IMG/VR virus record: IMGVR_UViG_3300030329_006012
Span: 96,001 to 160,000 of that record
Direction: 5' to 3' (one strand)
Origin: a virus
Length of the DNA: 64,000 bases
In this document: positions 1-64,000 of the stretch, one piece after another
Layout: each line of letters starts with the position of its first letter
How positions within the stretch are numbered: position 1 is the first letter of the stretch
Translations under genes and position numbers: made by a program
Notes under the pieces: model-generated
What the model was told of the DNA's origin: nothing
The model's database searches: none
What the model saw: only the letters and a program-made list of their open reading frames with translations

Positions 1-1
1 G

Positions 2-30
2 TTGACACGGAGGCATCTTTGAGTTATATT
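2..30 (+). promoter_or_regulatory. sigma70-like promoter
   Basis: TTGACA (2-7), 17-nt spacer, TATATT (25-30) upstream of the polymerase gene. Confidence 0.75.
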
Positions 31-100
31 AATGATAAATTTAATCCACTGATGAATTCTGATTTTAACAGGAAACCAACTTTTACTTTTTAGGTGATAC

Positions 101-1309
101 ATGAAGTGTTTCGTTACACTGGACGACAAAGAAGAATGCGTAGGCGTATTCAGCAACGGTGAACTTTCTTTTTCGCATATTCCCGCTGGGTTAACTCACA
201 CTTGGGAGTACAGCCGCTCTCTGCTATCTGCTGACGTTAATGATGCCGAGCTGGCCATCATATACGCCAACGGTGCAACGCTGACTGATGTCTGCCCACC
301 GCACCTTCAAAAAGAGTGGTCAGCGATAATGAAGCGCATGAAGGCTTATCAAAATTCCTTTATAGAGGCAAAGGTTGATTTGGGAGAGAACTGCATCTTT
401 GATCTTATTCCGCTGAGCTACTTGACCAAGTTTTGCCACCTGAAAACGGAGATCACTAAGCACGTTTTTAAAACGGCAGATAAGCCGGAAAATTATGATT
501 TCATGAAAGGGTTGGTGCACCTGTTGGCCGAGATATCTCAAAGGAAAATTAAGCTCAATCTCGACTCCATAGAACGGAATATTTTAACCAAAAGGGCCAG
601 AGACTTTTGCGCCGACATTCGCTCTGGGAAAAAGGACTCTTTTGTCAGGTACGATCCCTTTAAGACGAGGACTGGTAGACTTTCGGTTAAAAAGGGATCC
701 TTCCCGATACTTAACTTAGACAAGGAATTCCGCTGCGCCGTGGAACCAACGAACGACTGGATAATGGAGCTGGATTATAATGCAGCTGAACTGAGAACAC
801 TTCTGGCTCTCGCAGGAAAGGAGCAGCCCACAGAGGATATTCATAAATGGAATTCAGACATTCTGAGCGTATCAAGAGACGAAGCGAAAAAGTCCGTCAT
901 ATCTTGGCTGTATGGCTCGAAGACATCCGATATTGGCGAAAAGCTTTCGCAGATGTACGCAAAAGAGGAAGTTCTAAATAAATTTTATGATCCCGAAAAA
1001 GGGATCGTCACAACCCCTTTCGGGAGAAAGATCTCAGCAGACGATCACCACGCACTGAATTATCTGGTTCAGAGCACCACTGCAGATCTGGTGTTTGACC
1101 GAATGTTGGAGATCCGGGATCTATTAAAGGACAAAAAAAGCTTCATCAAATTCTGTCTCCACGATTCAGTGGTGATCGATTTGGCCCACGAGGAGAGGGA
1201 TGTAATTAAAGAGGTTTTTAATATTTTTGCAGACACCAAGCTGGGGGCATTCAAGCCCTCGATTAGTGCGGGAACCAATTTCGGCTCCTTAAAGGATTTT
1301 AACATTTAG
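101..1309 (+). CDS. Compact family A DNA polymerase-like protein
   Basis: TRTGRLS, motif A ELDYNAAELR, motif B RDEAKKSVISWLYG, TPFGR, NYLVQSTTAD, motif C HDSVVID; only 402 aa. Confidence 0.8.
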   Translation: MKCFVTLDDKEECVGVFSNGELSFSHIPAGLTHTWEYSRSLLSADVNDAELAIIYANGATLTDVCPPHLQKEWSAIMKRMKAYQNSFIEAKVDLGENCIFDLIPLSYLTKFCHLKTEITKHVFKTADKPENYDFMKGLVHLLAEISQRKIKLNLDSIERNILTKRARDFCADIRSGKKDSFVRYDPFKTRTGRLSVKKGSFPILNLDKEFRCAVEPTNDWIMELDYNAAELRTLLALAGKEQPTEDIHKWNSDILSVSRDEAKKSVISWLYGSKTSDIGEKLSQMYAKEEVLNKFYDPEKGIVTTPFGRKISADDHHALNYLVQSTTADLVFDRMLEIRDLLKDKKSFIKFCLHDSVVIDLAHEERDVIKEVFNIFADTKLGAFKPSISAGTNFGSLKDFNI

Positions 1310-1326
1310 GTGATCTGTGCTATAAT
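1299..1326 (+). promoter_or_regulatory. sigma70-like promoter (extended -10)
   Basis: TTAACA, 16-nt spacer, TG-C-TATAAT (1321-1326) before the tubulin-like gene. Confidence 0.6.
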
Positions 1327-1344
1327 AGATCTTCAGGAGAATGT

Positions 1345-2190
1345 ATGATTAACATTATTGGACTTGGCAAAACAGGCTGTAGTTTAGCTGACGAATTTTC
1401 CAAACATGGTCAATATGACATCTATCGTATTGGCATTGACTTACCAAAGAATAAAAGGTCCAGGGGTATGAAAAAACAAAAGACGCCTGAAGCCTATGAA
1501 GAGAAGTGTCCAACAATGAGGCATTTTTTCAAGGAGCTGACGGGCCGAAGTATCTTGTTGGTGAACGGTGGAGAACCCATTGCAGCTGCTACGCTGAGGG
1601 TTCTGGAGCATTGCCGCCCGTGGTCAACCTCTGTTGTCTACATCCAGCCAGATGAGTCCTCTCTCAATGAGACCCTGCAGGCTTCCGAGAAAGTCATCTT
1701 CAATGTTTTGCAAGAATATGCTCGTTCCGGCGCCATTTCAAAAATGATTCTTGTAGACACCAAAAATGTTGAAGAGGCGATGGGAGACGTTCCAATTATC
1801 GGCTACGAAGAAGTCTTTAATCAATATATCGCATCTTCTCTTAATTTAATAAATTATTTTGAACATTCGGAGCCTGTTTTGAGTGTCGATTCTGAAGGCG
1901 TTGATTGGTCGAGAATCATGACCATAAGTATGATCTCTCTGGAGGAAAAGAAGGAGCACCTTTTCTTCAACCTGGACAACATTCGAGAGAAAATGTATTT
2001 TTGCGGAATTAACGAAGATCAGCTTAGAAACGACAATAAGCTGCTTTCCAAATTAAAGAGCTTTATAGATTCCCAGCGTGAAGGGGATCAAAGAACTTCA
2101 TATAGGGTGTACTCTACAACCTATGAAGAGCCACACGTTTTCTGTGTTCAATCATCGGCGATGATACAGAAGAGATCAAAAGGTGCTTGA
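1345..2190 (+). CDS. Divergent tubulin/FtsZ-family (PhuZ/TubZ-like) protein
   Basis: N-terminal IIGLGKTGCSLAD matches the FtsZ IxGxGxxGxN loop; LQEYARSG...MILVD and a 281-aa size fit the fold; the GGGTGSG signature is degenerate (NGGEPIAAA). Confidence 0.6.
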   Translation: MINIIGLGKTGCSLADEFSKHGQYDIYRIGIDLPKNKRSRGMKKQKTPEAYEEKCPTMRHFFKELTGRSILLVNGGEPIAAATLRVLEHCRPWSTSVVYIQPDESSLNETLQASEKVIFNVLQEYARSGAISKMILVDTKNVEEAMGDVPIIGYEEVFNQYIASSLNLINYFEHSEPVLSVDSEGVDWSRIMTISMISLEEKKEHLFFNLDNIREKMYFCGINEDQLRNDNKLLSKLKSFIDSQREGDQRTSYRVYSTTYEEPHVFCVQSSAMIQKRSKGA

Positions 2191-2215
2191 CACCAAAGTG
2201 ATCCCGTGGTATAAT
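2187..2215 (+). promoter_or_regulatory. sigma70-like promoter
   Basis: TTGACA-17-TATAAT with TG extension. Confidence 0.85.
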
Positions 2216-2276
2216 AATAACAACGAACCAGCACTAGGGGAGATTTGCCCTGGTGACTTTAACAGGAGATAATAAT

Positions 2277-3038
2277 ATGGCAATTGATATGAGCAAAATG
2301 CGGGATAGACTAAATACCCTGCAAGCTAAGGGCAACGGTGGCGGATCTTCCGCTTTTTGGCGCCCAAGCGATGGTAGTCAAACTATTCGAATTGTGACAC
2401 CGAAAGACGGAGATCCTTTCAAGGATTTTTATTTCCACTATAATGTGGGCAATAACTCTGGCTTTCTCTGTCCGAAGAAGAACTTTGGCGAAGAGTGTGC
2501 AGTCTGCGATTTCTCTCGCAAATTGTATAAGGCCGGCGATGATGACAGTGTGAAGTCCGCTAAGGAATTGACTGCTCGTCAGCGTTTCTTTTCACCCGTA
2601 ATAGTTCGCGGTGAGGAGAATTTGGGAGTCAAGATTTGGGGCTATGGAAAAATGGCTTACGAAACCTTGTTGAACCTTGTTTTAAACCCAGAGTATGGAG
2701 ATATTACAGATGTGGAGTCGGGAACAGACTTAGACTTACACTACGGTAAGGCTCCAGGCCAATCCTTCCCTCAGACCAAGTTGACGCCAAAGCGTTCTAC
2801 ATCACCGGTCTGTGTAGAGGCTACTCCAGAAGCATGCCAAGAAATCTTGGATTCGGTCCCTGATATTGATTCTCTTTTTGAGAAGAAATCATCCAAGGAA
2901 GTTGCTGGATATCTTGCGGAGTTCATGGAGAGTGGATCTTCGGCCGAAGAAGCCTCTAGGGAGGCGACTAAGTTTGCGCCACCAGCCGGTGCCGAGTCTG
3001 TTGACAAGTCTTTCACTGACTTGTTGGGCAGTGCCTAA
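2277..3038 (+). CDS. Single-stranded DNA-binding protein, T4 gp32-like
   Basis: FWRP...TIRIV, FYFHY, CPKK...CAVC zinc site, KIWGYGK, GTDLDL, acidic C-terminal tail; SD AGGAG before ATG 2277. Confidence 0.75.
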   Translation: MAIDMSKMRDRLNTLQAKGNGGGSSAFWRPSDGSQTIRIVTPKDGDPFKDFYFHYNVGNNSGFLCPKKNFGEECAVCDFSRKLYKAGDDDSVKSAKELTARQRFFSPVIVRGEENLGVKIWGYGKMAYETLLNLVLNPEYGDITDVESGTDLDLHYGKAPGQSFPQTKLTPKRSTSPVCVEATPEACQEILDSVPDIDSLFEKKSSKEVAGYLAEFMESGSSAEEASREATKFAPPAGAESVDKSFTDLLGSA

Positions 3039-3056
3039 TAAAAACATAACCCCAAT

Positions 3057-3089
3057 AGGCGACGGGCATTTGCCCGTCGTCTTTATTTT
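3057..3089 (+). terminator. Intrinsic terminator
   Basis: AGGCGACGGGC-ATTT-GCCCGTCGTCT 11-bp stem followed by a T-rich tail. Confidence 0.85.
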
Positions 3090-3109
3090 CTATTTACAGG
3101 AGGTGTCCT

Positions 3110-4240
3110 TTGGCCACAAATTTGAAAAGTAATAAGAGCAAGCTTGGCATCAAGGGCATCGCTGCAGCTTTGAATAAAAAGAGCGGCATGACCGTTGCAC
3201 ATACAATGGGGGACGATAACCCATCGGCCGTCACTGATTGGATACCTACTGGGTGTACATGGCTCGACGGCATCATTTGTCGAGGAAAAATTGCCGGCAT
3301 CCCCGTCGGCCGCGTAACAGAAATAGCTGGTCTTGAGGGTTCTGGAAAATCGTATATGGCCGCACAAATTGCAGCAGGAGCTACGCAAAAGGGCTTCGAG
3401 GTTGTCTATTTTGATTCGGAAGCTGCATTGGACTTTGACTTCTTAAAAGATGCCGGCGTAATTGAGTCCCTATTCTTGAGGGTCACACCACAATCGGTTG
3501 AAGATATGTTCGAGACAATAGATCTTATTCTTTCTCAGGGCGCAGAGAACACTTTATTTATTTGGGATAGTCTGGCCAATACGCCAACTAAATCTGACAA
3601 TGCAGGTACGTTTAATCCTCAAGAAACAATGGCTTTAAAGGCTAGGATCATCTCCAAGGCGATGCAAAAGTTAACCGTTCCACTGAATGAGTCAAACAGT
3701 ACATTTTTGGTCTTAAACCAGTTAAAAGTACACATCCCAAAGCCCGGAGATCACATCTCTGCGATGATCGACCCTTATGTAACTCCCGGCGGCAAGAGTA
3801 TGCAATATGCGTCATCACTGAGAATTTATTTAACGGGCAGGAAATCTAAAGCCTCTTACATAACCGATGAAAAGGGATTCCGAATCGGCTCAGAGGTTAA
3901 GGCTCGCATTAAGAAATCTCGCTTCGCATCCGAGGGCCGAGAGTGTATTTTTAAGATTCTGTGGGGTGATGAAGTCCGCATCCAAAATGATGAGAGCATC
4001 TTTGAGGCCATCAAGGGCTCCGAGAGGTTAAAAAACGCTGGAGCATGGTATACCCTCATCCACTCAGATGGCTCCGAAGAGAAGTTCCAGTCAAAAATGT
4101 GGCTGGACAAGATGCAAGAAGAGAAGTTTCGTGCTTCGGCAATGGAGGTTTTTGAAAACGAGATTGTCCTAAAGTTCGCGAACAGAGAAGGCGCGGCTTC
4201 TGATTTTTATGACATTGAAGCCGAATCGGACAAGCAGTAG
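3110..4240 (+). CDS. recA: RecA/UvsX recombinase
   Basis: IPTG..LD, GIPVGRVTEIAGLEGSGKS Walker A, YFDSEAALD, IWDSLA, NQL, TPGGKSMQYASSLR; TTG start after GGAGG. Confidence 0.95.
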   Translation: MATNLKSNKSKLGIKGIAAALNKKSGMTVAHTMGDDNPSAVTDWIPTGCTWLDGIICRGKIAGIPVGRVTEIAGLEGSGKSYMAAQIAAGATQKGFEVVYFDSEAALDFDFLKDAGVIESLFLRVTPQSVEDMFETIDLILSQGAENTLFIWDSLANTPTKSDNAGTFNPQETMALKARIISKAMQKLTVPLNESNSTFLVLNQLKVHIPKPGDHISAMIDPYVTPGGKSMQYASSLRIYLTGRKSKASYITDEKGFRIGSEVKARIKKSRFASEGRECIFKILWGDEVRIQNDESIFEAIKGSERLKNAGAWYTLIHSDGSEEKFQSKMWLDKMQEEKFRASAMEVFENEIVLKFANREGAASDFYDIEAESDKQ

Positions 4241-4251
4241 CGGAGATTCCC

Positions 4252-5259
4252 TTGGAAAAGAAAAAAAGATTATTAATAGTAGATGGCATGAACATCTACA
4301 TGCGGAACTATAACGCAAACCCCAGCATCTCGACAAATGGTGATCCAATTGGCGGATGCAAAGGATTCCTGATGTCCTTGCAAAAGATCTGTCGGGAGAT
4401 CGACGAGGATATAAGTGCGATTGGGAAAATCGTAGTGGTTTGGGATGGCGTGGATGGAAGTGTCCGCAAGAGAAAGATGAATCCAGCCTACAAAGACGGC
4501 CGCAAACCAGTTCGCCTTAATCGAATGGTGCGAGGTCTTCTCACTGAGGAGCAGGAGATAGCCAACAGAGCGTGGCAGTTCGACAATGTTGTTCATTATT
4601 TGGACTTTTTATCGGTGCACCAGATAAGGATCGATGGGTTCGAGGCTGATGACATTATCTCTTATGTAAACAACCTCCCTCAGTTTGAGGACTGGGATAG
4701 AATAATTGTCTCGACAGACAAGGACTTCTACCAATGTACTTTTTCGTGCGGACATGGGAAGACTGTTATTTATAGGCCCAAAGAAAAAGGTGCCTTTGAG
4801 CTTATTGGGGAAAAGACAATACTTGACTCCTTTGGGATCCACCCCCTAAACTTTGCTATAGCGAGAGCCATCGAGGGAGATAAATCAGACAACCTCAAGG
4901 GCGTCCCCGGAGTTGGCCTAAAGACACTCGCGAAGAGGTTCCCTTGGCTGGCTAACAGCGAGGAATATATGGTTCAGGACATTTTGGCAGATTGCGAGAA
5001 GAACGCTGGCAAATTAAAGATGTACGATAACATAATAGAGAATAAAGAATTGATTTTAAAAAATTACCAGATTATGCAACTCTCTATGCCGAACCTATCC
5101 CCGCAAGCCACTCGACAAATAAGATCACAATTGGAAGACGAGCCGCTATTTAATAAGACGGCCATCACTACCATGATGATCAAGGATGGCTTTGGAAGCG
5201 GAAATTGGGACGTCCTATTTCAGATCATGAAACGACTTACGGCTAATTCTTTATTCTAG
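4252..5259 (+). CDS. 5'-3' exonuclease/flap endonuclease (T4 RNase H / T5 D15-like)
   Basis: LLIVDGMN, VVVWDG, RKRKMNPAYKDGR, FEADDII, STDKDF, GDKSDNLKGVPGVGLKT helix-hairpin-helix. Confidence 0.93.
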   Translation: MEKKKRLLIVDGMNIYMRNYNANPSISTNGDPIGGCKGFLMSLQKICREIDEDISAIGKIVVVWDGVDGSVRKRKMNPAYKDGRKPVRLNRMVRGLLTEEQEIANRAWQFDNVVHYLDFLSVHQIRIDGFEADDIISYVNNLPQFEDWDRIIVSTDKDFYQCTFSCGHGKTVIYRPKEKGAFELIGEKTILDSFGIHPLNFAIARAIEGDKSDNLKGVPGVGLKTLAKRFPWLANSEEYMVQDILADCEKNAGKLKMYDNIIENKELILKNYQIMQLSMPNLSPQATRQIRSQLEDEPLFNKTAITTMMIKDGFGSGNWDVLFQIMKRLTANSLF

Positions 5260-5267
5260 GAGAGACG

Positions 5268-6644
5268 ATGAAGAGAGAGACACCAACTTTCGCCCACTTT
5301 GGAAAGACCTTTCAGGAAGGTCTGGCTCGGCTCATCATGGATGAAAGAGTTTTTTCGGATCAGATCAGTGATGTGCTGGATGTGGAATTTTTCGAACACC
5401 AGTATCTGAGAGTGTTCACGCGCCAAATCCTGCAGTATAAAGAAAAGTATGATTCCCATCCTACCCGATCCACAATTGCCTCTGTCCTCAATATAGACCT
5501 GAAGGATGAGCCCGAAGTGGTGGTAGAACAGGTCAAGAGCTTTTTTGCAAGAGCGACTGCCACTCACGATGAGGTGGAAAATTCACAGTTCATTAAGGAC
5601 CACTCTTTGGACTTCTGCAAGAGGCAGAAAGTCAAAGAAGCAATGTTGAAGAGCGTTAGTCTTGTAGATAAGTGCAGTTTTGAGGAAGTTGAAAAGACCC
5701 TTACGGATGCCCTTAAACTTGGGGTGGACAATGATCACGGCCACGACTACAAGAGGGACAAGGAAGATAGATATGTTGTTCGGTCAAGAAACCCAGTTTC
5801 AACTGGCTGGTCAGAAATCGACTCTCTCCTTCGCGGCGGACTTGGGAGGGGAGAATTGGGTGTCATAATTGCCCCAACTGGCGTTGGTAAGTCAATGGCC
5901 CTCGTTCACCTTGGAGCACAAGCAGTTCAGCAGGGACTTAGTGTGATTCACTATACACTAGAAATGCCAGCCGAAGATATTGGCCTCCGCTATGATGCGT
6001 GTATAACCCAGACACCGCTGCGCTCTCTGCATGGACTGAAGGATGATATTCTAGAGGAGGTAGATAAGGTTCCTGGAAGTTTGGTTGTCAAAGAATATCC
6101 CACTAAGTCGGCCTCTTCCCTGACCTTGAAGGCCCACCTTGATAAGCTCCGACGCAGAGAAGTTCCGATTGATATGATTATTGTAGACTACGGAGACCTT
6201 CTGAGAGCAAAATCTACCCAGCGTGAAAAGAGGCATGAGTTAGAATCAATATACGAAGAGATCAGGGCCCTTGGGATGGAGCATAAGTGTCCGGTATGGA
6301 CGGCATCTCAGACCAACAGGTCGGGAGTAGAGGCAGATCTCGTTGGAACCGAAACAATTGCAGAGGCTTTTAGCAAGTGCCACGTGGCAGACTTCATTTG
6401 CGGCCTGTCTCGCACCACCACCCAAAAGAACAACAATCAGGCGACCATGAATGTTTGCAAGAATCGCGGCGGCCAAGACGGTCGCATTTTTCCAATGCTT
6501 ATGGATACCTCTCGCGTCCGGCTAGAAGTGCTCCCATACCAGGGCGACACCCCAGAAGGAATCAGGGCCATCAACGCAAAAGAACAACACGAACACCTTC
6601 AGTCTCAATACAAAGAGTTGATGGGAAGTCAAAAAAGGTCTTAA
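5268..6644 (+). CDS. Replicative DnaB-like (gp41-like) helicase
   Basis: TGWSEID..L.GGL..GELGVIIAPTGVGKS, YTLEM, IIVDYGDL, WTASQTNR, KNRGG. Confidence 0.92.
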   Translation: MKRETPTFAHFGKTFQEGLARLIMDERVFSDQISDVLDVEFFEHQYLRVFTRQILQYKEKYDSHPTRSTIASVLNIDLKDEPEVVVEQVKSFFARATATHDEVENSQFIKDHSLDFCKRQKVKEAMLKSVSLVDKCSFEEVEKTLTDALKLGVDNDHGHDYKRDKEDRYVVRSRNPVSTGWSEIDSLLRGGLGRGELGVIIAPTGVGKSMALVHLGAQAVQQGLSVIHYTLEMPAEDIGLRYDACITQTPLRSLHGLKDDILEEVDKVPGSLVVKEYPTKSASSLTLKAHLDKLRRREVPIDMIIVDYGDLLRAKSTQREKRHELESIYEEIRALGMEHKCPVWTASQTNRSGVEADLVGTETIAEAFSKCHVADFICGLSRTTTQKNNNQATMNVCKNRGGQDGRIFPMLMDTSRVRLEVLPYQGDTPEGIRAINAKEQHEHLQSQYKELMGSQKRS

Positions 6645-6664
6645 TTAAATTTTAAAAGTGAGAT

Positions 6665-9136
6665 ATGATGAACGTAGAAGCAACTGACATAACTAAAGAG
6701 GAGAACAATATGTCTAAGGTCGAAACAGCAACGAGAGAGACTAGAGAATATTTCAATGGAGACGATTTAGCTACCAATGTGTTTATCACCAAGTACGCTC
6801 TACGTGACAAGGAGGGAAATTTCCGTGAAACAAATCCAAACGATATGCACATAAGGCTTGCTACTGAGTTCGCTAGGGTTGAAGATAAGTTTGGCGGCAA
6901 AAAGATGTCGAAGGAGACCATCTTCGATAGTATAAAGGGATTCAAGAAAGTGGTGCCGCAGGGTTCGCCCATGTATGGTATCGGAAATAACTTTGTCAAT
7001 GTTTCTCTCTCGAACTGCGTTGTGGTTGACTCCCCCAAAGATAATATCTCCTCCATTATGGACTCCGGAAAAGACCTCGCAAACCTCTTTAAGCGCAGAT
7101 GCGGGGTCGGCCTAGACATCTCAGGCTTACGCCCCGAAGGGGCTCCTGTAAGCAATAGCGCAGGCACCACCACCGGAGCGTGGTCTTTCTCTGACTTCTA
7201 CTCCTATGTGTGTCGAATGGTCGGCCAGAATGGAAGACGCGGTGCGCTCATGATCACGATGGATGTGCGACACCCCGATATTGAAAAATTTATCACAATG
7301 AAGCACGACTTGACCAAAGTGACGGGAGCCAATGTCTCAGTGAAGATTAGTGATGATTTCATGCAGGCGGTGGAGAATGATGAGGAATTCACGTTGACCT
7401 ACCCCATCGGCCGTGCACGACCTAAGATCTCCAAGACAGTTCGTGCGACGGAGGTTTGGAGTCGGATTGTTGAGTCAGCAACAACGACTGCCGAGCCTGG
7501 TATTTTGATGTGGGACAACATCACCAAGAGCCTGCCAGCCCATGAATATCCGGCATACAAGACTATTTGCACCAACCCATGCGCCGAAATCCCACTCTCA
7601 GCTTATGATAGTTGCCGACTGATCTCAATTAATCTCAAGAACTTTGTGACAGACCCTTTTACTGGTTCTGCATCTTTTGATTTTGACGATTTTAGTGCCA
7701 CTGTCCGCGAGGCCATGCGTATGTCTGACGACTTGGTGGAGCTAGAGATTGAAAAGATTGAGTCCATCATTGGTTCGTGCGATACCAAAGACGAGAAGGA
7801 ACTATGGCGCAAGCTGCGAGATGCTGCAAAGAATGGCAGACGCACTGGCCTTGGCACTCACGGACTGGCCGACACTCTTGCATGTCTGCGCCTGCGATAT
7901 GACAGCGACGAAGCACTGGGTGTCATTGATATGATTTACAATACCCTCAAGGTGGAAGCATACCGCGAGTCTTGCAATCTTGCAAAAGAGCGAGGAGCTT
8001 TCCCGCACTTCTCTTGGCAGCTGGAGAAGGACAACGCCTTCATTAAATCCCTCCCAGAAGAAATCAGGGAGATGATAAAAAAACATGGAAGAAGAAACAT
8101 TTCCATCCTCACCAACGCTCCCACTGGCTCGGTCTCAATCATGAGCCAGACAAGCTCAGGACTCGAACCAGTTTTTAGAAACTTCTACACCCGTCGCCGC
8201 AAAATTAGTCACAATGACACCCACACCAAGGTTGACTTTGTGGACGACGTAGGCGACAAGTGGCAGGAATATAAAGTGTTCCACCACAATGTTCAAGACT
8301 GGCGCGAAGAGAATGACTTCCACACAGGAGAAATGTCCGACGATATTCCAGACTTTTTTGTGGAATCAGATCAAATAGACTGGATGCGACGAGTAGAAAT
8401 TCAAGAGACAATCCAGAAACACATTGATCACGCAATTTCTTCCACGATTAACCTTCCAGCTGGCACCAAGCCTGAAGTGGTTGGCGAACTTTATAAAGAG
8501 GGTTGGAAACGTGGCCTCAAAGGAATTACCGTTTACGTGGATGGCTCTCGAACCGGCGTCTTGGTCTCGGATGCTCCCGAAGAAGATGCTTTTGTTCAGA
8601 GAGATGCCGCCCAGCGCCCGGAGCTTGTGGAGTGCGAGATCCATCGCCCCACCATCAAGGGCGAGAAGTGGGTTGCCCTGATTGGCCTTGTTGAAGGAAA
8701 ACCTTATGAGTTGTTCGCTGGCCTTTCTTCAAAAATAACCTTGCCAAACAAGTATACTCATGGTATAATAGTAAAGCACCCCCGCAAAACAACCAGATCA
8801 ATTTATGATTTGGTTCTTGGCGAGGGCGACGATCAGTTGGTTATTAATGATATTATTAACATCTTCGATAACCCAAACAATGCGATTATGACTCGCATGA
8901 TCTCTCTTTCGTTGCGCCACGGTGCAAATGTGAAGTTTGTGGTTGAGCAGATGCAAAAGGATCAGGACACCGACTTCACCTCCTTCAACAAGGTTTTGTC
9001 GAGGGTGTTAAAGAAATACATTTCTGACGGTGAAAGAGCGTCAGATAAGAGGTGCCCAAGCTGTGAATCAGAAGGGTTAATTTACCAAGATGGGTGTGTA
9101 ACTTGCACTCATTGCGGTTATGCCAAGTGTGGTTAA
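6665..9136 (+). CDS. nrdJ: Class II (adenosylcobalamin-dependent) ribonucleotide reductase
   Basis: SNCVV, GVGLDISGLRP, GRRGALM, TNPCAEI, RRTGLG, TNAPTG, DHAISSTINLP, GITVYVDGSR, C-terminal TSCPD-like region and CxxC..CxxC. Confidence 0.93.
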   Translation: MMNVEATDITKEENNMSKVETATRETREYFNGDDLATNVFITKYALRDKEGNFRETNPNDMHIRLATEFARVEDKFGGKKMSKETIFDSIKGFKKVVPQGSPMYGIGNNFVNVSLSNCVVVDSPKDNISSIMDSGKDLANLFKRRCGVGLDISGLRPEGAPVSNSAGTTTGAWSFSDFYSYVCRMVGQNGRRGALMITMDVRHPDIEKFITMKHDLTKVTGANVSVKISDDFMQAVENDEEFTLTYPIGRARPKISKTVRATEVWSRIVESATTTAEPGILMWDNITKSLPAHEYPAYKTICTNPCAEIPLSAYDSCRLISINLKNFVTDPFTGSASFDFDDFSATVREAMRMSDDLVELEIEKIESIIGSCDTKDEKELWRKLRDAAKNGRRTGLGTHGLADTLACLRLRYDSDEALGVIDMIYNTLKVEAYRESCNLAKERGAFPHFSWQLEKDNAFIKSLPEEIREMIKKHGRRNISILTNAPTGSVSIMSQTSSGLEPVFRNFYTRRRKISHNDTHTKVDFVDDVGDKWQEYKVFHHNVQDWREENDFHTGEMSDDIPDFFVESDQIDWMRRVEIQETIQKHIDHAISSTINLPAGTKPEVVGELYKEGWKRGLKGITVYVDGSRTGVLVSDAPEEDAFVQRDAAQRPELVECEIHRPTIKGEKWVALIGLVEGKPYELFAGLSSKITLPNKYTHGIIVKHPRKTTRSIYDLVLGEGDDQLVINDIINIFDNPNNAIMTRMISLSLRHGANVKFVVEQMQKDQDTDFTSFNKVLSRVLKKYISDGERASDKRCPSCESEGLIYQDGCVTCTHCGYAKCG

Positions 9137-9146
9137 AGGAGAAAAC

Positions 9147-9404
9147 ATGACTACAGATAATAATGAACCAAAAGTAACCAAAGAAGAGCGCATCGTCGAT
9201 TACATTAAGTCGGTCGCTGCTATTGACGAGGCCCTTGAGCCATTTAAGGAGCAAAAGAAAGCCTTGAAGACCAACTATGTTGAAAACAACTGGCTTGATA
9301 AAGAAGAGATTAAGATGGCCATGAAAGCGTACAAGATGATTAAGGACGATGTTGACTTAGACCAGCTTATGGATTTTTATGAAACTGTTGGAAGGAGCGT
9401 CTAA
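9147..9404 (+). CDS. Small helical protein, possibly dsDNA-binding (GapR/DUF2312 or T4 DsbA-like)
   Basis: IVDYIKSVAAIDEALEPFKEQKKALK...D..EIKMAMKAYK heptad pattern; SD AAGGAG. Confidence 0.4.
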   Translation: MTTDNNEPKVTKEERIVDYIKSVAAIDEALEPFKEQKKALKTNYVENNWLDKEEIKMAMKAYKMIKDDVDLDQLMDFYETVGRSV

Positions 9405-9676
9405 TGGAGGTTCTCCCAAAGAATAAAAACATACTGGTGGCACCACTGGATACAAAACCAGAAGATCCTCCTGCAGTCTTACTGCCCGTCGACTACCAAA
9501 AGAAGGGTAAGTACGTTGTGGCGAGGGTTCTAAAGGTCCATGAATCAGTTAAAAGCGAGATCTCCGAAGGGTCTCTCGTTGTTGCAGAGCCGAATATGGT
9601 GAGGGAAGTTTCCATTGAGGGGAACACTCACTATTTAATTCAAGCAAATTATATACTTTGCGAAGTAAAGCTCTGA
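9404..9676 (+). CDS. groES: Co-chaperonin GroES (Cpn10)-like
   Basis: EVLPKNKNILVAP, VVARVLKV, ISEGSLVV, EVSIEGNTHYLIQANYIL follow the Cpn10 pattern. Confidence 0.7.
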   Translation: MEVLPKNKNILVAPLDTKPEDPPAVLLPVDYQKKGKYVVARVLKVHESVKSEISEGSLVVAEPNMVREVSIEGNTHYLIQANYILCEVKL

Positions 9677-9768
9677 AACTGTGGAGGTTATGCCAATGGC
9701 AGCAGAGCTTTATGACGATGTAATAAGGGTCGTCAGCAATTCCCAAATGTCTTTTGGGAGCTGTTGTA

Positions 9769-9999
9769 ATGAGTCAGGCAAACCCAACCATAAGTCAATT
9801 CGTGAAACAGGTGTTCAGGGAATATGTGCTTCCACTTTTCTGGTTAGCTGTACTCCCGGCGTTTTTGATGCTGGTTTGCATCTCATCGGAATCCGTTAGC
9901 AACTTTATATATGAGAGCTTTCACATAATTGTTTCGACCGGAACCACTCTTTTTGAATCCGCCGCAACCTGTATTGTTTTTTTACTTCACAGGGCATAG
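9769..9999 (+). CDS. Hypothetical membrane protein (alternative overlapping ORF 9696-9899 possible)
   Basis: Hydrophobic VLPLFWLAVLPAFLMLVCI; frame choice ambiguous. Confidence 0.35.
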   Translation: MSQANPTISQFVKQVFREYVLPLFWLAVLPAFLMLVCISSESVSNFIYESFHIIVSTGTTLFESAATCIVFLLHRA

Positions 10000-10778
10000 A
10001 AAGGGATCTAGACATCAGATATGAAGGAATCATTATTGGCGGCACTCTTGCTGCTTTAGAGAGGGCCTTTAGTTCTGGGCTCCCCCTGATCGGGATCCCA
10101 GAGGAGCCCCCCTTTATATTCCCTGAAGAACTTGAGAGATATCGTGAGCTATCATTTTCCCTCTCTCTTTCTGGGCAGCTGCCGTTTTATAACAATTTGG
10201 TGGGCATCCGGATCGACGAGGAGAAGAGGGAGCTCCTTTGCTTCACTCGCAACTCCAAAATAGTTAAGGTAGCCTTCTCCTCCCTCATTGTTGTGGACGA
10301 TCTTGAAGTTTCAGGTCTCCCCGTCGCCACATCTTCCGTGGCTACAGAATATCTTGTGTTGGACTGGATAAACGTCCGACGAGGAGGGAGCCACCCCTAT
10401 AACTATATTGAAGATGAAGATAGCGATTTTGTTAAGAAGATTGTCTTTTACCCTAGCGAGAGGATTATGGGGCGCCGAACAACCGTCAAGGATGCGTGTG
10501 CAGTCTCGATCCTGACGGAGAAACAACTAAAGAACAAAGACTATTCAGAGTCATATTCTTTCTTAAAGGCGCGAGACATGATGACCAACGCTGGCATCGT
10601 GGGGAGCAAAAATGGAACACAAGCATACAACGGCAAGCCGGCCTATCTGTCTTTGAAGATAGAGGTTTCACATCGACAGACCTTTAAAATACACAAGAGC
10701 ACATATGAAGACACAGCTTGTGTTGAGTTTGATACTCTTTCGCGCAATGAATACCTAAGCAGATTTTCGGGACTATAG
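9996..10778 (+). CDS. Hypothetical protein with Rossmann/FAD-binding-like N terminus; needs a non-canonical start
   Basis: Frame is open from 9957, upstream of the track's TTG at 10197, and reads IERDLDIRYEGIIIGGTLAALERAF; no ATG/GTG/TTG before this motif. Confidence 0.55.
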   Translation: MERDLDIRYEGIIIGGTLAALERAFSSGLPLIGIPEEPPFIFPEELERYRELSFSLSLSGQLPFYNNLVGIRIDEEKRELLCFTRNSKIVKVAFSSLIVVDDLEVSGLPVATSSVATEYLVLDWINVRRGGSHPYNYIEDEDSDFVKKIVFYPSERIMGRRTTVKDACAVSILTEKQLKNKDYSESYSFLKARDMMTNAGIVGSKNGTQAYNGKPAYLSLKIEVSHRQTFKIHKSTYEDTACVEFDTLSRNEYLSRFSGL

Positions 10779-10780
10779 GA

Positions 10781-11674
10781 ATGGAAAAAGAACTAGAAGG
10801 AGTGAGAATCCTTCGTGAAAAAAGAAAGTCAAAGAAGGGAAAGTACGCAGTTGGCGACTTTCACCTTGCCGGCATTGTGCCTGTAACTGGCGAGAAGCTA
10901 GATTTCAATTTGCCGTGGCACGATTCTCTCTTACCCTTGGCCAAGGATTACTTGGCGGTGGAGCATGCTGTCTATGAGTGTGCCTGTGCAGGTGTTAGTA
11001 CCATATGGGTAGTATGCAAAGAGGGGACGACGCCCCTAATTCGACACCGGCTAGGAGACTGGATTCACGATCCAGTAGAGATTGACCGGATCGCAAAGAA
11101 CCCAAGATCTATTCAGCGCGACAATATTCGACGAATACCCATTTACTATGTCAAGATAAAGCCCATTGATTTCGAACGCCGCGAAAGCCTTGGCTGGAGT
11201 ACTCTTGTCGGAGCTATCACCTCTTTCCGCATGTCCTTCAGGATCAGCAAGTGGCTTGTCCCGGACAAGTATTTTGTGTCCTTTCCTTATGGCGTTTATG
11301 ATGCAAATATTCTCCGTAAGAAGAGGAATGTGCTGCGCTCTAGCAGCTCTTATGTTATCACCCATCATGGGCAGAGCGTTGCAGACGGCTTGCACACTGC
11401 GTTCACTTTTGATAGGGATGTATTTGTCTACGCCCGTCGGGAAGTAAGGAAGTACAAAACCGGCCTTGACGAAATTTTTAAATCTGTTATAATGGATGAG
11501 CCAAAGCAGATTGAAGTTCCCTGGTATCACCAAGTCGATACATGGGATAACTACAGGGGGTATTTAGCCTCCGACAATGAGGTGCAAAAGCACGTGGAGA
11601 GCGCAAATGGCATCGTCACCTTCCAGAAAAAAGAAGGCCAAAGATCTTATAGACTCGTTGGAGCAGAAAATTGA
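10781..11674 (+). CDS. Nucleotidyltransferase-like protein (sugar-phosphate NTP transferase fold)
   Basis: LAGIVPVTG...SLLPL...VEHAVYECACAGVSTIWVV resembles the NTP_transferase N terminus. Confidence 0.55.
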   Translation: MEKELEGVRILREKRKSKKGKYAVGDFHLAGIVPVTGEKLDFNLPWHDSLLPLAKDYLAVEHAVYECACAGVSTIWVVCKEGTTPLIRHRLGDWIHDPVEIDRIAKNPRSIQRDNIRRIPIYYVKIKPIDFERRESLGWSTLVGAITSFRMSFRISKWLVPDKYFVSFPYGVYDANILRKKRNVLRSSSSYVITHHGQSVADGLHTAFTFDRDVFVYARREVRKYKTGLDEIFKSVIMDEPKQIEVPWYHQVDTWDNYRGYLASDNEVQKHVESANGIVTFQKKEGQRSYRLVGAEN

Positions 11675-11888
11675 GCTCGCCAATTATGAGCTGAAGGTGG
11701 GAGATTTAGTGAAGGTCAACATCCCAGTTGATTTCGAAGATCCCGACACCACGTTCACTACTTATCCCGGCATCGTTCTCAAAGACAGCGACGGCATAGC
11801 ATGTTTTGTCCACGTCTTTTACGATAACCAGAGCTACTATGTTCACTGGCAGCAGGTGGAGAAGATAAGCAATGCCGCAGAGATTTAG
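11577..11888 (+). CDS. Small KOW/SH3-like protein (start uncertain)
   Basis: LKVGDLVKV...GIVL...VHVF...VHWQQVEKI. Confidence 0.55.
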   Translation: MRCKSTWRAQMASSPSRKKKAKDLIDSLEQKIELANYELKVGDLVKVNIPVDFEDPDTTFTTYPGIVLKDSDGIACFVHVFYDNQSYYVHWQQVEKISNAAEI

Positions 11889-12060
11889 CGTTGGCGATCT
11901 TGTGGAGTTAAGAACTCCAGTCGAGTACTCCCTACCAGACGTTGAGATAGGGATTGTTGTGCAGGTGATCGAATCAGAGCCCAATCAAGCACTAAGGGTT
12001 GGTCTCTGTTCCGGCGTAAAAGTTTGGGTGGTAGCCTACCGGCTGAAGAAAATAGGTTGA
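11872..12060 (+). CDS. Small KOW/SH3-like protein
   Basis: FSVGDLVEL...IGIVVQV. Confidence 0.6.
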   Translation: MPQRFSVGDLVELRTPVEYSLPDVEIGIVVQVIESEPNQALRVGLCSGVKVWVVAYRLKKIG

Positions 12061-12085
12061 CAACTAGATGGTTTTCGATTATAAT
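12057..12085 (+). promoter_or_regulatory. sigma70-like promoter for dnaE
   Basis: TTGACA-17-TATAAT; places the dnaE start at ATG 12119 rather than 12068. Confidence 0.85.
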
Positions 12086-12118
12086 AAGAAGATGCTACAA
12101 AAAACCCCAGGAGAAAAA

Positions 12119-15100
12119 ATGACAGAAGTTAAGCGAGAAACACCGAAAGTAAAATACGTGGGACTCCACGCACACAGCGTGGCAGGCTCACCCTTCGATG
12201 CATTGGGCTACCCCAACGAGCACATGGAGTCTGCCTATAATAATGGCATGGACGCGCTCGCGCTGACAGACCACGGCAACATGAATGGTCTCGCCTATCA
12301 GGTCCTCCACGCAAAAAAGATGCACTCCCAAGGGAAGGATTTTAAGCCGATCTATGGTTGTGAGGCATATTTTGTACCTAGTTTGAAGGAATGGCATGAA
12401 GAAAAGGAAGCGGCGGTACTAGATAAGAAAAGGGCCAAAAAAGATGCCGAAGCAACAGGGACAACCGTCGAAGACGAAGAAGCTAGTAAGAGTGCTGTTA
12501 AAGACATTCTTTCTCGGCGTAGTCATCTTGTTCTTGTTGCCGCTAATCAGACGGGCCTAAATAACTTATTCGAGATGATTTCGAAGTCTTATACGCCCGA
12601 AAATTTTTATAGATACCCTCGCATTGATTTCGATACACTAGCAGAGCATAGCGAGGGTATTATTGTATCAAGTGCATGTATGGGCGGCGTTTTCGCCAGT
12701 GACTATTGGAAGAACCGAGAAGAAGGTGAAGAGGCAGTTTTGGAAGCCATGCGGAAAACCGCAACCCGATTCAAAGAAATCTTCGGAGGCAACTTCTACG
12801 GAGAGATTCAGTGGAACGCAATCCCCGATCAACATGCCATTAACAAATTTGTGATTAAGGTCTGTGGCGAGTTGGGAATCGAGCTTGTCTCCACTTCTGA
12901 CAGCCACTACCCTAATAAGGAAGTGTGGAAAGACAGAGAACTCTATAGAAAACTTGGCTGGCTCCGCACAGGACTCGAAGAGGCCACGCTTCCCGAAACC
13001 ATCGATGAGACCCGATGCGAACTCTACCCCAAGAATGGCGATGAGATGGTGGAGGCAATTCGCAAATACTCCAATCCAGACAATTGGATTTACCGCGAAC
13101 GAGATACGCCTGTATTTCCTAGCGACGTCGAGTATGACGAGCAGCTCATGATAGAGAGTGTTGAGCGCACATACGAGATCGCACATGAGAAGATAGATTC
13201 CTTTTTCCCAGACAACACTGTACGACTACCAGAATTTGTTGTGCCAGAAAACATGAACGAGGATGATGCCCTCTATATATATGCCAAGAATGGCATGAAG
13301 GCCCGTGGCCTTGTGGGGAACAAACAATACGAAGAGAGGATGGAGAAAGAGTTCGATGTCATTTCTTCTCGCGGCTTTAGTAAATACTTTCTGACCATGA
13401 AGGCCATCTCTGACAAGGCTCAAGAGGTCCAGCTCGTCGGTGCCGGACGTGGCTCTGCTGCAGGGTCTCTCATCGCCTATTGCCTTAACATCACTCAGAT
13501 TGATCCCATCAAGTATAATCTTCAGTTCGAGAGATTCCTCCGCAAAGACGCCGTGGATTATCCCGATATCGATTATGATGTCGCTGATCCGATGGAGCTC
13601 AAGGATATGCTTATCGATGAGTGGGGAGACAACGTGGTGGTCCCAATTTCGAACTGGAACACACTACAGCTTCGCTCACTCATCAAGGACATTTCCAAGT
13701 TCTACAACATCGACTTCTCAGAGGTGAACACGGTCACAGGCCGCATGCTCAGCGAGGCAACGCCAAGGGCGAAGGAGGCCAATGGCATCGCAGCTGGTGT
13801 CTACACCCCCACCTTCGAGGAGGTGATGGAGTATTCAGATAGTCTAAAGAATTTTCTAATCAAATACCCGCACGTCAAGACGCATGTTATGCGTATCTTT
13901 GGCAGTGTTCGGTCGTGCTCTCGACACGCAGGCGGAGTCTTGGTCGGCGAGGACTTGGACAAATATATGCCCCTCATCGCTTCCGGTGGTGTGCGTCAAA
14001 CACCGTGGAGCGAGGGCCAGAACGTGCGGCACTTAGAGCCAATGGGTTTTATTAAGTTTGATATCCTTGGTCTCGCTTCTTTGCGAATGATCGAAGGCGC
14101 CATACGCCACATCTTAAAGCGCAAGTATAAGGTGGAAGAGCCAAGCTTTGACGATGTAAAGGAATATTACAATAAACACCTTGACCCAAGTGTGATTGAT
14201 TTTGATGATCAGTCGATCTGGGAGGGAATATTCCACAAGGGCAAATGGGCCGGCGTATTTCAGTTCACGCAGCAAGGCGCACAGAAATTCTGTACGGAAG
14301 TCAAGCCAACGAACTTGGTCGACCTCGCAGCCATTACTGCAATCTACCGTCCGGGGCCCTTATCTGCAGGCGTCGCAAAGGACTATACGGCAGCAAAGCG
14401 AAGTCCAGAAAATATTGAGTACGGCCACCCCGTTATCAAGGAGTGCCTTGAGGAGACTTGCGGGTTTATTGTTTTTCAGGAGCAACTGGCTCTTCTGGCA
14501 CACAAGCTCGGTCGCGACGTCTCTCTTGATGAGGGCAACATGCTTCGTAAGCTTCTAACCAAGAAGGGTACCGGCAAAGGAGCCGAGACTCTTGAGGTGA
14601 TTCGCCTTAAGTTTGTCGATGGTTGTGTGGACAAGGGAATAACCGAACAACAGGCAATGGAAATATGGGAAAAGATGGAGTACTTCTCTGGGTATGGCTT
14701 TAACGCCTCTCATGCGGTTTCCTATGCGACCCTATCTTATCAGTGCGCGTGGCTTCTCCACTACTACCCAGTGGAGTGGGTTGCAGCCTTCTTGGACAAG
14801 GAACCCGAAGGCCGCAAAGAGGCGGCCATCAATATGGCCAAGAGTCTAGGATTTAGAATCGAGGCACTGAACGTCAACACTTCGGGAAAGGTTTGGGAAA
14901 TCTCAGAAGATGGCCAAGCCCTAATTCAGCCACTCACTTCGGTGAAGGGTTTGGGTGATGCAGCAATTGACCAAATCTTCAATGGCAGACCTTTTAACAA
15001 GATTGAGGATTTCCTTTTCAATGAGGAAATTACATACAGCAAGCTGAACAAAAAGGCGCTGGATGTATTGGTTAGGAGTCAGGCTCTCAACTCCCTTATG

Positions 15101-15586
15101 GATAGCAGGTTCTCAGGCTTGAAGCACTATTGGTCGTGTGTTGCCGTTAACAGACCTCGCAAGGAGAAGGACCTGGAGGACAACATTGCTGTTTATACGC
15201 CGGAGGGAGACTTCTCCATCGAGGAAAAGATAGAGTATCTAACGGACCTGACAGGCGTGTTTCCAATGCACTTGGTGATGGACGACGTGATCAAAGAGAG
15301 ATTAGGCGACCACTGCGTTCCGCCCATCTCTGAGTATGATCCGGATCTTGGCCTTGTTTGGTTCATCCCTCGAAAGGTCATCCCTCGAAAAACCAAAAAT
15401 GGCAAGACGTACTGGGTAGTTGAGGTGATTGATGATAATAGTGTTTTGACAAAGATAAAGTGTTGGGGCGTGAAGCCAAGGGATACTTTACAACTCAACA
15501 GGCCATACATGGCCAAGCTTGATCACAGCGATCAGTGGGGATTTTCATCGCGCAGCATTTACCACAACTTTAGGATTCTTGGATGA
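12119..15586 (+). CDS. dnaE: DNA polymerase III alpha subunit (family C)
   Basis: PHP domain LHAHS, LTDHGNM, GCEAY, SHLVL, SDSHY; GRGSAAGSL, PDIDYD, RHAGGV, KFDILGL, YRPGP, FQEQ, GYGFNASH; ends after an OB fold. Confidence 0.97.
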   Translation: MTEVKRETPKVKYVGLHAHSVAGSPFDALGYPNEHMESAYNNGMDALALTDHGNMNGLAYQVLHAKKMHSQGKDFKPIYGCEAYFVPSLKEWHEEKEAAVLDKKRAKKDAEATGTTVEDEEASKSAVKDILSRRSHLVLVAANQTGLNNLFEMISKSYTPENFYRYPRIDFDTLAEHSEGIIVSSACMGGVFASDYWKNREEGEEAVLEAMRKTATRFKEIFGGNFYGEIQWNAIPDQHAINKFVIKVCGELGIELVSTSDSHYPNKEVWKDRELYRKLGWLRTGLEEATLPETIDETRCELYPKNGDEMVEAIRKYSNPDNWIYRERDTPVFPSDVEYDEQLMIESVERTYEIAHEKIDSFFPDNTVRLPEFVVPENMNEDDALYIYAKNGMKARGLVGNKQYEERMEKEFDVISSRGFSKYFLTMKAISDKAQEVQLVGAGRGSAAGSLIAYCLNITQIDPIKYNLQFERFLRKDAVDYPDIDYDVADPMELKDMLIDEWGDNVVVPISNWNTLQLRSLIKDISKFYNIDFSEVNTVTGRMLSEATPRAKEANGIAAGVYTPTFEEVMEYSDSLKNFLIKYPHVKTHVMRIFGSVRSCSRHAGGVLVGEDLDKYMPLIASGGVRQTPWSEGQNVRHLEPMGFIKFDILGLASLRMIEGAIRHILKRKYKVEEPSFDDVKEYYNKHLDPSVIDFDDQSIWEGIFHKGKWAGVFQFTQQGAQKFCTEVKPTNLVDLAAITAIYRPGPLSAGVAKDYTAAKRSPENIEYGHPVIKECLEETCGFIVFQEQLALLAHKLGRDVSLDEGNMLRKLLTKKGTGKGAETLEVIRLKFVDGCVDKGITEQQAMEIWEKMEYFSGYGFNASHAVSYATLSYQCAWLLHYYPVEWVAAFLDKEPEGRKEAAINMAKSLGFRIEALNVNTSGKVWEISEDGQALIQPLTSVKGLGDAAIDQIFNGRPFNKIEDFLFNEEITYSKLNKKALDVLVRSQALNSLMDSRFSGLKHYWSCVAVNRPRKEKDLEDNIAVYTPEGDFSIEEKIEYLTDLTGVFPMHLVMDDVIKERLGDHCVPPISEYDPDLGLVWFIPRKVIPRKTKNGKTYWVVEVIDDNSVLTKIKCWGVKPRDTLQLNRPYMAKLDHSDQWGFSSRSIYHNFRILG

Positions 15587-15804
15587 CAAAAAGATTCAAT
15601 TCTCTTGTGGTGATCCACAAGAACAAATTGAAGATTACGGAGAGGAGAACTCTGCGAGGCAGAGAGGAGACGGAGGCAGCTCGTGAGGAGCTGTGCAAGA
15701 AGTACGAAGATAGCGAATACGATGTTTTTGTTACCTATGGTGGCCCATTCGATGTATTAGGGTGGATGCTTCTTAGGGGACTAGAAAAAACAGAACTTAA
15801 CTAA
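15583..15804 (+). CDS. Hypothetical protein
   Basis: ATGA overlap with the dnaE stop; 73 aa. Confidence 0.6.
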   Translation: MTKRFNSLVVIHKNKLKITERRTLRGREETEAAREELCKKYEDSEYDVFVTYGGPFDVLGWMLLRGLEKTELN

Positions 15805-15814
15805 GGAGAACAAT

Positions 15815-16291
15815 ATGATGTTAGAATATGCTAGAGTTAGAAAGGGTGCTCACCCACCAGAAAGAGCAAACCCATCCGATGCCGGATTGGATTTATACTT
15901 TAACCCAGAGGACGCAAAGGATGTCACAATTGAACCGGGAACCAGCGCGGTTTTGGCAACGGGTTGTCGCTTTGGCGTCCCTCACGGATATATGCTTGAG
16001 ATAAAGAATCGAAGCTCGGTTGCTGCTAAGAGAAGTCTTATCGTAGGCGCCTGTGTGGTCGACTCCGGTTACGATGGTGAGGTTTTTGTGAATCTCCACA
16101 ACATTGGACGAGAGCCTCAAACATTAAGCCCTCAAGATAAAATCGCCCAAGCCGTGATGGTTCCGGTGGTGCATTTCCGAGCACTGGAAACACACAGCGG
16201 CGATCTTTATGGCTGGTATCCCATCACAATGAGTGGTCGAGGCGATGGTGCCTTGGGCTCCACTGACGGAGGAAAAAATGAAAAAGCATGA
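15815..16291 (+). CDS. dut: Trimeric dUTPase
   Basis: AGLDL, RSS, GACVVDSGYDGE, KIAQ, RGDGALGSTD motifs. Confidence 0.95.
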   Translation: MMLEYARVRKGAHPPERANPSDAGLDLYFNPEDAKDVTIEPGTSAVLATGCRFGVPHGYMLEIKNRSSVAAKRSLIVGACVVDSGYDGEVFVNLHNIGREPQTLSPQDKIAQAVMVPVVHFRALETHSGDLYGWYPITMSGRGDGALGSTDGGKNEKA

Positions 16292-16757
16292 TATGAATAC
16301 GCTCTTCAGCAGCAAAAGCATGGAGTGGGCAACCCCTAGAGACTTTTTTCGTAAACTAGACAAGGAATTCGGATTCGATCTAGACCCTTGTGCACAAAGC
16401 CACAACGCAGTGTGTTCTGCATTTTTTACACCAGAAGAAGATGGCCTCCTTCAGAGTTGGGAGGGGAAGACAGTTTTCGTCAACCCTCCTTATGGTCGGT
16501 CCATTGGCAAGTGGATCAAAAAGGCATACGAAGAGGGGTGCAAGGAAAACACTACTGTCGTGATGCTTATCCCAAGCCGTACCGATACTAAGTATTGGCA
16601 TGATTATGTGATGAGGGCATCAGAAGTTCGCTTGATTAAGGGGCGCCTCAAATTTGGCGGAGGCAACAATTCTGCCCCATTCCCATCAGCCGTTGTTATC
16701 TTTAGAGATGAGACCGGGAACGCAATTGAGAACCCACCCAGCTTGACGGTGATGTAA
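16278..16757 (+). CDS. Phage DNA N6-adenine methyltransferase (PF05869 Dam-like family)
   Basis: EWATP, FDLDPCA, VFVNPPYG, WIKKA, MLIPSRTDT, GRLKF, APFPS. Confidence 0.9.
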   Translation: MKKHDMNTLFSSKSMEWATPRDFFRKLDKEFGFDLDPCAQSHNAVCSAFFTPEEDGLLQSWEGKTVFVNPPYGRSIGKWIKKAYEEGCKENTTVVMLIPSRTDTKYWHDYVMRASEVRLIKGRLKFGGGNNSAPFPSAVVIFRDETGNAIENPPSLTVM

Positions 16758-17029
16758 TGGTGAGAAAAGTTAAGAACAAAAAGAAGCACAAGGACATTCA
16801 AAAGGACTTGAAGCAGAAAATGGGCCTCTTTGATCAGTTGCCAACTGAGTGTCTGGCATGTCAGGAGCCATTTGATCGAAGCGACCGAGAGCAGGTCATG
16901 TCTTGGAATGTGGTTGTTAAGAGGGAGCCAGACTTGGTTCGCCTTTATTGCCCCGTGTGCTGGACAAAGGCACAGGAGGTGGTGAGGGACTTTGAAAAGA
17001 GGCTGAGGGATCGAGATGTCGGACAGTAA
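16757..17029 (+). CDS. Hypothetical zinc-binding protein
   Basis: CLAC...YCPVC; start overlaps the upstream stop. Confidence 0.6.
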   Translation: MVRKVKNKKKHKDIQKDLKQKMGLFDQLPTECLACQEPFDRSDREQVMSWNVVVKREPDLVRLYCPVCWTKAQEVVRDFEKRLRDRDVGQ

Positions 17030-17372
17030 GATAGAAGAGTATGGTTGGTTGAACAGGAGGGTCTATCCTAGTCTCTACTATGACAGTACCGATACGGTGT
17101 ACGTGAATCTGATCATGAAGCTTGAATATGAAAAGCTAACTAAGACGGAGTTTTTCCGTGCCATTGTCGACGGGTTTGTGGGCGATGATGAAAACATTAA
17201 TAATTTTATTAAAGAATATAAGGAGAAGAAGTTGGTGGATAGTAAAAGAGGGCGCCGCCTGATGGCAAAAGAAAGGCAAGAGGCTGAAGAAATAAATAGA
17301 AAGTTTGCGCTATCTCCGGAGGACATTGAGAACATTTTCGATCTCATTGGCGATGGTGACGCCGATGTTTAA
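17016..17372 (+). CDS. Hypothetical protein
   Basis: 118 aa, tightly packed in the operon. Confidence 0.6.
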   Translation: MSDSKIEEYGWLNRRVYPSLYYDSTDTVYVNLIMKLEYEKLTKTEFFRAIVDGFVGDDENINNFIKEYKEKKLVDSKRGRRLMAKERQEAEEINRKFALSPEDIENIFDLIGDGDADV

Positions 17373-17685
17373 AGACCCTCTCAGCATATATACCGAACAG
17401 GATGCTGCTACGGCCCACATCGATGGCGATCCTCACAAGAGAGAGTGCGTGGCTGCTTGTGAGTCGGCACAAGTTTCTTGCCCCAACAAGGAGTGCAGGT
17501 ATTGGATAGATTATGCCGATGACCTGAATTGCACTTTCGTAACAGTTGATAAAAATGAGGGCGGCCTAACTTTGCGGGAGATAGGAGAGCGCCTCGGAGT
17601 CAGCTTTGTCCGGGTTTGTCAGATTGAAAAGGGTGTTTTGGAGAAGTTGAAAAAGAAAATCCAAAATACCGTTTTAGGCAAATAA
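17365..17685 (+). CDS. Cys-rich protein with a sigma70 region-4-type HTH
   Basis: GLTLREIGERLGVSFVRVCQIEKGVLEKLKK; N-terminal C..AC...C...C...C cluster. Confidence 0.75.
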   Translation: MFKDPLSIYTEQDAATAHIDGDPHKRECVAACESAQVSCPNKECRYWIDYADDLNCTFVTVDKNEGGLTLREIGERLGVSFVRVCQIEKGVLEKLKKKIQNTVLGK

Positions 17686-17709
17686 AAGGGGTTTTTACAA
17701 ATAACCACA

Positions 17710-17718
17710 CTAATTATA
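17710..17718 (+). promoter_or_regulatory. Putative phage late-promoter motif CTAATTATA
   Basis: Member of the TANTTA family recurring in intergenic DNA. Confidence 0.45.
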
Positions 17719-17790
17719 GGAGTTATTCTGCATTTCGCAGAGTATATCTTGAAAAAATCGATTTAAACTACATCAAGAGGAGATAGTACT

Positions 17791-18594
17791 ATGAGTAAGA
17801 AACTTTTAAACGAATCAACAGTTCGTCGTTTCATGGGATTAGCTAACCTCGCTCCACTTTCGGAATCCTTCCTGGATAACCAAGTGAACGAGGAAGAAGA
17901 GATTGCCGAAAACGAAGAAGTAGTTGAAGAAGCAATTGAAGAAGGTGGCGCAGCCGCTCGAACCGGAAACGAGGGCCACGACGTGGGCAAAGGTCGCATG
18001 ACTGCTGATCGCATCCACGAAGACGAAGCTGTCGAAGAAGAAGTTAAAGCCGAAGGCTTGGTAAACATCCAAGAAGACGAGCTTGAAGACGAAGAAGAAG
18101 CCGCAATGGACGATGAGGTCGCTATGGACGCAGCTGTCGACTTAGGCGCTGAAGAAGATGAGCTTGAAGCTGAAGCCGGAGATGACTTGGCCTCAAAAGC
18201 ACAGGCAATTTTAGCTGATTTAGCTGACTTGCTGACTCAAGCTGGCATCGAAACAACTGTTACTTCTGACGAAGAAGAAGCAGCTGCAGACGACATGGCA
18301 GACGCATCCGACGATATGATGGACGCTGCTGACGACATGGAAGACGCCGAAGAAGACTTGATGCAAGAGACTGGTGCTAAAGACACCGGCGCCTCTGCAG
18401 GCGACGACTCTAAAACTCATCCTGGCGAAAAAGACTACACCACCAAAAAGGGTAGTGATCTTAAGCACGATGATGACGACGGAACATGGGGAGACAAGAA
18501 GGGTGAAAAAGCCTACAATGAATCCCAAACTACAGCAGTTGACGCTTTAGTTGCTGAAATTACTTCCAAAGTAATCAGCCGCTTAAACAAGTAA
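17791..18594 (+). CDS. Highly acidic protein, putative prohead core/scaffold
   Basis: Very E/D/A-rich low complexity; repeated (L/I/M/V)xE motifs (LLNE, LSE, VNE, IEE, IHE, IQE, MQE). Confidence 0.45.
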   Translation: MSKKLLNESTVRRFMGLANLAPLSESFLDNQVNEEEEIAENEEVVEEAIEEGGAAARTGNEGHDVGKGRMTADRIHEDEAVEEEVKAEGLVNIQEDELEDEEEAAMDDEVAMDAAVDLGAEEDELEAEAGDDLASKAQAILADLADLLTQAGIETTVTSDEEEAAADDMADASDDMMDAADDMEDAEEDLMQETGAKDTGASAGDDSKTHPGEKDYTTKKGSDLKHDDDDGTWGDKKGEKAYNESQTTAVDALVAEITSKVISRLNK

Positions 18595-18608
18595 TCTTGT
18601 TTTAATAC

Positions 18609-18656
18609 TTTACAAAAGCACTGTAATGTTATATAATGTAACAAAGCAGTGCTTTT
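18609..18656 (+). promoter_or_regulatory. sigma70-like promoter inside a terminator-like inverted repeat
   Basis: TTTACA-17-TATAAT; AAAAGCACTG/CAGTGCTTTT and TGTTA/TAACA arms flank the -10 box. Confidence 0.65.
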
Positions 18657-18672
18657 TTGTATGGAGTAGAAA

Positions 18673-19083
18673 ATGACAATACTATATGTTATCGGAGCCT
18701 TTATTGCTGGAATGCTTTTTTACAAAGTATGCAGCGCCTTGGCAATTATCTTTGGCTTAAAGAGCCAGCTTTTGCATGTGGTGGAAAACGAAATCATCGA
18801 GTTTGCCTTGACTGTCTACAGTCGCCTAATCATGTCCCTCGAAACTGGTTACATCACAATGCGAACTTCCGGCGTTTCGGAGGAAGCAATAAAAAGAATC
18901 AGAAACGAAGACGAGCACGATTTGCGAGAGTGGAAAAAAGAGGTAATGGAGAAGTTCGTCGACTCGTACCCCAATGTCTACAAGGACATGTTGTCGGTAA
19001 GGACATGGGAAGACGCAATGAAGCAGCTCACCGCGTATAAAGAATTCCCAGAGGAGGCATCCCGTGATGAAAATTCTGCTTGA
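18673..19083 (+). CDS. Hypothetical protein with an N-terminal TM segment
   Basis: Hydrophobic N terminus, SD GGAG. Confidence 0.6.
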   Translation: MTILYVIGAFIAGMLFYKVCSALAIIFGLKSQLLHVVENEIIEFALTVYSRLIMSLETGYITMRTSGVSEEAIKRIRNEDEHDLREWKKEVMEKFVDSYPNVYKDMLSVRTWEDAMKQLTAYKEFPEEASRDENSA

Positions 19084-19918
19084 AATTGTTGAGGCCATCT
19101 TTTCTCTTTTCAGGGGCGTAACTAAGAAAAAAGTATTGACGACTAATCTGGACTACCAGAAGCTTGGTGTTGACATCAACGGACACGAGATGGGCACAAC
19201 TGCCGATTTAAGCGAGGAGGATCTGGAACACGCAAGACATCAGTTTCAGATAGACTTTCAGCCAGAGAAGAATATAATCTGCAATAATCACGAAGTCTCT
19301 ATCGATTGGGAAGATACGCTACTTTGGACGGAGCCTGGTGCGCTGATGTGCAAGTCTAACCAATACAAAACCATCTCCGGAAATCGTGGACAGTCCATTG
19401 ACAAGATTGTGGTTCACTGGGATGGTTGCCTCAACTCCGCACAATGTGCCAAGGTGCTTGGACAGAGAGGGCTCTCGGCGCATTTCTGCATCGACAACGA
19501 CGGCACGATCCACCAGCTGATGGACACAAACCACGTCGGCTGGCATGCCAGAGGTGTCAATTCGAAGAGTATTGGAATCGAGATCTCTAATGCAGTCTTC
19601 ATGAAATATGCCGAAAAATATGATCCACCACGGCCCGTTACACCCGCCAGCACTCTGCACGGAAAACCATTTCCAGAGCATCTCGGCTTCTATGATGTTC
19701 AGGTCGACGCACTCAAGGCGCTATTAAAAACCCTTTGTGGGTTCTATAATGTGCCTTTAGAGTGTCCAAACCAAAATGGCGAACTAATTAAGGGTGTCAT
19801 TAAGGCATCTTCGTTCAAAGGCATCATCTGCCACTATCATGTAACGGAGAACAAGAGCGATCCTGCGTGTCTGGACTTGGCAAAGGTTATCGAGGAGATT
19901 AAAGATGAAACAGATTGA
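19064..19918 (+). CDS. N-acetylmuramoyl-L-alanine amidase (Amidase_2)
   Basis: IVVHW, LSAHFCIDNDGTIHQ, WHA, NSKSIGIEI, IICH, KSDP. Confidence 0.9.
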   Translation: MMKILLEIVEAIFSLFRGVTKKKVLTTNLDYQKLGVDINGHEMGTTADLSEEDLEHARHQFQIDFQPEKNIICNNHEVSIDWEDTLLWTEPGALMCKSNQYKTISGNRGQSIDKIVVHWDGCLNSAQCAKVLGQRGLSAHFCIDNDGTIHQLMDTNHVGWHARGVNSKSIGIEISNAVFMKYAEKYDPPRPVTPASTLHGKPFPEHLGFYDVQVDALKALLKTLCGFYNVPLECPNQNGELIKGVIKASSFKGIICHYHVTENKSDPACLDLAKVIEEIKDETD

Positions 19919-21764
19919 TGAATTGGTAGAAGAAGTGATGAATGAAATCATAGAGGGATACAGTCCAGCCGGCTCGGTAGGACACCCCATCGGCGCATCT
20001 GCATCCGCAAATGGACCCTACACTCCTGATTCCCAGAAATTTAAAGGCATCGATCCCGACGAAGAGGGGATGGAGCGATTCTTGGCCGAGGTAAAGAAAG
20101 ATTTAAAAGTTACCTGGGAAACCCTCCCGCAACCAAGCGTAACAGAATTGCAGTGGGCAGATCCCACAAGTGCTGAGCGAGCCGAACTGGAGGCATTTCT
20201 TAACAAGGTTGCCCCCGGAAAGAATCTTGGCGAAAAGCTAGGAAAGATACAGGACGTCATAGAAAAGGGGTTCACTAAAAAAACGGCCATGTCGACGGTG
20301 CTATCTTACTTGGTGTTCCTGAAGACGCTCACCTACATTATTACTTCCTTTAACAGTGCGAGCGCCGGATTTACTTTTGAATCCTTTCTTGGCGTCTTGC
20401 TCGGAGGAAAGCAGATTCCTGCTGGCGGCAACACCATCGCCGACTACATTGACGGAGAAGGTGAGTTCGTCTCCCTTAAGTTACTAGGAGTCAGAGGTTC
20501 CGAAGGAACGGACAGCGCCTCCACAATTGATGGTTCGTTTACACAACTTATTGACGACCTCTCTGGGAGCAGTGTTCCTGCAGGCGGTAAGATGAAATAT
20601 ATTATTGCCCTCAAGGACTTGCAAGGAGAGGGAGATAAGCTCGGTGGCGTTATAACTGTTTATGAGTTTACATTTAGTCGCGACAATCTTGCTGACTTGA
20701 TGGAGCTTACTCCAAAATCACGAGCAGCTTTTTCCCTGATCAAGCCTGAATACCGCGACCGCTGGAGCGAAGAAGATTACAAGATGGAGTTTGAAGATTG
20801 GCTAGAAAGGGCAGTTGTACAGGATGAGGGCGATGCTCCCGATGAGACAATTGTAGCTGCCGCAATGAGCCGCCTTCTAAACGCCCCCATTGATACCATC
20901 GTCGCTCATCTAGGAGCCCTTGGCCTCGAACTTTCGGATGACATCACGCGCACTCCACCAGAAGGCAAAAGCCTCTACAGTAACGCCAAAAGCAGCAACA
21001 CTGGTGTAAGAGAGACAGCACTAGGCCAAATCCGCAAAGAGTTGGCAGAGGACGATGACTTTATCACAGCGGTCTCTAAATATATCTACGAGAAGGCATA
21101 TACCACCGTGAAGGCCAAGAGAGATTTCGAAGATTGGAAAGGGCTTTCGGCACAAAAGAGGGAGGATCCAAAAACAAACAAGCCAGATCCAAGCTCTGGC
21201 GACTGGTCGCGAGGCAAAAAGCTCGACAAAACGGGCAAGGCAATAAAGGGCGCCCTTACAAGTCTGTGGGACAAGCAAACAGCAGATCTTCCAACTCGCA
21301 AAGATTCAACCGATGCCAAGAAGGGAGAACTAAAGAAAGCCAAAGAAGAGATGATTATGTCTTTTGACGATTCTGTCGCTGAACTAAGTAAATTCCCCAA
21401 AGGCAAAAAAGGCGATGCAGAATACTATGACCATATCAAGAAGTATTCTATGGGCTACGGAGGAAAGGGAGAGCCACAGTTCCAGCTAACGCAGAATGAC
21501 GTGATGACTGGCAGGGCCGGCTCCGGCGTACCAATCGGGAAGCTAACCGTTGGCCGAGAAGCAGTTGAACGCGCCCTCAAGCAATCTGTAAACGATATCA
21601 ACGAGAAAATGTTTGCAGCTTTCAACAAGATGAGTGAGCTCTCCAAGAGCTTGCAAAACTTCTTCTTGAAGGGGCTTCGAAGCAAAGAAGGCACAGACGC
21701 TATCTCCGCCTCAAGGGGAATTGCCAAAGATACCGGCGACCTCATGAAGCAAAAAAACAAATAA
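19905..21764 (+). CDS. Large hypothetical protein, possibly virion-internal
   Basis: 619 aa; acidic propeptide-like N terminus (LVEEVMNEIIEG, FLAE); AGFTFESFLGVLLGG core. Confidence 0.55.
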   Translation: MKQIDELVEEVMNEIIEGYSPAGSVGHPIGASASANGPYTPDSQKFKGIDPDEEGMERFLAEVKKDLKVTWETLPQPSVTELQWADPTSAERAELEAFLNKVAPGKNLGEKLGKIQDVIEKGFTKKTAMSTVLSYLVFLKTLTYIITSFNSASAGFTFESFLGVLLGGKQIPAGGNTIADYIDGEGEFVSLKLLGVRGSEGTDSASTIDGSFTQLIDDLSGSSVPAGGKMKYIIALKDLQGEGDKLGGVITVYEFTFSRDNLADLMELTPKSRAAFSLIKPEYRDRWSEEDYKMEFEDWLERAVVQDEGDAPDETIVAAAMSRLLNAPIDTIVAHLGALGLELSDDITRTPPEGKSLYSNAKSSNTGVRETALGQIRKELAEDDDFITAVSKYIYEKAYTTVKAKRDFEDWKGLSAQKREDPKTNKPDPSSGDWSRGKKLDKTGKAIKGALTSLWDKQTADLPTRKDSTDAKKGELKKAKEEMIMSFDDSVAELSKFPKGKKGDAEYYDHIKKYSMGYGGKGEPQFQLTQNDVMTGRAGSGVPIGKLTVGREAVERALKQSVNDINEKMFAAFNKMSELSKSLQNFFLKGLRSKEGTDAISASRGIAKDTGDLMKQKNK

Positions 21765-21769
21765 AACAC

Positions 21770-21797
21770 TTTACAAATTCCGATAATTGGTTATAAT
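21770..21797 (+). promoter_or_regulatory. sigma70-like promoter for groEL
   Basis: TTTACA-16-TATAAT. Confidence 0.7.
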
Positions 21798-21830
21798 ATA
21801 TATAGGTAACAATTTTTAGCGGGAGTTTCA

Positions 21831-23402
21831 ATGAAGAAATACAATAATGGCAACGACTTAGCCGAAAGAATTCTTTCTGGCGTGAACAAGCTTGCGGACA
21901 ACGTGGCATCAACAATGGGCCCCGGAGGTCGTAATGTTATTTTGCACCAAAAGGGTGGCAACCCCATTATCACCAAAGACGGTGTAACGGTCGCCAAGTT
22001 CGTGGAGTTTGAAGATCCCTTTGAGAACGCGGCCGCGCAAATTATTAAGCAAGCATCCGAAAAAACGAATTCACTCGCCGGCGATGGCACCACCACCGCC
22101 ACTGTTCTGGCACGTGCCATTCTCACTAACGCACAAAAATACTTAAAGGCCGGTTCTAACCCCGTTGACCTTAAGCGAGGCATAGACCAAGCGGTTGAGT
22201 CCGTAGTTGACTCTGTGTCTGAGCAGTCAAGGCCCATCTCCAGCGAGGAAGACATTGCAAACATTGCGACCATTTCTGCCAATGGAGATACTTCCATTGG
22301 AGACTTGGTAGCCAAGGCAGTAGACTTGGTTGGGAAAGATGGGGCCATCACTATACAAGAGGCTCGCTCTCATGAGACCACGCTGGATGTGGTCGAGGGC
22401 TTTAGATTCGACAGCGGGATCTGTGCCAATGCTCTTATCACCGACGAGCGTCGAGGGATATCTAAGCATGAGGATGCACTGGTTCTTGTTACCGACTCTT
22501 CGATTGAAACTGTAGAACAAATTTTCCCACTTCTTGAGGTCGCGGCCAGAGAGAGTCGGCCACTCGTGATTGTTGCAGAGAACGTAGAGGGGCAGGCCCT
22601 TGCCGCACTTATCATGAACGCCGTCCGTGGCACCATGAAGGTGTGTGCAATAAAAGCCCCACGTTATGGCGAAGAGCGCAGAAACATATTGAGCGACTTG
22701 GCCCTGTCCGTCGGTGCCACCTTTGTATGCCGGGAAAGCGGCATGAGACTGCAGGATGCAAACCTTGAACATTTGGGGAGAGCCAAGACCGTAGAGGCAA
22801 GTAAGTATAACACTACGATTGTCGGTGGGAACGGAAACCAAGAAGATATTGATCACCGCATCGGAACCCTAAAATCATCCATGACTGAAGTTGAGGATTT
22901 GCGAGAGTGTGAAAAAATACAAGAAAGAATCACGAGACTCTCCAGCGGCATCGCCATAATCAACGTCGGTGGCGCCACAGAAGTAGAGATGATCGAGAAG
23001 AGGCATCGTATCGAGGATGCCCTATCCGCAGTAGACTCAGCGCAGGTTGAAGGCATCGTTGCCGGCGGCGGAACTGCTTTAGTAAATGCCTCCAGATCTC
23101 TTGACCGCTTGTCATCTCGCAACGAGGATCAGGGACTTGGAATTGAGATAGTCCGCAAAGCTTTAGAGGAGCCATTGCGACAAATGGTCAAGAACTCAGG
23201 CAAGTCTGCAGATGTAGTACTCGAAAAGGTGAAGTCTTTCAAATCTCCCCACAAGGGTTACAACGTCGCCACCTCCAGGTACGAAGATCTGGTATCTACT
23301 GGTGTTCTAGATCCAGCCAAGGTCACAAAAACCGCCCTTCGGAACGCAGCTTCAGCCTCCTCAGTTTTGCTGACAGCCGACTTCGCTATTATCGAAAGTT
23401 AG
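21831..23402 (+). CDS. groEL: Chaperonin GroEL (Cpn60)
   Basis: MGPGGRNV, TKDGVTVAK, AGDGTTTATVLA, LKRGID, KAPRYG, VGGATEVE, IVAGGG, LDPAKV; no GGM tail. Confidence 0.97.
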   Translation: MKKYNNGNDLAERILSGVNKLADNVASTMGPGGRNVILHQKGGNPIITKDGVTVAKFVEFEDPFENAAAQIIKQASEKTNSLAGDGTTTATVLARAILTNAQKYLKAGSNPVDLKRGIDQAVESVVDSVSEQSRPISSEEDIANIATISANGDTSIGDLVAKAVDLVGKDGAITIQEARSHETTLDVVEGFRFDSGICANALITDERRGISKHEDALVLVTDSSIETVEQIFPLLEVAARESRPLVIVAENVEGQALAALIMNAVRGTMKVCAIKAPRYGEERRNILSDLALSVGATFVCRESGMRLQDANLEHLGRAKTVEASKYNTTIVGGNGNQEDIDHRIGTLKSSMTEVEDLRECEKIQERITRLSSGIAIINVGGATEVEMIEKRHRIEDALSAVDSAQVEGIVAGGGTALVNASRSLDRLSSRNEDQGLGIEIVRKALEEPLRQMVKNSGKSADVVLEKVKSFKSPHKGYNVATSRYEDLVSTGVLDPAKVTKTALRNAASASSVLLTADFAIIES

Positions 23403-23445
23403 GCATACAAAATACTACTTACTGTTATGGGTGAGGAAATATATT

Positions 23446-23730
23446 ATGGATGAAAACCAATATCAACTTTTGGCTACCGAAGTTAAAGCTTCTCTTGATG
23501 TCCTTTCTGTAAAGATGGATGATCTAAAAGAAAAACAAGAAGAGGTCGCGGCCATTGTCAATCGAGTAGAGAAGTCCCTCTATGAACCGGATCAGGGATT
23601 ATATGCTCGCGTCCGAGATCTGGAGCAGTGGAAGAAAAACCAATCCAAGATGATGGCAATGGTGGGTACCGCAACTTTATCGATGGTTGTTTATTTTATA
23701 AAAACGGCTATTGAGTATATCGTATCGTAG
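23446..23730 (+). CDS. Coiled-coil protein with a C-terminal TM (XhlA/holin-like architecture)
   Basis: Heptads then LYARVRDLEQW and hydrophobic MMAMVGTATLSMVVYFI. Confidence 0.5.
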   Translation: MDENQYQLLATEVKASLDVLSVKMDDLKEKQEEVAAIVNRVEKSLYEPDQGLYARVRDLEQWKKNQSKMMAMVGTATLSMVVYFIKTAIEYIVS

Positions 23731-23741
23731 GAGAAGATAGA

Positions 23742-24095
23742 GTGGCCGAAGAGACACAGAGAGTATCAATTCGCTATAGTGTAGATCTGGCGGAGGTCCC
23801 CACAAGGGTAAAGATTATGCTTGTGGAGCTGGCCCAGGCTTGCGGTGGACTTTCCAAGTCTATTAGGGAGACCGGCAATATGGCCGAAGAGGATCCACAC
23901 ACGTGCAACCAAAGAATGACGAAGTTGATTAGCGTTTTAGAGAAAATGATAGTGCGCGTAGAAGACTGTCTTGAGATTTCAAACGGATTTCTTCAGTTGA
24001 CAGAGGAGCCAGAGGAAGAGCCCCAGCCTAGTGGTTCGGGCGATTCACCGCCCGTGACTCCATACAAGCAAGTGACGACGCTTGTTAGAAAGTAA
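23742..24095 (+). CDS. Hypothetical protein
   Basis: GTG start after AGGAG; 117 aa. Confidence 0.6.
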   Translation: MAEETQRVSIRYSVDLAEVPTRVKIMLVELAQACGGLSKSIRETGNMAEEDPHTCNQRMTKLISVLEKMIVRVEDCLEISNGFLQLTEEPEEEPQPSGSGDSPPVTPYKQVTTLVRK

Positions 24096-24528
24096 TCTTA
24101 TGCAAATAGAGTGTAATTTTCGAAGTATCCCAAAAACATCTTTTGGAAAGAGCGGCGCCCCTCTCAAGCAGGGAAGATATCTATCCTCGGTATTCAAGGT
24201 AAGTGGCTATGGGGAGAGTAAATGGATTGTGGGGTGTTATTTAGACATTGACTATGAGCCATATCTTAGGAAAATGTCAGAACAAGAATTTATGCAGGGA
24301 TGCGTAGAGTTTTTGAATCAGCCGCCCAAGAGAAAAAGATATGAGAAGAGGAGAAAAACACCCCTCTACGGGACTCTGGAACTCTATGACTACACCTTTC
24401 GTACTAGCGGAGAGGATCGTTTTGTAGAGATTATGCTAATTACTGACGACCCCAATAATGAGAACTTCTGGGGAAAGGGAATTAGCTATGGAGTCCAGAA
24501 GAGAAGCCGCCGCAAAAGAAGGGCTTGA
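24082..24528 (+). CDS. Hypothetical protein
   Basis: 148 aa in the operon chain. Confidence 0.55.
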   Translation: MLESNLMQIECNFRSIPKTSFGKSGAPLKQGRYLSSVFKVSGYGESKWIVGCYLDIDYEPYLRKMSEQEFMQGCVEFLNQPPKRKRYEKRRKTPLYGTLELYDYTFRTSGEDRFVEIMLITDDPNNENFWGKGISYGVQKRSRRKRRA

Positions 24529-24853
24529 GAAAATAAAAACATTCCTCCGCGATAACGGAATTAAGCTCACAATGTCTTCGGGCGAGGAGAACTACCTCGA
24601 TCACGCCGAGGGAGAAATTGTAGTTTCCAGCGCACAATCATCTGAGAACGTCCTCTATACCATACTCCACGAGGTGGGCCACTATTTTCTGGAAACGGAA
24701 TTTTATAGCAATACGCGCATCGGCCTGTTGGTTGCCGAGGTCTTGGCCTGGGATCGGGGGCATGATGTGGCAGCTGTACTACAGATAGATATCCACCATG
24801 AGGCGTGGCAAGCTCTGATGGAGTCTTGCTTGAGCGAATACCTCCAGCAATAA
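24488..24853 (+). CDS. HExxH metallopeptidase-like protein (ImmA/IrrE-like)
   Basis: LYTILHEVGH...EVLAWDRG. Confidence 0.6.
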   Translation: MESRREAAAKEGLEKIKTFLRDNGIKLTMSSGEENYLDHAEGEIVVSSAQSSENVLYTILHEVGHYFLETEFYSNTRIGLLVAEVLAWDRGHDVAAVLQIDIHHEAWQALMESCLSEYLQQ

Positions 24854-24897
24854 ACATCCTCCTTTATATAAAATAATCCACTACTTACTTATGTTAA

Positions 24898-25095
24898 ATG
24901 GAAAACAAGCTATACATCAAGGTGAAGTGCTCCATCTGTCGAGGGCAGAAGCCTCTTTCCTGTGTGTATTGTGATACTTTGGGAGAAACATATATTCAGG
25001 CTTCTGATAAAACCATTATGAGAATATCTAAGGCCATAATACCAGATTATGAAATAGAGAGTTTTTTTAAAGAGGAGCCAGACGACGATGTTTGA
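24898..25095 (+). CDS. Small zinc-finger protein
   Basis: CSICRG...CVYCDTLG (DnaJ-like CxxCxG spacing). Confidence 0.55.
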   Translation: MENKLYIKVKCSICRGQKPLSCVYCDTLGETYIQASDKTIMRISKAIIPDYEIESFFKEEPDDDV

Positions 25096-25381
25096 TGATA
25101 AATATGAAAAAGATGCGCTAATGGATGAAGCCTACAAGGTTTATTCCCAGATCTTATCTTCCGCAATAAGGGATGGATACATCGATGACCCTTTTAAGAT
25201 GGTGAGCCTCTTCCTTGGACTCAACATCGCAGAAAATATCATGTACCAAAAACTTCTGGACAGTGGGTGCACAATTGAGAGCGTTGAACTTTCAAAAAAG
25301 AAAATAACAGATATTAGTCAGAAAATAATCTCTCAAGTGAAGGGAAAAATGATGATTCCGGACCAAGACGGCGACATTTAA
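25088..25381 (+). CDS. Hypothetical protein
   Basis: 97 aa, overlapping chain. Confidence 0.55.
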   Translation: MFDDKYEKDALMDEAYKVYSQILSSAIRDGYIDDPFKMVSLFLGLNIAENIMYQKLLDSGCTIESVELSKKKITDISQKIISQVKGKMMIPDQDGDI

Positions 25382-25390
25382 ACAAATCGC

Positions 25391-25419
25391 TGTACAAACT
25401 TTTGAATTTGTGATATAGT
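25391..25419 (+). promoter_or_regulatory. Possible sigma70-like promoter overlapping a TANTTA motif
   Basis: TGTACA-17-TATAGT with TG; ATAGTTA-N5-ATG overlaps it. Confidence 0.45.
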
Positions 25420-25426
25420 TATATAT

Positions 25427-27358
25427 ATGGCAAGAATTAAATTTTTATTTATTTTATTACTTCTTCCTGCCACAATTTCCTGTCAGGGGTGTGATGAGGA
25501 GTTGGTGCGCGTTTGTCCACCACCTGTTGATTGCATCGTTGACGAAGACGGGAACGTAGAGACCCTCACCTCCATCGTCAAGATGCACACTGACGTTGGC
25601 GAGTGCAACATCGGCCGCACCGAATGTGATGAGGACACCAACCTCGTTTGCGTCGGCTATGTCACTCCCGCACTGGAAGAGTGCAACTCCAAAGACGACG
25701 ACTGTGATGGCCTCATCGACAATGGTATTTCTTGGGACAAAGATGGCGATGGTTTTAATTCTCTCACATCCTGTCTCAATCCTTCTGATTGTGATGACGA
25801 CAATGCGTACATCAATCCAGGACATAATGAGATCTGTGATGGGCTCGACAACAACTGCGACAGCGTGGTAGATGACATCAGCCCCGTGGAGTGCTGGACA
25901 GGCAGCGTAGATGCTATCCTTGACGGAACAACCCCTTGCGAGACTGGCACGATGGAGTGTACCAATGGCACATGGACCAACTGCCAGAACCAAACCCTTG
26001 ACGAACTAGAGCACTGTGATGGCTTAGATAATGATTGCGATGGCACCATTGATGAAGACCCCGTTGAATTATCGACAGCCATCCAGAGGATGTGCGGCTA
26101 TAATGATGTGGGTATCTGTGCTTATGGCACCAAGTATTGTGTCGAGGGAGATGTCAAGTGCTTCGATGCGATTATGCCAGAGAACGAAATCTGCAACAAC
26201 ATCGATGATGACTGCGATGGCTCCAAAGATGAGAATTTATATCAACCATGTGAAAGCATATGCGGAGAAGGCATGGAAGTTTGCCATGCAGGAAGCTGGG
26301 AAAACTGTACAGCACCACTCCCTCAAGTTGAGTTGTGCGATAACATCGACAACGATTGCGACGGAGAGATTGACGAGGGGTGTTTGTGCATCAAGGACGA
26401 TGTTCAGGTATGCCGCGAAGACATTTACGACGCTGACGGCAACCTTGTGAACTGCGGCTATGGCATGCAGGTCTGTGATGAGTGGGGAATCTGGGGGCCA
26501 TGCATCTACCAAGGCATTGAGCCAGAAATTTGCGACAACTGGGACAACGACTGCGATGGCAACATCGATGGTATCGTTTCCATGTGTGGCAACAACCCGA
26601 ACCTCCACGGAATTGGGCAGTGTCAGATGGGCACAACCACCTGCGAAGAAGGTACATGGGGCAACTGCGAAGGCGAAGTTCTCCCCGAAGAAGAGATCTG
26701 TGATCAAATCGATAATGATTGTGACGGAGAGATTGATGAGGAGCTTAACGCTCACGAGAAAGTGGATATGGTTTTTATCATCGACACCTCTGGCTCTATG
26801 TGTCCGTACATCGAGGCACTCCATCAGGGCATCGCTGCATACGTTGCCGACTTCGAGGAAACCGAACACCGCTTCGGACTCATTATACATCCCAGTCAGT
26901 GGCACTCAAATATCCACGGAAACGCCGTACTCATGACATCAGCAGGTATGGTAGACGCTGCAGGACTCTCAAGCCTTCTGGCCGCCCTTGGCTGCAATGG
27001 CGGAGGATGGGAGAGGACGACAGATGTTGTGATGGCAGTTGTTGATCCTGCAAACCCACTTGGAATTCCCTGGAGAAGCGACGCTTATCCTTATGTTATC
27101 AGCATTAGTGACGAAGGTCCACAAACATCTTACAGCAATTACCCTTATGACGTTGGCGCGTTTGCATCTAGTTGTCAAATCGCCGGATGCCAATCAGGAG
27201 ATGAGGTGGAGATTTACTTTATTGACCAGTTGAGCTCGCTTACCTCTTGGATGGATGCAGCGTTTTTTGATCCCGCAAGAACAATAGATATTCACCCGCC
27301 TTCTGGGTCTCGCTATACAGAAATTTTAAGAAATATTTTTCAAGATGTTTGCTTTTAA
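25427..27358 (+). CDS. Secreted/lipoprotein with seven Cys-rich putative metal-binding (MopE-related) repeats and a C-terminal VWA domain
   Basis: Signal peptide ending ATISCQGC; seven ExC(D/N)xxD(N/D)xCD(G/S) repeats; DKDGDGF...DCDD..INPG; DMVFIIDTSGSM MIDAS, ISDEG. Confidence 0.8.
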   Translation: MARIKFLFILLLLPATISCQGCDEELVRVCPPPVDCIVDEDGNVETLTSIVKMHTDVGECNIGRTECDEDTNLVCVGYVTPALEECNSKDDDCDGLIDNGISWDKDGDGFNSLTSCLNPSDCDDDNAYINPGHNEICDGLDNNCDSVVDDISPVECWTGSVDAILDGTTPCETGTMECTNGTWTNCQNQTLDELEHCDGLDNDCDGTIDEDPVELSTAIQRMCGYNDVGICAYGTKYCVEGDVKCFDAIMPENEICNNIDDDCDGSKDENLYQPCESICGEGMEVCHAGSWENCTAPLPQVELCDNIDNDCDGEIDEGCLCIKDDVQVCREDIYDADGNLVNCGYGMQVCDEWGIWGPCIYQGIEPEICDNWDNDCDGNIDGIVSMCGNNPNLHGIGQCQMGTTTCEEGTWGNCEGEVLPEEEICDQIDNDCDGEIDEELNAHEKVDMVFIIDTSGSMCPYIEALHQGIAAYVADFEETEHRFGLIIHPSQWHSNIHGNAVLMTSAGMVDAAGLSSLLAALGCNGGGWERTTDVVMAVVDPANPLGIPWRSDAYPYVISISDEGPQTSYSNYPYDVGAFASSCQIAGCQSGDEVEIYFIDQLSSLTSWMDAAFFDPARTIDIHPPSGSRYTEILRNIFQDVCF

Positions 27359-27407
27359 TATTCAGACAAACCAATACTTTACAGGTTATTCTACTCTAGT
27401 TAGTGAT

Positions 27408-27737
27408 ATGACTAAATTGACCAAAGGAGACCTTGTTTGTTTTGATGGTGATGAGGAGGATTTGCTTCTTGGAGTGGGCCTTGTCATGCAAACAAAGGGT
27501 GATGTGGAGGACTTGGAGTACTTTGAAGACTCAATAAGGGACTTTTATGACGAGGAGGAGTATTGGAAGATATCCCACATTCTCCCGGATGCCCCGATGG
27601 TGCTGGTTTTATGGAGCCGCTCGGCCCCTCAAGAAGAGAGTGATTTTGATCTTTACAATATGGAAAAATTGGGTTATTCTTTTATGTGGGTGTATCCCAC
27701 TGAGGTCAAGGTGATCTCTCGAAGCAAGAAGGATTAG
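27408..27737 (+). CDS. KOW/SH3-like protein
   Basis: LTKGDLVCF...GVGLV...VLVLW...WVYPTEVKVI. Confidence 0.6.
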   Translation: MTKLTKGDLVCFDGDEEDLLLGVGLVMQTKGDVEDLEYFEDSIRDFYDEEEYWKISHILPDAPMVLVLWSRSAPQEESDFDLYNMEKLGYSFMWVYPTEVKVISRSKKD

Positions 27738-27739
27738 AG

Positions 27740-27979
27740 ATGGAAGAGAAGGAACAACAACCGATCATCGAAAGAAAAATGATGAATACTTTACAGCTCA
27801 TGGCCCTCGTGGCTATGTTGTTGACGCTGCTGACGGGCGAAAGCCGCGCTTTTGCAGTGGCAACAGCCATGATGTGCTCTCTTAAGTTGGTATCGATGGT
27901 TATCTATGAAGACTCTAAGGAGGCCATTTTTGCAACCATCTACGCTGGTTTCGCAATTATGTTCTTTTTTAATCTTTGA
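27740..27979 (+). CDS. Small multi-TM membrane protein
   Basis: Three hydrophobic segments in 79 aa. Confidence 0.6.
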   Translation: MEEKEQQPIIERKMMNTLQLMALVAMLLTLLTGESRAFAVATAMMCSLKLVSMVIYEDSKEAIFATIYAGFAIMFFFNL

Positions 27980-27994
27980 GGAGTAATTATCAGT

Positions 27995-28630
27995 ATGATT
28001 AGATCTTTTATTAGAGTTGCGGCATTGTTGTGTATACCGTTTTCTATTCCCGCAAGCAGCACCGAGGTTGGTTCCTTGTGGCAGCCAACCGCAATTTTTC
28101 ACAAACAGATAACCAACAAGACCTGTGCCACCATCCCAGCTAATAAGCTCCACAGGGTGCCCGGATATAAATTTACATATCAGCAGACAGATGATTGTGA
28201 TTATTTCTATCCTTCGCACACTTCTTTGGCAATGCACGTCTTTTATGTGGAGTGGATGAATAAGTTTGGGGACAATGATGGGCTCCTCTTATCAGCCCTC
28301 AACGAACTCATCATTGAGTATGGCACGTATCAGAGGCTGGTTGCTCGCATTTATGGCATGGATGGGGATTTCCGTGCCGGCCAGAGTGTGGTCAACGGTC
28401 TCACCGGCAACCGGGGGAAATATATTTTTGTCTGGATTGGCAAAGGAAGTCATCCTAAGTTGGCTAAAACTTCGTTCGTCCACGAGCTCGTTCACGTCGC
28501 CATCTATGCGGCCAACTTTGGCGAGCATGGGGATCCCGATCATCTTGGAGACAAGTACAAGGGCTGGACACACATGCACACTAAATTTATTGAAGATACT
28601 AACGAAATCCTAAAAAGCATGGATTTATAA
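27995..28630 (+). CDS. Secreted HExxH zinc-metallopeptidase-like protein
   Basis: Signal-like N terminus; FVHELVH...GDPDH. Confidence 0.6.
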   Translation: MIRSFIRVAALLCIPFSIPASSTEVGSLWQPTAIFHKQITNKTCATIPANKLHRVPGYKFTYQQTDDCDYFYPSHTSLAMHVFYVEWMNKFGDNDGLLLSALNELIIEYGTYQRLVARIYGMDGDFRAGQSVVNGLTGNRGKYIFVWIGKGSHPKLAKTSFVHELVHVAIYAANFGEHGDPDHLGDKYKGWTHMHTKFIEDTNEILKSMDL

Positions 28631-28647
28631 ACTAAGGAGACGAGAAA

Positions 28648-28911
28648 ATGCAGAAAAATATTGTCATGGGAGTCAATGCGGCAATGGCGGCTGAAAACTC
28701 ATCTGAAGAAAAGATTACCGTAAGTGCCCATCTTAGAGAGGCATTTAATGCAATGAAGAGCGATATTGAGGCCCTAAAGAGGGAGAACAGCCTGTTTGCT
28801 GCCAAGGTAGAGGAAATGAGGGCCGAAAGCGAAGATCTTAAGGCTAAAATCAATGCCCTCCTTTCAAAGCCGGCCAAGAAATCGAAGGCCAAGAAGAAGG
28901 CAACTAAATAA
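28648..28911 (+). CDS. Coiled-coil protein with a basic tail
   Basis: Heptads and a KPAKKSKAKKKATK tail; SD AAGGAG. Confidence 0.6.
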   Translation: MQKNIVMGVNAAMAAENSSEEKITVSAHLREAFNAMKSDIEALKRENSLFAAKVEEMRAESEDLKAKINALLSKPAKKSKAKKKATK

Positions 28912-28914
28912 ATA

Positions 28915-29731
28915 ATGAATAATGTGGGTGTGGAAATGAGTATTAAAAAACAATTGTTTGATAAGGCGCAGGACTCCTTAAAGCGTCAGCGCGAAGCAGA
29001 GGGTCATTCGGGCGATGTGCCAGCAGAATGCGAGGCTCTCGCCGAGGAGTACTGCAGCGACGTTTTTGCACGTGCTTCTCGTGGTGAGCTGAAGGTGTCT
29101 TTTGAGATGCAGGGCCACAGCATGGAGACGATTAAGGTTGTTTCTATTTTGATGAAAGAGAAGCTGGGCGATGTGCTCATATCCTTTTCTCCTCGCGGCA
29201 TCGAAGCAAACTGGAAGATGAATGATTAGGTTCGTTTTATGAATTTGAGTGTTGGTGATTTGGTGCAGGGTCTTAGGCCCTGGAATAGAGATGCGCTACT
29301 AGGGGTTGTTATAGCTGAAGGCACAGAGGAGACCCATACCTTTCAGGTCCACTGGGTTAATTCGGGGAAGAGCTCCTTTGGTTCAGCCATGCCGGTGACG
29401 TGGGAAGTGAAAGACTCCCTTGTGAGATTGAACAATGAACAGTAAGAAGAGATACGACGAGATTTTGAGACTAAATGTTGAGAGTGTTGCAAATGAGCCA
29501 GGTGACTGGATCTCTCCACCGGAGAACGACCTCCTTATTTTACAAAATGCCATTTTCCAATCACTTTTCAGCTACTTCAGCATTTGTGCTGAGGACTCCA
29601 AGCTAGATCTGCAGTACGAAATAGGCCCAGAGAGGATCATTAATGCAATGCTAAAGAGGACAGAGATCGAGATCGTGGATGCCCTCATAAAGTCCTATAA
29701 TAAAAGGATTTATGGCGACAGCGCAGAATAG
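28915..29731 (+). other. Three small hypothetical CDSs: 28915-29229, 29239-29445 (KOW-like, LSVGDLV), 29435-29731
   Basis: Tightly packed ORFs from the track. Confidence 0.55.
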
Positions 29732-29733
29732 AC

Positions 29734-29762
29734 TTGACAAATGATCCCACCTGTGATAGAAT
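29734..29762 (+). promoter_or_regulatory. sigma70-like promoter
   Basis: TTGACA-17-TAGAAT with TG; implies start ATG 29782. Confidence 0.8.
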
Positions 29763-29781
29763 AGCTTTTTTAGGAGTTTAT

Positions 29782-30432
29782 ATGACAAAAGACCGGCTAG
29801 ACAGTCTGATTGAGAAAAAACAAGAAGAAGAGGATGGGGACACCATCTCTTTCCTTGAGTCCCTTAAAGCTAATCTTGAGAAATGGGGGCGCCTTACTGA
29901 AAAACAAATGGCCGCATTTGAAAGGATCGAGTATCTTGCTTCTGATGAGGGAAAAAAATATGTTGAGGATTGGCGAAAAGAGTATGTAGAAAATCTAATG
30001 CCATCTGCCCTTATTTGCGCGAGGTATTATTTGGCTAACCCTCCATATTTTAATGATATTGCAAACAAAATCATTGCCAACCCATCATTTGTGCCTACTG
30101 AAAAACAATACCGAGCACTCTGCGAAAACAAGTATGCCACGAAGGTGCTGGCGGAAGCAAGAAGAGAGCCAAAATATGAAAATGGAGACATCGTACAAAT
30201 AAGAGAAGCACAGGCAATGCCTTATCACCTTTACCCGATTAAAGGCAAACCCTCAGTGGTTATCAGCAACAAGACGGGCATCGTAACTACGCATGCCCAA
30301 GGTGCAAAAGTTTATAAAATTCTACCATTTGGACAATCACAAATGTTTGAATGTCAAGAAAGATACCTGAAAGGCTTCAGGGATCCACAACGCTCCTCAC
30401 CGGGAGCAAAGGAGGAAGACAATGAACAGTGA
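29782..30432 (+). CDS. Hypothetical protein with a C-terminal KOW-like domain
   Basis: SD AGGAG; GRLTEKQ; YENGDIVQIR. Confidence 0.65.
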   Translation: MTKDRLDSLIEKKQEEEDGDTISFLESLKANLEKWGRLTEKQMAAFERIEYLASDEGKKYVEDWRKEYVENLMPSALICARYYLANPPYFNDIANKIIANPSFVPTEKQYRALCENKYATKVLAEARREPKYENGDIVQIREAQAMPYHLYPIKGKPSVVISNKTGIVTTHAQGAKVYKILPFGQSQMFECQERYLKGFRDPQRSSPGAKEEDNEQ

Positions 30433-31403
30433 AATGATGAAAGCTCTTAGAGAGTCTGCTATCACTACTTTGGCAAAAGGCGCCGATATCGCTTTTAAGA
30501 CTGCAGTTGTAGTTTTGACGTTAAAGTTTTTAGGCATTCTTCAATAAGATGAAGACAGTAATTCATGTCAACCAGAATAAGATTCGCCAGAACACTAAGG
30601 CTGATCTGTGCGATCTTGTTCCGGTTTTAACAGTAAAAACATATAAATCTAACGAATACGGTTACGAGGCCATAATTAAAGATGATGAGGGCAACCATGT
30701 TGCTAAGGTTATTTATTCCCCACATAAGCCACTCTCTTGTGGCGCACGAGTGTGGATTGAAACAAAAAATGAAGTGGAGGTGATTAAAGATGTCTGAGGA
30801 AAACAAAAAACTCTTTACGATAACAGCGGCTCGAAAATCAGAAGAGGGTGTAGAGCTTGATTTTGATTTGTCAGAGGAGTTTGTAGAGCGTTTCAAGAAA
30901 GAACAGAATTTAAAGAAATGGTCCAAGAAGAGGTTTGATGAATGGGTGACTCAAAATATTGATGTCCTCCTTAAGCTCTTAGAAGAGAACAAGTAGAAGA
31001 TGACAAGACACCGCTTTAAAGTCGGCGATTTGATTCGGATGTGCACCACCACTGAGGAGACGAGTATTCAGCCAGAGGACATTGAGTGGTGCTATGGTAT
31101 TTATGTCGCCTCCGTCGAAGAGGAGCGTCCCTATGATGGTTTCTGTGGACACACAGAGAGGTACGACAGAATTTTACACAACGGCCGCTTTATGAATTTT
31201 GATCACTACTGGCACATAGAAAGGATATCCTAATGTCTGACGCCGAACGAAAAGCCTTCGATACCATGATTGGCCACCACATTAAATCTTTTACTCAAGA
31301 CGACGAGCACAAGCGGGAATTCCACCGCGAAATGTACGAAGTAACCAAGCATGTCTTATGGGACTTGCAGGAAGAAAAGAAGACAAATGATAAAAACCCT
31401 TGA
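30422..31403 (+). other. Small hypothetical CDSs: 30422-30547 (TM peptide), 30549-30797, 30790-30996, 31000-31233 (FKVGDLI), 31233-31403
   Basis: Start/stop-coupled chain; 30422 and 31233 translated by hand (below the track cutoff). Confidence 0.55.
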
Positions 31404-31836
31404 ATATGGTGCTTTCACCATCATGCTTGCTTTCACCAGTGTGCAGGAGAAGATGATTGAGGAGGTGACACCTATCATCGTGGAAGAGTCCCTCGCCAAT
31501 GGCTTAGAGCCCGAACTCGTCGCTGCAGTTATTCAGGTGGAGAGCTCATGGTATCCGAAGGCCGAAAGCAAAGCTGGTGCATGCGGCTTGATGCAGGTGA
31601 TCCCCAAGTGGAATCCTAAGCCAGATGGCTCGCTCTACACTTGCGACGAATTAAAAGATCCGGCAACCAATATTAAGGCCGGAACAGCAGCACTGGCTCG
31701 GTGGATGCGAAGAGCGTCTGGAGACAAATACCTGGCCCTGTGTGCCTATAACGCAGGAAACACCTGCTTCAAGAAGTTGCGAATGAACTACGTCCGACGA
31801 GTGATGAATGTATATCACTCAATTGTGAGAAAATAA
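31387..31836 (+). CDS. Soluble lytic transglycosylase (SLT domain)
   Basis: LVAAVIQVESS, AGACGLMQV, NIKAGT, AYNAG. Confidence 0.92.
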   Translation: MIKTLEYGAFTIMLAFTSVQEKMIEEVTPIIVEESLANGLEPELVAAVIQVESSWYPKAESKAGACGLMQVIPKWNPKPDGSLYTCDELKDPATNIKAGTAALARWMRRASGDKYLALCAYNAGNTCFKKLRMNYVRRVMNVYHSIVRK

Positions 31837-31873
31837 AACTCTATACGATTGTCCATAACTACTTATTATTGTT

Positions 31874-32599
31874 ATGGAAAGTAGGTGGAGAACACTGGTA
31901 AAATCTATTAGCTGGAAAGCGTCCGCGTTTTTCAACCTTACGGCATTGACTTTTTACCAGACAGGATCTATAAAGAAGGCTTTAGGTACTTCGGCTGTTT
32001 ATCAACTATTTAGTTTTGTATTATACAATTTACACGAGAGGGCTTGGACGATGATTTCATGGGGAAAGAAAAAAGGATTATTTATTCAGATGACAGGACT
32101 ATCAGGGTCTGGAAAATCAACCATTGCACAAGAGGTAGCTAACATACTGCGTAAGAAAAATTACAATGTTGAAGTGATAGATGGCGATTATTATCGGCAA
32201 AACTTGTGCAAAGATCTGGGCTTTTCTAAGGAAGATAGGAACGAGAATATCCGAAGGCTCGGATTTGTAGGGAATGTCCTTTCGAAGAATGGCGTAATCT
32301 GCCTAATGTCGGCCATCAATCCCTATGAGGACATCCGCAAGGAGCTCCGCCAAATGGGGGGCAACGTAAAAACTGTTTATGTCAAGGCCCCACTGGATGT
32401 TTTAAAGGAAAGAGATCCCAAGGGACTCTACCACAAGGCCCTTTTGCCAGATGATCACCCTGAGAAGATCAAAAACTTTACAGGTATTTCAGACCCCTTT
32501 GATTCACCGCTCGTTTGTGACTTGACTATTGACACAGAACATGATACAATTGAACAGTCGGCAAAGAAATTATATAAGTTTATAATGAAAAACACCTGA
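31874..32599 (+). CDS. cysC: Adenylylsulfate kinase with an N-terminal DUF2061-like membrane domain
   Basis: RTLVKSISWK...YNLHERAW (DUF2061-like); MTGLSGSGKST, IDGD, LGFSKEDRNENIRR, SAINPY, RDPKGLY, FTGISDPF. Confidence 0.92.
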   Translation: MESRWRTLVKSISWKASAFFNLTALTFYQTGSIKKALGTSAVYQLFSFVLYNLHERAWTMISWGKKKGLFIQMTGLSGSGKSTIAQEVANILRKKNYNVEVIDGDYYRQNLCKDLGFSKEDRNENIRRLGFVGNVLSKNGVICLMSAINPYEDIRKELRQMGGNVKTVYVKAPLDVLKERDPKGLYHKALLPDDHPEKIKNFTGISDPFDSPLVCDLTIDTEHDTIEQSAKKLYKFIMKNT

Positions 32600-32623
32600 T
32601 CGCACACCGAGAGAGGAGAAACA

Positions 32624-32719
32624 ATGAAACATACCGTGCTAGACATTATAGTGTGGACAGTTTCTGCACTGTTCGTGACGGGAATGTTTTTGCTTAGTAT
32701 ATTATCATACGTTGAATAG
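32624..32719 (+). CDS. 31-aa single-TM peptide
   Basis: MKHTVLDIIVWTVSALFVTGMFLLSILSYVE after SD AGGAG. Confidence 0.5.
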   Translation: MKHTVLDIIVWTVSALFVTGMFLLSILSYVE

Positions 32720-32722
32720 CTC

Positions 32723-32750
32723 TTGACGCTTGCAAATGGGTGTGTATATT
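32723..32750 (+). promoter_or_regulatory. sigma70-like promoter for Hsp20
   Basis: TTGACG-16-TATATT with TGTG. Confidence 0.6.
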
Positions 32751-32816
32751 ATTGTTATGTCGCCAATTGTGGGGCATATTAACCAAGTCATAACTTGCTT
32801 ATAAAGGAGAATAAAT

Positions 32817-33245
32817 ATGACTAATTCTATGATTAAACGAAACCACTACTTCCCGTCAATTATGGGGCGGAGCGTCCTTGATCAGTTTTTTGATCAGGTA
32901 TTTGATGACTCTTTGTTCCGGCGCTCGACTGAGGGTTATCCATTGACTGATATTTACAAAACTGATGAAGGAGATCAGGTGATTGAGATGGCTCTTGCTG
33001 GGTTTTCGAAAGAAGATTTAAATATCGAAGTCAAAGATAACTCTATAACAATTACGTGCGAGAAAACGACAGAGGGAGAAGTTTCCACGCGAAAGATTGC
33101 CAGACGTTCTTTTGCGAAGTCTTTTGTTGATTACAACAGCGAACTGAACATGAAGAACGCATTGGCGTCTTTTGATAACGGCTTGTTAAAGATCAGCATT
33201 CCTCAAGTAGAGGAGGCCAAGCCTACTGTTATTGATATTAAGTAG
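32817..33245 (+). CDS. Small heat-shock protein Hsp20 (IbpA-like)
   Basis: YPLTDI, IEMALAGFSKEDL, IARRSF, A.FDNGLLKI.IP. Confidence 0.92.
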   Translation: MTNSMIKRNHYFPSIMGRSVLDQFFDQVFDDSLFRRSTEGYPLTDIYKTDEGDQVIEMALAGFSKEDLNIEVKDNSITITCEKTTEGEVSTRKIARRSFAKSFVDYNSELNMKNALASFDNGLLKISIPQVEEAKPTVIDIK

Positions 33246-33253
33246 GAGAGGCT

Positions 33254-33430
33254 TTGATTGTTTGTATCTGCAACAGATTAAACGATAAAGATATTGAGCG
33301 CCTCTGCGACTCTTGCGAAAATAAGCACGAGTTCGCAGAGTGCGTTAGAGAGAAGATGAGCAAGAGAAGCTGTCTCTCCTGCTATGCAGAGCTTATCCAA
33401 AGTTTTGAGAAAAACGCTAATGAAGAATAA
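33254..33430 (+). CDS. Bfd-like [2Fe-2S] ferredoxin (58 aa, absent from the ORF track)
   Basis: TTG start after AGGAG; MIVCICNRLNDKDIERL...SCLSCYAELI matches Bfd CxC...CxxC. Confidence 0.75.
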   Translation: MIVCICNRLNDKDIERLCDSCENKHEFAECVREKMSKRSCLSCYAELIQSFEKNANEE

Positions 33431-33434
33431 TTAC

Positions 33435-33463
33435 TTTACAGGAAGCCACTTTTGTGGTACAAT
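33435..33463 (+). promoter_or_regulatory. sigma70-like promoter
   Basis: TTTACA-17-TACAAT with TGTG; ATG 33470 follows 6 nt later. Confidence 0.7.
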
Positions 33464-33469
33464 GACATT

Positions 33470-33836
33470 ATGGAAGAAGATAATAAGATACAGAGCCTCG
33501 AAGCAGAGGTTCGGGAATTGAGAGAACAGATAGAAGTGCTGAGTGCTAAACTGGCACACAAAAAAGAATTACTGGACGAATGTTACGCCATTATTCACTA
33601 CAAGGGTGCTTGGCTTAGTCTTTCTGATGAGAACATCAAGGGGCTCCGCAAACACAGGGAAAGTCAAAAAAAGAAAGTAGAGACAGATTGTCTTTGGGGA
33701 GTTTAATATGAGTTTTGAATTTTTATCAGACTTGATGATTGTAAGTGTAATAAATTTTGTTATAGTTTTTGGGGGAACCATTGGAGTTCTCGTGTTGAGA
33801 GACAAGTTCTTTCCACCAAAAGAAGAGGAAGAGTAA
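33470..33836 (+). other. Two small CDSs: 33470-33706 (coiled coil) and 33708-33836 (42-aa TM peptide)
   Basis: Track ORF plus hand translation MSFEFLSDLMIVSVINFVIVFGGTIGVLVLRDKFFPPKEEEE. Confidence 0.5.
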
Positions 33837-33837
33837 G

Positions 33838-34350
33838 ATGAATAAGTTACTGGGATTAATGTTTGCAGCACTGTTACTACCCGCCACAGCCGACGCAACA
33901 AAGAACTCACTAGGCTTCGCAGCCGGATCTACATACGGCGTGGGACTATCTTACGCCTTGGATCTCGACAGCGGCCACGGCTTCCAATTAACGGGCCTTC
34001 CCTATTGGAGCGAGGACGGAGGATTGATTGCTGCTGGTGCAAATTATCGATATACCTTTCACCAGAACGGCAGAGTGGGCATTTATGGCAGCTTTGGCAT
34101 CGCCGGAATGATGTCTAAGGACACCTACCAGAACTGCGACTGGAATGAGGATACACAAGTTGACAATTGCACCGACGTGGTTGAGGAGAGTTTTAATCTT
34201 GCTTCTGGCCCCGGTGTTGGACTTCAAATGTTCTTTTGGGAGAATATGGTTGTTCGTTTTGAGCTTCCGCTGACCATGCGCTATGGTACGGATGGTTTCG
34301 GTATCACCCCCATCCCCAATGTAGCCCTTATGTATCGTTGGGGTGACTAA
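33838..34350 (+). CDS. Secreted protein, probable outer-membrane beta-barrel
   Basis: Signal peptide ending ATADA; alternating hydrophobic Gly/aromatic strands; C-terminal ALMYRWGD. Confidence 0.55.
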   Translation: MNKLLGLMFAALLLPATADATKNSLGFAAGSTYGVGLSYALDLDSGHGFQLTGLPYWSEDGGLIAAGANYRYTFHQNGRVGIYGSFGIAGMMSKDTYQNCDWNEDTQVDNCTDVVEESFNLASGPGVGLQMFFWENMVVRFELPLTMRYGTDGFGITPIPNVALMYRWGD

Positions 34351-34661
34351 TGGCGACCTACAACAAGCTTGTAAGAGATCGTATCCCCGAAATCCTAGAG
34401 GCCAAGGGAAAGAAATATACTGTGCGCCAAATAAAAGAAGGCTTTGAAAAGGGAAGCTACCTCAGAAAGAAGCTCGTCGAGGAGACGGATGAATTTCTCC
34501 AGCACCCATGCATCGAGGAGTTGGCTGATGTGCAAGAGGTTATCTTTGCACTGGCCGAGAACATGGGCTACCAACCAGAGCACCTGGAGGTTTTCCGAAA
34601 AGAGAAGGCCGAACAACGTGGTGTGTTTAACGACAACTGGATTTTAGAGGAGGTGCTTTAA
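34350..34661 (+). CDS. MazG-like/PRA-PH all-alpha NTP pyrophosphohydrolase
   Basis: YNKLVRDRIPEI, KLVEETDEF, EELADVQEV, RGVF. Confidence 0.88.
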   Translation: MATYNKLVRDRIPEILEAKGKKYTVRQIKEGFEKGSYLRKKLVEETDEFLQHPCIEELADVQEVIFALAENMGYQPEHLEVFRKEKAEQRGVFNDNWILEEVL

Positions 34662-34918
34662 TGAGATGGTTAGTTTTATTTATGCTGGTTGCGTCCTCGT
34701 GTGGCTCGCCTCTTTCGGTTGCTGCAGATGACGACCCTCGCTTCTGCTCCGAGAACTACCCCCACGACCAGTCGCCTGAGCTGTGTGAGTCTAGTTCGTA
34801 TGGTGACTGCTGTGCTTGGGAAATCGAAGAAGGTGGCGAAACATGCCGTTATGACTATTGCTCTTTCTACTCTTCCACCCCATGTCAGTGGGAGCTACAG
34901 TACACGGAGTGTCACTAA
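34661..34918 (+). CDS. Cys-rich lipoprotein
   Basis: MRWLVLFMLVASS-C lipobox-like; eight further Cys. Confidence 0.6.
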   Translation: MRWLVLFMLVASSCGSPLSVAADDDPRFCSENYPHDQSPELCESSSYGDCCAWEIEEGGETCRYDYCSFYSSTPCQWELQYTECH

Positions 34919-35706
34919 TGGCCACACACAAAGAGAGTAAAAGCTTCAGGGCCATCTGCGAAGAGTTTAATTTAAGGTACAAGCTGAACGACGCAGGTGA
35001 ACCAGTGTCTCCCACTCGCAAGAGGGTTTCACCTGAAGACCATCTCTACGACCTCCGCGATGGAGCCGTCGGAGTTCACATATCGAGGGAGACAAAGAAG
35101 AAATATACTTTCTCAAAAAACAAGCTTGTGAGAATGGGGTGTAGTGTTATACAAGATGGCGACATGGAGGGGAACTTTTCAGTAAGCAAAGAGTGCCTGC
35201 TGGAAGTTGCCAAGGAGCTTTCCTGCGTAAAGAAAAACAGAACCTTCACAGATGAGGAAAAGCAGGCGATCAGAGAGAGGCTTAAAAAATGAAAACAAAA
35301 AACAGAGATTCTTTTAATGATGACTTCGCAACCATTGATGGGTTTATGTCTTTCTTCAAGTATAAGACAGTCAGCGAGCTGGCCACAGAGTCGGGATTAA
35401 ATACCAAGATTGTCTCTAAAGTCATCAAGCAGATGTTGAAAAACGGCGATGCCATTAAGCGAGGCCGAGCTTACAAGTACCCCAACGGACGGTAAGATGA
35501 GGAAAGTTGCCGCAGGAACAAAAATAAAAGCACCTACCGAGCTTGGCATTGATTATGGGATCGTTATCGAACATCAGCCTTCTCCGTACTCTAGGGACGT
35601 TTATTTAGTACAGTGGGGAGACAGCACTCAAACCCTCTTTGAATTAAGAAAGGAAAACTTAATTTCAGAGGAGCGAAAATGTTCAAACAAGCGAAAAAGA
35701 AACTAA
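34918..35706 (+). other. Three small CDSs: 34918-35292, 35289-35495 (winged-HTH-like), 35497-35706 (SH3-like)
   Basis: TVSELATESGLNTKIVSKVIKQMLKNG in the second; YGIVI...YLVQWGD in the third. Confidence 0.55.
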
Positions 35707-35821
35707 TTAGAGGGGCAATGGATGGTGTGCTGGTTTTATACCTGCGTAGCCTCCTAACTACCGAGAAGATGGTGCAAGTCCTTAAAAAGAAAGCAGAAAG
35801 GTTTTTGCAGGATAAAGGAAC

Positions 35822-35850
35822 TTGACAGGATCTCGCAAAGGTGGTATAAT
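35822..35850 (+). promoter_or_regulatory. sigma70-like promoter
   Basis: TTGACA-17-TATAAT with TG. Confidence 0.85.
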
Positions 35851-35920
35851 GGGGATACGTTTTGGCATATCAGCCTGTTTTTAAAGGTCTTTTAGAGATC
35901 ACTTTTACCTTGGAGAACCG

Positions 35921-37006
35921 ATGACTATCGATTTTAAGACATTCAACAAAACCGCCCCCCTTATTCTTGATTCTCGCTATCCTGTCCTCCTTCGAGGTCG
36001 CCACGGTATTGGAAAATCTCAAGTGGTTTATCAGGTCGCCAAAAAGATGCGACTCCCTGTCGTAGAGCGCCGAGCCTCGCAAATGACCGAGGGAGATCTC
36101 TTGGGTATCCCCTCTCCAGATGGCATAAGCATTAATGGAGAACAGGCGTCTAAGTTCCGCCCTTTTGACTGGCTAGTGCAAGCATGTACGGAGCCAGTCA
36201 TTTTGTTTTTTGATGAGATTGATCGTGCAACGATTGAGGTTCGTCAAGGCATTTTTGAACTTACTGATTCTCGTAAACTGGCCGGCTGGCACCTTCACGA
36301 TGATACTGTGATTTGCGCCGCGATTAATGGTGGCGAGCATGGCTCCCAATATCAGGTAGGGGAGATGGATCCAGCCGAACTAGATCGTTGGGCTACTTTT
36401 GATGTTGAGCCAACGGTGGAGGATTGGTTGAGTTGGGCCAAGGGCACTGTAAATGAAATTATCTGGGACTTTATTAATCAGAACCGAAAGCACCTAGAGC
36501 ATCTTGATGATTTTGAGCCCAACAAGGTGTATCCTTCGCGTAGATCGTGGGATCGCCTTAATCAAACACTGGCTCTTGCCGATGCCTACTCTAACCCTAG
36601 ATCTCCCGTGGTCTTTAATTTAGCCTCTGTGTTTGTTGGCTTTGAAGCTGCAATCGCCTTGACGGACTTTATCAAAAACTACCAAAAAATTGTTACAGTC
36701 AAAGATATTCTCAAGGATGGCAAGATTGAACTTACTGAGGGCTTTGGGATTAACCAGCACTCCGCACTGGTAGAGAAAATGGAAGCAGAAGGGTCGTTCA
36801 ATTCACTCCTAAAGAAAAAGGAGTTAAAAAATCTTGCGGCCTACTTTAAGACCCTTCCGTCAGAGGTGGCTATGAAGCTGTGGTATTCTCTCACCAGTTC
36901 CGGTGGTGATATTCAAAACACGATCAATCTACACCCTCTCATAAAGGAAGACTTGGTTGCAATGCTCACCAGCGCAGAAGATGATTCTGCAGAACAAGAT
37001 TCATAG
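35921..37006 (+). CDS. MoxR-like AAA+ ATPase
   Basis: LLRGRHGIGKS Walker A, LFFDEIDR Walker B, AAING, MDPAELDRW, PSRRSW. Confidence 0.9.
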   Translation: MTIDFKTFNKTAPLILDSRYPVLLRGRHGIGKSQVVYQVAKKMRLPVVERRASQMTEGDLLGIPSPDGISINGEQASKFRPFDWLVQACTEPVILFFDEIDRATIEVRQGIFELTDSRKLAGWHLHDDTVICAAINGGEHGSQYQVGEMDPAELDRWATFDVEPTVEDWLSWAKGTVNEIIWDFINQNRKHLEHLDDFEPNKVYPSRRSWDRLNQTLALADAYSNPRSPVVFNLASVFVGFEAAIALTDFIKNYQKIVTVKDILKDGKIELTEGFGINQHSALVEKMEAEGSFNSLLKKKELKNLAAYFKTLPSEVAMKLWYSLTSSGGDIQNTINLHPLIKEDLVAMLTSAEDDSAEQDS

Positions 37007-37018
37007 AAAGGCTTTTCA

Positions 37019-38227
37019 GTGATAAAAGATAAGTTTGATCTCAATAAGCACACCGCTCGCCTTCTTATGGATGAGCCATTCTTCGCAGCCCTCAGCCGCC
37101 GCATCGACAAACGCGAAACTCACGCTCTGCCAACTGCTGGTATGAGGTTGGATGAAGATGGGTTTTTTACCCTTCTTTATAATCCTGATTATTTCAGAGG
37201 TCTCACTGATGAGGAGATGTCAGACGTTCTTAAGCACGAATTTTATCACGTTATCTTTGAGCATGTAACTGGTCGTCTTCCTGGAGATGGCAAGACGGTA
37301 ACTAAGCTGTGGAATTTTGCCACAGACTTAGCCATTAACAGTCATTTGCGCCACCTACCCGAAGGGGCTCTCGTGCCATCGGAGGGTGAGTTTGAGGAGA
37401 TGCCACGTGGCTTGTCTGCAGAGCAGTATCATGAGCTCTTAAAAAAGCGGCAACAACAAGAAGAGAGTAAAGGATCGGCAGGAGAAGAGTCCTCCCCATC
37501 CAAGCCTAGCTTGTCGGATATTGATGACTTCGATGACCATACTGGCTGGGGAGAAGATCAGGCCAACGCCGGAGACCACCAGAAGGCACAGGAGAGGTTG
37601 AAGCAGATGATGAAGGACGCAGCTAAAGAGGCCAGCTCTAGTGGCGGCTGGGGGTCTGTTCCACAGTCTATACAAAGGGATATTCTGCAGCGCATAGATG
37701 GCTCACTGGACTGGAAAAAGGTTTTGAGATTTTTCATTAAGACCTCCCAAAAGGCCGATAAGTCGTCCACGGTGAAAAGGATTAACAAGCGTTACCCCTA
37801 TCTTCATCCTGGCCGCAAAACCAACCGTCAAGCTCGCGTGGCAGTGAGCATTGATCAGAGCGGCAGCGTGGATGATGCCATGTTGTCTGCCTTCTTCGGG
37901 GAATTAAATAAACTTGGAGAACTGGCGACCTTTACGGTTGTGCCATTCGATACAGCTGTAAGCGAAGAGGGAGTATTTGTATGGCGCAAGGGCGACAAAC
38001 TAAAGGCCAAGAGGGTCTTGAGTGGTGGCACTTGCTTTGACGCCCCAACTTGCTGGGTAAACGAGAGGGAGTTTGACGGTCACATTATCCTCACGGATCT
38101 GTGCGCTCCAAAGCCTCGACCAAGCAGATGTCAGCGCATGTGGCTTACAACTCCTTACAACGCGAAGAACCCGTACTTTGAGACAAAAGAGAGAGTGGTG
38201 GCAATTAATTATGATTCAGAATATTAA
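37019..38227 (+). CDS. Putative metallopeptidase plus VWA-like domain protein (DUF2201 family)
   Basis: LKHEFYHV, WNFATDLAIN, VSIDQSGSV, FDT, GGGT-like SGGTCF, ILTD. Confidence 0.88.
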   Translation: MIKDKFDLNKHTARLLMDEPFFAALSRRIDKRETHALPTAGMRLDEDGFFTLLYNPDYFRGLTDEEMSDVLKHEFYHVIFEHVTGRLPGDGKTVTKLWNFATDLAINSHLRHLPEGALVPSEGEFEEMPRGLSAEQYHELLKKRQQQEESKGSAGEESSPSKPSLSDIDDFDDHTGWGEDQANAGDHQKAQERLKQMMKDAAKEASSSGGWGSVPQSIQRDILQRIDGSLDWKKVLRFFIKTSQKADKSSTVKRINKRYPYLHPGRKTNRQARVAVSIDQSGSVDDAMLSAFFGELNKLGELATFTVVPFDTAVSEEGVFVWRKGDKLKAKRVLSGGTCFDAPTCWVNEREFDGHIILTDLCAPKPRPSRCQRMWLTTPYNAKNPYFETKERVVAINYDSEY

Positions 38228-38510
38228 GAGTTTTATATTGGGATTTCTGGTTGCAGGAGTCCTTTTTTGTTTTCTTCCAGCGGTTGCCTCTGTTGCAGAG
38301 GTGGAGAAGCAGATCAGCAAATTTGTTGGCTCCTTCAAATGCCGACTGGTGGAAGTGCAGGATATCGATTTGTGGGGTGGCAGAGTGCTGGTCAAGTCTA
38401 ACGACATGGGCCTTAGTTTTGTGATGATTGCCAAGGATAGCGCCACCTACGACATCTGCCCTGTGGGTGTGGGTGTCACTAGCCTTAAAGCGATCCCTCC
38501 CAAAAAGTGA
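38211..38510 (+). CDS. Hypothetical protein with a signal/TM segment
   Basis: FILGFLVAGVLFCFLPAVA. Confidence 0.5.
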   Translation: MIQNIKSFILGFLVAGVLFCFLPAVASVAEVEKQISKFVGSFKCRLVEVQDIDLWGGRVLVKSNDMGLSFVMIAKDSATYDICPVGVGVTSLKAIPPKK

Positions 38511-38755
38511 TCTCCAATTCCCCTTTAAAAACAGCTACTTACCTAAGTACTTGATTTTAAAGGGTTTTTATTTAGAGGTGCGTGATGCCGATGGATCTAC
38601 TAGATCCCCGTAAGTGCCAGCAATTGGCCCCAACTCCAGCAAAGGAGCCTAACTCCAGCAATGTCGTTTTACCCCTAAGTGGCGGGAAACAAAGGGAAAA
38701 AACAGTGAAAAAACCCTTGCTATTTCCGCACAGTTTAGTATAATGGGTACATCTT
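38502..38755 (+). repeat. Regulatory cassette copy A with a strong sigma70-like promoter
   Basis: 38502-38540 matches 48518-48556 (30/39 by hand); 38710-38755 matches 48761-48806 (40/46), containing TTGCT...TATAAT. Confidence 0.8.
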
Positions 38756-38778
38756 AAACAGACAAAGGAAACAAAATT

Positions 38779-41700
38779 ATGGCCCATCCCTCAGTACCAT
38801 TTATCTATACCCGCAAAGACTACATCCAAAACAACGCTTGCACCCACCAACAGTATTATCGCCAGCTTGTCAAGCCAGCACTGTTGGATATGGTCAAGAA
38901 TTATTTTGGCATGGAGGCTCTCATGAGCCCGAAGAATGACGGACACTTCAACCACCTCGCACTCAAGAAGTGGGATCGTTTGGCGTACAACGTCCATATG
39001 CCCACGGATGCAGATTGGAAAATGGTTGGTGACTTCCGCACCCAAGCAGGTTGCGTATGTGTATTGAAACAAGCAGCCGCGATGGTTGTCGAACAAGAAA
39101 AGGCAGGTGAATAATGAAAGAATTTGCCATTTGGGGCATTCCCCCTAACAAAACTGAAGAAGATTTGCTTTTCACAAAGGCAACCTCTATGGAAGATGCC
39201 GAAGAATATGTTAAAATCTTTACTGAACAATTCGGCGCAACCAAGGTAAGAATTCAGGTCATTGACATGAACGAATGCCCCTCTAAACTCTTTAAATCAA
39301 AGGATATTGTAAATGTATAACGAACACGACACTTTAGCAGAAAACTTTGCCACCCGTTTAGTTGATGATATGGATATGGGCACCCTTGTCCAAATAGCAA
39401 TAGAAAACTTAACTGATTATTATCGTGATGAGTACACACTTGAGCAATTGAAGACTGAAATCGAAGACAATGGTTGTTACGACGATTTACTGGAGAATTT
39501 ATAATGAAATTTAAACCGAATGCAAATGCAACCAAGCGAACCAAAAACCGCTTCAGCGAACACACGATTATTCCTGTGAAGGATGACGAAAGCCCCATGT
39601 CGAGCCAATTCAGTGAGTTTGCCGACAATGTTCATGGCTTCGTTGGGCGAACCTGTCAATCGTTCTGTAGTGTTGAGCGTAACAGCAAAGACCCAAAATG
39701 GCCGCGATGGTTTGGCTGGATTCCGGTTGACGAAATTGAAGAAGTAGAAGGAGAATAACATGAACCCAAAGACAGAGAACACAAAAACAGGCACCTTTTC
39801 AACGTGGACTACCACCGATCTGGATGGCACCTACAAAGAGGTGGGCCTGTACCGTACCAACAGCGGCAAAGTGGAGCGTAAAATGTTTGACACCGTTCGA
39901 GCAGCACTAGACTATGGCTTTGCCAATGGTTATCACCACCGAAGCCACATTAGCTACAGCGATTTCTTAGCGGGAAAAGGAGAATAAAATGACATATCAA
40001 GTGGTGATAAAAAGAGATGGTGACGCAACGGAGAACGAAGGTGCGGTTATCGCATCCTTTGTTACGAGAGAGTGTGCCAATGCCTTTGTTGATGGTGTTG
40101 AGTATGTAAACGACTCAAGCTTGCTTGTTGCAGTGGTAGAAATCGAGCGACCGGATGAAGCACAAGAGCGATACGATTGGGGAGAAGAATAAAATGACTG
40201 AGCAGCAAGAATTACAAGCCGTGTTAGAATACCTTAATGTAACTGAGGAACAGTTCTTCGAAATTATGGAAGTAGCCTACAAAAAGGTTATCAAAAAGCG
40301 TGTAGAGAAAGACAACCCACCACCCTTACGGAATTTATAATATGGATATTCAGAAGTACCACCAGGTGATTAGAGATTTAGCCCGTTACGAATTTGGGTG
40401 CGGCATATACACGCGCCCCTCTAACCCCTCACAAGAGGTTCAGGTTGAGAACCTGCAACTCAAAATAGCAGAACACTACCCCGATTTGAAATCCGCCAAG
40501 CAAGCCCTTAAACAAGTTGAAAAAGGAAAACATAATGATTATATGTCCATCCATTAAATCCCCCCGCATTAACAACCATCTTAAAAACACCTTTGGTGTT
40601 GATCGCGAAGAAGCAATCCTTGATGAAGTGTGCGTACCCGCGCCTATCGGTTGCGGCAAGCCTGTTATCAAGTTTCGCACCGAGGCAGACGCGAAAGAAT
40701 TTGAAATCTCAGGACTTTGCCAGTCCTGCCAAGACAACCTTTTTGACGGAGAATAACATGGAAGATAGATTAAACACAATTTTAAACATTTTTGAACGAG
40801 CGTTGGTAGAGAACTTCAAAGGAGAGAAGTCAGACTACTCTCTAAAGAATGACTACATTGACATGAAGTACGACTTCTTGAAGCTGTTGCTTGAGGCAAC
40901 CCACAAACAACCAACCAACTTTAACTTTGACTTGTTTCAGGAAAAAGTTAAATCAACCAGTCCCCTTATGCAAGACAGTTTCAAGAGATTTGAAAACACC
41001 GAAGCATTTTCCCTTACCAGAACCATCAACGATTAGGAGTTATCATGATTGAAATTCAAAACCTCACCACTAAAGTATTAATGGCATCACGCCCACATTG
41101 CCCTGACGTAAGCCTGTTGGCCTTCTTGTCTGAGCTTGGCAGATTGGACGACAATGGACGTGAGCAAGTCTTAGAGACAGCGCGTGTTGCTTATGATGAT
41201 TATAACCAGCGAACTCAGATGCTTTACCAAGGCCCATTTGATCAAGCTTGTTACAACGATTAGCTCAGGAGCATAAGATGAAGTTAGAAAACTTTAATTC
41301 AATTGTTGGTAAAATGATAGCCTACGAAGGTGGGGAAATGAACGAAGAAGAGGTGGTGGAGTTCTTTCAGGAACTACTTGACCGCAGACTTATCAACAGT
41401 TTGCAGGGAAGCTACCAACGAACTGCAGCACTTTTGCTGGAGCTTGGACATATCGATTTGCGGGAGGCAAAATGAGAGCATCAGACTTCTTAAACCAAGA
41501 TATGGTTACTGACATCATGTCAAATATGCACCCTGACAGCAGCTCGATTGAGTGTGTTATGTTGCAGCAGGTGAATGGTGTCAACTCGTTCAAGTCGGGC
41601 ACCAAAGAAATTAATCCCTTTATTCTTGCTGAGGTTACCAATGGTAACAGCTTTTCTCAGTACCTCAAAGGCTCTATCGTGCTTGTTCCAAGGAACAACT

Positions 41701-42950
41701 GTCACTTCTTGCCTAGCAAAGTTGGGCAGACAGGCCAATGGTTCCGCTTCTTCATTGCGGAAAAGCACGTCAAGGGCATTGCCCACAACAATGGCAAGTG
41801 GAACATCTCAGAAGCCAACAGGTGGGGCTCTTAATGACGTTCTTGGAGTGGGAGATATACTACCATTGGGAGTTAGAGGACGCTGTGGAGACAACCAAGG
41901 GGCTCATAGAGGCTGCCAATGGCATCCTGCCACAGAAGCAGATAGAGGCCCTGAGAACGCTTGTGAGCCTTGCAGAACACGTAGCCGATAGAGGCACACT
42001 AGATGAGGAGACTAACAAATGGAAAATAAAGTAACAAACAGCAGGGGAGACAGCCACCTTCAAGCTGGAGATTTAGTTAGAGAGGTTTCTATAAGGGCAC
42101 TCAAGAAGGGTTCGCCCTATCAGTTGGGTATTGTCTTATCCATTATTAATTTTGATAGGGATGTTCACAAGAATTCTGCCAAAATCAAGTGGCCTGATTG
42201 CGCGGATCCTTTGTGGCACCCAACGCGAAGGCTGGAGAAGATGAGTGATTAAGCCTGGAGATTTGGTTAAGCATGAAGATGCTGAATTTAGCCCTGTGCC
42301 AGCCTACAGAGATCAGGTTGGTCTTGTCCGCGCATACGACAAGGGAAGTGACGGCACCACACTTTTATCTTTCGTGGAAGTGGTGTGGCTACCTTACACT
42401 GGTGGGTGTCGAACGTTCCACCACACAGACGCACTAAAGAAGGTAGAGCAATGAAGGTTGGAGATTTAGTCAGGGCAAAGTACGTGGGTTATGAGGGGGA
42501 AAGACAAGTCTTTCTTATTACCACGGTAAGGCGACTAGAGGATCATCCCTTCTTCAAGCAAGGCGGCATGCTCTGCCCTGCTGACCACAACCGCGTCGAT
42601 GCCGTATCGCGCTGCATCAAGACAGGCTGGCTACACTACATTGTTGCAAGCCGCAACGAAGATTATGAGGTAATATCATGATGAGCATAGGAGATTTGGT
42701 AAGGTATGACCCCAAGATGTTCAGGGAGCCCACATTGTCTGAGAAGCAGTCTCGCCCCTTTGGTTGGCTAAAGGATGACTACGAAGGCACAGAACAGGGA
42801 TGGGTAGGGCTGGTCCTAAAAGTAGATGAGAACATGTGGGGGAACCGATGGCACCACAAGCAAGACAATGGGCTTGGCTATGAGATTCAATGGAGCCACG
42901 GACTTAGAGAAAAAGTATATGCTTTTGAGATAGAAGAGGTTGAGGAATGA
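38779..42950 (+). other. Array of about 18 small hypothetical early-type CDSs: 38779-39114, 39114-39320, 39313-39504, 39504-39758, 39760-39987, 39989-40192, 40194-40340, 40342-40557, 40535-40756, 40758-41036, 41045-41263, 41278-41475, 41472-41834, 41834-42034, 42019-42252, 42245-42454, 42451-42681, 42678-42950
   Basis: Head-to-tail coupling and strong SD (AGGAG/GGAGAATA); last four carry GDLV KOW-like motifs; some starts adjusted to SD-proximal ATGs. Confidence 0.65.
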
Positions 42951-43723
42951 AAAAGAAAGAATTTAAAAACGGAGTTGTTTATCTCGGAGATTGCCAGGAA
43001 GTAATGGCATCACTAGACAGGAATTCAATTGAGGTGTGTGTTACATCACCACCTTACAATCTTAACAAGAGATATTCAAACTACGACCACTCAAAGACTA
43101 GCAAGTCAATGACGGAGAAGTATGACAAGTGGTATGAAGATGATATGCCAGAATGGGAATACCAAGGCTGGCAACAGTCAGTCATTCACTCTCTGATGAG
43201 AGTCTGTGCCAGTAGCATCTTCTATAACCACAAGGTTCGCTTCGCTTGGCACAACCGCAACATCTTTCGTTCTGAGAGCAACCTGCACCATCCGATGCAA
43301 TGGTTGGCCAAGTTCCCCATCTGGTGTGAGATCATATGGGACAGGTGCGGCATAGGCAACCCATCAAGACGCTACCACATTCAGGAGGAGCGAGTCTACC
43401 AGATTCAGAAGCCCCGCAAGTGGAGCAATGACATGGGCCTAACCAACGTGTGGAAGATTCCGCCATCAAGAAATGATGGGCACGTCTGCACCTTCCCAGA
43501 GAAATTGGTTGAGAACTGTATCTTGCCTACCACAGAAGAAGGTGACACGATCATTGATCCCTTCTTGGGCTCTGGCACCACTGCAGTCGTGGCTATCAAG
43601 CACAACCGTCGCTTCATCGGCATCGAAAAGGACGAAGAATACTTCAAGCTGGCCTGTGAGAACATTGCAAAGGCAGAAGAAAACAGCACAAAGAAAGTAC
43701 TTGACACATCCCCAAGGGTGTGA
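42947..43723 (+). CDS. Orphan beta-class DNA methyltransferase (N4-C/N6-A)
   Basis: GDC, VTSPPYN, HVCTFPEKL, IIDPFLGSGTT, FIGIE. Confidence 0.92.
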   Translation: MKKKEFKNGVVYLGDCQEVMASLDRNSIEVCVTSPPYNLNKRYSNYDHSKTSKSMTEKYDKWYEDDMPEWEYQGWQQSVIHSLMRVCASSIFYNHKVRFAWHNRNIFRSESNLHHPMQWLAKFPIWCEIIWDRCGIGNPSRRYHIQEERVYQIQKPRKWSNDMGLTNVWKIPPSRNDGHVCTFPEKLVENCILPTTEEGDTIIDPFLGSGTTAVVAIKHNRRFIGIEKDEEYFKLACENIAKAEENSTKKVLDTSPRV

Positions 43724-43729
43724 TAAAAT
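43701..43729 (+). promoter_or_regulatory. sigma70-like promoter
   Basis: TTGACA-17-TAAAAT with TGTG. Confidence 0.8.
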
Positions 43730-43735
43730 GTAATC

Positions 43736-43841
43736 AAGAGAGGGATCATCTTCCCCTGCCTCAACCGGGTGTATGTACGTAATCCTCATACACTTGACGG
43801 GCAGCAAGTCGGCAGGGGCAACTGCTCATCTCTCTCGTTTT
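43736..43841 (+). ncRNA. Candidate structured RNA (sRNA, riboswitch-like leader or ribozyme)
   Basis: Nested stems GAGAGGGAT/ATCTCTCTC, CCCCTGCC/GGCAGGGG, GTGTATG/CATACAC and alternative GGGCAG/CTGCTC, between a promoter and the next SD. Confidence 0.55.
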
Positions 43842-43855
43842 AACAAGGAGATACT

Positions 43856-46800
43856 ATGGAGTGGATGACACACCGAGCGGAACTGGAACAGAGAGTAACT
43901 ACGTTAGAGATGGTGCTGGTGGCAACACACAAGGCACTTGGAAACATTAAAGAGGATGTTCACTTCTATGGTGCGGCCAACGCAGCAGATAGTCTGGACG
44001 AACTTCAGGACAAACTAGAAGAGGTGATACAGTGTTTGAATTCTTAGTGTTATTTGGTATCTTTTATATTTGTTTATGTCAAACCAAGGAGTACAACCGT
44101 GACTAAAATTAACCCTTTTGATTTGCCAACTGAAGAAGAGCGTAGAGTACGAATTGTCCTTAAAAACATTGAGTGGGACACCAACACTTCTACGGGCTAC
44201 CATGATTATATTAACCAGAAGCTCCCATCTACGATGAGCATCCCTGTTGACAGCAACCTTCCGGAAGAAGAGATGGTGGCTGCAGCCATCGATTCAGCTT
44301 CGGACGTGTGGGGATTCTGCATCACTGATTGCGATGTTGAACCCGTTGACTATGGCTCACCTAAAGCAGACGATTCGTATGCCAGTGGAGACTCACTATC
44401 TGACACCCTTGATTATGAGGGGGAGATATTCTAATGGCTCTTACTATGGACGAGTTTTATAACATTGAGAGGGAGATGAGAAGCCATCGTGCCAATATGA
44501 GATATTACGAGGAATACTCACAGCGATGGACAGACGCAAGGTTGGAATTAGAAAGACTTCAGGGGGTAAAAAAAGAAAACCACATGGTTCCAAAAGTCGG
44601 TGATTTAATCACAGATGAGCAATACCCAAATGAAGGCGCCGCAGTCGTGCTAGAGGTCGGGGACAGAAGAAGAGAGTCGGATGTTTACCGAGTGTTGGCT
44701 CCGAAGGGAGTTATGTGGCTTAACAAGGGATATGTAGAATATCAGTGTCGCTTGTTATCTTAGGAGCTAGTTATATGTATGGAAGGATACGCTGGAGTTT
44801 TCTTATATATAACGCTGCTAATAGCAGGTTTCAACCTCCTAGTTTTTTTATTAACACACACACCCCTTTAAGATTGGAGCAATATGTGTTATGTTAAGTT
44901 ATGGTTTTTGCAAAAATATGTGATGAAGCTCTCAAAGGCAATTGGTATTTGCTCTATTTGGCAGACATAATTGTCTGGTTTGCCGTAGGCTACATTTGTG
45001 GCGGAGGAATGATAAGATGAAAAAGACTATACCAGATGTTAGTGAAATTTTAAATGCTTGTGATAAAAAAACTAGGTTTTCGATAAGAAGGCCAGAAGAT
45101 GCGAAGGAGAAGGCAGTGGAAGATATGTTAGAGAACGAAGCGCCAGGAATGATGGATTTTACGACTATGACGTTGGGAGATCTCATTGGTGCGGCCCACT
45201 CTTTTAACCGAGAGATGTTGAGTTCGGCTGCAGATACGGATCAGAGAGTAGCCTATTTTACTCTTTTTGCTTTTGAGGAGCGAGCAAAACGACTTCAGGA
45301 GCATTTTGAGCATGTTCAATAAATTTAAAAAAGACGATTTAGTGGCCTATTCTGCTTATCCCAATTCTATTCCACTGGGCATTGTCAAGGAAATTAAAGA
45401 AAAGAAGGGCAAAGCAGTTGTGATGGTTTATGTTCTTGACACCTGCATCGAAGATGAGGTTGGGGTAGTTAAGTGTGTGCCCTATCATAAACTTGAGAAA
45501 GTGGCAGAGGGTGTTTTAACATGAGTCTGTCTTTAAACTCAGAACAGCTTACTTACCTCTATGAGACACTACATGATCGTAAGACCATGAAGAAGGTGTT
45601 TAGGGATTCTAAAAAACAGAAGCGACTTTGTGACAAAATAATGTCTCTTATTGAAGGAGAGATTCTACAACATTCGTCGGAGGAAGAGGTACATGACAAA
45701 GGATGATGGCTGTGTGTTTATGTATGAAGTGGGAGACTTGGTTGAGTTGGCTCGGTTTGGATACGCCCCAATTGATGATAAAGACAGGGTGTTCGGGACA
45801 ATCATCGGGAAGATAGAGCCGATTGACTATTATGTGCCACGATACAAGGTTCGGATTCAATACAAATCCCACGATAGGGAAAACGCGCTAGATGAGTACG
45901 TTCTTGCAGGTAAAGAGCGCATCATCACGGTGATGGAGTACGACATCGCGGGAAAGACAACAGGGGACTCTCAGGAGTAGGCGCTTGCGCCGCAAACTTG
46001 ACGGAAATTTTTTTTATGACAGGGGGCAAAGAGCGGCTAAAAAAAGGTGATTTGGTGCTAGTGCAGCCCATGCGATACTGCTATACCTTCACTTCGGGCA
46101 GCATAGAAAGCCTCAACACAGAAGGCCACACTAAAGATTCCCCCAACCACACAGCACACCATTGGACAGAGGATGGTTTCAAGGCCCGTGTCATTAGCGT
46201 TGAAACACTACTTACCCCCCACAATGAAGAGGAATATGTAGAAGTAAAGCTCTTTGGGAGAGGTAGAAAGCACTTTGTGAAACGGAATGAAGAGAAAACC
46301 AAGGTGGTTTGGGTTCAAAGGCGCCTAGTTAGTAAGTGTAAGGAAGAATAAAAAAAGGAGACTAACCAACCAAAGTGACCGTCATTAGAGACTACATCGA
46401 TTACCCACCTGCAAAACCAGGAGACTTAGTGAGGTTATACAATTGCTACACTTCCCATGTGGAAAACCCAGCAACAATTGTTGGCCTTTTGTTGGGAACG
46501 AGTTGGGAGGCACAGTTTGAGTTTTATGAAGTGGCAGTCTTGCAGGACGAACAGGGGTATGGCGGATATGTTCAGCGATACTTAACTAGCGATTTCTTTG
46601 TGGGTGTGCTTCCGCCACCTGCAGAAAGTGAGGAGGAAAAAGATGAGCAGAAAGAAAAAGAATAAATACAGCACAAAGCAGGACAATGTTCCGCATGATG
46701 ATGAAGAGAGAAAGAGAATGATTGAAGAGTTTATCTCCCAGAACGCAGAAGATGGAGAGTGCTTTCAGTGCTATGAGGCAATTCCCTATGAAGGGGCTCA

Positions 46801-48356
46801 GATGGTTCGTTCCACTGTGCGCGGCAAGGGCAAGAGATCAGAATAAATAAAAAAGAAGAAGGAGCCCAAGATGATGAGAAAGTTTTTATATGAAGACATG
46901 GCAGATGCCATAAAGAAGTTGAAGGCACTAGGAAGAGCCGTGAGTCCCGATACAATAACCAGAAAAGATTTGGTTGACTTAACCAGAGCAAAGGCCAATT
47001 GGAACATGGAGCCAGAAGAGATGGAAGTGGTAAACCAAAACACTAAGCTCGCTACAGACACTCCAACAAGGCCAGACCGTGGCGGCAATAAGATGCCAGA
47101 TCTTGCGGGTGACACGGACTTCACCGATACTGCAGCAACACCAGTTAATGATACAGAGGTTGATGGTGGAAGCACAACTGCAATGGTGAGCGCCCTTCAA
47201 GACAAGAAGGATGAACTCGCAGACTCTATTGCATTGGCATTGGAGCCAGAACTTGCCAACGCAGAACCAGATCTTAAACAGAAGATTGCCAAAGCTATCG
47301 AGGCAACACTTCTTGGCCATTAAGCTACGGGGTTACAGCCATGAAAAAGTCTTGGGAAGACATCACCAAAGAAGTTGAAGAAGAAATGTTAAAGAGATTT
47401 AACAGCGTCCCACTAGAGCAGAGAGCCAAGCTCGGCATCGAACCCGGAAGCGATCCTAAGTGTTATGAGAATCGACAATGGGTGCAGTGCTATGTTCAAA
47501 TGCTCGCGTGGAAAGACAAGTGCCGCCAACTGCATGAGCAATTAAATCCTGTAAAGCTCGTGAAGGAAAAACCTGCGGGAACTAAAAAAATAAAAAAGAA
47601 AAAGAGCAAATAATGAGCAACAGAAAAGAGATGCTAGAGATAAGAGACTTTAAGAGAGAACTATACGCTGCAGTGTTTGCTAATGACTCAGCGCAATTGT
47701 TGGAAGCATGGTATGGGCCAGAAGGTGGCCGAGAAGTTTATCTTTTAACTGCAGCACTTAAAATACCAAAGATAAAAGCAGCTATCCACAAGGCCGTTGA
47801 ATGGACTCAGGAAGAGAATGCCTCTAACCAAGAGTAAGATAACAGAACTCAATGCAGAGATAGCTTATCATGAAGTGTTATTCAGGAGGGGTAAGATATC
47901 CTATGAACAGTTTGAGGCTGAGAGACACAAGCTTATAGGGGAGTATTATATGAAGTACTATGATGATGAAATGAATTGCTTGCTAGACTATGAGAAAGAC
48001 TCAGAGCCCAAAGGGTTGTTGGGTGTTGCAGTTAAGCTGCTAAGAAAGTTGTTCTAGTGAAGATTGGCCAACCAACCTATAGTGTGGGAGACCTAGTGAA
48101 GATAAGGGCCTCTAACTATTATTATTGGGATGGCCCAAGGGAAAGCGTGGTCAGCGGATCTTACGGTTTAGTGGTTGGTAAGACTAACAGTTGGTATGAA
48201 GCGTATGAAGAAGCTCGCACTGATGATAGGGGAGGCACACGCTATTGGGATAATGTTAATTATTCTCCTTACAGGGTTTGGATATGTGGAACTAATGACT
48301 TTGAATGGATTAGTCCTGAGTATATGGAGCCAGCTTATAAGGATAAAAAAGGTTGA
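43856..48356 (+). other. Array of small hypothetical CDSs: 43856-44047, 44099-44434, 44434-44763, 44779-44871, 45017-45322, 45312-45524, 45521-45706, 45693-45980, 46016-46351, 46375-46665, 46643-46846, 46871-47323, 47341-47613, 47613-47837, 47818-48057, 48057-48356
   Basis: Coupled starts/stops; six carry GDLV-type KOW motifs; 44779 is a hand-translated TM peptide. Confidence 0.6.
46001..46017. repeat. 17-bp inverted repeat, left copy
   Basis: ACGGAAATTTTTTTTAT is the exact reverse complement of 55656-55672. Confidence 0.7.
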
Positions 48357-48438
48357 TTTTATTAGTTCCTGCGAATTGCCATTAATGGGGATGGTATATT
48401 AAGCAGGTTGGCTTGTGGGGTAACGTGAGGCCAGTTGA

Positions 48439-48806
48439 GGATCTAAGGGGGGTTTGGTGGTAAATGGTGGATCGTAGTGCATAACCCTAGCGCATACGCT
48501 AACTAGATCCCATCGCTAAAAAGTGATCTCTGTTTCCCTTTATTAAACGCCTACTTGCAACCCTGCGCCATGCCGCTACACCTGCCTATCTGCCCGTAAT
48601 TGCTACTCTTTCTACCCCTTGCAGTGCGCCAATCCGATGCATTATGCAGATCCGGCCCTAAGCCATTCTACGCCACCTCTGCAAGTCAAGCAAATTCGCC
48701 TAACCCCCCGAAATCATTGAATTGTCGCTTTTTGCGTAAGTGCGCGGAACTAAAGGAATAAAAACCCTTGCTTTCCTTGCTCAGTTTAGTATAATGGGTA
48801 CATCTT
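48439..48806 (+). repeat. Regulatory cassette copy B with a strong sigma70-like promoter
   Basis: Shares two blocks and GGATCTA/TAGATCC arms with cassette A; no credible ORF. Confidence 0.8.
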
Positions 48807-48925
48807 GAAAGGGAGGCAGCAAAAATGAACAAGTAGGGCGCAGGAGAGAAATCCAATTGAGCAAGACGTCGTGGGCTCCGGAAACAACACCTTAAACAAA
48901 AGCGAAACCGAAAAGGAAATAAGCA

Positions 48926-51388
48926 ATGCAAACCACCTATCTAACAGTCCCCAATACAAAAGAAAACCTTGCCAAAGTCAAGCAAACCGTTGCCGAGCAT
49001 ATGGTTGAGAAATGCTTGACCGAAGAGCAGATCAGAGCCTATGCAGTTCAAGCCCTCGTTGATTCTTATGACGCTGGCCTGTATACCATTGGCTCATTGG
49101 CTCGCCTTGTTAAAGATACCCCTGCCGATGCAGGTTGCCGCATCCCGCAACCACAGGAAGCACTGTATTATGGCAGCATGCCAGGCTATCAAGGCAACGG
49201 CCCAGAATACTATTTCTACACTAAATCCCACGAACCAGAATATAACTCACTTGAGGTAAAAGAAGAGGTGCGATAATGCAACTGAGCAAAGACGAAGTAA
49301 CGAACGAAGTACAATCCACAATCCTTGGCGTGTTCTGTGAATTCTTTAAAGATGAGCTTGGCCAAGATAGCGGCAACCATATTCACGCAACCAAAGCAGA
49401 CAACATTGTATGCGAAAACGTTGTAAACGCTGACGAAGATCCAGGTGAATGGAGCCGCGAAGCAATGACGATTATTTATCACGATGATCTGATGCCGTCT
49501 TACGGTGGTATTTTCCACATCGATTTGTGGGCAAAAGTCTCGGACGTCCTTGGTGATTATTATGTCGAACCAATTAACGGTGAAGTGTCTGCCGTCTATT
49601 CTTTATAGGAGCCTCGAATGAAATTAGAACCATTAGGTAAGAACCAAACTCGCGTTATTGTGCAAATCCCTGATGAGGAATTAGACCTCACTTGGGACAA
49701 GGATATTTATTTCTCTTATGGACAGCCCGTGTTGGTTGTGAACTATCGCAACGCAACCATCCACGAAAGCTGTGAGAGGTATTCCAAAACCACCAGCAAG
49801 CACCTCAATGCATTCAAGCGCATGTGCAATCGTTATGATGATCGCGGTGGTCCTATCGACCCTGCCGAATTGCATGGACGCGAATGGACAATTATTCAAG
49901 CGAATGAACACCGTATGCACACCGTTGCGGGAGAACGATAAAATGACTGAACACAAATACCCACCACTCTTTGCGCGTTATGAGTTGCGCGTTCTTATTC
50001 CCGATGCTGGCCCAACGGTCTGTGGCATCTACGAAACACTGGATGAAGCAATCGAGGCAAAGCAACTGAAGATGCGCTCTCAAAGCTATCCCGTGATCAT
50101 CTATGACGCAGAAGAGGAGACACCCGTCTTGCCGGGAGTTAAAAAATAATGATTGAAGACTATATCAACCTAATAGCAGCATGGGCAAAGACTCGCGGCT
50201 ATAGCGTGTTCGGCAAATGGGATGAGGATGCATTTTATGACAAAGACAAAGAAATCGTTTATAGTCTCAGGACTAAAGAGAAGAAGCATCAAATGTATTC
50301 CCTGCTCCACGAGTGTGGGCATGCGCTTGCGTTCGACAGCAAGAGTTACAAAGACAATTTCCCTAACCTTGCCGCCATCCGCTTTAAGACGAGTCGAGTT
50401 AGCAAGAGGCGAAATGTGGTTAAGTGCGAAACCATTGCAGAAGAATGGGACGCATGGAAGCGAGGCTTCAAGCTTGCAAGACGACTTGGCATTGAAGTAA
50501 ACAAAGAAGACTATTTTGACTATGCATCACGCAACGTGATGACTTATGTAAGGAGAATAAAATGACAGACTGGAATCGTAAATTAGTAATGGCTCACCTT
50601 TTTGATTTAACCTGCTGGTTCATCCTTGGGATCACCATCGGCCATTATTGTTTATAGGAGAACACTATGCGTAAATTCACTCAATCAATTCTAGGCAAAG
50701 GCGTCACGTTCACCAAGCTATGCAAGGTGCGTGACAAGCGAGGCCGTGTTGACTATGCTCGCAAAGACGTAGATGGCATCGTGGTAGAGAACGATGGCTA
50801 CGTTGCAACCGTTCGCGGTTGGGATGGCGTGTTGCACACCAACGTGGAAACGGCAGAACTCACAACATGGGCAGAGGCAGACCAGCCAACCCAAGACATG
50901 CCATGCTTAGACTAATCCTCATGGGCCTGTTCATCATTCTGGTGGCTGCCCACAATCGGCTTGAGTATAAGCACGAACTCTTAATGGAGTGCTACATACA
51001 ATCAAGCTATTCACTTGCCGAGTGTATTGCATTCGTTGCAACACTTTACTAACCAACCGCATCTCGCGGGAAAGAAAAAATAAAAATGAAAAACACAATT
51101 AGATATAACACAAAGACATTAGTAGATAACAATAACATCATGTGGACCTTCGACTATGACAGAATAGATAACACTGTTACATTAGTAAGCGACTACTCAA
51201 CCACTGGAACCTCAGCAGTCATTAGCCAGTATAGCATGGACAATGCAACAGGGCAAGACATCCCAGAGCAAATCCTTACCAGTGCCCAAGACATGATAGA
51301 GCAGGACGACACCAAATCAATGCTGGATAGTATCATTGAACGACATACTGATAGGCGGACTATACAGTACAAGCAAAATCGAGCGTAG
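48926..51388 (+). other. Early-type small CDS array: 48926-49276, 49276-49608, 49618-49941, 49943-50149, 50562-50657, 50667-50915, 50903-51052, 51086-51388
   Basis: Coupled chain downstream of cassette B. Confidence 0.6.
50149..50565 (+). CDS. HExxH metallopeptidase-like protein (ImmA/IrrE-like)
   Basis: YSLLHECGHAL...EEWDAWKRG. Confidence 0.65.
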   Translation: MIEDYINLIAAWAKTRGYSVFGKWDEDAFYDKDKEIVYSLRTKEKKHQMYSLLHECGHALAFDSKSYKDNFPNLAAIRFKTSRVSKRRNVVKCETIAEEWDAWKRGFKLARRLGIEVNKEDYFDYASRNVMTYVRRIK

Positions 51389-51398
51389 GGAAAGCAAA

Positions 51399-51515
51399 GG
51401 GGTTGCAGGGGGGTGCCCCCTACCCCCTACCCCCCCTACTCGGAAAGTAGGTGCTACGTAGGGTGGTGGTTTTCAAACTAAGTACATTCACGCTCTGCAC
51501 CCCCAAAAAAATTCA
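51399..51515. other. Non-coding G/C-homopolymer element (CCCCCTA repeats, hairpins, C5-A7 tract)
   Basis: GGGGGGTGCCCCCTACCCCCTACCCCCCCTACTCGGAAAGTAGG...CTACGTAG...CCCCCAAAAAAATT. Confidence 0.7.
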
Positions 51516-51536
51516 CAGAGAAAAAAAGGCTAGATT

Positions 51537-53498
51537 ATGGAAAACTCATTATACCACAAAGTGAAACAAGGTGACTTGGTAAAGTTCGAGAGTAACAACG
51601 AGCCCGATGGAATAGTGGGCATTATGATGGATTGGTTCAACGGGTTTAGGGACTGGCCATATCCACCATACGGTGATGAGACAGTTATCGTATGTTGGGC
51701 AAACGGTGTGTCGGACTACACAAGACGAAGAAAGCTAAAGAAGGTGACAGCATGAAACTACAATTAATGGGTGATATATTCGCAGGACTCATCGCAGCAT
51801 CGGTGTTCTTGTTTTCAGTATTGATGCTTAAACCAGCCAAGAAGGAAGAAAAGGATGATGACGCCTAATTACATATATGAAGTGGAAGAGTCCTATAACT
51901 TGGATAACAATAATCGGAGCAGCACTAGCACTAAAGATAGCTGCCGACTCGTTCGCTTTGTTCATGGAATGCATAACTTGCTCATCGCACACACTAATAG
52001 AGTGCATGATAATCGGAATACTTTATTAAAATGAACTATGACTTAGAATTGTGGGCCGACATCTTTTCTGCATGTTGTGCAGGGGCTTCGTTTGTAATAA
52101 TCGCATTGGTTCACAACCACATATATAGGAACAAGAGATGAGAACATTACAATTTGCAGGAGTTGCTCTAGTTTTTGGAGTCTTAACAATTAAGACAATC
52201 CATGCTATAGTGAAAGACATGAGAAACAAGTCAGAGAATGGTTATGATACTAGAAGAAATACTAATTTATAGCATTATCATGTCAACAAGTGCTATGGCT
52301 ATTTATGTGATTGCAAAAAATGGCCGGAAAAAATAATGAGATTTGATGAGCTTCAAGATCTGTTGCTACTTATTGGCATGGCAGTTATCTTGAGCATAAC
52401 GCTTATTCACTACCGACCTTGGAAGCGCGAACATGAGCTCAAAAAAGAAAAGGCTAGAGGCTCTAAAGGAAAGACGTGAGGAGTTGGTAAAGGAATATCA
52501 AAGGCTTGTGCTTGTGTTAAGTGGCATGCAGGACCAAATCGCAGATATCGATGGCGATATAAGGATGCTAGAGAATGAGCAAAAAAAGAAATCTACTTGA
52601 AGGGTACAAGCTAGTACCGTATTATACCTTCAAGAAGGGCGACCTAGTTAGGGTGAAAGATTTTGCAAGAGACATGGCAGGAATGCTTGGTGTCATTATT
52701 AGCAGAGAGGACTACAACACAGCATGCAAGGTACTACTTAGTGATGGAAAGAAAAGAACAATAATGAAATTTTGTTTGGAGAGAGTTGATGCAGAGGAGT
52801 AATAAATGGCAGCAGAAAAAAATGCCGATTTTAAAATTGGAGATTTAATTAAAATCAAGGAGAATGCACACTTCGTTGAAGAGGAGTTCGTGGGCGCAGC
52901 AGGATTGATTGTGGCGTTTAACAAAACGGGCTACCCCAAAGGGTTCAGCGGTCGTGCAAAGGACAGTGTGATGTACGTGGTGGCCGCACAGGGCCAGAAT
53001 ATCAAACTATTTGAAGATGAGATGGAGAAAATATAGTGAATGAGCAAATTTTAGTGGGCGATTTCGTAGAAGTACACCTCAACACAGAGCTTGATGCTTT
53101 CAAGGGCGTCGTTTTGGAACTAAACGACACGATGAGTTGGAAAGATGACGTTTGGTACAAGGTTCAACCGCTTTCACTCAAGAAAATGCCGGGAAATTTT
53201 TGGTATAGAGAGAACAAAGTGAAGAAATTGGCAGATAAAGCAGAATTTCTAGTGATCGACGGAGGAAACAGTGGCTAAATATCCAGCAAAATATGATCTT
53301 GCGATAAAACCCAGAACATATAAGGACGCAACATCCTATGGGCCACATGGATATACTGTTTTTCGGGTATTGACAGACTCTGCAAGCGATGTTTACAATT
53401 CACCAATAGCAGATTTTAAGAATCGCACCCATGCAGAGATATTTTTGAAGGCATTGAGGGCAGAAATCGAAAAAAAAGAGGCAGAAGACGGTGAGTGA
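51537..53498 (+). other. Small CDS array: 51537-51755 (KOW), TM peptides 51752-51868, 52031-52141, 52138-52272, 52336-52479; KOW-like 52575-52802, 52806-53036, 53036-53278; hypothetical 53271-53498
   Basis: Track ORFs plus hand-translated peptides with ATGA coupling. Confidence 0.55.
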
Positions 53499-53826
53499 CT
53501 TCCCATTAACAGTTACAGACGCAGCTTTTGACGCTGCAAAGCTCGCACTAGATGAAAATGGCGGTGAAAACTCGTTCATTAGGGCAGCAATTCAGGGTGG
53601 CGGATGTTCAGGCTTGCAATATAAGCTTGACTTAGACACAGAACAGCGTGACGACGACTATGTTTGGGAAAAAGACGGCCTAAAAATGGTTGTTGATGGG
53701 TTTAGTGCGGTATATTTGCATGGAACCGTCCTCGATTTCGTGACATCTTTCGCAGGACAAGGCTTTCAGTTCATAAATCCGAATGCAAAACGGAAATGTG
53801 GATGCGGAAGTTCATTTGGAGTATAG
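53491..53826 (+). CDS. iscA: A-type Fe-S carrier (IscA/ErpA/HesB family)
   Basis: LTVTDAA, GGGCSGLQY, VVDGFSAVYLHGTVLDF, GFQFINPNA, CGCGSSF. Confidence 0.95.
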   Translation: MSDFPLTVTDAAFDAAKLALDENGGENSFIRAAIQGGGCSGLQYKLDLDTEQRDDDYVWEKDGLKMVVDGFSAVYLHGTVLDFVTSFAGQGFQFINPNAKRKCGCGSSFGV

Positions 53827-53828
53827 GT

Positions 53829-55043
53829 ATGGCAAAGAAAAAGCAAGAAAAAGACAGATTGCCAAGGAATCCGCTGGTTCCAAAGCTAAATGATCACAAG
53901 AATCAAGTTTTTAAAGATAAAAAGAAAGAAAAAAGCAAGAATATTTGCAGAGAGAAGGTAAAGAACAATGAAGATGTATAGTGATTTTGAAGAATCAGTT
54001 ATTTATTATGAAAAAGATGCTTTTGTTTACCAGTTAGTGAAGTGTAAGCAGGAGAGTGGCGAAGAGTTCTATGTTGTAAGAGACAAAGAAGACAATCCCA
54101 TGTTAGCAAGCGTGGAAAAAGAACCAGCAATGACTTTCTTTTTTCATAAATGTAAAATTGCGGAAGGGAAAGAACCAGAACCAGAAAGTCATTAATTAGG
54201 GTGGGCCTTTGGCAGAAGATAATACATTTGAAGTAGAGATGGGAGATCTCGTTGACGTTATCAGCAACTACAAGGACATTATAGTTGCAACTGGTATATA
54301 TCTTGGCCTAGATGCAAACGAACTTAAAATGAGGATTTTAGTTGATGATGGAAAAGTTAAGGAGTTTAGTACAACCTTCTACTACTTAGAGAGACTTTAA
54401 GATTTCGGGCGTAATATCAACAATGATCCACTACCTAGACACTAACGTATATAAGCATCAAGACGAATGGTTTGAACAAGCTGCCAAGATATACATGATG
54501 TTACCAAAGAACACGGAATGGTTTGGTGACTGGGAGATTACTCAAACTAATGAAAGTCTCAGGTTCAGTGGTAAGTATTTTATATCCGAACACACTGAGA
54601 ACCCCCAAGACGTAATTGACTTTACGGTTATATTTTTTAAAGATGCCGAAAAACTTTTTAAGCTGCAGTTCAATGGAGTGAGATCACAACGCTTGGCAAA
54701 AAAGTATTATATTCGAGGGTATCTTGAAAACGAAGTGGTTGAAAGCATATATGGTCTCGGCGGAAATCCCGATTTTATTTATTCTCTTTCCCTTTGTGAT
54801 ATGTGGTAAGAGGAAGAAAGGCATTTACTCATGGTAAAATTTAAAAAAGGCGAATTGATTTCGTATAAGAGCACTTCTTCTAAGAAGCGTCTTGGTATTG
54901 TCATATCTGATCCATATCTGTCTAAGGCAGGGTGGAAAGTAAAAACATATTGTGATGGCACCATTTACAATAACAGCGTTGATAGCGTTGGGAGAGTCTG
55001 CGATGAAGTGGAACTTGTTAAGCCATATCATACCGGGTATTAA
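53829..55043 (+). other. Small CDSs: 53829-53981 (very basic peptide), 53968-54195, 54209-54400 (KOW-like), 54423-54809, 54831-55043 (KOW-like)
   Basis: Coupled ORFs from the track. Confidence 0.55.
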
Positions 55044-55617
55044 AAAGTTTTTTATAATCCAATCGTATCGGTTTGTTTGTTTTGTTAAGTGGTGGTACAC
55101 ACTCACCATGAAACTTACAAAAATTCATTCTACGCAGGTGAGATACTACCAAACTTTTGAACAAATACCAAATGATTATGGATGGGGTAGGCGATATCGA
55201 AAAGACCCGTTAAATGGCAAGCTAGACTATTTGACCCATCCGAGCAAATTGGCGCACAATGCAGCTAACGAATTGGAGTTTGGTGATTGCGATGACCATG
55301 CAATCTTTTGGTGCACTGCACTTTTAAAGAATGGCTTGGCCAAGAGAGCTTGGTTTTGTTTTTATAGCATGGAGGGCATAGATGATGGACGTATGTCTGC
55401 TCATGCCGTTTGCGTTTTTGAGCATGCCGATAAGGATATGTTCTTTTGGTGCGATTACCAATTGCCAAGCTGCCTTGATGAGTTTCGAGACAAGTGGATG
55501 CAAAGGTCTGCCGACACTTTGAATGCTCGGCCTATAGTTGGTGCTATGATTGAAGTGAAGCATGTTACCGGTGATGACACTCCTGTTTTTGGAAAAATAA
55601 CCATTTTAAAGAATTAG
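55003..55617 (+). CDS. Transglutaminase-like cysteine protease (C93/BTLCP-like)
   Basis: GDCDDHA and SAHAVCV give a Cys-His core. Confidence 0.6.
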   Translation: MKWNLLSHIIPGIKKFFIIQSYRFVCFVKWWYTLTMKLTKIHSTQVRYYQTFEQIPNDYGWGRRYRKDPLNGKLDYLTHPSKLAHNAANELEFGDCDDHAIFWCTALLKNGLAKRAWFCFYSMEGIDDGRMSAHAVCVFEHADKDMFFWCDYQLPSCLDEFRDKWMQRSADTLNARPIVGAMIEVKHVTGDDTPVFGKITILKN

Positions 55618-55655
55618 CTAATAAAAAAATTACGGCCAAGCGGTTTTAGGTTTTT

Positions 55656-55672
55656 ATAAAAAAAATTTCCGT
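55656..55672. repeat. 17-bp inverted repeat, right copy
   Basis: ATAAAAAAAATTTCCGT. Confidence 0.7.
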
Positions 55673-55700
55673 TCCGCTGTTGGGTGTATTAATTATAGTC

Positions 55701-55919
55701 ATGCACCAAAGCTTTGATGAGTATGACAAAATTTTCGCGCTGGGCGATATGGTTGAGCTTGATAATGGGATGCCTGAATTTGAAAGCATCGTGGGAGTGG
55801 GCATTGTCATCAAAGTTGAAGATGATGATGTCATTGTCTTTTGGCAAAGCGATGTCTGGGCGTCTGGCCGGCGACAGAAAATGAAGACATGTGAAATAAG
55901 ACACGCTCATCTTCTCTAA
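55701..55919 (+). CDS. KOW/SH3-like small protein
   Basis: FALGDMVEL...GVGIVIKV...VIVFW. Confidence 0.55.
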   Translation: MHQSFDEYDKIFALGDMVELDNGMPEFESIVGVGIVIKVEDDDVIVFWQSDVWASGRRQKMKTCEIRHAHLL

Positions 55920-55923
55920 ACGA

Positions 55924-55938
55924 CTATTTATAGGCATG
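55924..55938 (+). promoter_or_regulatory. Putative late promoter CTATTTA-N5-ATG (leaderless)
   Basis: Directly precedes the tail-fibre ATG with no SD; same spacing at six other sites. Confidence 0.55.
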
Positions 55939-58900
55939 GCTAAACAAACTAGAATACCTGAACTTGTTGTTGGTAAGATTTCTATTGACGATGGCACTGG
56001 CGATAACGTATATACCTTGGATGTTGATAATGCCGAAGGAACCCTCCGCATTGGCGATAACAAGAATGGTTCCGTTGCCACCATTAACCAAAATACTGGT
56101 CGTATCGAAGCCGCATCGTTTGCGGGAGATGGTTCGGGCCTAGAGAATCTTACCCTAGAAGACCTTGAAGAAATCAAGGGTGCCAAGCTCCTGACCTTAA
56201 CTGCGAATAGTTTGTTTTTTAAGTTCGATGCTGGTGGTGATCCGACCCCAATCAGACAGGAAATTAATTTAATACCTCAAGTTCAAAACGTTGATGCACC
56301 CGTATATAAGTGGACCAGCGATGATCCCACCTTCGTAATACCCCTTGGGCCCGGTGGCTCGATGGCAAAGATACGAGAAAGAGATTTTGGAGACCGCTCA
56401 TCCCTCACCATTACTGTGGAGGTTGAAGACTTAGACCTCTGGGACACAGTAACGTTGATGAGAGTTTCAGACGGTGCACAGGGTGAGTCGGCTATACAGG
56501 TCGGCCTCACCAACGAGGTTCACAACTTCGCAGCCACAAGTAACGGATTGGTTAATCCCGAAGATTATGCAACTGGCGGTACAGACATTATTGCTTATTA
56601 TGGCACACAAAGATTACGCGCTGGTAAGCCCTCTTCAAAGAACGACGCATTTTCGCCCTTCTTCATTGTCGCCGCATTTTCCGAAGGTGCTGATGCTACT
56701 TACCCTGATGATGGATATGTTGTCTTTCCTGACAAGGATCACATAACCCCATCAAACGTACCCGGAGACGAAAAGTATATTGTGGCCGGCCCAACAAATC
56801 TTCGGGCAGCCGTTGGCACAGTTGTGTTTAGCATAAAGGCATATGTCGAAGAAGGGGCCGACCCGATCATAGTACAGAAGATCCAGTCCTTATCGAAGAC
56901 GAGCGCCGGCGCAACAGGTGAAGATTCTTTGGTTGTTAAGTTGACAGCAGATGATTATCAGTTTGCCTATGATTCAGAGGGTTCAAACCCCAAAGGAGGT
57001 GATGACAGTCGCGATCCTGCCTATATTGTTTTTACGGCCACGCCACAAAATCACGGAGGGCTTGAGCAGTATAGGTGGTTTGTAGACGGAGAGCCTTGGG
57101 CCCCAGGCGATTCAGATTCTGGGGGACGTGCATTGGACGCGGGACAGCAGCACGAATTTACAGACTCAGATAAGATAAGATTATACGCTGAGCCAAGCCA
57201 CTCTGATTTTGGTGGCTCGAAGATCGTTAAAGTGGAAACTACAAAGACTGATGGAAGTTGTACGAACGATATATGTGCCACAGACGAACAGCCAGTTATT
57301 GCAACGAAGGATGGCTCAAATGCAATACAGGTTGTCATGAGCAATGCGGCGCATGTATATAGTGCCGACAGTGACGGCCTTGTTGACGATCCTGCAAGTG
57401 GAGAAAATGAAATATGGGTGTACCACGGAAACGATTTATTAAAACCAAACAGTGACGTCCAAGAAGAGAGCGATAACTTTGGTGGCACCGTGGGTGGTGA
57501 TATAGATACCATTGAAGAGGCCATCGACACGTTGGGCCCCAAAGAATATTTTGTTGTTTGCAACGCTTCAGACTTTATAACATCAGAGGGGAGGTCAAGA
57601 AATACAATATCAGTAAACAACCCTACCACCAACAACAATAGTATTACTTATGTGCCTGGAGCAATGCATGCAGAGACAAACCAAGCTGCTATCGTTTATA
57701 CTATTTATTTAAAAGACCACTCTGGTGCAGCTGCTTCAATAATTCAAACACAAACACTGGCTCGCAGTAAGCAGGGTTCGCCGGGAACTCCAGGAGCTCA
57801 CGGAACAGATGGCGCCGGCGCCAAGGTTGTTAAGCTAACATCTAACGATTATCAATTCGCCTATGACGAAAACGGCGGTAATCCGAAAACTGGTTTCGGT
57901 GGAAACGGCACGATATCCCTTAAAGCAAAAACCCAAGGACACCAACAAAACAATCTGTTGTGCAGGTTCATGTATAATGGCGCACCGCTGGCACCATCGC
58001 TCGAAAACAGAAGCGACGTCAACTCCCCTTGGTTTCCAGAAGGCTGGTTTATTGCCAACGCTACAACGGTTGATGACGGTGTTATACATCGGTATCACAG
58101 CCTGTCTGTGGATTGGGGCGATGTCTCCTATGACGAGTTTGGCAAAAAAAGAACGATAGAGGTTCAGACTTTGGAGGTTGGCCTGACAACAGATCGGTTG
58201 GCGATTGACGAAACTGATGAAAACGGAGATGTGCTGACGTGGGATGATGTCAAGGATCGTGCCCACTCTGCGGTTGACAGCATTTCGATCATTGCCACCA
58301 AGGAGGGGTCGAATGCACTTGAGGTCGTGGCAGACAATTTAAGCCATGCGTTTGTTGCCGACAATGATGGCACTGTAACTGACTTCACTGGTGGCGGTAT
58401 TAAATTCGAGGCATATATAGGAAATACGCCTCTTAAAAAGTGGAATGAGGCTGACGGCCTGACAGCGTTTCTGGAGGCAACTGGCGTAACAGACACTTTC
58501 TTTGTGACCAGTGGAGGCACATCGGATGGCATTAGTATCGCAAACAGAGTGCCCTGGCAATTTGGGGATACCGTATCTGCCTGGGAGACGCTTCAGTCCT
58601 TTAGCAAATACTACAACACAGGATATATAGATTGGAAGATACACGCAAGAGACAGCACTGGGGAGTTACGCCCTACCAGAACCCTAACCCAAACATTTAC
58701 GAAATCAAAAGCCGGGAGCAATGCGCCCCTTGTGAGGCTTACCTCAACCTCTAATATTTTCTCTTTCGAAGATGCCTATGACTGGACGGCTAGTCCAGAA
58801 ACCATCACGTTCTATCCCACGGCACAGAACCTTGATGGAGAGATTAAAGAAGGAGATATAACGTTCTGGAAAAACGATGTTGACGTTAGTGATAAAATTA

Positions 58901-61900
58901 AAAACTATGATCAAGACGGTACCGCTTACATGGTTAAAACTAGGATGAAGAATTCATTGGCTGCTGATGGAAGCTTTACTTTAAAGCTTGGGGACTTTAT
59001 GCCTATTGCGACAGATGATTTTGGGAACCCCATCCCGCCCAATTTGTGGACTAGCCCCGGCGGAGAAGAGAATATCACAGACTCGATTCACCACCTCAAG
59101 CGCAACGGCTTTCCCATAATTATTAAGTTTGAAAAAGGTGGCCTCTCTGATTCTGTTCCACTTGTCGCTCTTGACGGCGGATCCGATACCATAAACGTCA
59201 TAGCCCCAAACAACATACATATATTCACAGCAGATGCGGAAGGGTATGTGAGTTCAGAACTGTACGCAGATAGTGAAAACAGCCCAGACTCTCATGACTC
59301 CGGAACAGATATCCAGATATATCAGGGTTCAAGAAAGTTACTACACGAAGATGATCCTTCTGCGCCGGCAGACAAAAAAGGGACTTACAGATTTGGATCT
59401 ATATCCTACGGGGTGAAAGTGGGAAGCCCAAGCGAGAATGCTGAAGAGAACCTGTCAAATGGTCAAATGGTAGAGGTTCAATTGCGCTCAGACAATAGTG
59501 GAATAAATGTTGTGGGAGTCTCATCGGGATACACCAATCAGACAATTAAAATACCAGTCACAATAACCGCAAAAACTGGAGAGCAAATAACAGAGGGGCA
59601 CGATATCCAACTGTTTTATTCCAAAACAAAGGCTGGAAAAGATGGCACCGATCTAAAAGATAGAAATTTTGATTTTAGTCAGGGAGACACTGGGTGGAGT
59701 CTTGAGGGTGACTTAGGGACTGGCGCCGATATGATCTCGACGCAGATGTATACTGAGTCTGATCCTGATGCTGTTCACGGTGGAGCAGTTGGAGTGTTTG
59801 AACACTTATCTCTAGTAAATTCGGACAGGTTTTTTGAATTAAGCGACAGCACTTGTACGCGGCCTATCTTCATATCCAAGGCACTCCCCATCGGAGGAAC
59901 CGGAGAGACCTATACGGATACTACCGGAGAGATCGATGTCGAGCGACCAATGGACGAAGGAAAGTGGAAAATAAATTTTCGTGCAAGACCAAAGAATGGT
60001 TATACCGGAGGTTCAGTGAATCACGGGACACTAACGGAAACACGAGCGTGGGTTTTTATAAGGGCATTTAAGGGGACGGAAGAGGACGATTATAAAGATA
60101 TGGTCTTTTGGTGGGATGAGGATCTCTACGACTCTCTTTTTGTAATTGGAGACGGATCCGGCGGTACAAAGTTTGGTGGCCAACTGATGGATGGCAAAGC
60201 AGAAGTCTGGTCAGTGCCGTTAATGGGCGGCGCAGGCAAGGGACTATATATGAACTGGGGTGCTGAGTTTACTCCTCACGACGTGCTTCAGTATTTCCCC
60301 GGTGCACACTCGTTTAAGATTGGGTTTGCGTTTTGTAACCATCAAGGAAACATGAAACTAGATGTAGATTTATTCCAAGCAGAGAGAATTCCTTATGCGT
60401 CGCTTATACACATAGATAGAGAAGCTTTTGAGTTAATAAGGGAAAATGAGAGGGCAGCAGTGACGAATGCTATAAACAACAGCGACCTCTCTAGTCGGTT
60501 CGGTCACATGGTTGGAGGTTCGGCAAAAACAATATCACAAGATCTCTTCAATGGGGAGTTAAAAGTTACAGACTCGCATGGACTGCCAGAGGGAATAATA
60601 ATCACGAGATGGGATGACGACGTTACCAGAGATAGCGATAGTGTTCTCTACATGGGAGAAGGAAATCTGGTGTTGCCATCAAAATTACAAACAAAGACAC
60701 TGTTTTCAGAAGCCACCGATCAAAATAAGAGAAACGGAATTGTTTTCAGGGCAATAAAAGTTCCCAGTCAAGATCACAAACTGCACGTATCCATAAAGTA
60801 TCACACAACAGAGAACTCTAGCAACGAGAAGCCGAGCGTGTATCTTTATGCAGCAGACGAAGACTTGTCTTTTGATCAAAAATACATCGGTTCCAAAACC
60901 AGCGAGTGGCGGTTCTCAGAAAATTCTAGCGGAGAATCTGGTAGTGACATTGTATACGAACGTGCTGGTTCGAACATGTATAAGGATCTTTTAAGCTTGG
61001 ATGACAACACTGGCAACAACGCTGTCGCGAGTGCCAGCATTAGCTGTGATATTTCTGATGACGAATGGGAGGGCACCAATGATCTGGGAAATCCAAAATA
61101 TATATCGATAGTCATTTACTCAGGGAACAGTGACAACAATTCGCAACTGTGGATACACGAGGTTACTGCAGAGTGGGAAGACACGATTGCTTCAGCAGCC
61201 AGGGCGAAGGCTGAGGCAGAAGCAGCAGCAGCCGGCGTTGAGCTCGTCAAGAATACGCAAGCAGACATGACCCTGCAGAGTTCGGCTGTTGTTAATGGAA
61301 GATTTGATGTTTTAGATTCTTTTGGACAGCCCGCCAATGTTGCTTTTGTGAACTATAAATCCAATGGCACTCACACCTTTGTTGACCGTGATCAAGTAAA
61401 CATTTGGGGCTTCGAAGAGACTGAAGATGATGGCAGATATTTCAGACTACAGGGGTATAATGACTCGTACACGAGGCAGAGGGCAATAATTTTTCCCGTC
61501 ATCGCTGTTCCTGAAGGACATTATATAGAGGTGAATTTTAAATTTAAGGGAGGCTTCACCAAGGATGGGTTATCCAATAACAGTTACGGACCTCGCGTTA
61601 TGGCTTGGGCCACTTCGGAGGCGATTGACGAGACGTCAACAACTCACCTTGGGTGGGCAAACATTGGTACTGCAGACGATGCTTTGTGGAAAGCAGACAA
61701 TACATTTAAAAACAGTATACGAACCAGCGATGTCAAAACGAATTCCGCATCACCATATAGGTTCGAACCGTCCGAGGACTGGAAAGAAGAGACAGTAAGG
61801 ATCAGACTTGACGATACTGATGCGAATCCAAAGTTTTGTTCTATTTCTATTCATGGCGCTAGTCAATACTCTGCCCATACAACCACCCTGCATGGAGACT

Positions 61901-63348
61901 TGTATTTAAAATTTGTTAATGTAACATTCAAGAAGAATGTTTATTTGTCTGGCGATTCATTTCCGACTGATCTGATTAGTCAAACGGGAGATCAGTTCTT
62001 TTTTGAAAGCGGCGTCGAAGATTTTGGATATCTAACAACATATGGGAAAAAGAAGTTGTCTTTTGCAGTTGCTTCAGAAACATCCTATGGTTTTTTTGAG
62101 AATTTTGGAAGACAGGCATACGCCTATTGGCCAGAACTATTAGATGCTCAGTGGAAAAAGACCACTGGGACTTGGCAAAACGTTATAAAACTTCAATATG
62201 ATACACTAGCAGGTATCGATACAAGTTGGAAGAGTTCATACATTTTCGCCAGACACTATGCAAAAGACAACAATACATATTCCCAAAGCGTCTTGACGCA
62301 TCGACGACCATTTTTCGGAAAGGGCATGGTGAGAGTTCCTGATGTGCAGATCTGGGCTGTCTATCCCGGCTATTCAATATCCCAGGTCGAAAGCAGTTAC
62401 GGGGATATTTACAGTGGTGGCACCGCAATGACATATTTGGATAACCATCCGGCAGCAAACATAAGGACATACGTATCATGCTTGCCTGATGGTGGGTCGA
62501 GGACCACGATAAAATCTTGGGATAGAGAGAATTACAACAGTGATGATTCAGATGCGTGGCACCCAGTAACTGCCACTGGACAGTGGCAGTTGCAGATTGT
62601 GGCTCGGTCTCTTGGGCATGGATTTAACTCGCCTTATTATGATGAGGATACCGGGAAGGTATCTAATCTTTTGTGCGTCGGCTTGGGTGCCATCGAGGTT
62701 ATCTCGTTTACACCGACAACCGACGAGAAAAACGAGGCGAGGCTTTTTGAGTTGGCGGCATTGACAGCTAAGACAATAACTACCTTCACTGGTCAACACA
62801 AGTGCGCTTTTATTGGAGAAGAAGAAGGGCTCAAGACAGGGCTAATTGTATCCAGCGTTGGGAAGTATGACAATCTGAATTATGATCACCAAGGTGCTGA
62901 TGAAGGAGAAGTTTCGACAAAGAGACATTCTGTTAATCCCCAAGAAGCAGTTCCTGTTGTCGCCCTGACTTTTGAGGAAAGAGATAAAAAGGTGCTTGGC
63001 GTTGTTTGTGAAAAGTGGAATGGAAAATCTAAGAATAATTTATTCTTAACTGATGGCGAGAGATCCTCTACGACAGATCGCTACGAAATCAACTCACTCG
63101 GCGAAGGTGGCATCTGGGTTTCCAACTTCGCGGGAGATCTAGAGAACGGAGATTACATCTGCTCCTCCAACATTCCAGGATACGGAATGAAACAAGATGA
63201 CGATATTTTAAGAAACTACACAGTGGCAAAGATTACACAGGATTGTGCGTTCGACCTAGACTCAGAAATTTACGATTGTAAAGAAGTTGAACATGATGGT
63301 ATAATGTACAAAGTCGCCTTTGTTGGGTGTACTTATCACTGCGGGTAA
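55936..63348 (+). CDS. Large tail fibre/receptor-binding-like protein with four N-terminal repeats and a C-terminal chaperone-like domain
   Basis: Four ~250-300 aa units (VKLT..DYQF / N..H.F.A...G.V / Q...K...G); C terminus TFTGQH...NSLGEGGIWV..GDLENGDYI.SS..PGYGMKQDDD...VAKIT...GCTYHCG. Confidence 0.7.
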   Translation: MAKQTRIPELVVGKISIDDGTGDNVYTLDVDNAEGTLRIGDNKNGSVATINQNTGRIEAASFAGDGSGLENLTLEDLEEIKGAKLLTLTANSLFFKFDAGGDPTPIRQEINLIPQVQNVDAPVYKWTSDDPTFVIPLGPGGSMAKIRERDFGDRSSLTITVEVEDLDLWDTVTLMRVSDGAQGESAIQVGLTNEVHNFAATSNGLVNPEDYATGGTDIIAYYGTQRLRAGKPSSKNDAFSPFFIVAAFSEGADATYPDDGYVVFPDKDHITPSNVPGDEKYIVAGPTNLRAAVGTVVFSIKAYVEEGADPIIVQKIQSLSKTSAGATGEDSLVVKLTADDYQFAYDSEGSNPKGGDDSRDPAYIVFTATPQNHGGLEQYRWFVDGEPWAPGDSDSGGRALDAGQQHEFTDSDKIRLYAEPSHSDFGGSKIVKVETTKTDGSCTNDICATDEQPVIATKDGSNAIQVVMSNAAHVYSADSDGLVDDPASGENEIWVYHGNDLLKPNSDVQEESDNFGGTVGGDIDTIEEAIDTLGPKEYFVVCNASDFITSEGRSRNTISVNNPTTNNNSITYVPGAMHAETNQAAIVYTIYLKDHSGAAASIIQTQTLARSKQGSPGTPGAHGTDGAGAKVVKLTSNDYQFAYDENGGNPKTGFGGNGTISLKAKTQGHQQNNLLCRFMYNGAPLAPSLENRSDVNSPWFPEGWFIANATTVDDGVIHRYHSLSVDWGDVSYDEFGKKRTIEVQTLEVGLTTDRLAIDETDENGDVLTWDDVKDRAHSAVDSISIIATKEGSNALEVVADNLSHAFVADNDGTVTDFTGGGIKFEAYIGNTPLKKWNEADGLTAFLEATGVTDTFFVTSGGTSDGISIANRVPWQFGDTVSAWETLQSFSKYYNTGYIDWKIHARDSTGELRPTRTLTQTFTKSKAGSNAPLVRLTSTSNIFSFEDAYDWTASPETITFYPTAQNLDGEIKEGDITFWKNDVDVSDKIKNYDQDGTAYMVKTRMKNSLAADGSFTLKLGDFMPIATDDFGNPIPPNLWTSPGGEENITDSIHHLKRNGFPIIIKFEKGGLSDSVPLVALDGGSDTINVIAPNNIHIFTADAEGYVSSELYADSENSPDSHDSGTDIQIYQGSRKLLHEDDPSAPADKKGTYRFGSISYGVKVGSPSENAEENLSNGQMVEVQLRSDNSGINVVGVSSGYTNQTIKIPVTITAKTGEQITEGHDIQLFYSKTKAGKDGTDLKDRNFDFSQGDTGWSLEGDLGTGADMISTQMYTESDPDAVHGGAVGVFEHLSLVNSDRFFELSDSTCTRPIFISKALPIGGTGETYTDTTGEIDVERPMDEGKWKINFRARPKNGYTGGSVNHGTLTETRAWVFIRAFKGTEEDDYKDMVFWWDEDLYDSLFVIGDGSGGTKFGGQLMDGKAEVWSVPLMGGAGKGLYMNWGAEFTPHDVLQYFPGAHSFKIGFAFCNHQGNMKLDVDLFQAERIPYASLIHIDREAFELIRENERAAVTNAINNSDLSSRFGHMVGGSAKTISQDLFNGELKVTDSHGLPEGIIITRWDDDVTRDSDSVLYMGEGNLVLPSKLQTKTLFSEATDQNKRNGIVFRAIKVPSQDHKLHVSIKYHTTENSSNEKPSVYLYAADEDLSFDQKYIGSKTSEWRFSENSSGESGSDIVYERAGSNMYKDLLSLDDNTGNNAVASASISCDISDDEWEGTNDLGNPKYISIVIYSGNSDNNSQLWIHEVTAEWEDTIASAARAKAEAEAAAAGVELVKNTQADMTLQSSAVVNGRFDVLDSFGQPANVAFVNYKSNGTHTFVDRDQVNIWGFEETEDDGRYFRLQGYNDSYTRQRAIIFPVIAVPEGHYIEVNFKFKGGFTKDGLSNNSYGPRVMAWATSEAIDETSTTHLGWANIGTADDALWKADNTFKNSIRTSDVKTNSASPYRFEPSEDWKEETVRIRLDDTDANPKFCSISIHGASQYSAHTTTLHGDLYLKFVNVTFKKNVYLSGDSFPTDLISQTGDQFFFESGVEDFGYLTTYGKKKLSFAVASETSYGFFENFGRQAYAYWPELLDAQWKKTTGTWQNVIKLQYDTLAGIDTSWKSSYIFARHYAKDNNTYSQSVLTHRRPFFGKGMVRVPDVQIWAVYPGYSISQVESSYGDIYSGGTAMTYLDNHPAANIRTYVSCLPDGGSRTTIKSWDRENYNSDDSDAWHPVTATGQWQLQIVARSLGHGFNSPYYDEDTGKVSNLLCVGLGAIEVISFTPTTDEKNEARLFELAALTAKTITTFTGQHKCAFIGEEEGLKTGLIVSSVGKYDNLNYDHQGADEGEVSTKRHSVNPQEAVPVVALTFEERDKKVLGVVCEKWNGKSKNNLFLTDGERSSTTDRYEINSLGEGGIWVSNFAGDLENGDYICSSNIPGYGMKQDDDILRNYTVAKITQDCAFDLDSEIYDCKEVEHDGIMYKVAFVGCTYHCG

Positions 63349-63351
63349 ATT

Positions 63352-63942
63352 ATGGAATCGGTGTTCGACAAGAAAGTTCTATTATTAGACAGTCGATTTA
63401 AGCCAATTCGAATTATTACAGTGCGCGGGGCCATCCATCTTTTATTTAGAGAGGTCGCGGAAGTGATGAATAGAAACTGGCAGAAATTTAATGTCACCGA
63501 GTGGATAGACGAAACTCAAAAAAATCTTAAGTTAAACCCCAACCTGCGAGTCATTCGTTCCGTTACTTGTGCCTTTGCGGTTCCTGATGTGGTTTATCTA
63601 AAGAGCTTCAAGATGAGTTCCTATGCTTCTCGCTGCGCGTGTAATAAAAAAAATATAGTTCTAAGGGATCATAATACTTGCCAATATTGCGGAACTGTGG
63701 TATCATTAGACAAAGCGTCTATAGACCATGTTCTCCCAAGTTCAAGGGGTGGGCAATATATCTGGACAAATGTTGCTACATCTTGTGTCACTTGTAATCA
63801 ATCCAAGGGAGATAAGACACCAGATGAGTGGGGCCGGCCACTGAAGAAAAAACCTGTCCCCCTAAAGTGGGATGTTAAATTTATTAGGGAAGTTTATTCT
63901 AAAATGAGGAATGGAAATGAAATCTGGAGGATGTTTTTATAA
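63352..63942 (+). CDS. HNH endonuclease (McrA-like)
   Basis: VLLLD, RDHNTCQYCG, SIDHVLPSSRGG, NVATSCVTCNQSKGDKTP. Confidence 0.93.
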   Translation: MESVFDKKVLLLDSRFKPIRIITVRGAIHLLFREVAEVMNRNWQKFNVTEWIDETQKNLKLNPNLRVIRSVTCAFAVPDVVYLKSFKMSSYASRCACNKKNIVLRDHNTCQYCGTVVSLDKASIDHVLPSSRGGQYIWTNVATSCVTCNQSKGDKTPDEWGRPLKKKPVPLKWDVKFIREVYSKMRNGNEIWRMFL

Positions 63943-64000
63943 TGGCAACTTTCGTACAAGGTGATTGGGTAGAGGTCGTACCACGGCCAGACTATTCATG
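63942..64000 (+). CDS. Partial KOW-like ORF running off the window
   Basis: MATFVQGDWVEV after SD GGAGG. Confidence 0.45.
   Translation, partial: MATFVQGDWVEVVPRPDYS

Follow-up and report, generated by a model that had tools for sequence, protein, structure and literature searches.

We found that the DNA directly behind a strong early promoter of a marine phage specifies what comparative analysis of its sequence indicates is a real, conserved and strand-specific structured RNA of no catalogued family. Our tentative reading, held with a little less than even confidence, is that this RNA would serve as a cis-acting early leader that switches conformation on its own transcript. The element lies in the window, as we call the whole 64,000-nt stretch of DNA that we analyzed, which comprises bases 96001–160000 of a 190,225-bp phage record rated as complete. 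The genes of the window are carried on the + strand and include those for a DnaE-like polymerase, a DnaB-like helicase, a ribonucleotide reductase and a GroEL-like chaperonin; judged by the DnaE-like polymerase, even the closest cultured phages share only about 31% identity with this one. The element is placed between a DNA methyltransferase gene (42947–43723) and the 63-codon gene P0001 (43856–44047); unless another locus is named, coordinates are those of the window, and the features described lie on its + strand. We recovered the element in four sequence variants from marine metagenomic phage contigs, namely that of the window and the L079, L161 and L003 types. The phage lineage bearing the RNA is found in many ocean metagenomes, Tara samples included, and as far as these searches reach the RNA is restricted to one small clade of ocean phages.

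The promoter is of the sigma-70 early type, with TTGACA at 43701–43706, a 17-nt spacer and TAAAAT at 43724–43729 (score 11/12), an extended -10 TG at 43721–43722 and a predicted transcription start at about 43736. When we scanned 12 kb of the window (38–50 kb), this site (43701–43729) was the top promoter-like sequence. It lies within the last codons of the methyltransferase gene, the stop codon of which (TGA, 43721–43723) provides the extended -10 TG. The same promoter geometry is common to relatives with and without the RNA. Across the whole genome, strong sites of the form TTGAC(A/T)-16..18-TAnnnT numbered 22 on the + (coding) strand and eight on the minus strand, and several of them precede small-gene arrays with very short leaders. 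The clearly intergenic strong promoters elsewhere in the genome have leaders of 12–64 nt with little structure, none of which resembles the element; a structured leader is thus not a generic feature of this phage.

Between the outer stem of the RNA and P0001, a U-run of four residues (43838–43841; six residues in L003) is followed by the Shine–Dalgarno (SD) sequence AAGGAG (43845–43850) and the ATG of P0001 at 43856. The U-run is part of the module and is missing from RNA-less leaders. A scan of the + strand at the element called no canonical terminator. The terminator-like features consist of an outer stem that encloses a 79-nt insert, followed by a G and U4, which is a short U-run; L003 has U6, but its hairpin is weak (5–6 bp) and ends 3–4 nt upstream of U6.

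Folding of the + strand RNA (43736–43845) gave a minimum free energy (MFE) of -41.4 kcal/mol, compared with -27.2 ± 3.5 for dinucleotide shuffles (z = -4.1; 0 out of 200 shuffles were as stable), whereas the minus strand gave a weaker MFE of -37.3. The + strand structure contains four G.U pairs which, together with its better energy, argue for RNA rather than DNA and for the transcribed strand. Its outer stem pairs GAGAGGGAT (43738–43746) with ATCTCTCTC (43828–43836) and includes one G.U pair. Nested inside is the 8-bp helix A, invariant in 4/4 variants and formed by segment s1, CCCCTGCC (43753–43760), and segment s3, GGCAGGGG (43811–43818). The innermost element is hairpin H (43766–43796), with a 10-bp stem (43766–43775/43787–43796) that has two G.U pairs and an 11-nt loop (43776–43786). 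A first-pass annotation made from the letters alone had predicted a promoter-driven, highly structured RNA here, with nested stems, alternative pairings of GGGCAG, a T-run, an SD and an ATG; each of these features was found where it had been placed, the promoter scored best in the 12 kb scanned, and the + strand fold was more stable than both its shuffles and the minus strand.

Two further segments give the RNA its alternative pairings. Segment s2, GGGCAG (43799–43804), is complementary both to CTGCTC (43822–43827) and to CTGCCT (43756–43761), and can therefore pair either with s4 as pseudoknot B or with s1 in an alternative fold; s4, which is CTGCTC (43822–43827) and invariant, can pair with s2 in the pseudoknot or with s3 in a small hairpin. 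Helix-by-helix scoring placed the nested state (outer stem, A and H) at -36.7 and the alternative state (outer stem, H, s1:s2 and s3:s4) at -37.7, making them near-isoenergetic. In the pseudoknot-free ensemble, the three variants that possess the outer stem were 99% nested, and L003 was predicted to be mostly in the alternative state. A classical coaxial pseudoknot of A and B would probably be sterically awkward, with a linker of only 3 nt between A and s4. The trinucleotides GAC (43796–43798) and GUC (43808–43810) bracket s2, and G43796 also belongs to hairpin H; GAC, GUC and the putative pairing of the s2 loop with s4 were invariant across the four variants. At the outer stem, the 5' strand is an SD look-alike and the 3' strand can alternatively pair with the SD, as it does in a 145-nt fold. 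The 3' strand in the window lineage accordingly has two partners, the look-alike or the real SD; this three-part arrangement is not kept in L003.

Related loci were gathered through the methylase, two downstream proteins and DNA patterns. The L079 type was identical in L167–L176 and came from many Tara and other ocean samples, and the L161 type was also present in L162, L163 and L202. Both BLAST and R1, a covariance model of the element core, indicated a single copy in the 190-kb genome. When applied to five related virus records and 34 related loci, more distant relatives included, R1 recovered the four variants already known and no others. No homologue turned up when the element was compared by BLAST with 50,697 cultured phage records, and pattern scans of viral contigs recovered the L003 contig alone. 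A first pattern scan of 185,579 species genomes produced no matches; a second produced 22 taxonomically scattered 18-mer matches, close to the chance estimate, all of which failed the model. The pattern used to scan metagenomes was too loose, giving at least 117 matches, with one genuine instance (L079) among the matches listed.

The core of the element (76–78 nt) was 91–99% identical between variants. By comparison, the four-fold sites of neighboring genes were 44–75% identical in P0001, 60–76% in the methylase and 14–55% in P0002, the protein product of which is only 30% identical between the window and L003. Fisher tests of the core against four-fold sites gave p = 1e-10, 7e-9 and 1.5e-8 in three comparisons, so the core is under strong constraint. 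The promoter spacer and the 3' flank adjoining the core are more diverged than the core itself, and recent transfer of a larger block is therefore not the explanation; purifying selection on the core would be the simplest reading.

Substitutions among the variants bear on the fold. Hairpin H has one compensatory change (U-A to C-G in L003), one U-A to C.A mismatch that recurs in L079 and L003, and two or three variable positions in its loop. In the outer stem, a G.U pair becomes G-C in the L079 type, and L003 retains essentially none of the stem. Segment s2 reads GAGCAG instead of GGGCAG in the L161 type, which turns a G.U pair with s4 into A-U and breaks the pairing with s1. The support for the fold thus amounts to one compensatory pair, two wobble-to-Watson–Crick changes and one recurrent mismatch. 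Two pairs changed on both sides, a number matched by 38 out of 500 shuffles, and covariation was accordingly not significant, as only four variants are available and all are at least 91% identical in the core. Homologue collection with a covariation analysis had been suggested as a check on the RNA: it yielded four constrained variants, but covariation appears to support the fold only weakly. Both complementarities of GGGCAG invoked by the first-pass annotation are present, but the L161 substitution, a single event, favors the s2:s4 pseudoknot over the alternative s1:s2 fold. Changes are tolerated in H, the strands of which have one partner common to both states, and segments s1–s4, with two partners each, are almost invariant. 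This pattern would be expected for a bistable element, and equally for a protein-binding site.

Close relatives that have the same promoter and the same gene precisely without the RNA identify the module as an accessory insert. In L160, the promoter is identical over 41 nt, and the SD and a P0001 homologue come about 10 nt behind it; the entire module (about 100 nt, U-run included) is cleanly missing. Related promoters lie directly ahead of P0001 in L177–180 and L186, and L181–185 have no promoter. In three other loci (L002, L165 and L166), the promoter persists together with the RNA's first 15 nt, with the core and most of P0001 gone. A short AACA-type direct repeat is present at the module's insertion boundaries. 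As the same gene occurs behind the same promoter without the RNA in these relatives, the RNA appears to be dispensable for basic expression.

The placement of the core is nevertheless fixed where the RNA is present. In four out of four variants, the core begins 11–18 nt after the predicted start and ends 13–19 nt before an SD and ATG-GAR-TGG, and this promoter-to-SD placement is the same whichever of two unrelated promoters precedes the core and whichever of two different ORFs follows it. The second context is that of L003, where the core lies behind a different strong promoter (TTGACA-17-TATAAT), an extra ORF has been inserted after the methylase, and the core leads into U6, an SD and ATG-GAA-TGG, the last being fused to a small hydrophobic peptide. 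The extra ORF, of about 100 codons (L003:3737–4040), lies between the methylase and the RNA, which has its own strong promoter at L003:4046–4073. The arrangement in L003 is an apparent example of promoter and module swapping in this region. In L155–L157, another ORF encoding a 56-residue coiled coil and another strong promoter replace the promoter, RNA and P0001 upstream of a P0002 homologue; this lineage suggests that the first genes at this position may be interchangeable.

The first gene behind the RNA, P0001 (43856–44047; SD at 43845–43850), encodes a helix-rich, coiled-coil-like protein of 63 amino acids. Its amino acid identity of 90–97%, set against four-fold sites that are 44–75% identical, shows that it is a real gene under purifying selection; a search of PHROG, the sole library searched, returned no match for it. 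Some metagenome gene calls of 89–91 residues (P0034; L202:764–1039) correspond to P0001 extended upstream into the RNA and look like annotation artefacts. A 24-codon ORF (44032–44106) encodes a hydrophobic peptide bearing the motif LFYICLCQT; it starts with GTG, has a GAGG 8 nt upstream, overlaps the 3' end of P0001 and the 5' end of P0002, and is conserved in all relatives examined. In L003, this 24-codon peptide lies directly behind the RNA, fused to the MEW start of P0001. The element itself does not behave as a coding sequence. We considered an embedded ATG frame of 31 codons (43773–43868) and rejected it as a peptide: it has no SD, every substitution among the variants alters a residue, and its phase relative to P0001 differs between variants. 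A conserved peptide, which had been named as the finding that would speak against an RNA, is thus not what the region encodes.

Comparison with known families supported the view, already put forward in the first-pass annotation, that the RNA belongs to no known family. At gathering thresholds, Rfam 15 (4227 models, including hammerhead, twister, pistol, hatchet, HDV-like and all riboswitches) gave zero matches in the window, and at E <= 10 the only match at the locus was a chance one to a snoRNA (11.4 bits against a threshold of 38). ARAGORN detected no tRNA or tmRNA in the window. That annotation had gone on to suggest a small RNA, a riboswitch-like leader or a small ribozyme; a conserved, strand-specific structured RNA is what the comparisons point to, and nothing supports a ribozyme.

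One likeness that we considered in detail was to the RNA between promoters A1 and A2 of T7 and its relatives. We built a covariance model (R2) of this T7-type early-leader pseudoknot RNA from an alignment (A5) of nine diverse Autographiviridae copies, in which the hairpin and a 3-bp GAC/GUC helix covary. T7 itself scored 79.6 bits, whereas our element scored 2.8 bits (E = 0.63 in 601 nt), and we rejected membership in this family. The two RNAs nevertheless share a position directly behind a strong host-type early promoter and the words UCAACCGG and AAGUCG, and the element may also have, like the T7 type, a GAC...GUC hairpin with a loop able to pair downstream. The former (43761–43768, at the junction of helix A and hairpin H) occurs in both the A1 and A2 leaders of T7 (T7 nt 498–719), and the latter (43806–43811) occurs in the A1 leader, in the same order. 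This sharing of words may be coincidence, and we treat it as a lead only, homology being unsupported by the covariance model. The T7-type RNA differs from the element in its pseudoknot helix sequences and its 10–11-nt linker, in having an upstream hairpin of 4–5 bp where the element instead has helix A and hairpin H, and in often being multi-copy when the element is single-copy. A distant structural kinship of the element with the unannotated T7 A1–A2 leader RNA would, in our estimation, be even less likely than the new class of riboregulator considered below.

The put RNAs of phage HK022 are about 70 nt long, fold into two stem-loops immediately downstream of PL and target RNA polymerase (PMC9378689). 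Their antitermination is factor-free and goes through the zinc-binding domain of the polymerase beta' subunit. Like putL and putR, the element is a protein-free structured RNA of about 70–100 nt that comes right after a phage early promoter read by host RNA polymerase and is under strong sequence constraint. However, put consists of two tandem stem-loops, whereas the favored fold of the element has nested helices and a possible pseudoknot; two tandem stem-loops arise in the element as the alternative state only, both the MFE and 99% of the ensemble being nested in three variants. With filters off, R1 reached no more than 6.1 bits (E = 2.2) across the HK022 immunity region, and we rejected put membership. 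In T4-type phages, PeSL (promoter-early stem-loop) cassettes are simple, terminator-like stem-loops with a G-run, a loop and a C-run; they adjoin early promoters and recur many times per genome across hyperplastic regions (PMC2839356, PMC4122927). The element shares with them early sigma-70 promoters, a hyperplastic setting of small genes and modules that are gained, lost and swapped, and its presence/absence pattern and the L003 promoter swap would fit shuffling of the PeSL type. We rejected identity with PeSLs on definition, the element being a single-copy, multi-helix RNA of about 100 nt downstream of its promoter.

Riboswitch and attenuator leaders with pseudoknotted aptamers resemble the element in lying close to the promoter, in combining a conserved core with pairings that exclude one another, and in having a U-run and an SD right behind them. 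The element differs from such leaders in having no Rfam riboswitch match, no ligand clue in its downstream genes, and no canonical terminator or clear SD sequestration conserved across variants; measured as a riboswitch, it has the conserved core and the alternative pairings, with an ensemble that is 99% in one state in three variants. A miniature inverted-repeat mobile element was rejected: inverted termini and a short flanking repeat are present, but each genome carries a single copy and the inverted termini are missing from L003. Readings as a CRISPR-repeat mimic, a retron RNA, a type III antitoxin repeat or a replication origin were dropped from the sequence reading alone, there being neither repeats nor a reverse transcriptase nor an A+T-rich unwinding element; we noticed no likeness of the element to known CRISPR repeats.

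The element is best described as a discrete accessory RNA module of about 100 nt. It separates a strong early promoter of host type from the ribosome-binding site that serves the leading gene of an operon of small genes, and its 76-nt conserved core is made up of the 8-bp helix A, hairpin H and four mutually complementary segments, s1–s4. In the mechanism that we propose, s1 would pair first with s2 during transcription; s3 would then displace s2, forming helix A, and the freed s2 could pair with s4 as a pseudoknot. The state reached would set both what share of polymerase stops at the U-run and how far the SD is exposed, and a ligand, a protein or RNA polymerase itself could bias it; in this way the RNA might influence termination, stability or translation of the transcript. 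We counted for a switch its fixed position between promoter and SD, the module-linked U4–U6, the constrained core, the near-isoenergetic states, the prediction of L003 mainly in the alternative state and the almost invariant s1–s4. Counted against it were the lack of significant covariation among four similar variants, the one H pair broken in two variants, the absence of the outer stem and its possible anti-SD role in L003, the 3-nt linker, the G-to-A change in L161 that weakens s1:s2, and the 99% occupancy of one state in three variants, as well as the short U-run, the lack of a called terminator, the existence of RNA-less relatives and the lack of a ligand clue in the downstream genes. It is distinctly unlikely, in our estimation, that a new class of phage riboregulator is represented here, with the core as its sensor domain, in the form of a pseudoknot switch that binds a ligand, protein or polymerase and can be swapped as an accessory module among early operons of abundant ocean phages.

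Several other explanations have to be set against a switching leader. The main one is that the RNA could be a stand-alone early small RNA or protein decoy of about 100 nt that ends at the U-run and acts in trans, either by pairing with an mRNA of host or phage or by sequestering a protein or defence component of the host, with read-through supplying the downstream genes. Its own strong promoter, the module-linked U-run, conservation over the whole length in single copy and an accessory distribution typical of anti-host modules in early regions all speak for this, as do 5' and 3' ends that are paired in the outer stem in three variants, as in many stable RNAs. The terminator, however, is weak or atypical and was not called, the SD of the next gene lies within 13–19 nt in every variant, complementarity to the phage genome does not extend beyond 11–12 nt, which is the chance level, and the outer stem is lost in L003; we consider this explanation rather unlikely. 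A passive role, in which the RNA would be a 5' stabilizer or an RNase III/E processing site without switching, seems improbable. Hairpins at the 5' terminus stabilize bacterial mRNAs, and a 5'-terminal stem-loop would shield the early mRNA from decay that depends on the 5' end. The outer stem begins 2 nt from the predicted 5' end and the long composite helix resembles RNase III substrates, but a simple hairpin would not need 76 near-invariant nucleotides, loops and junctions included, and it is exactly the 5'-terminal stem that L003 lacks.

A further possibility is that the nascent RNA, like put, binds the host polymerase during elongation and suppresses its pausing or termination along the early operon. 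The position right behind an early promoter matches that of putL (PMC9378689), the constraint at the sequence level is that expected of an RNA contacting a protein surface, and the alternative state would consist of two tandem stem-loops. Set against these points are the insignificant score of R1 in the HK022 immunity region (6.1 bits, E = 2.2), the nested favored fold, the lack of evident strong terminators downstream and the retention of the operon in RNA-less relatives, and we hold a put-like action to be very improbable. Equally little weight, if not slightly less, falls on a new class of self-cleaving ribozyme, or on a feature acting at the DNA level (a miniature inverted-repeat mobile element or a protein binding site, for instance). 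A compact, pseudoknot-capable and highly conserved core, terminal inverted repeats formed by the outer stem, the AACA-type direct repeat and clean presence or absence would suit such readings; yet no ribozyme family matched even at E <= 10, the element is single-copy in every genome searched, L003 has no inverted termini, and the G.U pairs favor RNA.

Structured RNAs close to promoters are among the first molecules made by a lytic phage. To our knowledge, very few promoter-proximal phage RNAs have a known role, put being one example. For the element described here, a good candidate motif, nature provides ready-made controls, since the same promoter and gene occur both in combination with the RNA and without it. 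If the RNA were only a stabilizing leader, it would be of local interest. If it were a switch, or an RNA that binds polymerase or another protein, it would represent a new RNA class and could become a tool with which to study early gene control in uncultured marine phages; and if kinship with the T7 leader were true, promoter-proximal pseudoknots would be a general early-infection device of lytic phages.
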